DNA from: a virus
Taxonomy: Duplodnaviria > Caudoviricetes
DNA: 39,432 nt
Direction: 5' to 3' (one strand)
Virus record (IMG/VR): IMGVR_UViG_3300043765_000024
Coordinates: 1 to 39,432 of that record
Below the pieces are notes generated by a model, which searched no databases, was not told where the DNA came from, and was given only the letters and a program-made list of their open reading frames with translations. Positions 1-39,432 of the stretch are shown piece after piece. A program made the position numbers and the translations under genes. Positions within the stretch are counted from its first letter, which is position 1. Every line of letters begins with the position of its first letter.

Positions 1-174
1 TATCGGGGCACGGCTGGACACGATCCCCAGGATCGGCACCAACAGCATGCCCGAGGCAGTCGAGCGACCGGAGCAGAACGCATTCCTGCAGCACTGATGG
101 GCGACATCTGCTCGGAACTGGAGGCGTGGCTTCCTGGTGGCACCGGCAGGCGCGGCAGCTACGACGATCTGCGC
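1..174. repeat. Terminal direct repeat, left copy
   Basis: 1..174 matches 39259..39432 except A47 vs G39305; the ORF crossing the junction reads through, so the genome is circular or circularly permuted. Confidence 0.95.
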
Positions 175-402
175 GATCTGGTGCTGCGCGCCCGCGACGA
201 AATTCTGGCGTTGCGGGCAGGGCTAATGACACCAAGGGAGGTATCGGCGGAGGAGGCGACATGGATGCAGTGCGACCCATCACAGGTGGCAGCAATCCGC
301 GCCGAGGCGTTGGAGGAAGCAGCGCAGGAAGTGGTTCGCGTCTATGAAAGTCCACCAGATTATGTCCTGTCGATAGCTGAACGCATTCGCGCGCTGACAT
401 GA
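97..402 (+). CDS. Hypothetical protein
   Basis: TGATG overlap with the upstream ORF and ATGA overlap with the downstream ORF; contains a RAEALEEAAQ segment. Confidence 0.75.
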   Translation: MGDICSELEAWLPGGTGRRGSYDDLRDLVLRARDEILALRAGLMTPREVSAEEATWMQCDPSQVAAIRAEALEEAAQEVVRVYESPPDYVLSIAERIRALT

Positions 403-635
403 GCAGCCTGCTGACCATCCTCAATGCGTTCGCATTCAGCTTCATGCTGACATCCACCGTCCTCAACTGGTGGAGCTATCGCCAATACAGAAAGCTGAAC
501 ATGCTGCTGCTGGACATCTGCGTCAAAGCTTGGATGATCCGGCATGGGCCGATCTGGCAGCCATGGGCCGACTACACGCAGCAGGATCTCAAGGTCATAC
601 CGGTAAAGCGTGGCCACCAGGCCGATCAAGACTGA
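399..635 (+). CDS. Small protein with an N-terminal transmembrane helix
   Basis: Hydrophobic LLTILNAFAFSFMLTSTVLNWW; ATGA coupling. Confidence 0.7.
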   Translation: MSSLLTILNAFAFSFMLTSTVLNWWSYRQYRKLNMLLLDICVKAWMIRHGPIWQPWADYTQQDLKVIPVKRGHQADQD

Positions 636-864
636 GCTGCTGGCATCTGCCAGGGAGATCGGCTGGCTGACCGACATGATGCGCCAGCTGCTCGATCACC
701 GCGCATCGGCGGTGCAGGGAGCTGTGCTCGCTGACCTGACAGCGATGTGGCTGGCGCGCCACGCCGAGGAACGCAGGGGCGAGCTGCTGCGAAACTACCT
801 CCAGACGGTGCATCAGCTGACCCCGATCAATGCGCGGATGCTGCGTCCTCATCGCGCTGCTTAG
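610..864 (+). CDS. Hypothetical protein
   Basis: Overlapping chain of + strand ORFs with a plausible helical composition. Confidence 0.6.
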   Translation: MATRPIKTELLASAREIGWLTDMMRQLLDHRASAVQGAVLADLTAMWLARHAEERRGELLRNYLQTVHQLTPINARMLRPHRAA

Positions 865-1072
865 CTATCCCGCCCACGCCGTGTCGCTGGTCGAGCTCTA
901 TTCGCCAGGCGCGCAGATCGTCTTCATCAATCCGAACCAAGTATCGAGCCTGCGCATCCCGCGCAGTGCCAAAGACTTCGCCGCCGGCACCAAATGCGTG
1001 GTCATCCTGAGCAATGGCAACATCATCAGCAGCGTTGAGACATGCCAGGTAGTGGCGAAGCGGCTACGCTAG
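830..1072 (+). CDS. Small secreted or periplasmic protein
   Basis: Signal-peptide-like N-terminus ending PAHA; two Cys in the mature part. Confidence 0.65.
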   Translation: MRGCCVLIALLSYPAHAVSLVELYSPGAQIVFINPNQVSSLRIPRSAKDFAAGTKCVVILSNGNIISSVETCQVVAKRLR

Positions 1073-1078
1073 CCGCTT
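1058..1078 (+). terminator. Hairpin closing the small-gene cassette
   Basis: AAGCGGCTA-CGC-TAGCCGCTT, a perfect 9-bp inverted repeat over the stop codon; weak U-tract. Confidence 0.45.
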
Positions 1079-1196
1079 GCAAACGGACTATCGTCCAATC
1101 GGAATACGTGCCGCTATGGCTGCGGGTATTAACCAGCCCCTCGCTGTCCTCATCCTGGCCACCTCTGCGAACGGACGATTGTAGCGTAACCCGCAA

Positions 1197-2648
1197 ATGA
1201 GCTCTACCGAGGCGATGCCCACCGGCTGGGCCAATACCGTTGCCCAGTCGTCCAATCCGTTCCTCACGGCCATCCAGCGCTACAGCCGTGCCCCCATCGC
1301 ATTTGTCCGCGAGATCCTCAATGCGGAACCAGACCCCTGGCAGCTGGAAGTATTAAGAGCGCTGGCGAAAGGCCATACCCGTGTCGCGATCCGCTCAGCG
1401 CATGGTGTCGGCAAAACCTGCTGTGCGGCATGGATCATCACCTGGTTCTGCAATACCAGAGCGCCCTTTAAGTGCGCGATCACCGCGCCATCATCGCCGC
1501 AGTTATTCGACGCGTTATTTCCCGAGCTCATCAAATGGTATCAGCGCCTGCCGCCCGCCTGGCGCGCATTGTGGGACATCACGGGCGATCATCTGACCCT
1601 CAAATCGGACCAGGAGTGCTTCATCACGGCAAGGACCAGCCGAGCCGACACGCCGGAAGCGATGGCAGGCCTCCATAGCTCCAATGTGCTGCTCGTCGCC
1701 GATGAGGCATCCGGCATCCACGAGGCGGTATACGAAGCCGCCGGCGGATCGATGTCGTCCGCAGGTGCTGTCTCAGTGCTGATCGGCAACCCGACCCGCT
1801 CAACCGGTTTCTTTTGGCGCTGCCACATGATGGAGGCGCACCGCTGGTTCACCATGAAGGTGAGTGCGTTCGACAGCCCCAGAGTATCGCAGGCCTGGAT
1901 CGACGAGATGGCCGAGCGCTACGGCACCACCTCCAATGCCTACCGGATCAGGGTTGAGGCCGAATTTCCTCGCGCTGACGACGACACGCTGATCAGTGCC
2001 GAGCTGGTCGAGAGCGCCATGCAGCGCGACGTGCCGATGGACCTCGAGGCGGCGATGCTGTGGGGGCTCGACTGCGCCAGGTTCGGCACCGACGCATCGG
2101 TGCTGATCAAGCGCAAGGGCTACATCGTGCCGGAAATGCCCAGACGCTGGTATGGCTGGGACACTATGCAGATCGCGGGTGCGGTCAAGGCCGAGTATGA
2201 CCAGACGATCACCGACAAACCCAGCATCATCTGCATCGATAGTATCGGCATCGGCTCAGGCGTGGTCGACAGATTGCACGAGCAAGGCCTGCCAGTGCTT
2301 GGCATCAATGTCGGCGAGATACCGTCCAACAAGGCACAGTATGTGCGGCTAAGAGATGAGCTGTGGGCGCGCCTCAAGGAATGGCTCGCGACCCGCAGAT
2401 GCCGCCTGCCCAGAGATGACCGCCTCAGAGATGATCTGCTGGCTCCCCGCTACAGTTTCGCCAGTGACGGCAGGCTGCAGGTGGAGAGCAAAGACAAGAT
2501 GCGCAGCCGCGGCCTGCCCAGCCCAGACAGCGCAGACGCACTCATGCTGACCTTGGCCGAGCAAGGCCTGATGACGACATCCGAGGCAGCATCTGGCCTG
2601 TTCAGCCAGGCACCAGTGATGGGACCGATCCTCGGCTGCGAAGTGTGA
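1197..2648 (+). CDS. terL: Terminase large subunit
   Basis: Walker A SAHGVGKT, Walker B LLVADEA, GNPTR coupling motif, nuclease motifs GLDCARFGTD and SPDSADA. Confidence 0.96.
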   Translation: MSSTEAMPTGWANTVAQSSNPFLTAIQRYSRAPIAFVREILNAEPDPWQLEVLRALAKGHTRVAIRSAHGVGKTCCAAWIITWFCNTRAPFKCAITAPSSPQLFDALFPELIKWYQRLPPAWRALWDITGDHLTLKSDQECFITARTSRADTPEAMAGLHSSNVLLVADEASGIHEAVYEAAGGSMSSAGAVSVLIGNPTRSTGFFWRCHMMEAHRWFTMKVSAFDSPRVSQAWIDEMAERYGTTSNAYRIRVEAEFPRADDDTLISAELVESAMQRDVPMDLEAAMLWGLDCARFGTDASVLIKRKGYIVPEMPRRWYGWDTMQIAGAVKAEYDQTITDKPSIICIDSIGIGSGVVDRLHEQGLPVLGINVGEIPSNKAQYVRLRDELWARLKEWLATRRCRLPRDDRLRDDLLAPRYSFASDGRLQVESKDKMRSRGLPSPDSADALMLTLAEQGLMTTSEAASGLFSQAPVMGPILGCEV

Positions 2649-2761
2649 ACGTCATCACGCTGCAGCTCGGCGGCGCAGTCACGCTGCTGCTGCAGCCGCC
2701 ACCACCGGTCACCGCATTAATCACGGCATCATTTCTAGGCTTCACAGCGGAGGGGAAAGAC

Positions 2762-3088
2762 ATGGCATACACGCTGCCGGCAGACATGCAGATTGCGCTG
2801 CAGGTGACCTACGTTGATGCATCGGGCAACCCGGCATCGGTCGATGGCCCGATCACCTGGGAAACCTCGAATGCCGCGATTGCCGCGATTGCGGTATCGC
2901 TCGACGACAGCAGCATCTGCACGGTGTTAGCGCCTGGCGCATTGGGCACGGCACAGATCAGCTGCACCGCCGACGCTGACCTCGGTGCAGGGGTGCGCAG
3001 CCTGATCACCACGATGTCGATCACCGTGGTCGCGGGCGAGGCGGTGGCCGGGATAATCAGCCCGGTGGGCGATCCTGTGCCGACATGA
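2762..3088 (+). CDS. Ig-like domain protein, possible capsid decoration (an in-frame GTG at 2645 is an alternative start)
   Basis: Strong SD GGAGGGG before ATG 2762; beta-rich DASGNPA..ITWETSN..GTAQISCTAD pattern. Confidence 0.65.
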   Translation: MAYTLPADMQIALQVTYVDASGNPASVDGPITWETSNAAIAAIAVSLDDSSICTVLAPGALGTAQISCTADADLGAGVRSLITTMSITVVAGEAVAGIISPVGDPVPT

Positions 3089-3288
3089 ATATGAAGACCG
3101 GCCATCGCCAGCTGGAGATGATCGCTCTGCTGCGCGCCAACGGGCCGATGACCCGCAAGGAAATCATGGCCGAGATGTATCTGACAAATTTCTGGTCCGT
3201 CATGGACAGCCTGATGCGGCGTGGCCTGATCGCCCACGACAACCACGATCCGCAACGCTACTGGCTGCGTAAAAATGGCGCTGCTTGA
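3085..3288 (+). CDS. Small winged-HTH-like protein
   Basis: LLRANGPMTRKEI...SLMRRGLI...RYWL pattern; ATGA coupling. Confidence 0.6.
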   Translation: MNMKTGHRQLEMIALLRANGPMTRKEIMAEMYLTNFWSVMDSLMRRGLIAHDNHDPQRYWLRKNGAA

Positions 3289-5476
3289 CGACGACACCAC
3301 CCAGCAGCCCAACCCGCTGCTTGGTGCGCTTGCGCCGCCGCAGGGCAATGCGCTCGGCGATCTGTATCGCCGGCTGTTCGGCCCCAGTGACAGCATCAGC
3401 CCGATCTGGCCCACTTCTAACCCGACCGGCACCGAGCGCCTGGTCGACTACCGCGGCTGGGACACCGCGACGCCGCAGGCACCAGCAGATATCAGCCAAA
3501 CCCACGCAGCTCTCGCGCAAGATCCCAATGTCGGCAACATATTGCCGATCAGATACAATGATCAGGGTGTCACTGGGCTCGCAGTTCCCAACATGCTGCG
3601 CGGCGCAGCTCAGGGTGCCTATGACCTGAGCCAAGGCCCAAGATTGGGCGGCATGACGCCGGAAGCGACCATGGCACTCGCCTCCACCGTCGACCCGCTG
3701 GCCCGCTACGATCCCGATACGCTGGCAGCGCTGCGCGTCGCCACCAGAGCCGGCAACATCGCCAGAGTGGAGGCCCGCGGCGCAGGCAACGTCACCTCCG
3801 ATGTCAGCCCAGCTCTGGGACGCGCGATCGGCGGGCTGCTCGACGAGCACCTGGCGCAAGGGGGAATACCGCTCTACGGGGGCCGCGGCACCGAAGGCAC
3901 CGACATTGTCGTGACATTGCCGCCTGGCGTGTCGTCCGCTGCCGAGCTGCAACGGCGGCAGCAGGCGATGGTCGATCGCGCTACCGCCATGACGCAGAAT
4001 GTCGCGCCAGGCACCACGCCGCCACGCTACTGGTATCAGGAGGGAGCTGGCGCGATCCATGCCGCGACCGGCCAAGATCCCGAGGCGAGCCAAAGGCTGG
4101 CCAGCTCGCTCGCCATCACATCGCCGCAGACCGATGTCGCCGGCAACGCCAATGCCGCGGTGAATGCCTGGAACCAGAGCCTGCTCGGCCAGGACATCGC
4201 GGTGAAGATGGCACCGCAGAATAGAGCTCTGGAAGAGACGCTCTACGGCAGTTTCGTCCCCGAGAGCAGAAAAACCGGGCCGTTCGCCGAGAACCACATG
4301 CGCTACATCCAGCCCGAGGTGGGCAACAACCTCACCAACGACATCTGGCAGATGCGCGACGCCGGCTATACCAGTTTCAACCGGGCCGGCGATCCAGTGC
4401 CCTATTCCGGCACGCCCACCGTCGGCGAGGACAACTACGTAAGAATGATGGTCGATCGAGCCACCAGACAGCTCAACGCGACCGGTGTCGACGGCGGCGG
4501 CTGGACACCGGACCAGGTGCAGGCGGCGCTCTGGGTTCACGCCAAGACCACGCAGGAAACCGGCGCGGCATTCCCGGCGAACTTCAATTTCAAGAATGCG
4601 CTGGAGAGATTACAGGCCGGTCAGACGAATGCGCATTTCGGCGGCCCCACACTGGTGCCAGGCGACGCCGCCAGCCAGGCGCAGTTCCACCAGGCGATCC
4701 AGCCGATCATGTCGGACGAGAACGGCAGAGACATCATCAACGCCGGCCTAGGGATGCTGACGCCGCCCAATGTGCCAGGTGGGGCGATGGTGTCGATGAC
4801 CGCCGACGGCATCAAGGACAGCTCGCGCGCGCTGATGGACGCCTCCACCTTGACCCGCGCCATGCTGCTGCGCCAGCCCGACGCGCTCTGGACCTCCCAC
4901 CCAGACGTTGCCGGCCTGCCGTCGATCGCCAATGCCAATGTGGTGCTGTCGCACAGCTCCGATCCCGCCGAGCACGCGCTGCAGCTCAGGATGGCACTCG
5001 ACCATGCAGGCGGCGGCTTGGAAAACTCAGTGCTGCAGCAGGCCCCCGGTGGGGTGCGGATACTGAACGTCAACGAGCGCACCGGGCTTGATAATCGGAC
5101 ATTCCAATCGGGGGTGCGAGACGCTATATCTGGGGCCGGCATTCCAGCCGATTTGAGACGAGCGAGAGCAGATTATGGCTATTTCACCCACGATTGGACC
5201 TCGGACCCCACCGGCTCCAGCTATGTCCGCGCCATCGGCCAGCTCCCCGCCAACCTTCAGCGGGCTAGCGACCAGCTCGTCGCCAACCTTGGAAGCCGCA
5301 TTGATGCGGCAGCATCCCAAGTATCTGGCAGGCCGAGCACACCTGGCCCGTGGGGGCAAGCTGGGTTCGGCCAAGCCGTAACGCCAGCCCAGCTGCCGCT
5401 CCGGCCATGGCAGCAGCGACCATCGCCAGGTGGACCCGGCAGTGTCTTGCCTGGCTTGCTGGGGATCGGACAATGA
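3275..5476 (+). CDS. 733-aa probable virion or ejected protein with a central HhH-GPD glycosylase-like domain
   Basis: Long ORF; motifs WY...SPQ..V.GN, RKTGPF, TNDIW, QVQAALW; Pro/Gly/Gln-rich ends; C-terminal GLLG. Confidence 0.6.
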   Translation: MALLDDDTTQQPNPLLGALAPPQGNALGDLYRRLFGPSDSISPIWPTSNPTGTERLVDYRGWDTATPQAPADISQTHAALAQDPNVGNILPIRYNDQGVTGLAVPNMLRGAAQGAYDLSQGPRLGGMTPEATMALASTVDPLARYDPDTLAALRVATRAGNIARVEARGAGNVTSDVSPALGRAIGGLLDEHLAQGGIPLYGGRGTEGTDIVVTLPPGVSSAAELQRRQQAMVDRATAMTQNVAPGTTPPRYWYQEGAGAIHAATGQDPEASQRLASSLAITSPQTDVAGNANAAVNAWNQSLLGQDIAVKMAPQNRALEETLYGSFVPESRKTGPFAENHMRYIQPEVGNNLTNDIWQMRDAGYTSFNRAGDPVPYSGTPTVGEDNYVRMMVDRATRQLNATGVDGGGWTPDQVQAALWVHAKTTQETGAAFPANFNFKNALERLQAGQTNAHFGGPTLVPGDAASQAQFHQAIQPIMSDENGRDIINAGLGMLTPPNVPGGAMVSMTADGIKDSSRALMDASTLTRAMLLRQPDALWTSHPDVAGLPSIANANVVLSHSSDPAEHALQLRMALDHAGGGLENSVLQQAPGGVRILNVNERTGLDNRTFQSGVRDAISGAGIPADLRRARADYGYFTHDWTSDPTGSSYVRAIGQLPANLQRASDQLVANLGSRIDAAASQVSGRPSTPGPWGQAGFGQAVTPAQLPLRPWQQRPSPGGPGSVLPGLLGIGQ

Positions 5477-5661
5477 GCGGACAGACCGGCGCACCGACCG
5501 AGTATCTGATGGCGGCATGGGTGGTGAACCCGACGCCCGACAGCTTTACCGAGATGCAGCACCAGCTCGACGGGCTCGCCGCCGACGGCTGGGAGCTGGT
5601 CACGGTGAATGCCGGCGTCGCCTACTTCAAACGCCTGGCGGGTGGAGCTCCACCTGCCTAG
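5473..5661 (+). CDS. DUF4177-like small protein
   Basis: LDGLAADGWELVTV...AYFKR signature; ATGA coupling. Confidence 0.7.
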   Translation: MSGQTGAPTEYLMAAWVVNPTPDSFTEMQHQLDGLAADGWELVTVNAGVAYFKRLAGGAPPA

Positions 5662-5864
5662 GCAAGCGCATCGATCCGGCGGGTAACCTCATCCTCGCCT
5701 AGGCATAGCCACGCCTGATCCTTGAATGCGTGGCTGGCGAATGCCGCCTTGGCCACATCCATGCCGACGCCCATCCGGCGCGCCTCACTCTTGCAGCTCG
5801 GCCAGAGGATCATGAGGTCCATGCGCCGCTGCTGAGCCCACCACAATCCGAGTAACCACCGCAT
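5658..5864 (-). CDS. Small hypothetical protein, antisense within the late operon
   Basis: Fills the whole gap between two + strand genes; protein-like sequence WWAQQRRMDLMILWPSCK...AKAAFASHAFKDQAW. Confidence 0.6.
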   Translation of the reverse strand: MRWLLGLWWAQQRRMDLMILWPSCKSEARRMGVGMDVAKAAFASHAFKDQAWLCLGEDEVTRRIDALA

Positions 5865-8640
5865 GAGTGCATCCATCCCCGGCTCGACCGTCGGTGCCAG
5901 CCTGCCGCCGGCCATGGCAGGACCGCAAGCCCAGCAGCAGCTGCCAGCTCGCATCCCGCCGCTCCCCAACCTGCCAGGACTGATCCCGCCAGGCCTCAGA
6001 CCCACCGGCATGCGGCTCGGCTCCGAGCAGGCGCTGATGATGCTGCGCAAGGTGCCGCGCGACATCATCCAGCGCGACGAGGACCAGGATCTGCCGGCGC
6101 AGCTCCGCGGCTACGCCGCCGGCCTCAGACCCGCTGTGCGGCCGCCAGGTGCCCAATGGCAGCAAGAAATCATCTATGAGAAACTTGGTAAAAGTGACGA
6201 CGAGATCGAGGAAATAGCCCGCTATTATTTCAGAATAGCGCAAAATTATGACATGTATCTGTCGCGCGACAGAATAACCGCAAGCCAGTATTACGCAGGC
6301 CGACCGTTCGGCAATGAAGATCCCGGCAGATCGCAGCTCGTCATGACGGTTGTGCGGGACACCATCAGGGCGACGCTGCCGTCATTGCTGCGGATCTTCA
6401 CTGGCGTGGAAGACCCGGTCAGCTTTGAACCGGTTTCCGCGGACATCACCGGCAATGACCAGCTCGCCACGGCGCTGAGCCGCCAAGCCACCGACTATGC
6501 CAGGTGGGCGCTATTCACGGCCAATCCCGGCTGGCAGATCCTGCACGACGCGCTCTTAGATGCACTGACCAGAAAAGCCGGGTGGATCAGGTGGAGCTGG
6601 GGCAAGAAGCAGTCGATCCGCACCGAGGTGTGCGAAGGGCTGCTGCTGCCGCAGCTGCAGCTCCTGTTATCGGAGCCTGGCACCGAGACGCAGCGCCTGG
6701 TGCGCCGCCCGATGAGCCAGGACGAGCTGCAGGCGCTCGCCAAGATCCCGGCAGGGCAGATGTATCTGAGCCAGGGCGGGCCACAAGAATACTGGAGTGC
6801 CACCATCACCCGCTGCGCAGCTCAGGCGTGGCCGATCGTCGAGAGCGTGCCGACTGAGTGCGTGTGGGTGAATGCCGATGCGCCGACGGTGCAGCAGGCC
6901 CGCGGCATCTTCCACGTCAGAGACGTTGCCGCAACCGAGCTGATCGAGGCCGGGCTGCCAGAGGACAAGGTACTGCAGCACGCCGAAACCATGATGCGGC
7001 CACAGCAGCGCCGCGAGGTGATCGCGCGCGATCCGGCATCGGGTATGAACATCAAGCCTGGCCCGCCGGGTGACCGCTCGATGGCGCTGGTGCGCTACGC
7101 CGAAGGCTGGATCAGGGTCGACGCCGACAACGATCACCGCGCCGAGCTGCTGCATATTCACTGCTTGGGCAACTCGACCACATTGATCCAGTGGGAGCGG
7201 TGCGACGAAATTCCGTTGAGTTGCTTTGTCCCGTATCGCGAACCGGGCCGCATCATCGGCAGCTCGCAGGCCGACATGGTGCAGGATCTGCAGCGGATCG
7301 AAAGCCGGGTGATGCGCGGCGTGCTCGACAGCCTCGGGCAAAGCATGTTCCCGCGCACCACGGTGGTGCTTGGTCAGGCGAATTTAGCGGATGTCCGCCA
7401 AACCGCGATCGGCAGCATCATCCGCATGGCGCAGCCAAATGCTGTCAGCGAGCTGGTCAGGCCTTTCATGGGCAAAGAGGCGTTGCCGGTTTTGGAAGTT
7501 TTGGAAAGCATCCGCGAAAGCCGCACCGGCATAACACGCGTTAGCAGCGGACTGACTATCGACGAGCTGCAGAGCACAACGCCGCTCGCTGTCGCGCAGC
7601 AATCGAGCAATGCACAAGACAGATTAGACATGATGGCGCGCACGCTCGCCGAAACTGGCTTGGCACCATTGTATGTCGGCCTGTTAAAGATGCTCGCGCG
7701 CCAGCAGGACCGGCCCAACGTGATCCGGCTGCGCGGGCAGTGGATTGCGATCGATCCCAGAGCGCTCGCGACCATGTGGGAATGCCAGGTGAATGTCGGT
7801 GGCCGCGGCACGCCTGAGCAGCGGATGATGATGCTGATGCAGATCGCTGCCAAGCAGGAAAGCATCATGATGAGCCAGGGGCTGAATAACCCGCTGGTGA
7901 CACCGGTCGAATACCGCAACACGCTGAGCCGGCTGCTGGAGACAGCCTCAATCGGTGATGTGTCGAGCTACTTCAAAGAGCTCCCGCCAGGCTTTACGGC
8001 ACCGCCGCCGCAGCAGGCACCCGATCCGAATTTAATCCTCGCCCAGGTGCAGCAGAACAAGACATCCGCGGATGTGGAGAACGATCGCGCCAAGGCACAG
8101 ACCGATCGTGCCAAGATCCTGCAGGACGACGATCTGCAGAGGGACCAGGCGGCACTCGACGCCTGGACCAAGCTTGCGGTCGCGGCGATGCAGACCGGCC
8201 AGCCGCTGCCGCCGTTCGGGCTGTTCAAGCAGGCGATGGCATCGGCTGCTCCAGCCGTCGGCATGCTGCAGGATCTGCCGCCCGCCAACAGCCCACAACC
8301 ACCTGCCATGAGTGCCCCACAGCAGCCGCCTGGTGGTCCTCCGCGGCCACCGGGCATGCCAGGTGCGCCAGGTGCTGCAGGCCCGCCACGCCCGCCCGCA
8401 GGCCCGCCGCAGGGCATGCCAGGACCAGGCGGCGGACCCCCGCCGGGTGCGATGGACCCGGCCACGGCACTCGCGGTGAAGGGGGCGATGATGGGGCGCG
8501 GGCCGCCATCAGCCTATGGCCAGATTGCCAACCGCGCACTCGCATCGGCGATCGCCGGCCCAGGTGGGCCAGCCTTACCCCCGCCACGACAAATGCCACC
8601 ACAGCAACCACCCACACCCGCCAGCCCAGGAGGAACATGA
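5863..8640 (+). CDS. Portal protein with Pro-rich terminal extensions
   Basis: Lies between terL and scaffold/capsid; R..A.QYY.G.P.GNE..GRSQ.V...VRDTI....PSLLRIF and ATDY motifs of podovirus portals. Confidence 0.9.
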   Translation: MSASIPGSTVGASLPPAMAGPQAQQQLPARIPPLPNLPGLIPPGLRPTGMRLGSEQALMMLRKVPRDIIQRDEDQDLPAQLRGYAAGLRPAVRPPGAQWQQEIIYEKLGKSDDEIEEIARYYFRIAQNYDMYLSRDRITASQYYAGRPFGNEDPGRSQLVMTVVRDTIRATLPSLLRIFTGVEDPVSFEPVSADITGNDQLATALSRQATDYARWALFTANPGWQILHDALLDALTRKAGWIRWSWGKKQSIRTEVCEGLLLPQLQLLLSEPGTETQRLVRRPMSQDELQALAKIPAGQMYLSQGGPQEYWSATITRCAAQAWPIVESVPTECVWVNADAPTVQQARGIFHVRDVAATELIEAGLPEDKVLQHAETMMRPQQRREVIARDPASGMNIKPGPPGDRSMALVRYAEGWIRVDADNDHRAELLHIHCLGNSTTLIQWERCDEIPLSCFVPYREPGRIIGSSQADMVQDLQRIESRVMRGVLDSLGQSMFPRTTVVLGQANLADVRQTAIGSIIRMAQPNAVSELVRPFMGKEALPVLEVLESIRESRTGITRVSSGLTIDELQSTTPLAVAQQSSNAQDRLDMMARTLAETGLAPLYVGLLKMLARQQDRPNVIRLRGQWIAIDPRALATMWECQVNVGGRGTPEQRMMMLMQIAAKQESIMMSQGLNNPLVTPVEYRNTLSRLLETASIGDVSSYFKELPPGFTAPPPQQAPDPNLILAQVQQNKTSADVENDRAKAQTDRAKILQDDDLQRDQAALDAWTKLAVAAMQTGQPLPPFGLFKQAMASAAPAVGMLQDLPPANSPQPPAMSAPQQPPGGPPRPPGMPGAPGAAGPPRPPAGPPQGMPGPGGGPPPGAMDPATALAVKGAMMGRGPPSAYGQIANRALASAIAGPGGPALPPPRQMPPQQPPTPASPGGT

Positions 8641-8882
8641 TGGCATCACATCCAGCACGCCCATACGAGGACGAGCAGCGTGTCGGCCAGCGGTCGAGCC
8701 CGCCGGTCGCAGCGTCGCATCCGGCCACGCCATTCGGCACTGGAGCCGGCACCAACCCGGCACTCTCCAACCCGCACGGGAGCTGGTCGAGGACCGGGCA
8801 GCAGACGCCGCTGGGGCCGACGCCGACACGGGTGCCGCAGATGACCGGCGAGCCAGGCGGACCCGGTTTCCTCGATGAGTGA
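8637..8882 (+). CDS. Small disordered hypothetical protein
   Basis: SD AGGAGG; ATGA coupling; Pro/Gly-rich. Confidence 0.6.
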   Translation: MMASHPARPYEDEQRVGQRSSPPVAASHPATPFGTGAGTNPALSNPHGSWSRTGQQTPLGPTPTRVPQMTGEPGGPGFLDE

Positions 8883-9147
8883 CGCGGCGACACTCGAGCA
8901 GCTGATCGGCCCAGAGGCGGCGAAACGCCTCTCGGTCGACCCGGCGCTGAACATGTTCTGGGACCGACTGACCCAGGACGCGACCATGGCGGCGATCGGC
9001 CACGCCGATCCTGCTCAGCGCGAGGCCCACCGCCAGCTCGTCTTGGCGATCTCCACCATCCGCGGCGCACTCCGCGACGCAGGCGAATACGACGAGCTGC
9101 AGCGCGAAGAGAAGCGGCGCGCAACCAGGTTTGAGGACAATGTCTGA
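8875..9147 (+). CDS. Small head-module protein between portal and scaffold
   Basis: Synteny; helical AKRL..DPAL...W pattern. Confidence 0.7.
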   Translation: MSDAATLEQLIGPEAAKRLSVDPALNMFWDRLTQDATMAAIGHADPAQREAHRQLVLAISTIRGALRDAGEYDELQREEKRRATRFEDNV

Positions 9148-10204
9148 GACAGCAACCGCACCGGCACCACCGGCAGCATCACCTGCGCCGGCCAGCCAAG
9201 ACAGTATCAGCGTCTCCGAGGCTGCGCGGCTCCTCCGCAGCCGCCGCCAGGGCGATGGCACAGCTCCAGCTGCGCCTGGTGCCCCACCTGCTTCTGTATC
9301 GTCCGATACAGGCAGGGCACCTGCAGGACCTGCGGCACCGCCGAGCGGGCCGACGGCAGCCCAGGCGATGGCGCGGGCGCTGGGGCTGCCCGAGGGGCAA
9401 TCCCGCGAAATAAGCGGACAACTCGCGGAACCTGCGGGCAATCAAATTGCGCCGGCAGACTTCGATCTCGGCGACGGCAGACGCTACAGCGCCAATGAGC
9501 TGCGCGAGGCGATCCGCCAGGCGGCGGACTACACCAAGAAGACGCAGGGCTTGGCCGAGCAGCAGCGCCATGTGCAGGCCCAGCACGCAGCGCTCGCCCA
9601 GGTGCTGCCGTTCATCCAGCCCGAGCTGCAGCGGCTCGCCCAGATCGTGCAGGGCATCCCGATGCCAGACATCAACCTGCTCGACAGCAACCCTAACCAG
9701 TATCACCGGGAATACGCACTCTACCAGCGGGCGATGGCCGAGCAGCAGCGCCTGGCGCAGCTCAACAACGTGCAGTCAGAGGCGCAGGCGCGCGCTCAGG
9801 CGCAGGCACTGGAAGTAGCCAACGCCCAGCTCAGCGCGGAGTTTCCCGCCTGGGGTGATCCGATCCAGCGCAAGGCCTGGCAGACCGAGCTCGCCGACTG
9901 GGCGATCAACAAAGCCGGTTACACCCACGCCGAGCTCAGCAACCTGGTCGACGCCAGACATCTTAGAACCATGATGAAGGCCTACCAATTTGACCTCATG
10001 GTGTCGGGCGCACAGACCCGAGCTCCAGCAGCACCCGCTCAGACCGCCCAGCTCCGCGGCCAGCGCCCGCCGCCGGCACCGGCTGCCTCGGTGCAGCGGG
10101 CCGAGCAGGCTTTCGACGCCAGGCCCAATGTGCGCAACGGTGCAGCTCTGGTCGCGGCACGACGAGCTGCTGCGAACGGCAACGGCTCAGCCGGCAGATG
10201 GTGA
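9140..10204 (+). CDS. Capsid scaffolding protein
   Basis: SD GAGG; disordered N-terminus, RQAADYTKKTQ.LAEQ and GYT.AEL..LVDAR motifs, coiled coil; directly upstream of the capsid gene. Confidence 0.85.
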   Translation: MSETATAPAPPAASPAPASQDSISVSEAARLLRSRRQGDGTAPAAPGAPPASVSSDTGRAPAGPAAPPSGPTAAQAMARALGLPEGQSREISGQLAEPAGNQIAPADFDLGDGRRYSANELREAIRQAADYTKKTQGLAEQQRHVQAQHAALAQVLPFIQPELQRLAQIVQGIPMPDINLLDSNPNQYHREYALYQRAMAEQQRLAQLNNVQSEAQARAQAQALEVANAQLSAEFPAWGDPIQRKAWQTELADWAINKAGYTHAELSNLVDARHLRTMMKAYQFDLMVSGAQTRAPAAPAQTAQLRGQRPPPAPAASVQRAEQAFDARPNVRNGAALVAARRAAANGNGSAGRW

Positions 10205-10434
10205 GCTGGGCCGACTATGATCGCTGCACGCCCGAGCAGCGTGCCATCCTGCAGGCGATCTGCTGGGACAAGGTAGCAGTGCAGGCCTGGCGCGCCGGCA
10301 TCAGGACATTCGCCGACGCCGAGGCCTATTTCCGCCACTATCTTGAATTGCACCCGGTAGAGGGTTACAACCAGTCACCTCGCGACGGCAGTGCTTGCAC
10401 CCAGCGGCGCGAGGGTCGTGCCGGCAAAGGCTGA
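10198..10434 (+). CDS. Hypothetical protein (3' half overlaps the capsid promoter and leader)
   Basis: Overlaps the scaffold stop; plausible N-terminal half. Confidence 0.45.
   Translation: MVSWADYDRCTPEQRAILQAICWDKVAVQAWRAGIRTFADAEAYFRHYLELHPVEGYNQSPRDGSACTQRREGRAGKG
10343..10371 (+). promoter_or_regulatory. Sigma70-like promoter for the capsid gene
   Basis: TTGAAT-N17-TACAAC. Confidence 0.55.
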
Positions 10435-10570
10435 CCTAGTCAGCGTGGCCCACGTCGAGGAGTGCTTGCACCCACCTCGAAACGCCGCCGCTCCCTGACC
10501 CGTCTGCCCATTGCACCAGGAAACAACCCGCATACGCGTGTGTATAGACGCGCGTATGCATGCAATGGAG
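10378..10570 (+). ncRNA. Candidate structured 5' leader of the capsid mRNA
   Basis: Two copies of AGTGCTTGCACCCA, each enclosed by a different stem; a 12-bp hairpin; CCATTGCA/TGCAATGG stem over the SD. Confidence 0.6.
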
Positions 10571-10577
10571 CATGACC

Positions 10578-11558
10578 ATGGCAGTGCCACCGCAGAGTGC
10601 GGCACCCGCGAATACTTACATCGAGACTGCAGCCGTCGGCGTGAGGGAGGATCTCGCCGACGTGATCTACCGCATCGATCCTGACGAGACGCCAACTATT
10701 AGTGCAGTATCAAGGGTCGGCGCGTCACAGGTTCTCACCGAATGGATAGTCCAGACCCTTAATCCGGCGGCTGATAACGCGCAGCCCGAAGGTTTTACTG
10801 CTGCAATGCAAGCAGTATTGAAGCCTGTTAGACTTAATAATGTCTGTCAGATCCTCGCGCGCACAGTTGGTGTGTCGAATACTTTAAGAGTAGTTGATGT
10901 CGCGGGTGGTGAGGATGAATACAACCGGCAGCTCATCCTGCGCGGACTGGAGGTCAAACGCGATCTGGAGCTCGCCGTTACGTCACCTCTGGTGCGGACG
11001 ATCACCGATCCGCGGCATATGTCGGGGCTGCCCTGCTACACCGCCAATGGCGCGCGAGGTGCGACTGGTGTGATGCCGGTTGGTGACGGTAGCAACGCCG
11101 GCACGGCTGGGACGGCGTATGACTTGACTTTGAATGTGGTGCAGACCTCGATGCAGGCCTGCTGGCAGTCTGGCGGCAAACCTAATCTTGCGATCATGTC
11201 GGGCAATATAAAGCTATACTTTGCGACACTGTCGCAAGGCGGCACGGGCAATGCGATCGTTGCACAAAACATCGTAACCGCCAGCCCACGAGAGCAGATG
11301 CTGATCCAGGGCTCGGTCGATGTGTTCAGAACGGATTTTGGCGAGCTGCAGCTTGCACCCGATCGGTTCTGCCCAGCCCATCAGATCCTGCTCATATCGA
11401 CCGACTATCTCGAAATGGCACCTCTGCCGGAACGAGACATGGTTCAGCAGGACTACGCGATGACCGGCGATAACAGCCAGGGTGGTGTAGTATTCGAGGG
11501 CTGCTGCAGGCCGACTGCGCCACTAGCGCATGCAACAATCTTCGATCTGAACCAATAA
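10578..11558 (+). CDS. Major capsid protein (SU10/DUF5309-like)
   Basis: GVREDL.DVIYRIDP.ETP, EW....L..A..NAQ.EG, RLNNVCQI, EVKRDLE, VDVFRTDFG motifs; SD GGAG 7 nt upstream. Confidence 0.92.
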   Translation: MAVPPQSAAPANTYIETAAVGVREDLADVIYRIDPDETPTISAVSRVGASQVLTEWIVQTLNPAADNAQPEGFTAAMQAVLKPVRLNNVCQILARTVGVSNTLRVVDVAGGEDEYNRQLILRGLEVKRDLELAVTSPLVRTITDPRHMSGLPCYTANGARGATGVMPVGDGSNAGTAGTAYDLTLNVVQTSMQACWQSGGKPNLAIMSGNIKLYFATLSQGGTGNAIVAQNIVTASPREQMLIQGSVDVFRTDFGELQLAPDRFCPAHQILLISTDYLEMAPLPERDMVQQDYAMTGDNSQGGVVFEGCCRPTAPLAHATIFDLNQ

Positions 11559-11578
11559 GACTTAACAGGTAAGTCTTA
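11556..11578 (+). promoter_or_regulatory. AT-rich inverted repeat between the capsid stop and the next start
   Basis: TAAGACTTA-ACAGG-TAAGTCTTA. Confidence 0.5.
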
Positions 11579-11583
11579 ATACT

Positions 11584-11895
11584 ATGCAGTTACTATACGA
11601 CGGCTATAACCCGGTTACCGCCCGCTCGACCACCATCGAGCTGGACGCCGAAACCGGGTTACCGGTGATCACCTCGGTGCAGAACACCACGCCGATCCTA
11701 GAGCGGGCCAAGCAGCTCGCCAGCAACTTCGATCCGTATCAGCGCAAGGACATGACCCACGTCATGACCATCCCCGCGGTGATGTGGCGACAGCTGGTGC
11801 GCCTGGGCATCGCGCAAGACCCGGTGGCGTTCCGCGCCTGGTGCAACTCACGGGAGGCACGACTGCTCCGCACCGACGATGGAAGGAAACTCTGA
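11584..11895 (+). CDS. Hypothetical head-module protein
   Basis: Directly after the capsid gene; QNTTPILE, HV.TIP, AW.N....LLRT pattern. Confidence 0.75.
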   Translation: MQLLYDGYNPVTARSTTIELDAETGLPVITSVQNTTPILERAKQLASNFDPYQRKDMTHVMTIPAVMWRQLVRLGIAQDPVAFRAWCNSREARLLRTDDGRKL

Positions 11896-12200
11896 TGGCA
11901 CTCCCCACTGCCTCGCATCCGGCCAGCACGCCAGCTCAGGCAGCCACGCCTGGCATCACGCCAGGCACTGCGGCAGCTCATGTGCAGACGCCCACCACAC
12001 CAGGAGCCGAGCCGCATCTGTTCGACGACATCGATGCCGTGCTGCTGATGCGGCTCTACCCGCACAGCAAAGACCCGCGCCACGACGCGATGGCCGCGGG
12101 CCACGCAGCGCACGATGCCGGCCTTAAGCTGGTCGCAGCTCAGCAGGCACCGATCGCCGAGCCGGAAGGCATGACGGGTGTCGTCCTCGGGCATGCCTAG
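11895..12200 (+). CDS. Hypothetical protein
   Basis: SD AAGGAA; TGATG coupling; fills the gap to the adaptor gene. Confidence 0.65.
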   Translation: MALPTASHPASTPAQAATPGITPGTAAAHVQTPTTPGAEPHLFDDIDAVLLMRLYPHSKDPRHDAMAAGHAAHDAGLKLVAAQQAPIAEPEGMTGVVLGHA

Positions 12201-12868
12201 TGGCTAGCCTGCAGCAGCTCAGCGATGACGTGATGGGGTATTTGAACCGGCGCGATATCGTCGGTCGAATACCCTCCTGGGTGCTGATGGTGGAAACCGA
12301 GCTGGCAGAAACCTTGCGCGCCAGGTGCATGGTCACGTTCGGCAACCAGAGCGTCGATGCTCCCTACATCACGCTGCCGGCTAACTTCGCGGCGATGGAA
12401 AGCATCAGGGATGCGACAACCGGCGAGCTGCTGACGCTCAAGGACGAGTGGTCTGGGAGCTGGGTCGAGGCCTATATGCCGTCGGCCTGGAATTTCTACC
12501 AGATTAACACGACAACATTGCCTAGCACCGGCTATCGTATCCTCGCCGACTGCATCGAATTTCTGCCGCATCCGATCGTGCCAAACCCGCCATCGAGCAC
12601 CTGGGTTCCGCAGCAGGTGCTGATGGGCTGGTATCAGAAGCCGACGCCTCTGGTGCAGCCAGCCGACACCAATGTTGTGCTGGAGCAGCTCTATTCGATC
12701 TACCTCTACGGTGTGTGCCGCCAAGGCGCGATCTTTGAGCTGGACGATAACCGCGCCAGCCAAATGGACAATCTCTGGCAACAGGTCATCACGCGCGCAA
12801 ATCTCTGGAAGCAGCAGAGCGACTATAGCGGCTCGCCTCTGGTCGAAGAGATGGCGATGAGGCTCTGA
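12200..12868 (+). CDS. Head-to-tail adaptor protein
   Basis: L...V.GYLNR.D....IP.WV...E, LP.NF and TN.VL.....YLYG motifs; synteny. Confidence 0.8.
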   Translation: MASLQQLSDDVMGYLNRRDIVGRIPSWVLMVETELAETLRARCMVTFGNQSVDAPYITLPANFAAMESIRDATTGELLTLKDEWSGSWVEAYMPSAWNFYQINTTTLPSTGYRILADCIEFLPHPIVPNPPSSTWVPQQVLMGWYQKPTPLVQPADTNVVLEQLYSIYLYGVCRQGAIFELDDNRASQMDNLWQQVITRANLWKQQSDYSGSPLVEEMAMRL

Positions 12869-13287
12869 TGGCGGGCGCGGCCACGATCTACACCGAGCAG
12901 TCAGTGCTTGAGCATACGCTTGGCATCGGGCCGGCAATGCCGGTGGTCGCTGCGGTGTGGATCGGCCTGGCGCTGGCGACGCCGCCGCCGAGCTCGATCA
13001 CGCCTGGCCATGAGGTGGTGGGCACCAACTACGCGCGGCAGCCGATCACGTTCAGCGTTAGCGGCAATGTGGCGATCAACAGTGAAGGCGCGCAATACAC
13101 CACCGCCGGCAGCTACTGGGGTGTCATCGGCTGGTTTGAAATCTGGGATGCGCTGGTGGGCGGCAACCGGCTCTATTTCGGCCCGTTGGTGGACCCTGCC
13201 GACGGCGTGACGCCGATCACCCGCGAGATCCTGGTGGGCGACGTGATGCGGTTCCAGGCCAGCACTATCACCGTGAGTGCTACCTGA
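12868..13287 (+). CDS. Tail or fibre-associated structural protein
   Basis: EV.G.NYARQ.ITF and WG.I....IWDA..GGN.L motifs. Confidence 0.75.
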   Translation: MAGAATIYTEQSVLEHTLGIGPAMPVVAAVWIGLALATPPPSSITPGHEVVGTNYARQPITFSVSGNVAINSEGAQYTTAGSYWGVIGWFEIWDALVGGNRLYFGPLVDPADGVTPITREILVGDVMRFQASTITVSAT

Positions 13288-13832
13288 TGGCGACGCCTCG
13301 TCCATATGGCGCTGGGCCGTATGGCCGCGGTTATTACAGCCGCTACCGCGGCACCATCTATGATGTCGCCGGCACCAGCTCGATCACCTGGACAGCGACG
13401 GCGCAGGCCGGCGAGCTGCATGATGTTCATGGCGCGAGCAGTATCCGGTTCACACCGCAGGCCGAGGCCTATCCGCCGACCCTGATCTGGTTCCCGTGGG
13501 CTCCGTTCACGCCTGGCACCTGGCCCGCAGCAGAACCATGCGAGACGGGGCTGTGGGGCTCGCCAGCGGCTTACATGCCAGGCAGCTGGCCCAGTGCCCC
13601 AGCTGCCGAGCTCGGCGTCTGGGACGCCTCTGTGGCCGCGCCAGAGCCCGGTGAGTGGACGCCTGCGGAACCATGCGAACCAGGCATCTGGACAGCTGGG
13701 CCAGACCACACGCCGAATTCCTGGACCATCGCACAACGCGAGCAGCGCGACTGGACGCCGCCGGCAGATGCCACGCCTGGCACCTGGCCCGGTGCAGCTC
13801 CTTGTTCGCCTGGCTCATGGGTGCCGAGATGA
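13287..13832 (+). CDS. Structural protein with a YGxGxYG motif and ten ~11-aa PGxW repeats
   Basis: TGATG and ATGA coupling; periodic Trp. Confidence 0.7.
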   Translation: MATPRPYGAGPYGRGYYSRYRGTIYDVAGTSSITWTATAQAGELHDVHGASSIRFTPQAEAYPPTLIWFPWAPFTPGTWPAAEPCETGLWGSPAAYMPGSWPSAPAAELGVWDASVAAPEPGEWTPAEPCEPGIWTAGPDHTPNSWTIAQREQRDWTPPADATPGTWPGAAPCSPGSWVPR

Positions 13833-15814
13833 GCGGCAGCGACTGGACCGTCACGCCCAACCTTGGCCTCTACAAGCCCACGGTAGACGCCGATTTTGAT
13901 ATCTGGGGCGATCACTGGAATAGCAACGCCGACACGCTCGACACATATTTTGGGCCTGGCGCGCCGCATGGGCCTTACGTGCCGATCGCCGGCAACGTGA
14001 CGATGACCGGCCCGCTGACGTTGTCGGGCAATGCACCCGCCGGCAGCCCGCTGCAGGCAGTGCCGTTGCAACAGGTCAACTTGATTGTCGGCAATTACCT
14101 ACCGCTGACCGGCGGTCAGCTTTCCGGCAACCTGATCGGCACGAGCATCGGGCTGAACGCCTATGTGCCGCCCGCCAACATGATGCCGGGTATTGCCACG
14201 CCTAATTGGTCGCTCGGCCCGAGCCCCCAGCCAGGCACGCTGCAGCTAGCGGGCAATGCGTGGCAGAGCAATACCAGCGTCTGGTCTTTTCTAAACACTG
14301 GTCCCGCTGCTGTGCTCTCGGTTAATTCCGGCGGCGCTGGCGGTTTTGTCTTTAACACCGCGCCATCGGGCACGGCTGGCACCACGCCTGCCTGGAACGG
14401 CGTTGTTTCTATCGGTCCTACCGGCAACATCGGTGTCGGCAGCTATGTCCTGCCAGGCGATGCTGTGCCCGGCTCGATCCTTGGGCAGCGGCAGATGTCG
14501 GCCAATCTCGGCAATATCGACGTATGCTTCAATGCGTATTGGAACGGCACAGCCTGGACACGTGCTGCCGCCGCCGCTACGGCAACATTCCAAGTCTGGC
14601 CAGGCGAATTTCGCTGGTATACTGCACCGAGTGCAGCAGTAACTGTAGCGCCCGCCTGGACACAGGTGATGGATCTGACCTCTGCTGCGCTGACTGTAAA
14701 CGTGCCGGAGACGAATAATGCGGGCCGTGTCGTCATCACGGCTACCGGCAACAATCCCTCCGTGTGTGTGTGGGATAAGACCTATGGGGCCGCCGGAATG
14801 TTTCTCGGCGGTGGCGCGCTTGAGCTCTTTTTCGGCCAGATGGATGCCAGCGGCGGATACTACAACAACAACTGGTATGGCTATTTTGACAATTCCGGCA
14901 ACCTCTATACGCGCGGCAACATCAATTGCGGTGGTGGGACTATGACCGGCAGCATCACCGGCAACTGCAACGCAGCGTCCTACGCTTACAACTGGTATAA
15001 CGGATCAAGCTGGGCAAATTTCCGCTGGGCAGGCCAAGGTGGGATGCCGAGCTATGTGTTAGGCTCCAACGACGGCGTCAATATCCTCGTCTGGCAGCCG
15101 CAGAACCTCACCTATGTTTCCGGCGGTTTCACTGCCACTGGCAATATTGTCTCTAAGGGCAATACCAATGCCTGCAACCTTTGCATGTGGGCGCAGGACC
15201 AGGGCGCGGCAAAGATTTGGTTCATGGGCGGCAGCAACATCATTTATCTCGGCAGTGCAGACGGCGGCGGCAACTATGCCGGGACCACTTATTGCCATAT
15301 CGATAATGCTGGCAGTGGGACATTCCCTGGCGCGCTGACCTGCGGATCATACGTTTATCCCTACGGTATAGTTACAGGCGTTCAAGGCACTGGTCAGGGC
15401 TTTGGCTTCCGCGATGACGGCTACACGATGATCTATTGGGTTAATACCCGCGGCGAGGTGTCGCTGACGCCTTATTGCGACGAGCGCATCAAGGAAGCTA
15501 TCGCGCCATCGCAGGTGGATTGCCTTGAGCTCGTGCGCAGACTGCCATTGCATGAGTTCCGATATAAGAAATTCCATGTAGAGACTGGCGGCTACTCAGC
15601 CAATCCTGATGGTCCGATTGTGCCGATCGGGTTTATCGCGCAACGCGTGGGAGAAGTGTTCCCGGATGGTGAAATCGGACCAAGCGTCGCCCGATCGCAG
15701 AAGGTCAGGCATCCGGTAACGCACAACATCAACCTCAACACAATCGTGGCCGCATTGACCGGCGCAGTGCAGCAGCTCGCGGCGCGCGTGCAACAGCTGG
15801 AGACAATGCATTGA
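13829..15814 (+). CDS. Tail fibre with a C-terminal intramolecular chaperone (peptidase S74-like)
   Basis: N-terminal TPNLGL.KP....D.WG..WN.N..TLD anchor, YLPLTGG.LSG repeats, Gly/Asn/Trp-rich shaft, CDERIK...GFIAQ...LTGAVQQL coiled coil. Confidence 0.88.
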   Translation: MSGSDWTVTPNLGLYKPTVDADFDIWGDHWNSNADTLDTYFGPGAPHGPYVPIAGNVTMTGPLTLSGNAPAGSPLQAVPLQQVNLIVGNYLPLTGGQLSGNLIGTSIGLNAYVPPANMMPGIATPNWSLGPSPQPGTLQLAGNAWQSNTSVWSFLNTGPAAVLSVNSGGAGGFVFNTAPSGTAGTTPAWNGVVSIGPTGNIGVGSYVLPGDAVPGSILGQRQMSANLGNIDVCFNAYWNGTAWTRAAAAATATFQVWPGEFRWYTAPSAAVTVAPAWTQVMDLTSAALTVNVPETNNAGRVVITATGNNPSVCVWDKTYGAAGMFLGGGALELFFGQMDASGGYYNNNWYGYFDNSGNLYTRGNINCGGGTMTGSITGNCNAASYAYNWYNGSSWANFRWAGQGGMPSYVLGSNDGVNILVWQPQNLTYVSGGFTATGNIVSKGNTNACNLCMWAQDQGAAKIWFMGGSNIIYLGSADGGGNYAGTTYCHIDNAGSGTFPGALTCGSYVYPYGIVTGVQGTGQGFGFRDDGYTMIYWVNTRGEVSLTPYCDERIKEAIAPSQVDCLELVRRLPLHEFRYKKFHVETGGYSANPDGPIVPIGFIAQRVGEVFPDGEIGPSVARSQKVRHPVTHNINLNTIVAALTGAVQQLAARVQQLETMH

Positions 15815-16224
15815 CCACACTCGTGATCAGCAATGCGCCGCAATACCCATTCGGCGCGATGACCAATAGCGCGGTGAGCCGCCTAATCTCGCTCAATGCC
15901 ACATTGGCGCGGCTTGATGAGGCGATAACCACCGCATCATCCGGCTATACCGGAACGGCTGGCACGCAGTTTGAAATTCAGCCTGGCGCGGCTCCGACAC
16001 CGGCTGCCACACCTATGGCTGCTCCCCCTATCATCGGTGGCGCGCCGCTCGCCAATGCCACCGCTATCCCAACATTGTTTGGCGTGGTCGCGTCCGATAC
16101 GCCAGGCGAGCAAGGCGTGGCGTATCGCTATGCCGCCGAGCAGCTGTGGGCGCAATGGCAAGCCTTCTGGGCTGCCGCAGCACCGTTCATCGAACAACTC
16201 GACAATGGGAATGTGGCGATATGA
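15811..16224 (+). CDS. Hypothetical tail-module protein
   Basis: TTGA and ATGA overlaps on both sides. Confidence 0.65.
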   Translation: MTTLVISNAPQYPFGAMTNSAVSRLISLNATLARLDEAITTASSGYTGTAGTQFEIQPGAAPTPAATPMAAPPIIGGAPLANATAIPTLFGVVASDTPGEQGVAYRYAAEQLWAQWQAFWAAAAPFIEQLDNGNVAI

Positions 16225-16457
16225 GCGACGCGCAGATACTACAGATACCGCCCGACAAGATACTAAGCGTGAGCCTGCCGGCAGTGCGCTGGCAGCTCGC
16301 GATGGCACTCATCAATGACGGTGCAGCGACGCTGCTCGCCGAGCTGCAGCGCCAGCTACAGCAAGCCGCGCAGAAGCCTAACGGTGAGGATCTCCAGCAG
16401 CGCATGAATGACGTTCTGTCGCAGCAGCACGGCTATGCGATGGGCGTGAAGTCATGA
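16221..16457 (+). CDS. Small coiled-coil hypothetical protein
   Basis: ATGA coupling on both sides. Confidence 0.65.
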   Translation: MSDAQILQIPPDKILSVSLPAVRWQLAMALINDGAATLLAELQRQLQQAAQKPNGEDLQQRMNDVLSQQHGYAMGVKS

Positions 16458-16963
16458 CGACGCTCGCTGGCCAGATGGTGAATGCCGCGCAGCCTAACCC
16501 GCAGTGGGTCGCATGCGATGGCAAACCCTATTTTGTGCTCGATCCGAAGCAGCCGCAGCGCGGGCTTGCCGTCAAGCCGGCGAACTGGGCCGCGACCACT
16601 GCCTATGCATTGAATGCCGTAGTCGCGCCGACGACACCGAACGGTTTCAATTACGTCTGCACCGTTGCCGGCACCTCGGCAGCGACGCAGCCAGTGTGGC
16701 CAGTGACGCTCGGCGCGACCGCAACCGACGGCACGGTGACCTGGGCCTGCGTCGCTCCCGCCGATGCCTATTCGCGCGGCTGGCGTGCCGACTATCGCCG
16801 CCGCACCGGCTGGCAGGGAAGACGCTTAGGCCTCGGGCCGCTCGGCTGGATCATCCTTATGCCGGTTTCCGCCGGCTACTACGTCTCCACTGCAGACGAC
16901 TACTCCGAGGTGACCCTGGTCAACCCGCCGCATGTGCTGAAGCCGCCGCCGGGAACCAAGTAA
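16454..16963 (+). CDS. Protein with a carbohydrate-binding-module-like insert
   Basis: WAATTAY..NAVV.PT..NGF.YVCTVAGTS....PVWP.......DGTVTW motif typical of phage tail proteins. Confidence 0.7.
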   Translation: MTTLAGQMVNAAQPNPQWVACDGKPYFVLDPKQPQRGLAVKPANWAATTAYALNAVVAPTTPNGFNYVCTVAGTSAATQPVWPVTLGATATDGTVTWACVAPADAYSRGWRADYRRRTGWQGRRLGLGPLGWIILMPVSAGYYVSTADDYSEVTLVNPPHVLKPPPGTK

Positions 16964-18045
16964 TGGCCGACACCTACAGCCCGATCTTAGGCTTTACGCT
17001 CCCCGAGGTAGGTGCCTCTCGCGATACCTGGGGCAGCAAGCTGAACCATGACCTGTCCATGCTCGATAGCTTTGTCGGCTACGGGCTGCCGGTGGGTATG
17101 ACGGTTGACTTCGCCGGCCCCAATGTGCCGACAGGCTGGCTGCTGTGCGATGGCCGAGCCGTGTCACGCACCACCTATGCATTGCTGTTCCAGGTTTTAG
17201 GTTCCAGCTTTGGTAGCGGTGACGGAACGAGCACATTTAACCTGCCGAACCTCTGTGGTCGCGCCACTGTCGGGCCAGGCTCTGTCACTGATAGCGGCGG
17301 GCATGTGCAGGCCTGGTCATTTGCGCTGGCCTATGGCTACTACCAGCAGGCGATCCCGCAATCGGCGCTGCCCAACTATCAGCTGAGCTGCGACACCCAA
17401 GGTGCGCACAATCACGGCGGCAGCGCATACGGTGGCAACCACAACCATGGCACCGATGTGCAAGGCAGCCACGCACATGGCGGCGGCACATCCAACCCAG
17501 GCGATCACAGCCACACCGGATATACGGATGCCCAAGGCTTGCACAGCCACAATGTCTACAGCGGACAGATGGGCAACGGAGCTGCAGGCGGTTATGCAAA
17601 TGTGCCATTCGGCAGTCTTGGTCTAAATGGCTATTACACCGATCAGCAAGGCAATCACCAGCACAACGTCCAGACCTATAATGCCGGCAATCATACGCAC
17701 TCAATCAGCACCGACACACAAGGCGCACACGCGCACAACATCACCTATAGCGGCACGCTCTATCTGACCATCAATACTGACGGCAGCCACACCCACAATG
17801 TCTGGCTCGGCGGCGGTGGGCAGGCTTTCGTCCTGCAGTCGCCGGCCTTGTGCCTGACCAAGATCATCTTCTGCGGCTGGAACGCGATCCCGATGCCGTC
17901 CGCTGCAGCTCAGATGCTGACGATCGACGGCACGTTTGAGGATCTGGACGAGCTGCGCCAGGAGCTCGCTGACCTCAAGGCGATGGTGCGCAACCTGCTG
18001 GCTCAGCCGCAGCGCAGGCTGACCACAACGCGCGGAGCGCATTGA
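16963..18045 (+). CDS. Tail fibre with a tail-collar domain and nine HxH metal-binding motifs
   Basis: PVG..VDFAG...P.GWLLCDGRAVSRTTYA.LF...G..FG.GDG.STFNLP collar; nine GxHxH repeats. Confidence 0.9.
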   Translation: MADTYSPILGFTLPEVGASRDTWGSKLNHDLSMLDSFVGYGLPVGMTVDFAGPNVPTGWLLCDGRAVSRTTYALLFQVLGSSFGSGDGTSTFNLPNLCGRATVGPGSVTDSGGHVQAWSFALAYGYYQQAIPQSALPNYQLSCDTQGAHNHGGSAYGGNHNHGTDVQGSHAHGGGTSNPGDHSHTGYTDAQGLHSHNVYSGQMGNGAAGGYANVPFGSLGLNGYYTDQQGNHQHNVQTYNAGNHTHSISTDTQGAHAHNITYSGTLYLTINTDGSHTHNVWLGGGGQAFVLQSPALCLTKIIFCGWNAIPMPSAAAQMLTIDGTFEDLDELRQELADLKAMVRNLLAQPQRRLTTTRGAH

Positions 18046-19604
18046 TGCCGCTCAGCCCGCAGATGCCACCGCCTGGTATCGTGCGCATGGCCACGCCAGA
18101 AGCCACGCCAGGCAGATGGTATGACTGCAACAACATCAGATTTAGGCAAGGCCAGGTGCAGCCGATCGGTGGCAATGCGCTGATGCCAGGCACCTCGGTG
18201 GCAGATACGCCGCGTGACCTGATCACATGGCACGATAACACATACACAAGATGGGCGGCATTCGGCACCGACCATGCTTTGTATGCATTCAACTTCTCGA
18301 CCGAGACGCTCTACACCATAACGCCGACGGGTGTCGGCCCGCTCGACCCGCCTGGCGCACTCGTCGGCTGGGGCCTCGGCACCTATGGCGCGGCTACTTA
18401 TGGAACCGCAAGAGATCCGAGCGATATCGGGCCGCAAGACATCGCCAATACCTTAGGCGATCAGTGGAGCATGGATACGTTTGGCCAGATCTTGTTGGTC
18501 GTGCCGACGCAAGACGGGCACCTTTACTCGTGGAACCCGACGACGCCGACCGTCCTGCCGGCGATCGTGGCCGGCGCGCCAACGATGAACCGAGCGGTGA
18601 AGGTGACCGACCAGAGAAGCGCAGTGCTGATCGGGGCCGGCGGCGATCCGCGCATGATCGCGTGGAGCGATGTCGAGGACTACACCGCATGGACGCCGAG
18701 CGTTACGAACCTGGCGGGCAGCAAGGAGCTGGTGACGCAGGCCTATGCGCTGAATGGGCTCAAGCTGCCGCAGGGGCTGCTCATCTTTACGTCGAATGAT
18801 TGCCATCTGATGCAATATGTCGGGCCACCGTTTGCCTATGGAATATATCAGATCGGCGCAGGCTGCGGCCCGATCTCGCTGCGAGCTGCGATAGCCATCG
18901 GCAGTTTCGCAGCGTGGCCCAGCTTGCAGGCATTCTGGAGCTACAACGGCTACACCGTCTCCCCGATGCAGTGTGATGTGCAGGATTGGTTCTACAGCAT
19001 CATCAACCGCAACATGGCCGGCAGATTGTTCGGTAGCCCGAACCCAGCCTACGCCGAATTGTGGTGGGACTGGCCCAGCGAAGATGCGCTGGATAACAAC
19101 CGCTATATCGCTGTCAACTACGTCGACCCGCAGCGACCATGGACGATCGGCATGCGCAATCGCACTTGCGGCGATGTCGCCGGCACCATGGACAGCCCGC
19201 TGCTCGGTGGCGTTCCACCTGCCGGTGGTGGCGGGATCTTCATGCATGAATACGGCTGGACCGACAATGGCGCGCCACGAGCTGCTGCCGGCCTGGTGTA
19301 TGCCGAGAGCGGCGCGATCGTGCTCGGTGAAGGCGACCGGCGCTATCACTGCACGCAGCTCGTCTTCGATGCCGCGACACTGCCGCCCGACAGCCCGGTG
19401 ATTGCCTACGATTTCACCGTGCGCGAGCAGCCTGGCGATGCCGGCTCTGAGTTCATCGCCGGCCCATACACCGAGGTGGTCAATGGTCTGATGGACATGC
19501 GCTGGTCAGGCAGGACCGCACGCATGCGCATGATGGCAACCGATGACCTGCCATGGGCTGTGGGTAAAGCCAGGCTACAGATCAAGCAGGGAGGCTTCCG
19601 CTAA
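18045..19604 (+). CDS. Tail nozzle or DNA-stabilisation protein (P22 gp10 / T7 gp12 position)
   Basis: PPGI......GRWYD.N.IRF, WS.DTFG, IAWSD.EDYT.W....N.AG; beta-propeller-like; synteny. Confidence 0.8.
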   Translation: MPLSPQMPPPGIVRMATPEATPGRWYDCNNIRFRQGQVQPIGGNALMPGTSVADTPRDLITWHDNTYTRWAAFGTDHALYAFNFSTETLYTITPTGVGPLDPPGALVGWGLGTYGAATYGTARDPSDIGPQDIANTLGDQWSMDTFGQILLVVPTQDGHLYSWNPTTPTVLPAIVAGAPTMNRAVKVTDQRSAVLIGAGGDPRMIAWSDVEDYTAWTPSVTNLAGSKELVTQAYALNGLKLPQGLLIFTSNDCHLMQYVGPPFAYGIYQIGAGCGPISLRAAIAIGSFAAWPSLQAFWSYNGYTVSPMQCDVQDWFYSIINRNMAGRLFGSPNPAYAELWWDWPSEDALDNNRYIAVNYVDPQRPWTIGMRNRTCGDVAGTMDSPLLGGVPPAGGGGIFMHEYGWTDNGAPRAAAGLVYAESGAIVLGEGDRRYHCTQLVFDAATLPPDSPVIAYDFTVREQPGDAGSEFIAGPYTEVVNGLMDMRWSGRTARMRMMATDDLPWAVGKARLQIKQGGFR

Positions 19605-19825
19605 TGCCGCGGCCTGGTGCAGCTCCAGCTCCATTCACGCCGCCGGTTGTCGGCGATGACAAGGCAGACCGGGCAATGGTCGCTGTGGCAATGGCGATCA
19701 ACCAGAAGGCTGACCGGACCACCATCCCGACATTCTCGGCGATCCATCTGATCTCACCCAATGGCGGCGTCTGGATGGTGTCAGTCAACGACGCAGGTGC
19801 CATGCACATCGAGCAGATGCCATGA
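19604..19825 (+). CDS. Small tail-module protein
   Basis: TAATG coupling; LISPNG.VW.VSV.D.G motif. Confidence 0.7.
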   Translation: MPRPGAAPAPFTPPVVGDDKADRAMVAVAMAINQKADRTTIPTFSAIHLISPNGGVWMVSVNDAGAMHIEQMP

Positions 19826-20205
19826 GCATCGGCCTGCCGCTCAGTGACGACGAGAAACGGCGACGCTTCGAGAAAGCGCTGGCCTATGCCGGCAACTCTC
19901 ACAGCGTCAACGATGTCGTCGGCATGATCAAAGACGGCAGAGCGCAGTTTTTCAGCAACGGCGACGGCAACATTGTCACTGAGCTGCACAGATATCCGAA
20001 TTTCTCCGCTGTGCATTTCTGGCTGATATCAGGTGAGCTGCGCAGCTGCCTGGCATTGGAACATGAGATATTGCCGTGGGCGATCGAAAACGGCTGCTCG
20101 ATTGCCACCGCTACTGGCAGGAGAGGCTGGGGAAGGGTCGCTGCGCCAACCGGCTGGCGCATGTGGATGCCAACCTATGTCAAAACTCTAGTGCGGAGCA
20201 GCTGA
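19822..20205 (+). CDS. GNAT-fold-like morphogenesis protein
   Basis: HFWLISG, WA.ENGC......GRRGW.RV motif; lies just before the ejection genes. Confidence 0.7.
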   Translation: MSIGLPLSDDEKRRRFEKALAYAGNSHSVNDVVGMIKDGRAQFFSNGDGNIVTELHRYPNFSAVHFWLISGELRSCLALEHEILPWAIENGCSIATATGRRGWGRVAAPTGWRMWMPTYVKTLVRSS

Positions 20206-20206
20206 C

Positions 20207-21319
20207 ATGGGCGGCAAAGGCGGTGGCGGCGGCGGCGGCGGCACTCAGCAGCAGAGCACACAAAGCGGCACCACCAGCTCGCAGACCAACCTGCCACCGT
20301 GGCTCGACGTTGCGTCCCAGCTCGCCGTCGGCCAGGCGCTCAATCTCAGCAACCAGCCGAACCTGTTTCAGCCGTATCAGGGGCAGCAGGTAGCGGATGT
20401 CGCGCCTGGCACGCAGCAGGCATACGGACAGATCCAAGATCCGAGCCAGACCGCGGCGACAACCGGCGGCGCTATGCAGGCGCTCTATGGTGCGATGTCT
20501 CCGGTGCAGGCAGCGCAGCAGGCGGCGCTGCAAGGCGGCATCAATACCGGTCAGGGACTGCTCTCGCCATACATGGGAGGACCGACCACCGCGGGCCAGG
20601 TAGCCGGCAACGCGCAGGCGATGATGTCGCCATATGCTGCCTCGGTGATCGCGCCCAGCATGCAGCTCGGGCAACAGGCCTTGGCGCAGAACTTGCAGCA
20701 AATCGGCGCGCAAGCGAACCAGGCGGGGGCGTACGGGGGCACAAGGCAGGGAGTGGCCGAGGGGGTGGCGCAAGCCCAGACGGCGCTGGGCGAAAGCAAC
20801 CTGATGGGCAACCTGCTCAACACCGGGTGGAACCAGGCGCTGTGGCCGGCGTCCCAGGTGGGTCTACAAGCAGGCCAGCAGGGCTATGGCGCTGCAGGGC
20901 TGCTCGGTGGCGAAGCCTATGGCGCAGGCGGCACTATGGCGCAGGCGATGCAGGGGCAGCTCGGCAATGCACTCAGCGCCGTCGCGCCATACCAGCAGCA
21001 ATACATCGGCAATCTTTCGGCCATGGGCCAGCAGCAGCAACAACAACAACAAGCGCAGCTCAACGCGCAAATGGCGAATTATTACGGCACGCAGCAAATG
21101 CCGGTGCAAAATTTGGATCTGCTGCTCTCGGCGATCGGCGCTGTGCCCTACGGCACCAGCTCCACCGGCACGACGAATATGCAGACCTACGGTCAAGGCA
21201 TTCAAAACCTGGCCTCTGGGAATGTTGCTGGCGGCATCATCGGTGGGGCGTCGGCAGCCGGGGGCTTGCTTAGCGGTGTCGCGAACATTTGGCCCAAGAT
21301 CTCGAGCTTATTCGCATGA
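20207..21319 (+). CDS. Putative DNA ejection or internal virion protein
   Basis: MGGKGGG...LPPW start, Q/G/A-rich, MSPY and AGAYGG.RQGV motifs. Confidence 0.8.
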   Translation: MGGKGGGGGGGGTQQQSTQSGTTSSQTNLPPWLDVASQLAVGQALNLSNQPNLFQPYQGQQVADVAPGTQQAYGQIQDPSQTAATTGGAMQALYGAMSPVQAAQQAALQGGINTGQGLLSPYMGGPTTAGQVAGNAQAMMSPYAASVIAPSMQLGQQALAQNLQQIGAQANQAGAYGGTRQGVAEGVAQAQTALGESNLMGNLLNTGWNQALWPASQVGLQAGQQGYGAAGLLGGEAYGAGGTMAQAMQGQLGNALSAVAPYQQQYIGNLSAMGQQQQQQQQAQLNAQMANYYGTQQMPVQNLDLLLSAIGAVPYGTSSTGTTNMQTYGQGIQNLASGNVAGGIIGGASAAGGLLSGVANIWPKISSLFA

Positions 21320-22263
21320 GTGTCGGCGGACAACAGGTGCAGCAGCTCACGCCGCAGCAGCAGTCGGACGGCAGCACTGATCTGTCGCAGGACCCAACCT
21401 ATCGATCGCAGCCAGACAACACATATCATGCGACCAGCCTCACCGATCCGAATATGTCGATTGAAGATTGGGCGCGACTGACTGCTGGTCGCGACCCGCT
21501 CAACCAGGCTGGTGTGCCGTCAACCCAATGGGGGCCAGAGGGTATCGCGCCGCCGCCAGGCTCGGCGGCTGCCTACGACTATTGGAAACGCCTGGAATAT
21601 GGCAACAGCTCGGGCGAGATTGCGCCCGAATTTCAGAACGCCGCACCAATGGACCCATCACAATGGTCCGATATGTATGAACGTATGACCCGCAACGTAT
21701 CTAGTTACGGAGGCGGAATGCAAGTTCCGGTGGGCGTCACCGGGAGCCAATTTAATCCGAGCAGGGGCAATCCGAATTTCACCATCAACCAATCCGGCTA
21801 TGGTGTGCTGACGCCGCAGGGGCAGAGCAACCTCAACCAGTATGCGATGCAGCAGCTGCAGGGGATCTATAGCAACGCCGCAAAAAACCGCTCGGGCTTG
21901 TCAGGCTTTCTCGGCACTCCACTCGGCGGCTTGAGCATGTTGGGGCTACCGCTTGCGGTTGGCGGTGGGGTGGGATTGCTCGGTGGTGCTGCCGGCGCTC
22001 TGGGTGCCGGCGATGTCGCGGCTGGCGTGCCTGCCTACATGGGCACCGTCGAGGATATGGCGGCAGCTCCTGCTGCAGCTGCAGCTGCACCTGCCGCGGC
22101 AGCAGCGACCACGCCGAGCTGGCTGAGCTCGGTGGGAAGCTTTCTTAGCAACCCGTGGTCAGCGATGGGGCTCCCGAGCTGGGTGAACCCAACAATGCAA
22201 GGCATCGGCCTGCTGAACACGGCGCAGCAGATGATGTTCCCGCCACAGCAGGGACAGGGTTAG
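21316..22263 (+). CDS. Putative internal virion protein
   Basis: ATGA coupling; Gly-rich hydrophobic stretch; synteny. Confidence 0.7.
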   Translation: MSVGGQQVQQLTPQQQSDGSTDLSQDPTYRSQPDNTYHATSLTDPNMSIEDWARLTAGRDPLNQAGVPSTQWGPEGIAPPPGSAAAYDYWKRLEYGNSSGEIAPEFQNAAPMDPSQWSDMYERMTRNVSSYGGGMQVPVGVTGSQFNPSRGNPNFTINQSGYGVLTPQGQSNLNQYAMQQLQGIYSNAAKNRSGLSGFLGTPLGGLSMLGLPLAVGGGVGLLGGAAGALGAGDVAAGVPAYMGTVEDMAAAPAAAAAAPAAAAATTPSWLSSVGSFLSNPWSAMGLPSWVNPTMQGIGLLNTAQQMMFPPQQGQG

Positions 22264-22264
22264 C

Positions 22265-22795
22265 ATGTCGAACGGCGACGATAGCTGGGATATCCCGTCC
22301 TCGACCGGATACAGCGGCGGCTATGTGCCTGCAGATCCTAACGCTGTCGTTGGCAGCCAGGGTTTCTACTCCGGGCTCGGCACTGGGCCGGGACAATTCA
22401 ATCCCGAAACCGCGCCAGGCTGGGGCATGGGACCGGACCCTGCGTTCGGTGGCCCGCAGCCGATCGACGCCGGCACCTGGGACACCGGCAGCTCGGGCAG
22501 CTTTATGAGCCGGCTTGGCGCACTCGGTGGCGCTATTACCGATCTGACCAAAGGGCTCGGCGGCACCGGAGCTGCAGGTCAGACCGCAGCTCGTCCGATG
22601 CAGCTGAACATGGGGAGCCCGATGCCGCCTGGCAGTGCCGGGATCGGACGCCCGAGCTCGCCGCAGCAGCTCGCCATGCTGCTGCAGATGCTGATGCAGA
22701 GACGCAACGCCTATATCGCTGCCGCCAACCCACGAGCTGCGACGCCAGTCACGCAGGGCATGCCGAGCGGCTCGGGTGGCTTGTTGGGGTTATGA
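22265..22795 (+). CDS. Putative internal virion protein
   Basis: Gly/Pro-rich; ends GGLLGL; synteny. Confidence 0.7.
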   Translation: MSNGDDSWDIPSSTGYSGGYVPADPNAVVGSQGFYSGLGTGPGQFNPETAPGWGMGPDPAFGGPQPIDAGTWDTGSSGSFMSRLGALGGAITDLTKGLGGTGAAGQTAARPMQLNMGSPMPPGSAGIGRPSSPQQLAMLLQMLMQRRNAYIAAANPRAATPVTQGMPSGSGGLLGL

Positions 22796-22798
22796 CCG

Positions 22799-25300
22799 AT
22801 GCCTGACGACACCACACAGCCGGCGGCACCCGATTACAATCAGGCGGTCACGACGCTGCTGAGCCAGATCAGCCAAGATCCCATGGCGTCTTATCAGCAA
22901 TACATGGGTCAGCAGCAGGGACCACCGGTCAGCCGCAGCATTACCTCGCTGCTCGGCGAGGCGCTCGCTGGTGGAGCTGGACCAGGCCTCACCGATGCCC
23001 AAGCGGAGATGGCTGGCTCGCGCGCCTTGCTGAATTTCGGCATCAACATGTTGGCGGCCTCGGGGCCGAGCTACATGCGGAAAAGCTTTGGCCAGGTCAT
23101 GGCCGCGGGCTTGGGCGGCGCTCAGGAAGGTGAGATCTCCTACGAGAACCAGATTGCCGCCTGGCAGCAGCAGCAAATGAAAAATGCGATGGAGCTGCAG
23201 CAAATGAGATTGGGCGCGCTGAAGGAAGCGATCCCATTGCTGCAGCTGCAGGCGCTGCACAGCGTGCCGTCATCGCTCGCTGGTGGTGCGCCAGCTGGGC
23301 CAGGCGGCGACTACGCCTCGGCGATTGCCGCGAAGGAAGGCTTGGGCAAGAACCCGAATAGCTCGGCCTTTGGCGTCGGGCAGTTCCTCGGCAGCCTCGA
23401 CAAAAACGGCCAGCTCACCGGCACATGGGGTGACTTCGCGAAGGCGAACCCGTCGCTATTCCCCAACATGACGCCGCAGCAGATCCTCGATGCGCGCAGT
23501 GATCCAAAGATCGGCAACGCCGCCATCAATTGGCTCGCCAATCAGAACGCCGGCCAGCTCACATCCAGCGGCATCCCGGTGAGCGGGCAATCGCTCGGCA
23601 TGAGCCACTATGTCGGGCCAGGCGCTGTGGCGAAGATGTGGGCTGCACCGGACAGCGACCCGGTCAGCAAGTATGTCAGCGCTGATGCGCTCGCTGCCAA
23701 TGCTGAGCTGCGCAACATGACGGTGGGGCAGCTCAAAGGACGCTACGCGACCATGCCGACACCGTCATTCGGAACCGCCGCTGCAACGCCCGCAGGAGCT
23801 CCTGCAGCGGCTGCTGTGAAGCCGGCTATGCAGGTGGGCGGGATACCGCCAGCGCCGCCTGGCGGGCCTGCTGGTGCCGTGACGGGGCCATTAAAAGGCT
23901 TTGGCCAGGCCATCGCCGGCCCGCCTATTACCACCTCGCCGACGCTGCGCGGACCTGGCACGCCGGTTGTCGGCACCAAGGTGGGCGGGGATGTCGGCGC
24001 GATCGCAGGCGGCATGCAAACGGCGATGGCAACGCCGGTTGTGCCAGGCACTGGATTGGAGGCTGGGCCATCGTCGGCAGTGGCGACGCTCGCACAGCCG
24101 CAGCCGTTCGGTTCACAGCCTGCCACGAGCTACAGCTTTGGACCTGGCGGGACGATGGCGACGCAGCCACCGCAGCCAGCGCCGATCACCCAGCCGGTGG
24201 TGCCGACAGCGCCGAGCTCGCCGCCAGCGACATTCACCTACGACTACCCGGCGCTGCCACCGGCAATCCAGGCGCAGGTGGACAGGGCGATGCAGCTCAC
24301 ACCGCAAGAGCAGGCGAATGCCGCAATCACGCGCCGGTCATACGAGACGGCGATTGCCGCGGCGATGACGCCGCAGGACCGGGCCAAGGCCGAGGCTGAC
24401 CTGCAGACCGCATTGACCAAGGAAAACGAAAATATCAGGCAGCACCAGGAGAACGCCAACAAGATCCAGACCGATTTTTACACCCAGGACCGGGCGAACA
24501 AATTCAACGAGTGGTCGAAGGCGCACGAGATTGCGCTGTCGACCCAAGCCGACATCCAGAAGAACACGCAGGCGCAGGTGCTGAAGATCTCCACCGACCA
24601 GCTCGGCGACATGCAGAAGCAGGCCGGTGTGGCGCAGAACGTGATGAACATCCTGAACGAGATCGGCCCGACGCTGTCTAATCAGCCGGATGGTCTGGCG
24701 GGTGCGATCCTGCACTCCTATCCAGAGGCGCTGCCCTACATCAGGCTAGCCGGCTACGATCCCGACAAGGTTTCCAATGCCCAGGCGCTGCAGGCGTTGT
24801 CGGGCTTTGCCTCGCTGTCGATGCGGCCACCGCAATCGGGTGCATTCCGCGAGCTCGAGATCAACAACCTGCAGGGCTCGCTGCCCAACCTGCTGCAGGA
24901 CGCGCGCGGGCGGCAGGAAGCGCTCGCCAGGCTCAAGAGCATCTACCAGCGCACCATCGACGAATACACGTTTGCGCAGAACCACATGCTGCGACCGGAC
25001 GCCAACGGCAACCCGACCATGAACCTCAACAACCTCTACCCGGCGATGCAGCAGCCGATGCAGATCGATCCGGCTACCGGCGCACGTACGGGTGGAGGCC
25101 TCGGGCATGTCATCGCCGAGCCGCCGCCGATGTCAGCCTCGGACGCCGACTACCAGACCTATAAGAAATATGTGCAGAACAACCTGCGCGCCGGCATGCC
25201 CTACTACGACTGGCGCAAGCGCACCGATCCGACCACCAACCAGACTGTGCTCGGCCAGGACGGCAGGCCGATCTACGACATGAAACTGTTTGTGAAATGA
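22799..25300 (+). CDS. Ejection protein with a lysozyme-like / lytic transglycosylase domain
   Basis: IAAKEG..KNPNSSA.G.GQFL...TW and SHYVGPG motifs at ~23300-23760; C-terminal coiled coil. Confidence 0.8.
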   Translation: MPDDTTQPAAPDYNQAVTTLLSQISQDPMASYQQYMGQQQGPPVSRSITSLLGEALAGGAGPGLTDAQAEMAGSRALLNFGINMLAASGPSYMRKSFGQVMAAGLGGAQEGEISYENQIAAWQQQQMKNAMELQQMRLGALKEAIPLLQLQALHSVPSSLAGGAPAGPGGDYASAIAAKEGLGKNPNSSAFGVGQFLGSLDKNGQLTGTWGDFAKANPSLFPNMTPQQILDARSDPKIGNAAINWLANQNAGQLTSSGIPVSGQSLGMSHYVGPGAVAKMWAAPDSDPVSKYVSADALAANAELRNMTVGQLKGRYATMPTPSFGTAAATPAGAPAAAAVKPAMQVGGIPPAPPGGPAGAVTGPLKGFGQAIAGPPITTSPTLRGPGTPVVGTKVGGDVGAIAGGMQTAMATPVVPGTGLEAGPSSAVATLAQPQPFGSQPATSYSFGPGGTMATQPPQPAPITQPVVPTAPSSPPATFTYDYPALPPAIQAQVDRAMQLTPQEQANAAITRRSYETAIAAAMTPQDRAKAEADLQTALTKENENIRQHQENANKIQTDFYTQDRANKFNEWSKAHEIALSTQADIQKNTQAQVLKISTDQLGDMQKQAGVAQNVMNILNEIGPTLSNQPDGLAGAILHSYPEALPYIRLAGYDPDKVSNAQALQALSGFASLSMRPPQSGAFRELEINNLQGSLPNLLQDARGRQEALARLKSIYQRTIDEYTFAQNHMLRPDANGNPTMNLNNLYPAMQQPMQIDPATGARTGGGLGHVIAEPPPMSASDADYQTYKKYVQNNLRAGMPYYDWRKRTDPTTNQTVLGQDGRPIYDMKLFVK

Positions 25301-25301
25301 C

Positions 25302-27656
25302 ATGGGCATCTCACCGGACCTGATCCAGCAGGACGACACGCAGATCCCGAGCTCGGGCACCGTGACCCATAGCGGCATTGGCTCGACCATCACGGTGGCA
25401 CCGCCGGCAGCACCAGCTGCAGCTCCACCACCAGCTCAGCCGCCATCGATCTGGGAGAACGCACTCACGGTTAATCCGATGGGCATTGAAGGCCCGTCGC
25501 CTGCGGATGTGCAGACGGCGAAGGGAGTGATCACGGGTGATCCCTCGGTGGCTAATCCCGACATCGGCTCCTTGCGCACGCGCGGGCTCGGCCTATCGCC
25601 GTTCGATCCGAAGAGCTGGGGCATCGAGGCCGAGGCGATGCTCAACCGCGACCCGATCGCGATGCGCAACGTGATCAAGCAGCGGGTGCCGGATGCTCAG
25701 TTCAGCTACGACAAGACCGACAGCGAAGGGAAGCCTACCTCGGACAGCAACCTGATGGTCCAGGTGCCTGGCAACCCGCCGATGTATGTCGATCGGCCAG
25801 GCCTCAATCCGCAGAAGGCGCTCTACTACACCACGCAGGCGCTGCCGTGGCTGCTCAACGCGCCGAGCACGATACTGCGCCAGGCTGGGCTTGGTGGCGT
25901 GCAGCATGCTCTCTCACAGCTCGGTTCCTGGGCTCTGGGAGGCGCACAGAGCCCGGTCGATCTGCCAGGCACTGCCCTAGCGGCAGCGCTCCCGGCAGGC
26001 ATAGGCGCTGCTGGTAGCCTCGGCATGACGGCACTTGATTATGCGCTGAGTGCGCCAGGCCGAGCTGCGACCGACATCGCCGAGCGGGCCAAGAGTTTAT
26101 TCCGCTGGGGCTTCCAGCCGAAGGCCGGCGACATCACCGGCAACGCGCGACAGCTGCAGGAGGAAAACGCTGTGGCGCAAGGCGGCTCGGCTGCCTCGCA
26201 GCAGATGATGCAGGATTTCCACAACACCAATTTCCAGCAGAACCAGACCAATAAACTGCAGCTCACCGGCAACATCTCGGGCGACATCCAGCCTGGCGGA
26301 TCGGTGGCGAATTACAGCCCGTCGGAAAGCGGTTTCGGCGACACGCTGAACACGGCAGTGCGCGACAAGGCAGCAGCTCTGGACAGTGCCGAGAGTGCCG
26401 CCTGGGGCAAGCTGCGACCGCTCTCGCCCGACACCGCCTCGGGCCGCTCGGTGGTCTTTTCGCCGGATGCCTCCACCGACGTGATGAGCCGCACCGCCAA
26501 CCTGATCCGCGAGCGCTACGGCAGCCCGCAAGGACCGAACGGCACCTACACGCCAGAGCAGCTCGGCGACGGTGGGCAGCAGCTGATGTCGCTGTGGCAG
26601 CGCATGCAATCGACGATGCGCGACAGCGACGGCAACCTGCAGAGCTGGAACCTCGGCCACTACCAGGACATGCGCCAGGGGCTGCAGAACATCATCAACG
26701 ACAGCTATGCCTCGGGAGCTCGCACCACGGGTGGAGCTGCCACGGCGATGAAAAGTATCCTTGACGATGTCGCCGGCAAGGCCGACGCCAACGGCTGGCT
26801 GAGCGGCGATCCGCAGGGGCTGGCTGACTTCCGAGCTGCTAACGCGGCGAGCCGCGCCAACTACGCATTCCGCAATCCGAACACCAACCCGTCCGCAGCT
26901 CGCTACATCGACCGGGTGCTGAACGCGCCAGGCTATTCGGGGCAGCAATCCATCAACGACGTATTCGGTGGCAGCGGCAGCGTAGTCGGTGGTGGTGGCG
27001 GCACCAACCAGATTGTCAGTCACCTGGTGTCGCAGCTCGGCAACGATGCTGCCGATCCGCTGCGCGGCGCGCTGGTGATGCGCCCGCTCTACTCGGGCCG
27101 CGGCACGCCCGACGTGACGCCGCCCACCGGCAAGCCGAGCTGGGACTACACCACGACGGCGAACGCCATCCGCAACCAGGTGACACCCGGCAGCACGGGA
27201 AGCGACGTTGCCGACATGCTGCTGCCGCCGGATGCGCGGACCTCGCTGCTGAGCTACGCGCATGCGCTCGATGTGCTGGGGAGCTCCACCCGCCCGGTGG
27301 GGCCGACGCTCAATCCATCCGGCACCGCGGCGCTGCAGAATGTCATCAAGCGCTTTGCGCCCGACATTCCCGGTGTCGGCCCGCTCGCCACCAACGTCAT
27401 GGCGACGAGTGCCGCGAACCGCTCGCTGCAGCAGGGCATCGACATCACCAAGCGAGCTGTCGCTGGTGCCACCACGCCGCGCGATCTCAACGTCACGCTG
27501 CCGCGGACGCAGTCGCCGATCCTGCAAGATCCGCGGTTCATGTTCCACGACTGGAAAGGCCCAGCCTGGCGAGCTGGAGCCCCAGCCTATGGCGTCGGCG
27601 GGCTGTTCGGCTCAGCGCCGCTGCAGCAACCCACCCAGCCGTGGCAGCCAGGGTGA
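25302..27656 (+). CDS. Large ejection / DNA-transfer protein
   Basis: Last large late gene; helical A/G/Q-rich; NPSGTA near the C-terminus. Confidence 0.75.
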   Translation: MGISPDLIQQDDTQIPSSGTVTHSGIGSTITVAPPAAPAAAPPPAQPPSIWENALTVNPMGIEGPSPADVQTAKGVITGDPSVANPDIGSLRTRGLGLSPFDPKSWGIEAEAMLNRDPIAMRNVIKQRVPDAQFSYDKTDSEGKPTSDSNLMVQVPGNPPMYVDRPGLNPQKALYYTTQALPWLLNAPSTILRQAGLGGVQHALSQLGSWALGGAQSPVDLPGTALAAALPAGIGAAGSLGMTALDYALSAPGRAATDIAERAKSLFRWGFQPKAGDITGNARQLQEENAVAQGGSAASQQMMQDFHNTNFQQNQTNKLQLTGNISGDIQPGGSVANYSPSESGFGDTLNTAVRDKAAALDSAESAAWGKLRPLSPDTASGRSVVFSPDASTDVMSRTANLIRERYGSPQGPNGTYTPEQLGDGGQQLMSLWQRMQSTMRDSDGNLQSWNLGHYQDMRQGLQNIINDSYASGARTTGGAATAMKSILDDVAGKADANGWLSGDPQGLADFRAANAASRANYAFRNPNTNPSAARYIDRVLNAPGYSGQQSINDVFGGSGSVVGGGGGTNQIVSHLVSQLGNDAADPLRGALVMRPLYSGRGTPDVTPPTGKPSWDYTTTANAIRNQVTPGSTGSDVADMLLPPDARTSLLSYAHALDVLGSSTRPVGPTLNPSGTAALQNVIKRFAPDIPGVGPLATNVMATSAANRSLQQGIDITKRAVAGATTPRDLNVTLPRTQSPILQDPRFMFHDWKGPAWRAGAPAYGVGGLFGSAPLQQPTQPWQPG

Positions 27657-27910
27657 AAGTTACTCAGATCGCGACCGGTAGCCGCGGCCATGGTCACGCT
27701 CTGTATGCGCTGTGTGACGACGGCAGCATATGGGAGCGTTGCATGGTGAATTCGTGGGGCAGGAATGACGCTGAGCGCTATCGCTGGAAGCGGATCGAGC
27801 TGCCAGGGATCAGGGCGCAGCGCACCAGCTCAGTGACCGAAGGCCTGCAGCAGCAGCACGAATGCACCGATCAGGACTGCCAGGCCGAGCAGCGGGAAGC
27901 CGGTGCGTAG
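27653..27910 (+). CDS. Small hypothetical protein
   Basis: GTGA coupling; LYALCDDGSIW motif typical of small phage proteins. Confidence 0.6.
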   Translation: MKVTQIATGSRGHGHALYALCDDGSIWERCMVNSWGRNDAERYRWKRIELPGIRAQRTSSVTEGLQQQHECTDQDCQAEQREAGA

Positions 27911-27973
27911 GAGGCTGACCAGCAGCGCCAGGCCGATGACGGCAATAAACCCGAGCAGAATAATGGCTATCAT
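27830..27973 (-). CDS. 47-aa two-transmembrane micro-protein (not in the ORF track)
   Basis: Hand translation: MIAIILLGFIAVIGLALLVSLLRTGFPLLGLAVLIGAFVLLLQAFGH. Confidence 0.65.
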   Translation of the reverse strand: MIAIILLGFIAVIGLALLVSLLRTGFPLLGLAVLIGAFVLLLQAFGH

Positions 27974-28025
27974 CAATCAGTTCCGCGTTGAGTGACCCGA
28001 GCGGGCTGCTGGGGTGCATTGAAGG

Positions 28026-28208
28026 TCATATGTCAGGCTCCAGCGCTCGGCGGGCGCGTTCCACCTCGGCCAGCGCCTTGCTGTAGCCGCCGCGCACTTG
28101 GTCGATCAGCCGGCGCAGGTACTCGCCAGGGCTGATGCCGAGCGCCTTGGCCTGGCCAGTGAGCCACTCTTTCTGCTGTGGCGTGGCTTGAAAAGCTATG
28201 CGTTCCAT
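28026..28208 (-). CDS. Ribbon-helix-helix (CopG-like) DNA-binding protein
   Basis: MERIAFQATPQQKEWL...AKALGISPGEYLRRLID fits the RHH pattern. Confidence 0.75.
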   Translation of the reverse strand: MERIAFQATPQQKEWLTGQAKALGISPGEYLRRLIDQVRGGYSKALAEVERARRALEPDI

Positions 28209-28213
28209 GGGCC

Positions 28214-28255
28214 ATATATGTGCCGTTGACGGCACACCGTCAACGCGCCTAGGCT
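28214..28255. promoter_or_regulatory. Overlapping divergent promoters with an inverted-repeat operator
   Basis: CGTTGACGG-CACA-CCGTCAACG (28224..28245) provides a TTGACG -35 on both strands; -10 candidates CATATA (-) and TAGGCT (+). Confidence 0.55.
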
Positions 28256-28261
28256 GCCGGC

Positions 28262-28410
28262 GGGCGCTCGGCCTCATTGAAGCGAATGAAGCTTCATAGC
28301 GTATAGGGGAGCGGCAGCTTCCTTTCCGAGCGTCCACCGATCCGACCAAAGGGGCTCCGTGCTACCAACACGGGGCCAGATACGAAGACGGGCACCGCAG
28401 GGTGCCCGTC
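28262..28410 (+). ncRNA. Candidate small RNA with a 77-nt tRNA-like 5' domain
   Basis: 10-bp closing stem, two internal hairpins and two downstream hairpins; promoter upstream; no convincing ORF. Confidence 0.5.
28387..28410. terminator. Probable bidirectional terminator
   Basis: GACGGGCACC-GCAG-GGTGCCCGTC, a perfect 10-bp stem just past the sprT stop. Confidence 0.65.
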
Positions 28411-28416
28411 CTCATT

Positions 28417-29049
28417 TCAGCCCAGCTCCTCTTCCATGAGCTCTTCGCACTCGTAGCAGGTCAGCCTGACATCCGGCTTGGCCCAGGCGTTCAGCTCGCA
28501 GCTCGGGCAGGTGTATTTCGTCTTGCTGTCGCGTTTCTTCTTGGCCACCGCCTCGTCGCGCCACAGCTCGACATAGCGCAGCGCGAAGCCTGAGCTGACC
28601 AGCTCGGCGCAGGCGCGGGCGAACGGGCCGCCCGCCAGGATGTAGTGGCTCATCTTCTGCCCGACATCCTTGCCGCCTGGCGCGCCGGTATCGCTGGGTT
28701 CCAGGCCGATGTCGCGCATCATCCTGGCCCACTCCTTGTTGTGGTAGCCGGCGCGCGAGGGCTTGCCGAAATGCGCCTGCTGCAGATGCACCATCTCATG
28801 CACCAGGGTGCTGAGACTGTCCTCCACCGTGCGATCGCGGAAATGCGTCGGGTTCATGGCGATTTCGTCGGTCACCTCAACGCCGTCGATGCTGCCGAAC
28901 CGCTTGCCGGCGAAATAGCCGTAGAAGATGCGGGACCGCTGCAGCGTCACCAGGCAGCGCGGCAGCCGGCCCGCGAATAGCTTGACGTTGAAGAAATCAT
29001 ACGCCGAGCAGAACGCGTTGTAGGTGGTGCGGGTGGGATCGGTGTTCAT
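28417..29049 (-). CDS. SprT-like zinc metalloprotease with a C-terminal zinc ribbon
   Basis: FN.KLF.G.LP, STLVHEMVH (HExxH), YHNKEW, CPSC...CYEC; SD GGAGG. Confidence 0.9.
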   Translation of the reverse strand: MNTDPTRTTYNAFCSAYDFFNVKLFAGRLPRCLVTLQRSRIFYGYFAGKRFGSIDGVEVTDEIAMNPTHFRDRTVEDSLSTLVHEMVHLQQAHFGKPSRAGYHNKEWARMMRDIGLEPSDTGAPGGKDVGQKMSHYILAGGPFARACAELVSSGFALRYVELWRDEAVAKKKRDSKTKYTCPSCELNAWAKPDVRLTCYECEELMEEELG

Positions 29050-29084
29050 CAGTGCCTCCTAAAGTGTTTCGGACGATACAGTAA

Positions 29085-29936
29085 TCAGGCAGCCATCGGC
29101 AAGGCGGGAGCCGCCAGCGGCAGCTCCAGCAGCGATGCCTCCCAAGCGGCGTGCTCGACGTGATCCAGCAGCGGGCGCAGCTCCTGGTGGCGAGCCTCGT
29201 CGCCTGAGCTGGCCGCGATCTTGGCCGCGGCGCGAGCTGCGAAGCGGGCGACGTGACCCTCCCCCTCGGCCCGGTAACGGCCATGGTTCATGGCGACGTT
29301 GGTGCTGTCGGTGGTGTCGAAGGGATACAGATGCGCCATCGACTGGGCGCGCATCAGGTGCAGGCGCGGGCGCAGGTTGCCGCTTTCCTTCTCCCACGCT
29401 GCCAGGGCGGCGAACATGAAACCCACGCGGGCATGCCACTCCGGGCTGCCGACGTTCCAATACTTGCCCGAGCTGCCGACGCCGACATAGCCGAACGAGC
29501 TGCAGAGGTAGAGGAAGTATTCAATGCTCTCGTGCATGTGCCAGATCGGCATCGCGCGATCGGTGGGGAGCTGGGTGATGTTCACCAGCTCGGCATTCTC
29601 CTCCACCGTGCCGCCGATCACGTCAGGGATCACGGCAACCGCCTGCGGGCAGCGGTCGAGGATGTCGAGCGCCCACGCCTCGTAGGCGTCGAGGTAGGCC
29701 TCATCGCGGGTGGAGACGCCTTGCTTGAACATGCTGAAAGCGCCGTTGTCGACCAGCAGGATCTGGTCCTCGCCCACCAGGCGGATGGCGTCCTCCAGCT
29801 GGGAGCCCAGCTTCTCCCTGGTCGCGTAGGAGACGCAGAAGCCTGCGCCGGCCAGCTCGTTGAGCAGGGGGCGGGGGTTCAGCGGGAGCCCGTAAACCGC
29901 CTGCTTGGTCATCTCGAAGTGTGTCTCGTTGGTCAT
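29085..29936 (-). CDS. TGT (tRNA-guanine transglycosylase)/DpdA-fold protein
   Basis: LLVDNGAFS, VIPDVIG, PIWH.HE, VGVGSS, RLHLM and YPFDTTDS motifs in TGT-barrel order; SD AAGGAA. Confidence 0.75.
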   Translation of the reverse strand: MTNETHFEMTKQAVYGLPLNPRPLLNELAGAGFCVSYATREKLGSQLEDAIRLVGEDQILLVDNGAFSMFKQGVSTRDEAYLDAYEAWALDILDRCPQAVAVIPDVIGGTVEENAELVNITQLPTDRAMPIWHMHESIEYFLYLCSSFGYVGVGSSGKYWNVGSPEWHARVGFMFAALAAWEKESGNLRPRLHLMRAQSMAHLYPFDTTDSTNVAMNHGRYRAEGEGHVARFAARAAAKIAASSGDEARHQELRPLLDHVEHAAWEASLLELPLAAPALPMAA

Positions 29937-29950
29937 CGTCTCGTTCCTTG

Positions 29951-29994
29951 GTTATGTATCGAACGATACATAACGATTACCCCCGAGATTTCAA
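29951..29994 (-). promoter_or_regulatory. Promoter and 11-bp inverted-repeat operator of the TGT-like/SprT operon
   Basis: TTGAAA -35 on the minus strand; GTTATGTATCG-AA-CGATACATAAC (29951..29974) overlaps the -10 and start site. Confidence 0.6.
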
Positions 29995-30060
29995 GGCTTG
30001 ACCGTTAAGTCTTGACCAGCTATGGGTGCATGTTTGCCATGCAACAGAAGGGGTATAACG

Positions 30061-30699
30061 ATGACTACCGACGAAAGACTACACGAGAAGCGTGACGCTC
30101 GGATCGCCGCCGGAAGGGAGGCATACGAAGGCTTGCGTAAGCACGAGCATTTCCGCAGCTGGCTGGCGATCGCTGACGCACTCGCGGCGATCAGGGAAGA
30201 GGCGATGGAGCTCGCCCATACGAATAGGCCTCAAGGCCCACCGTATCGGGCGGCGCACAAGCGCATCGTCGAGACGCGCGAGCAGTGGGTGACCACGATC
30301 AATTCGGCCACGCAGACGCACTGCTACTGGCTGGTCGACAACCTGCCGGCGATCATGACCTGGCGCGAGGCGCTGACATTCGAGCAGCGCGATCTGTGGA
30401 ACCATCCGAGCACGATCAAGCGGCAGTTCGAGCGGATGACCAAGGCCAAGGAGGAGAAAGACCCGAACGGGCCGAAGCACCTCACGCCGCTGGAGCAGGC
30501 TAACCTCAAGATCGTCGAGCTGCAGGAGGAGAATGACCGGCTCAAGAAGCAGCTGGCCCGCGGCGACGATGGTTCGCTATTCGATCTGAAGAAAGACACC
30601 GGGCGCATGATCGCCCGCGTGATCAGGGCGACGGTGGGCCGGGACAAGCGGCGCGAGATCTCCAAGCTGCTCGCGCCCGACGAGGCGCAGGCCGGCTAG
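30061..30699 (+). CDS. Hypothetical helical protein with a C-terminal coiled coil
   Basis: SD-like AAGGG; coding-like composition; stop overlaps the convergent gene in CTAG. Confidence 0.8.
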   Translation: MTTDERLHEKRDARIAAGREAYEGLRKHEHFRSWLAIADALAAIREEAMELAHTNRPQGPPYRAAHKRIVETREQWVTTINSATQTHCYWLVDNLPAIMTWREALTFEQRDLWNHPSTIKRQFERMTKAKEEKDPNGPKHLTPLEQANLKIVELQEENDRLKKQLARGDDGSLFDLKKDTGRMIARVIRATVGRDKRREISKLLAPDEAQAG

Positions 30700-31526
30700 A
30701 ACGGTATCTGCTCGTCCGCTACCGCTGCCTCGGACTGATCGGCGAGCTCGGCCTGGCGCTGCTCGGCTCGCTCGATCGCCTGCTCGAACGCCTGGCGCGT
30801 TTCGATCCTGGCATGTGTGATGTGCTGCCTCGCCCGCTCAACCTCGGGCGAGGTCAGCACATGCTCGATCTCGGTTCCGCTGGTGGCGCTCTCGGTGGCC
30901 AGGTCAATCGACCGGATCAGGCCTCCCCAGCTCAGGCCTTTCTGCTTGGGCTCCTCGACCAGCGGCACCTCGGCATTGATCTGCTCGCGCCGGCTCGGCG
31001 GTTTCTCTGGCTCCTCCACCGGCTCGGCCTTGCCGTCGATGTGTAGAGCCTCCTCGGGCACATACATGCCCGATGTGGCGTTCGGCCAGATCGTGCGCAC
31101 TCCCTCGGCCACGCAGCGGCTGCGCAGCATCGCGCGGGGATACTTGTCATACATCTCCCGGCCTTTAAGCTTGGCTTTCGCCACGCGTTCCATGTCCCAG
31201 GAAATGCGGACCTCGCCGCCGACCGGATGCGAGAATGTCGCATCGGCATTGGTGTCGCTCAGGTCATGCCATTGCACCTTGCCGCCAGCCTCCAAGAAGT
31301 CTCTCAACATCGCCTCCGATTTTTTGGCTGGGCTGCCATTGATGATCGAGTAGTCACGAGCTGCCAGCGCCGGGTGTCGTCCCTCGGCGTGACTGATCAT
31401 CATCAGCACAATCGCCTGCTCGGCTGAGCGGATGCCGAATAGGCCAGACTTGGCGATGTGTGCGCCCAGACGTTCCATCTCGGCGAATGACAGGCTGGCA
31501 TTGGCGACAGGCACGAGAGCGTTCAT
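30696..31526 (-). CDS. RecT/Red-beta-like single-strand annealing protein
   Basis: IAKSGLF, KYPRAMLRSR...EGVR..WP...GMY..EE motifs; SSB-like acidic tail DEQIPF. Confidence 0.8.
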   Translation of the reverse strand: MNALVPVANASLSFAEMERLGAHIAKSGLFGIRSAEQAIVLMMISHAEGRHPALAARDYSIINGSPAKKSEAMLRDFLEAGGKVQWHDLSDTNADATFSHPVGGEVRISWDMERVAKAKLKGREMYDKYPRAMLRSRCVAEGVRTIWPNATSGMYVPEEALHIDGKAEPVEEPEKPPSRREQINAEVPLVEEPKQKGLSWGGLIRSIDLATESATSGTEIEHVLTSPEVERARQHITHARIETRQAFEQAIERAEQRQAELADQSEAAVADEQIPF

Positions 31527-31529
31527 CGG

Positions 31530-32006
31530 CTACCTCGTGGTGATCAGGAGGTGAGGCTGGGGATTGCCGAGCTCAGCGCCGGAAATTTTTTCGCCGCGGT
31601 GAAGCAATTTGCCGAGCGCAACGAGATCCGGTCGCATCAGATGGCGCGGGATCAGGTTCATGTCGATGATGTTGGTGCCGGCGCGGTAGCTCAGGCTCGC
31701 GGTGTATGCCGCACGCTCGATCGCCTCGCCGAGCTCGAGTGCCACCAGCATGCGTTCCATCACGATACGATGCACCGCAGCTCGCTTGTTCAGCCGCCGC
31801 GCTCTGGCGGACGCCAGCTCGGCCAGCGTCTCATCGGCCATGATCGTCTCGGCATAGCGGTCGAGCAGCTCCAGCGCATCGGACTGACCCTCGACGGTGT
31901 CGAGCCGCAGCTTGGGATCGATCGCCTGCTCGTCCGAGAGCGCCTCCAGTGCCTGCTGGGCGGCGCTGATCGCCGCCATCAGCCTGCGAGAGCTGGGCGG
32001 TTTCAT
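31530..32006 (-). CDS. Siphovirus gp157-like protein
   Basis: DTVEGQSD, ARRL..RA, IP..LM.PD, GE.I.GAELGN....L.I pattern; next to the annealase. Confidence 0.75.
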   Translation of the reverse strand: MKPPSSRRLMAAISAAQQALEALSDEQAIDPKLRLDTVEGQSDALELLDRYAETIMADETLAELASARARRLNKRAAVHRIVMERMLVALELGEAIERAAYTASLSYRAGTNIIDMNLIPRHLMRPDLVALGKLLHRGEKISGAELGNPQPHLLITTR

Positions 32007-32239
32007 GACGCCTCCAGTGGCCAGGTGATCCCCTTGCCGTGCTGCCATTCCCAGACGGTGTCATCGCCACCGTCGGTGATGATCACCCGGCGGGTGGTGC
32101 CGAGCCGCGCGCCGACATTGCGTGTCAGCCGCTCGGCGACGCGCATCGCCTCCTCGACGGTGACGAAGCGGACCTGGTCCTCCCAGGTGCCATCGGGGAA
32201 ATAACAGTAAACGGAAAATTCGCCTCTAGTCGTCATCAT
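32003..32239 (-). CDS. Hypothetical protein
   Basis: SD GGAGG; EFSV..YFPDG and RVIITDGGD.TV.EW..GKGITWP. Confidence 0.75.
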   Translation of the reverse strand: MMTTRGEFSVYCYFPDGTWEDQVRFVTVEEAMRVAERLTRNVGARLGTTRRVIITDGGDDTVWEWQHGKGITWPLEAS

Positions 32240-32465
32240 CTGCCTCCGGTGGCATGCGCAGCAGCGCGAGCTGGAACCGGATACCGTTGAGCTGTTCATG
32301 CAGCGCATCGACTAAATCACCCGGCTGCCAGCGTGAGTATTTGCTTTCCAGCGGGTGCAGCTCAGGCGCGAGCTGATCCAAGAAATTGTGAATGAGCTCG
32401 GCGATGTGGGTCAGCTGCTCCTCATCGAGCAGCGACCGGTCAATGCTGCTGTCCATGTCACACAT
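32226..32465 (-). CDS. Acidic hypothetical protein (start uncertain)
   Basis: Early gene of the leftward operon; overlaps the next start. Confidence 0.55.
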   Translation of the reverse strand: MCDMDSSIDRSLLDEEQLTHIAELIHNFLDQLAPELHPLESKYSRWQPGDLVDALHEQLNGIRFQLALLRMPPEADDDD

Positions 32466-32601
32466 CTTTAACACTAGACGAGTGGTGACGCTGTGACACA
32501 ATGGTGGATTGGAGGCCCATGTCATGACCCCGATGATCCACGGTCACCTGAATGCTGAGCATGTCGCTGCGTCCCAGCTGCCTCTGCACGAGCACAACAG
32601 T

Positions 32602-32616
32602 GGGACAGGCAGTCCC
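32602..32616. promoter_or_regulatory. Repressor operator in a PL-like promoter
   Basis: GGGAC-AGGCA-GTCCC within the minus-strand TTGACC-N17-CACTGT. Confidence 0.65.
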
Positions 32617-32635
32617 TTAGGTCAACTACGCCATG

Positions 32636-33019
32636 TCAGTGGTCGATTTTGCTCCGTGCTGAACTGCGACCACGTTTTTGCAATGAGCCAGTTGCACCAC
32701 CGGTTCGGACCCCCTGCCGGCGGATCTCCGGATGCGCAGACAGAAGCTTGGCACGCAGCTCTTCATGCAGCCCGTGTGTTTGAGCAGCAAGCAGGTAGTT
32801 TGCGTCGATGCCCAATATGTGGGTCAGCGACATGAGCAGAAAAATCGACGGAGCCCGCCTACCAGTTTCGAGATACTTAATTGTGGATAGGTCGACGCCG
32901 GCCAGGTTGGCGAGCTGCTTGCGGCTGAGCTCTTGCACCTGACGCGCCCAGCGTAATCTGAGCCCGATTTCGCTTGCGGTAGCGTGGCGTTCCTGGCTGA
33001 CCACGGCGCGAGCCATCAT
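32636..33019 (-). CDS. CI-like XRE-family HTH repressor (no peptidase domain)
   Basis: IGLRLRWAR...LSRKQLA.LAGV..STI..LETGRR.PS; divergent from a cro-like gene. Confidence 0.85.
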   Translation of the reverse strand: MMARAVVSQERHATASEIGLRLRWARQVQELSRKQLANLAGVDLSTIKYLETGRRAPSIFLLMSLTHILGIDANYLLAAQTHGLHEELRAKLLSAHPEIRRQGVRTGGATGSLQKRGRSSARSKIDH

Positions 33020-33053
33020 GTTGTATTCATCCCTGTCAGTGGTTCCCAGGATA

Positions 33054-33068
33054 GGGACATATTGTCCC
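33054..33068. promoter_or_regulatory. Operator upstream of the repressor gene
   Basis: GGGAC-ATATT-GTCCC. Confidence 0.65.
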
Positions 33069-33104
33069 CATTGCTAGGTGGTAATGGAAGCGTCATTTAC
33101 ACGC

Positions 33105-33133
33105 TTGACGGGTGACGATAGGTCACTCACCAT
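33105..33133 (+). promoter_or_regulatory. PR-like promoter with operator
   Basis: TTGACG-N17-CACCAT containing GTGAC-GATAG-GTCAC (33112..33126). Confidence 0.65.
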
Positions 33134-33139
33134 CGTGCG

Positions 33140-33355
33140 ATGAACCGGCATCAGCACCGGATCGTCATCGATCGGTTGGGGGGATACGCCACCGTGGCCA
33201 ATCTGCTGAACGTCGAGCCCGAGACATCGAAAAAATGGCTATATCGGGGCATTCCCAGCAGGCACTGGCATCGCATAGCGGCGCTGCTGCCCGACATCAC
33301 CGCGGAGTATCTGGACCGCACCAGGCCGGCGCGATGCAGGCGGCGGCAACGATGA
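33140..33355 (+). CDS. Cro-like regulator
   Basis: VIDRLGG...VA.LL........KW..RGIPSRHW. Confidence 0.8.
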   Translation: MNRHQHRIVIDRLGGYATVANLLNVEPETSKKWLYRGIPSRHWHRIAALLPDITAEYLDRTRPARCRRRQR

Positions 33356-33738
33356 GCAAGCCACCAGACGCGATGACGCTGGACGCAGTGCGGGCGCTGA
33401 ACGCGTTCGGTCTGTCGGTGGCGCGGATCGCCGAGGCGCTGCAGACCAGCAAGGGCAGGGTGTCTGGCCTAATTCGCCGCCATGTGCAGGGCAAGGCACC
33501 ACCACCGCGACCGAAACGAGAAAGACCGCCCAAACCTGCCAGGCTGCCGAAGCCGAAACCGGCCCCACCACCAAAGCCGACCCTGGTGGCGCATGATCCG
33601 GTGAGCGAGCCACGGGCTGGCGGCTGTCACTGGCCAATGTCGAACGGCAAGCCGTGGATGTTCTGTGGTGCGCAGGCCGAGCCCTGCAGCGTTTACTGCT
33701 ATCGCCATCGCCAGCTCGCATCGGCGCGCGCGTCATGA
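33352..33738 (+). CDS. gcrA: GcrA-like transcriptional regulator
   Basis: N-terminal GLS...IA..L..SK..V.G...R, Pro/Lys linker, C-terminal CHWP....FCG......YC.RH. Confidence 0.8.
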   Translation: MSKPPDAMTLDAVRALNAFGLSVARIAEALQTSKGRVSGLIRRHVQGKAPPPRPKRERPPKPARLPKPKPAPPPKPTLVAHDPVSEPRAGGCHWPMSNGKPWMFCGAQAEPCSVYCYRHRQLASARAS

Positions 33739-34133
33739 GCCCGTTCGATCCCGATAGCGGGTTGTGGCGTGACGTGCCGCGCCGGCACGACGAGGACGAT
33801 CTGCAGCGGGCGGTGGTGCAGTATCTGCGCTGGTCGCTGCCGTCGGACGCGACTGCCTGGCATATCCCCAACGGTGGACAGCGCCACTCCAAGGCTGCAG
33901 CTCGCCTGGTGGGGCTCGGCCTGGTCGCGGGGATGCCGGATCTGGAGCTGCTCTACCGCGGTCACAGCATCTTTCTGGAGCTCAAGACCAAGCTGGGCCA
34001 TGCCAGCTCGGTGCAGCGGCAGCAGCATCGCAAGCTGCAGTATTGCGGTGCTGACGTGCTGGTGTGCCGCTCGCTCGATGCGGTCGAGACATGCCTGCGC
34101 GAGCTCGGCGTGCCGCTCAAGGGGCATGTGTGA
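33735..34133 (+). CDS. VRR-NUC / PD-(D/E)xK nuclease
   Basis: EDDLQ, HIPNGG.R, GMPDL, FLELK, S.VQ. Confidence 0.88.
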   Translation: MSPFDPDSGLWRDVPRRHDEDDLQRAVVQYLRWSLPSDATAWHIPNGGQRHSKAAARLVGLGLVAGMPDLELLYRGHSIFLELKTKLGHASSVQRQQHRKLQYCGADVLVCRSLDAVETCLRELGVPLKGHV

Positions 34134-34351
34134 TGACCCAGTGCGTTGACGCTGCGTTAGAGGAACGGATCAAGCGGCATCGGCGTGCTCTCCTGATCTA
34201 CACGCGGAAATGGGGCTGGGTGGTCGCCGAGGGTCCATTTGAGCGCGATGGCGTGTCCCAATACGTCACGCGTCCCAGCAGAGCGAACGTCTGGACGGGC
34301 GACATTCTGGCGATGGCCGAATTGCCGGCGGTGCCAGAGGTGGCGGCATGA
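34130..34351 (+). CDS. Hypothetical protein
   Basis: GTGA and ATGA overlaps. Confidence 0.6.
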   Translation: MMTQCVDAALEERIKRHRRALLIYTRKWGWVVAEGPFERDGVSQYVTRPSRANVWTGDILAMAELPAVPEVAA

Positions 34352-34557
34352 CCTACACAATCCATAACGATCCGCGCCAGGTGCGCATGCCGTGGGCGGC
34401 GCTGCCGCTCGCGGTGCGACGGCGGATCTACCAACTGCGGCACCGGATCAAGCGGGTGAAGAAACCGCAGACGCGTCTCCGACTGGAGATGCAACTGAGC
34501 GAGCTGGAGCAAGACGGGGGAGTGACATGCGAGATGAAGCAACCGAGTTCCATTTAA
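34348..34557 (+). CDS. Basic hypothetical protein
   Basis: SD GAGG; ATGA coupling. Confidence 0.55.
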   Translation: MTYTIHNDPRQVRMPWAALPLAVRRRIYQLRHRIKRVKKPQTRLRLEMQLSELEQDGGVTCEMKQPSSI

Positions 34558-34576
34558 CCGGATACGCCTCCCAGCA

Positions 34577-34783
34577 GTGAGCAAGGACGAGATGCCTGAC
34601 TACACCGGCAGGATCAGGGCTGCCGGCAAGGACAAGATCCGCGGCTGGATGGTGGATCGCTTAGGCTGCCGGATCGTGATTGAGGGCGTGCGGGACACGG
34701 CGGGTGGCGGCTACCTGCTGACCGGCACTGTGGACATACCGGGCTGGCTGGCGCAGCCCGCCGACAAGGAAACGCCAAGATGA
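34577..34783 (+). CDS. Hypothetical protein
   Basis: In the operon; plausible beta-rich sequence. Confidence 0.55.
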   Translation: MSKDEMPDYTGRIRAAGKDKIRGWMVDRLGCRIVIEGVRDTAGGGYLLTGTVDIPGWLAQPADKETPR

Positions 34784-34952
34784 AGGCTTGCAGCGGTCAC
34801 GAGCGACATGAGCACGATATGCGAACGGCCCGCGGGATCAAGCCGCGAGCCGTTCTGGTGTCCATGAGCGATGCTGGAGGCACGCAACAAGGGAGTAACG
34901 CAATCCCGATGTTGCACATGCCTCCCGCGTCGCGCAAGGGAGGTTTTGTGAC

Positions 34953-36029
34953 ATGACGCCGCATATTGCGTGGGCATTCAAGCAACGCAACCTGACACCG
35001 CTGCAGCGGCTGGTGCTGATGGCGATCAGTGAATACGCCAATGGCGATCGGCTCGGTGCGCCGTCGATCAGCACCATTGCCAATGCGATCGAGGCGACGC
35101 GCAAAACCGTGATCGTGGCAGTGCGGTTCCTCAGCGAGGATCGGAAGCTGATCAGCCTGGTGACCGACCCGGCGAAACGGCAGGCATTTTTCAAGCATGT
35201 CGGCATGCCGCTCAACTGCCGCGCGAATGTTTATCGCATCAACCGGCCTGCCGATGGTGTAACTGCTACACCATCCCGAGGTGCCACAAATGGTGTAACC
35301 GCTACACCATCCCGGCGCGCCAATGGTGTAACTGCTACACCATCAGATGGTGTAACCAAGACACCATCTCGCAGGCGGATGGTGAAATTGCTACACCAAG
35401 ATGGTGTAACCAGAACACCAACAGATGGTGTAGCTGCTACACCCGAACCCCTTATTAACCCCTTAATGAACCCCTTAACGCGCGCGACTGCGTCGCACGC
35501 CGGGGCCTCCGCTGCCGCTCCGGCCCCCGAAGCAAGCAAGGAAGATTTTCAAACGGATGAAAAAGGGAAGGAAGCAAGCGGTGCGCCGGCAAAGGCCCCA
35601 GTGATCGGCACAACCAACGGTAGTGCCCCGCCGTCCAATGCGTTCCAGCCGCCAGGTGGACGACGCGACCCTTTCGATCCTGACGCCGGCTCGGTGGTGT
35701 TCCTCGACCGCATGCGGGGCAAGCCGTCCCGGCTCGATGCCCAGCCTGGCGATGTGCTGGTGGCTGATGTGGCGGACGAGGACGACAGCGTCGGCCCCAA
35801 GGCAACCGCGGCGGTGGTGCGCGGGCTCGGACGGCAGATGCGGCATTTCGCCATCCCGCACGGGCCGAAGGATCGTGACCAGCAGATCGCCGAGCTGGAC
35901 ACCAGCGCCATGCCAGGCGTGGCCAAGCCGCAGCAGGCGGTGCGGACACCTGCGGAGCAATACGCGCAGCTCATGGGCTGCTCGGTGGAGGAGGCGATGC
36001 AGCGGATGCCAGCGGTAGCCGATGCTTGA
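34953..36029 (+). CDS. Replication initiator with an N-terminal HTH and an internal origin
   Basis: SD GGAGG; AWAF...L...QRLVL.AI.EYA......PSI.TIA motif; iterons inside the gene as in lambda O. Confidence 0.85.
   Translation: MTPHIAWAFKQRNLTPLQRLVLMAISEYANGDRLGAPSISTIANAIEATRKTVIVAVRFLSEDRKLISLVTDPAKRQAFFKHVGMPLNCRANVYRINRPADGVTATPSRGATNGVTATPSRRANGVTATPSDGVTKTPSRRRMVKLLHQDGVTRTPTDGVAATPEPLINPLMNPLTRATASHAGASAAAPAPEASKEDFQTDEKGKEASGAPAKAPVIGTTNGSAPPSNAFQPPGGRRDPFDPDAGSVVFLDRMRGKPSRLDAQPGDVLVADVADEDDSVGPKATAAVVRGLGRQMRHFAIPHGPKDRDQQIAELDTSAMPGVAKPQQAVRTPAEQYAQLMGCSVEEAMQRMPAVADA
35253..35477. repeat. Putative origin: seven palindromic iterons plus three AACCCCTTA repeats
   Basis: (G/A)ATGGTGT-N7-ACACCATC-like units at 35253, 35289, 35322, 35346, 35378, 35400, 35424; AACCCCTTA at 35446, 35457, 35469. 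Confidence 0.85.
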
Positions 36030-36600
36030 CGCGAAATCGATGGCGGAATTACAACCGGGCAGCCGCGGTGACCCGCAGTCTCCTGCGGTGCGGACGCGTC
36101 GCTGGACCTGCGTGCAGACCCATCCCCAGGCTGAACGCTGGTGCAGCTCGCAGCTCAGTCACCGCGGCTATGTCACGTTCCTGCCGATGATGGCCGTGCT
36201 CAGACGCGACCGGCACACGCCAACCATCGCGCATTCAGTGCTGGTGCCGCTGTTCCCGTGCTACCTGTTCGTCCAGTTCAGCCAAGGTGACCCATGGACA
36301 CCGATCCGATACGCAGATGGCGTGGCTAGGCTGTTCATGGCTGGTAACGGGTTACAGCAGGTCAGCGCGGGCGCTGTGGAGGGGCTACGCGCCTCGGAGG
36401 CGTTTCGGGCTACTCCCATACCAGCGGACGGCTGGAAGGCGCGTGGGGTGGCTTGCAGCCTCGGCGTGGGGCCATTCAAGGGGTTACCCGCGGTGATCAT
36501 GGAGCTGCGGGCTCAGGTAGCTCGCGTGCAGGTGATGTTCCTCGGGGAATTGCGGCAGCTCAGCTGCCATACCGACCAGCTGGTGCCGCGCCATGGCTGA
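36022..36600 (+). CDS. nusG: NusG/RfaH-family transcription antiterminator
   Basis: NGN domain W.CVQT.P..E, PLFP.YLFV, GV.RL; KOW-like GPFKG. Confidence 0.85.
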   Translation: MLDAKSMAELQPGSRGDPQSPAVRTRRWTCVQTHPQAERWCSSQLSHRGYVTFLPMMAVLRRDRHTPTIAHSVLVPLFPCYLFVQFSQGDPWTPIRYADGVARLFMAGNGLQQVSAGAVEGLRASEAFRATPIPADGWKARGVACSLGVGPFKGLPAVIMELRAQVARVQVMFLGELRQLSCHTDQLVPRHG

Positions 36601-36766
36601 GCCCGAACGGCATGTGCGCAGGTTCACCGACGACGAGCTGCAGATCCTGGTGGACATGCTGAGCTGCGAGCTCGACCGCACCGATCGGTTCTGGATCAGA
36701 CGCGAGTGGAACACGCTCAATGAGTTGCGGATGAAACTATCCGGCGCATTGGCCGAACCACGATGA
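36593..36766 (+). CDS. 57-aa hypothetical protein (not in the ORF track)
   Basis: MAEPERHVRRFTDDELQILVDMLSCEL...; overlaps both neighbours. Confidence 0.6.
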   Translation: MAEPERHVRRFTDDELQILVDMLSCELDRTDRFWIRREWNTLNELRMKLSGALAEPR

Positions 36767-37032
36767 CACCGCACGAGCTGTGCAGCCTCACCAATGCAAT
36801 CGCCAGCAAGCTGGATGAGCTCGACGACGATCCAGAGCTGCCAGTGATGCTCGCAGCAATCGGCCTGCTCGCATCGCGCATGCTCGCAACATATGCCGAT
36901 CATCCAGTCAGAGCCGCAAAGGACTGGTGCGATCACGTGATGACCGCAGTGCGCCTCACGGCGCAATCAGAGCCGTGCAAGGAGTATCGCAGACATGCCA
37001 GGGCTACTGGACAAGGCAGTAAACCGAATTAA
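36763..37032 (+). CDS. Hypothetical protein
   Basis: ATGA coupling. Confidence 0.6.
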   Translation: MTPHELCSLTNAIASKLDELDDDPELPVMLAAIGLLASRMLATYADHPVRAAKDWCDHVMTAVRLTAQSEPCKEYRRHARATGQGSKPN

Positions 37033-37186
37033 ATCGCGCGGCGTCAAAAGTAGTAGTGCGTGGCCAATGGCCGTCGCATCACTACAAAAGGCGGGTGACC
37101 TAAAGAAAGGCACAGTAAAAGCGACCGCTCAAGGCGTCGCACGCAATAAAATGACACGCGCGCAAAGACAAGCGAAGCCACCGTGA
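36995..37186 (+). CDS. Small basic protein
   Basis: SD AAGGAG; Lys/Arg-rich. Confidence 0.6.
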   Translation: MPGLLDKAVNRIKSRGVKSSSAWPMAVASLQKAGDLKKGTVKATAQGVARNKMTRAQRQAKPP

Positions 37187-37199
37187 GCAAGTTGTTGAC

Positions 37200-37574
37200 A
37201 TGACGCTTCATCTGCAGCCAGGAACTAACGGCAAACGACTGAAAACAAAGGGCAGCTGGCAACCCGGCCAGTCTGGAAACCCGTCTGGACGACGCGCCGA
37301 GGCCGACGGATCGCCAGTCGAGCTCGCTCGCCGTTACGCTGGCGACGCGATCGAAGCGCTGGTCGTTGCGCTGCGGTTCAAAGGCGAACGCGTGCCGGCT
37401 GCTCGTGAGATCCTCGACCGCGCTTACGGCAGACCGACGCAGACGATTGCCGGTGAGGTGAACGTCAACGTGCTGCATCTGCTCGCCGCCAGGCTGGTGT
37501 CCGAGGAGCTGGAACACGATCCACCAGCTCCGGTCGCCGTTCCGCCGCGGATTACCGACGTTCCAACCGAGTGA
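37200..37574 (+). CDS. terS: Terminase small subunit (DUF5681-like N-terminus)
   Basis: WQPGQSGNPSGR, ELAR.Y...AIEAL, AAREILDRAYGRP.Q. Confidence 0.8.
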   Translation: MTLHLQPGTNGKRLKTKGSWQPGQSGNPSGRRAEADGSPVELARRYAGDAIEALVVALRFKGERVPAAREILDRAYGRPTQTIAGEVNVNVLHLLAARLVSEELEHDPPAPVAVPPRITDVPTE

Positions 37575-37966
37575 CGCGCCGCTAGCTCTGTAAAGCGTTG
37601 ATATCGTTGGATTTACAGACGACGCAACGTGTCGGCCACCTGCGCAAACGGTCGTTTACGGGCGCATCCGAGGTTTGGAAAAGGCCAGCCAGGCTGTCTC
37701 ACGGCGTCTCAATAAGATGGCTGCTCCCGAGCCGGCTCGCATTGGTGCCTCCATGCGGGTGGGACCAGCCTAGGGATGGTGCCAACGGCAGCTGCCAGTC
37801 GCCGCGGCACCATCCCGCTGGCACCGGAACGATCCGGCCACGATGCCGGAACGATACGCCTCCGGGACGGTGGCCATCCCCCCCCCCTCGACGGCCCGTC
37901 GCCGGCACGGTGACCTCTGAGAATTTTTCCTACCCGCCAGGCGATCGTATATACACAGGCACATAC

Positions 37967-38239
37967 ATGACCAAAGCAGACATGCGTATCGAGGTGACAG
38001 CGATCCTGCAACAGATGCAGGCGCTGACACAAAGGTTGGCGCGTCTCCATGCTGAGCTGCACAATCGTCCGCCGCGGACGCGTGGTGACCCCTATGCGAG
38101 CTCGATGAGCCAGGAGCTGGCGCAGCAGATCATCGACTACCATCGTGCCAACCCGGCGATCCCGCAGCACATGATTGCCAAGCGCTTCAACCTCAATCAG
38201 GGTCGGATCAGTGAGACGCTGGCTGGCAAGCGTGCCTAG
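37967..38239 (+). CDS. Small protein with a C-terminal HTH
   Basis: PQHMIAKRFNLNQGRISE.L.G. Confidence 0.7.
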   Translation: MTKADMRIEVTAILQQMQALTQRLARLHAELHNRPPRTRGDPYASSMSQELAQQIIDYHRANPAIPQHMIAKRFNLNQGRISETLAGKRA

Positions 38240-38289
38240 TGACCGCCTGTCCCTCATGTGCCATGCTGGCCCCCTAGGAGGCACACGGC

Positions 38290-38559
38290 ATGTGGTTACC
38301 CAATACCATTATCGACCAGGTGGAAGAGCTGGCGCGCGTGCATTACGTCGACAAGCTGGAATGCCAGCGCTGGAACGAGCATCGGCAGCCAGGTGAGCTG
38401 CGGCTCTTAACCGGCTGGTGCTGGACGGCCAAGCGCGGCACCGAGTATCGCCAGGGCTTCAAGACCAGAACGGTAGCGATCAGGGACTGCTACTACGCGA
38501 TAGCCTTGCAGCAGCGAGCGCCGATCTCTAAGCGCTCGCGCATCCGGCTGGTGGCGTGA
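38290..38559 (+). CDS. Hypothetical protein
   Basis: SD AGGAGG. Confidence 0.7.
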   Translation: MWLPNTIIDQVEELARVHYVDKLECQRWNEHRQPGELRLLTGWCWTAKRGTEYRQGFKTRTVAIRDCYYAIALQQRAPISKRSRIRLVA

Positions 38560-39011
38560 TGCCGCCCCCCCGCGCTGCCACTCGGCAGGAGATCCAGAAA
38601 TTCGGCCACATCGCGACATTCCTACGAAAGGAGATGAAGCGTCGGGGCATGGGGAGCACAATGGAGCTGATCGAGGCGATCGGGCTCGGCAAGAAGAACG
38701 TGGCCCCATACTTATGGGTCAATGCGAAGGGAGCGCCGAGCCAGGAGAACCGCACCAAGCTGGTGGCGTATTTCCAGGTGCCCGAGGAAACCTTCATGGC
38801 GCGTGATCCCGAGGCAGCCAGTGGCAATGGCGCGGACCACAGCAGCCCAGCGCATTCCCCGGCTCCCCCCAAGACTTACCAGACGCTATCGGTCCAATTC
38901 GACGGACCCGAGGCCCGCATCAAGCTGGACATTGTGCTGCCCAACCGCAAAGCCTGGGAGCTGCTACGTCTCCTCCAAGGTGCCGGCATCACGGGCAACT
39001 CCGATGAATGA
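38556..39011 (+). CDS. XRE-like HTH protein
   Basis: FLRKEM.RRGM....EL..AIG......YLW...KG.PS.E...KL..YF.V. Confidence 0.7.
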   Translation: MMPPPRAATRQEIQKFGHIATFLRKEMKRRGMGSTMELIEAIGLGKKNVAPYLWVNAKGAPSQENRTKLVAYFQVPEETFMARDPEAASGNGADHSSPAHSPAPPKTYQTLSVQFDGPEARIKLDIVLPNRKAWELLRLLQGAGITGNSDE

Positions 39012-39159
39012 CTGGGACTACCAGCGGCTTGCTGCGATGCAGGCGCAGTCGATCAACGACGAGCTCAGAGAGCTCCGACGCCAGGTGAGGCGGCTACGCC
39101 AGCTCGTGGCCATCCTGTTCATTGCCGGCAGCATCACCTGGCTCATACAATTCCTTTGA
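39004..39159 (+). CDS. Small coiled-coil protein with a C-terminal TM helix
   Basis: ELRELRRQVRRLRQ followed by LVAILFIAGSITWLIQFL. Confidence 0.6.
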   Translation: MNDWDYQRLAAMQAQSINDELRELRRQVRRLRQLVAILFIAGSITWLIQFL

Positions 39160-39169
39160 GGGGACCATC

Positions 39170-39355
39170 ATGCGGGACGCCGAGCTCAACCTGATCCAGG
39201 CGATCATGCGTAAGTATGCCGAGATGCCGACGGAGACGCGCAGGCGCATCCACGACTATATCGGGGCACGGCTGGACACGATCCCCAGGATCGGCACCAA
39301 CAGCGTGCCCGAGGCAGTCGAGCGACCGGAGCAGAACGCATTCCTGCAGCACTGA
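39170..39355 (+). CDS. Hypothetical protein spanning the genome junction
   Basis: SD GAGGGG; its 3' part is duplicated at 1..97. Confidence 0.7.
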   Translation: MRDAELNLIQAIMRKYAEMPTETRRRIHDYIGARLDTIPRIGTNSVPEAVERPEQNAFLQH

Positions 39356-39432
39356 TGGGCGACATCTGCTCGGAACTGGAGGCGTGGCTTCCTGGTGGCA
39401 CCGGCAGGCGCGGCAGCTACGACGATCTGCGC
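39259..39432. repeat. Terminal direct repeat, right copy
   Basis: Matches 1..174 with one mismatch. Confidence 0.95.

What the first reader, a model, noticed from the sequence alone, without database searches (positions are those of the whole stretch)
28417..29994. Stand-alone TGT/DpdA-fold base-exchange gene in a regulated operon with a SprT protease
Seen: a 283-aa protein with DNGAFS, PDVIG, PIWH, RLH and TTDS motifs. A HExxH SprT-like protease with its own SD follows 35 nt later. The pair has one upstream promoter with a perfect 11-bp inverted repeat and ends in a 10-bp hairpin. I recognise no folE/queD/queE/queC anywhere in this apparently complete genome. Known: TGT and DpdA enzymes exchange guanine for 7-deazaguanines (TGT via a covalent Asp-nucleic acid intermediate), and SPRTN/Wss1-type proteases remove DNA-protein crosslinks. 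Inference: this may be a minimal two-gene nucleic-acid modification module that uses host preQ0/preQ1 or another base, with the protease clearing trapped enzyme or regulating the system. It could also be an abasic-site-making defence system.
Basis: partly seen in the sequence, partly recalled or inferred. Interest (0 to 1): 0.8.

Follow-up and report, generated by a model that had tools for sequence, protein, structure and literature searches.

The report
DpdA passenger behind an Mpr box
The phage gene belongs to a known group of lone enzymes that likely swap a few guanines in DNA for a host-made 7-deazaguanine and has no conserved tie to the neighbouring protease, but the palindrome in front of both genes recurs before this protease gene (Mpr) on many plasmids and phages and is likely its own binding site.

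Summary
The two genes, motifs, 11-bp inverted repeat, hairpin and lack of que genes are real. The 283-aa protein is a 'singleton' phage DpdA (phrog_887; TGT barrel; three catalytic-site Asp and the DpdA His conserved), kin to Salmonella 7-11 and MED16 DpdA, whose phages carry trace dADG. That group was published in 2019. The two-gene module fails: 0 of 73 DpdA clusters have the protease nearby, 0 of 33 DpdA virus records hold it, and 1 of 52 protease records holds any DpdA. The protease is an Mpr (43% to R46 mpr), SPRTN-like in fold, on over 2,500 plasmids. The unexpected result is the palindrome: TGTATCGnnCGATACA occurs three times here, once directly before mpr, and variants sit before mpr in 18 of 42 clusters and 13 of 14 further plasmids, never before dpdA elsewhere (0 of 65). 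Box type tracks one Mpr residue, and Mpr is predicted to dimerise, so Mpr likely binds its own operator; dpdA is a passenger in that unit. I found no paper describing the box.

The parts
29085..29936 (-). Singleton phage DpdA-type guanine transglycosylase, 283 aa (most homologues start at the equivalent of Met9); no CxCxxC zinc site; ends LPMAA
   Evidence: phrog_887 E 7.6e-33; tblastn to MED16 gp38 4e-13 and 7-11 gp32 4e-11; AF2 pLDDT 93, TGT-type barrel; D63, D105, H133, G154 in 120 of 120 and D210 in 119 of 120 homologues
28417..29049 (-). Mpr-family SprT zinc metalloprotease, 210 aa: HEMVH...H protease domain, basic helix (166-175) and C4 zinc-ribbon-like tail (177-201)
   Evidence: PF10263 E 2e-8; 43% to R46 Mpr, 39% to RA3 Mpr; fold closest to SPRTN 6mdx, Z 10.6; predicted homodimer
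29951..29974 (.). Mpr box 1: perfect 11-bp inverted repeat with core TGTATCGAACGATACA (29955-29970), just upstream of the dpdA ribosome site
29065..29080 (.). Mpr box 2, between the dpdA stop and the mpr ribosome site, the position it holds on plasmids
9295..9310 (.). Mpr box 3, in frame inside a low-complexity, unconserved linker of the scaffold gene
   Evidence: no box in 39 related phage records that also lack mpr
29967..29994 (-). Candidate promoter TTGAAA-N16-TATGTA overlapped by box 1 (inferred)
   Evidence: read from the sequence; not called by the scan
29073..29102 (-). Candidate internal mpr promoter TTGCCG-N18-TATCGT, its -10 inside box 2 (inferred, 8 of 12 consensus matches)
   Evidence: read from the sequence; below the scan's threshold
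29055..29060 (-). Ribosome-binding site AGGAGG of mpr
28387..28410 (-). 10-bp GC hairpin after mpr, likely terminator (weak U tail)
   Evidence: not called

Best explanation
A lone DpdA-type enzyme gene sits in front of an Mpr protease gene, both behind copies of a 16-bp palindrome that recurs before mpr elsewhere; the DpdA likely swaps a small share of phage-DNA guanines for a host-made 7-deazaguanine, and the Mpr dimer likely binds the palindrome and shuts the unit off. Shown: the gene identities, the conserved active site, the lack of que genes, the absence of a conserved dpdA-mpr pairing, and the tie of the box to mpr. Inferred steps: (1) on DNA entry no Mpr is present, so the unit would fire briefly, then be repressed as Mpr builds up and binds boxes 1 and 2 through its basic helix and zinc-ribbon tail; (2) DpdA would use Asp210 as nucleophile and Asp63 as acid/base, with host preQ0, giving trace dADG or dPreQ0 as in phages 7-11 and MED16; (3) its conserved C-terminal Ala-Ala would hand it to host ClpXP, so it does not need Mpr for turnover; (4) dpdA entered a passenger slot between box and mpr that holds unrelated small genes in other phages. 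Odds by step: DpdA acts on DNA with a deazaguanine 0.75; pairing incidental 0.88; box belongs with mpr 0.93; Mpr itself is the binder 0.6.
For: Family and fold. Active site matches S. Montevideo DpdA D95/F99/D130/H181/G206/L236/D256 (PMC10164549) as D63/F67/D105/H133/G154/M195/D210 by motif order. DpdA-only phages and their dADG: PMC6884629, PMC8306585. No pairing: 0 of 128 DpdA loci (73 clusters, 58 with 800 nt or more downstream) hold Mpr; 0 of 33 whole records (the same query rang); 1 of 52 Mpr records holds DpdA. Box: within -150..+30 of mpr in 13 of 43 clusters (0.49 expected) against 0 of 70 dpdA clusters (Fisher 1e-6); widened consensus before mpr in 13 of 14 further plasmids, control 1 in 17 kb; records picked only for a TA-centred box hold Mpr in 7 of 17 against 0 of 28 for other centres; 39 related phage records lack both mpr and box. 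Passenger genes between box and mpr in L018, L223, L239, L240, L260, L269. Binder: no neighbour gene is shared across mpr loci of different element types; homodimer score 0.73, best control 0.00, a mark reached by 20 of 30 solved pairs and 1 of 23 monomers, runs agreeing in at least 84% of contacts, pLDDT at least 83; residue 176 is K with ATCG-type boxes (19 of 20) and R with ATTG-type boxes (12 of 12), the best of 210 columns, and the IncX3 pair inside the ATTG clade switched both. Ala-Ala end in 101 of 120 DpdA homologues against 11 of 119 Mpr homologues (degron: PMC10862746).
Against: No activity, transcript or binding was measured. The protein is only 29-37% identical to the tested singleton DpdAs, one tested singleton phage (Orion) had no modification, and the fold search ties Cap10, arcTGT, DpdA, TGT and the unrelated PdxJ at Z 14.1-15.1. 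27 of 59 mpr rows show no box. The window's boxes are not TA-centred, and exact boxes with other centres went with Mpr in 0 of 28 records. The widened consensus was fixed after seeing those plasmids; the original pattern finds 7 of 14. The residue-176 match rests on one independent switch, has one exception (L240), column 65 behaves alike (29 of 32), and kin share labels. The host is only inferred (Alphaproteobacteria). A terminal Ala-Ala alone is not sufficient for degradation.
Confidence: 0.5

Rival explanations
1. dpdA is a passenger and the box belongs with mpr, but the box is read by another protein (a small regulator elsewhere on each element, or a host factor), not by Mpr.
For: Mpr has no recognised DNA-binding domain (its C-terminal 55 residues were barely tested by the fold search); TGT-N10-ACA spacing is common among operators (recalled); the window has a small 60-aa ORF and a cI-like gene.
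Against: Different box variants occur in the same host species (Klebsiella pneumoniae L346 and L354) and one variant crosses classes (L354, L357); box type follows the Mpr tree and residue 176; no shared neighbour across element types.
Confidence: 0.27
2. The TGT-fold protein does something other than modify phage DNA: it exchanges or removes bases in host tRNA, binds deazaguanylated proteins as Cap10 does, or leaves abasic sites.
For: Cap10 is the top row of the fold search, tied with the TGTs (10.1101/2025.04.06.647259); measured dADG in singleton phages is only 0.02-0.13% of G and did not block restriction in MED16; a degron-like tail suggests a protein that must be short-lived.
Against: It has the DpdA-type His133; its sequence kin are the 7-11 and MED16 DpdAs; no CD-NTase, QueC or PADLOC match; more distant family members sit beside YhhQ transporters (L015, L308) and clade members near methyltransferase-like genes.
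Confidence: 0.15
3. The first reader's module: the protease is coupled to DpdA and clears enzyme trapped on DNA at the covalent intermediate.
For: Both genes share a box and a hairpin; DpdA is proposed to use a covalent intermediate; Mpr has the SPRTN fold; one other phage (L308) has a DpdA three genes after mpr.
Against: 0 of 73 DpdA clusters and 0 of 33 records carry Mpr; Mpr is on 2,504 plasmids at E 1e-30; L308's DpdA is another clade (36%), lies downstream, has no box before mpr and shows in 1 of 9 loci of its cluster.
Confidence: 0.08

Closest known systems
Singleton ('DpdA only', group 3) phage DpdA: Pantoea phage MED16 gp38, Salmonella phage 7-11 gp32, SEN1 gp38 (PMC6884629, PMC8306585)
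   Same: Same PHROG (887), DNGAFS/PD/WH/H/DS motifs, no que genes in the genome, no CxCxxC site.
   Different: Only 29-37% identical; a separate clade of several hundred metagenomic proteins (466 hits) with HxMR in place of HGLR, an extra C-terminal helix and a conserved Ala-Ala end; untested.
Bacterial DpdA of S. Montevideo (7ui4; PMC10164549)
   Same: Barrel (Z 14.2, rmsd 3.5, 219 aligned) and active-site Asp/His set.
   Different: No zinc site or large insertion 8; no dpdB, dpdC or restriction genes (no PADLOC match for the four proteins scanned).
Mpr 'zinc metalloproteinase' of pKM101/R46 (IncN) and RA3 (IncU)
   Same: 43% and 39% identity; box variant directly upstream in both. Function stated as unassigned (PMC7414963).
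   Different: Shorter (210 aa), in a phage, ATCG-type box, with dpdA as passenger.
SPRTN / Wss1 DNA-protein-crosslink proteases
   Same: Protease domain fold (6mdx Z 10.6, rmsd 3.0, 106 aligned; Wss1 Z 7.8).
   Different: No known sequence-specific operator (recalled); crosslink repair is not shown for any Mpr.
Cap10 of type IV CBASS
   Same: TGT barrel, Z 15.1, rmsd 3.3, 223 aligned.
   Different: 11% identity; Cap10 has Lys where DpdA has His and needs Cap9 and CdnD, absent here.

Membership tests
Singleton phage DpdA | Homology to phage DpdA / TGT-type barrel | tested here: met
Singleton phage DpdA | Three active-site Asp and the DpdA His | tested here: met
   D63, D105, H133 in 120 of 120, D210 in 119 of 120, assigned by motif order
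Singleton phage DpdA | No preQ0 or G+ synthesis genes in the genome | tested here: met
   QueC, FolE, QueD, radical SAM absent; QueC 0 of 32 clade records; QueF and ArcS not searched by profile
Singleton phage DpdA | 7-deazaguanine in phage DNA | not testable with these tools
   needs LC-MS/MS
Bacterial Dpd system (bDpdA) | CxCxxC...H zinc site | tested here: not met
   0 of 120
Bacterial Dpd system (bDpdA) | dpdB/dpdC partners | tested here: inconclusive
   no such match among 43 ORFs scanned or 4 scanned in PADLOC; not searched by dedicated profile
Mpr / SprT-like protease | PF10263 with HExxH and third His; homology to R46 and RA3 Mpr | tested here: met
SPRTN/Wss1 crosslink proteases | Protease fold | tested here: met
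SPRTN/Wss1 crosslink proteases | DNA-activated cleavage of crosslinked proteins | not testable with these tools
   needs biochemistry
Type IV CBASS (Cap10) | CD-NTase and Cap9/QueC partners | tested here: not met
   no QueC; no CD-NTase match among the ORFs scanned

The most novel reading that the evidence does not exclude
Mpr, an SPRTN-like protease carried by thousands of conjugative plasmids (IncN, IncX3, IncU) and many phages, is a sequence-specific DNA-binding dimer: it reads a 16-bp box through its zinc-ribbon tail, represses its own early unit, and uses extra boxes planted in flexible coding regions (scaffold gene here, stbA in R46) to mark its element's DNA, where its protease could be switched on. 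This phage has put a degron-tagged DpdA under that timer.
Probability: 0.45. Interest if true: 0.7.

Novelty: new variant of a known kind. Interest (0 to 1): 0.45.

Why it matters
The DpdA part is ordinary: one more clade of a group whose purpose (trace dADG) is an open question since 2019. The box gives a direct handle on Mpr, a backbone gene of widespread conjugative plasmids with no assigned function: a defined site, a predicted dimer and one residue that tracks the site variant make 'is this SPRTN-like protease also an operator-binding protein?' testable with one gel shift and one reporter.

Tried and rejected
DpdA-SprT module: rejected on neighbourhood and whole-record counts. Pfam, NCBIfam, PADLOC and PDB sequence searches gave nothing for the DpdA; PDB sequence search gave nothing for Mpr. 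Promoter/terminator scan was uninformative. A shared regulator gene beside mpr was sought and not found. The box as this phage lineage's repressor operator: rejected, since 0 of 39 related records have it and none lies near the cI-like gene. A fixed partner for this DpdA clade: none; the commonest neighbours within 2.5 kb are a small HTH (15 of 73) and a PAPS-reductase-like gene (7 of 73). Literature searches for the box sequence and for Mpr function or regulation found no description; an XRE-motif survey had no match in its main text (its supplement not searched). Earlier scan notes on this genome, on Mpr by sequence and on the box by words were empty.

Full report
Setting. The window is a whole 39.4-kb podophage record (SU10-type portal and capsid, terminase, RecT- and Gam-like genes, cI-like repressor) whose ends overlap by about 174 nt with one mismatch. 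The host is likely an alphaproteobacterium: the only two bacterial genomes with this DpdA clade were a Rhizobiales bin and Roseiarcus fermentans, and the closest Mpr proteins lie mostly on alphaproteobacterial plasmids.

Observation. Both ORFs, the motifs, the 35-nt gap, the ribosome site, the 11-bp inverted repeat and the 10-bp hairpin are as described. QueC, FolE, QueD, radical SAM and YhhQ profiles find nothing in the record while controls ring. No promoter is called. The repeat's core, TGTATCGnnCGATACA, has two more copies: between the genes and in the scaffold gene. One exact copy is expected 5e-5 times in this window; the widened consensus gives 3 exact copies against 0 in 200 shuffles.

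The 283-aa protein. It matches phrog_887 (E 7.6e-33), as do MED16 gp38 and 7-11 gp32, and hits 103 of 50,697 phage records, among them MED16 (37.5%), 7-11 (29.4%) and SEN1. The model (pLDDT 93) is a TGT-type barrel: Foldseek ranks archaeal and bacterial TGT first; the wide search ties Cap10 (Z 15.1), arcTGT (14.8), DpdA (14.2), TGT (14.1) and the unrelated PdxJ (14.1), so fold alone does not decide. The residues do: D63, D105, H133 and G154 are in 120 of 120 listed homologues and D210 in 119 (120 of 466 hits were listed), matching by motif order the S. Montevideo DpdA residues, two of which are essential (PMC10164549, passages). The zinc motif is absent in all 120. Hutinet et al. list 76 phages with DpdA and no synthesis genes; 7-11 had 50 dADG per million nucleotides and Orion none (PMC6884629, passages and supplement rows). 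MED16 had 354 per million, without protection from the enzymes tested (PMC8306585, passages). The five DpdA subfamilies are in 10.1101/2023.04.13.536721 (passages; its supplement is closed, so I could not check whether this clade is listed). So 'stand-alone' is already known. New here: 101 of 120 homologues end in Ala-Ala against 11 of 119 Mpr homologues, a feature of ClpXP degrons though not sufficient alone (PMC10862746, passages).

The pairing. Of 128 DpdA loci (73 clusters at 90%, redundancy included in the 128; 58 clusters with 800 nt or more downstream) none holds an Mpr homologue; of 92 Mpr loci (44 clusters) one holds a DpdA. Whole records agree: 0 of 33 (13 at least 90% complete) and 1 of 52. 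The exception, L308, is another clade (36%), three genes downstream, followed by YhhQ, with no box before mpr, in 1 of 9 loci of its cluster. Among 39 related phage records (picked as the longer ones of 85 loci; 22 at least 90% complete) none has mpr or the box and one has a different DpdA. Both genes are mobile accessories that met here.

The protease. It is an Mpr: 43% to R46 and 39% to RA3, with matches in 2,640 plasmid records, 2,201 conjugative, and 8 phage records. Papers name it a putative zinc metalloproteinase of unassigned function (PMC7783346, PMC7414963, PMC3347995, passages). Its fold is closest to SPRTN (Z 10.6, rmsd 3.0, 106 aligned; SPRTN function from the listing of PMC5127644).

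The box. With the original pattern (up to 2 mismatches) it lies within -150..+30 of mpr in 13 of 43 clusters (0.49 expected) and within -400 in 18 of 42, against 0 of 70 and 0 of 65 for dpdA. In 14 further plasmid loci the original pattern finds 7 within -400; the consensus widened afterwards to TGKWTYGNNCRAWMCA finds 13, with 1 background match in 17 kb. Starting from the motif alone (121 viral stretches, half the collection scanned), records with the TA-centred box hold Mpr in 7 of 17, others in 0 of 28 (50 handles given, 4 not held, one not reported separately; Fisher 4e-4). That last result also cuts against me: this window's boxes are not TA-centred. 27 of 59 mpr rows have no box. Unrelated small genes sit between box and mpr in six other loci, once with a second box as here. 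R46 has further boxes inside stbA, as this phage has one in an unconserved scaffold linker.

Who binds it. No gene but mpr is shared across these settings. ATTG-type boxes all fall in one supported clade of the Mpr tree. Residue 176, at the start of the zinc-ribbon tail, is K with 19 of 20 ATCG boxes and R with 12 of 12 ATTG boxes, the best of 210 columns; the IncX3 pair inside the ATTG clade has both K and the ATCG box. This is one independent switch, found after the fact. Mpr is predicted to dimerise (0.73, best control 0.00; mark reached by 20 of 30 solved pairs and 1 of 23 monomers; runs agree in at least 84% of contacts, pLDDT at least 83), which suits a palindrome but does not show binding.

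In print. No paper in the library holds the box sequences and five topic searches found no Mpr regulation. The RA3 copies may be the 'DR1(IR)' and 'DR2(IR)' of PMC4175270, whose role is left open (passages; figure not seen). Older pKM101 and RA3 papers are mostly outside the library, so the novelty claim is limited.

Verdict. The finding as posed is a new member of a known group beside an unrelated neighbour. The Mpr box, and Mpr as its likely reader, is the part worth following. Interest 0.45.

Noticed in passing
window 29088-29102 (-) and homologues P0003-P0121: This DpdA clade ends in Ala-Ala in 101 of 120 proteins, a likely ClpXP degron.
   Followed up: partly
L343:20688-20799 and 22547-22562 (R46): Three Mpr-box copies lie in frame inside stbA and one at the end of the ORF after stbC.
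   Followed up: partly
window 28033-28245 (-): A 60-aa ORF that looks ribbon-helix-helix-like by eye (no family match) has its own 8-bp inverted repeat GTTGACGG/CCGTCAAC just upstream; likely a separate autoregulated gene.
   Followed up: no
window 30061-30699 (+): A 212-aa gene of no known family shares the intergenic region divergently with dpdA; no homologue in 85 loci of related phages.
   Followed up: partly
window 3275-5476 (+): A 733-aa protein between terminase and portal with a weak DUF7178 match (E 4e-4).
   Followed up: no
L313:9204-9935, L316:9149-9991, L312:8011-9303: A PAPS-reductase-like PP-loop gene lies near this DpdA clade in 7 of 73 clusters, twice directly upstream; a candidate partner for making or altering the base.
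   Followed up: partly
L360:8804-9421: A phage found through the RecT-like gene carries another TGT-like gene (DNGAW motif, phrog_15826 'unknown function') downstream of recT.
   Followed up: partly
L111, L112, L124-L126, L169, L203, L222: A CG-centred form, often GTTGTATCGCGCGATACAAC, is repeated several times in some large viral records that lack Mpr; binder unknown.
   Followed up: no
L242, L245, L250, L260, L269, L270, L282: A box-mpr cassette sits between terminase and head genes in a family of lambda-like prophages.
   Followed up: no
window 36022-36600 (+) and 33112-33738 (+): The phage encodes a NusG-type antiterminator and a protein with a weak GcrA-like C-terminus; no integrase was recognised among 43 ORFs scanned.
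   Followed up: no
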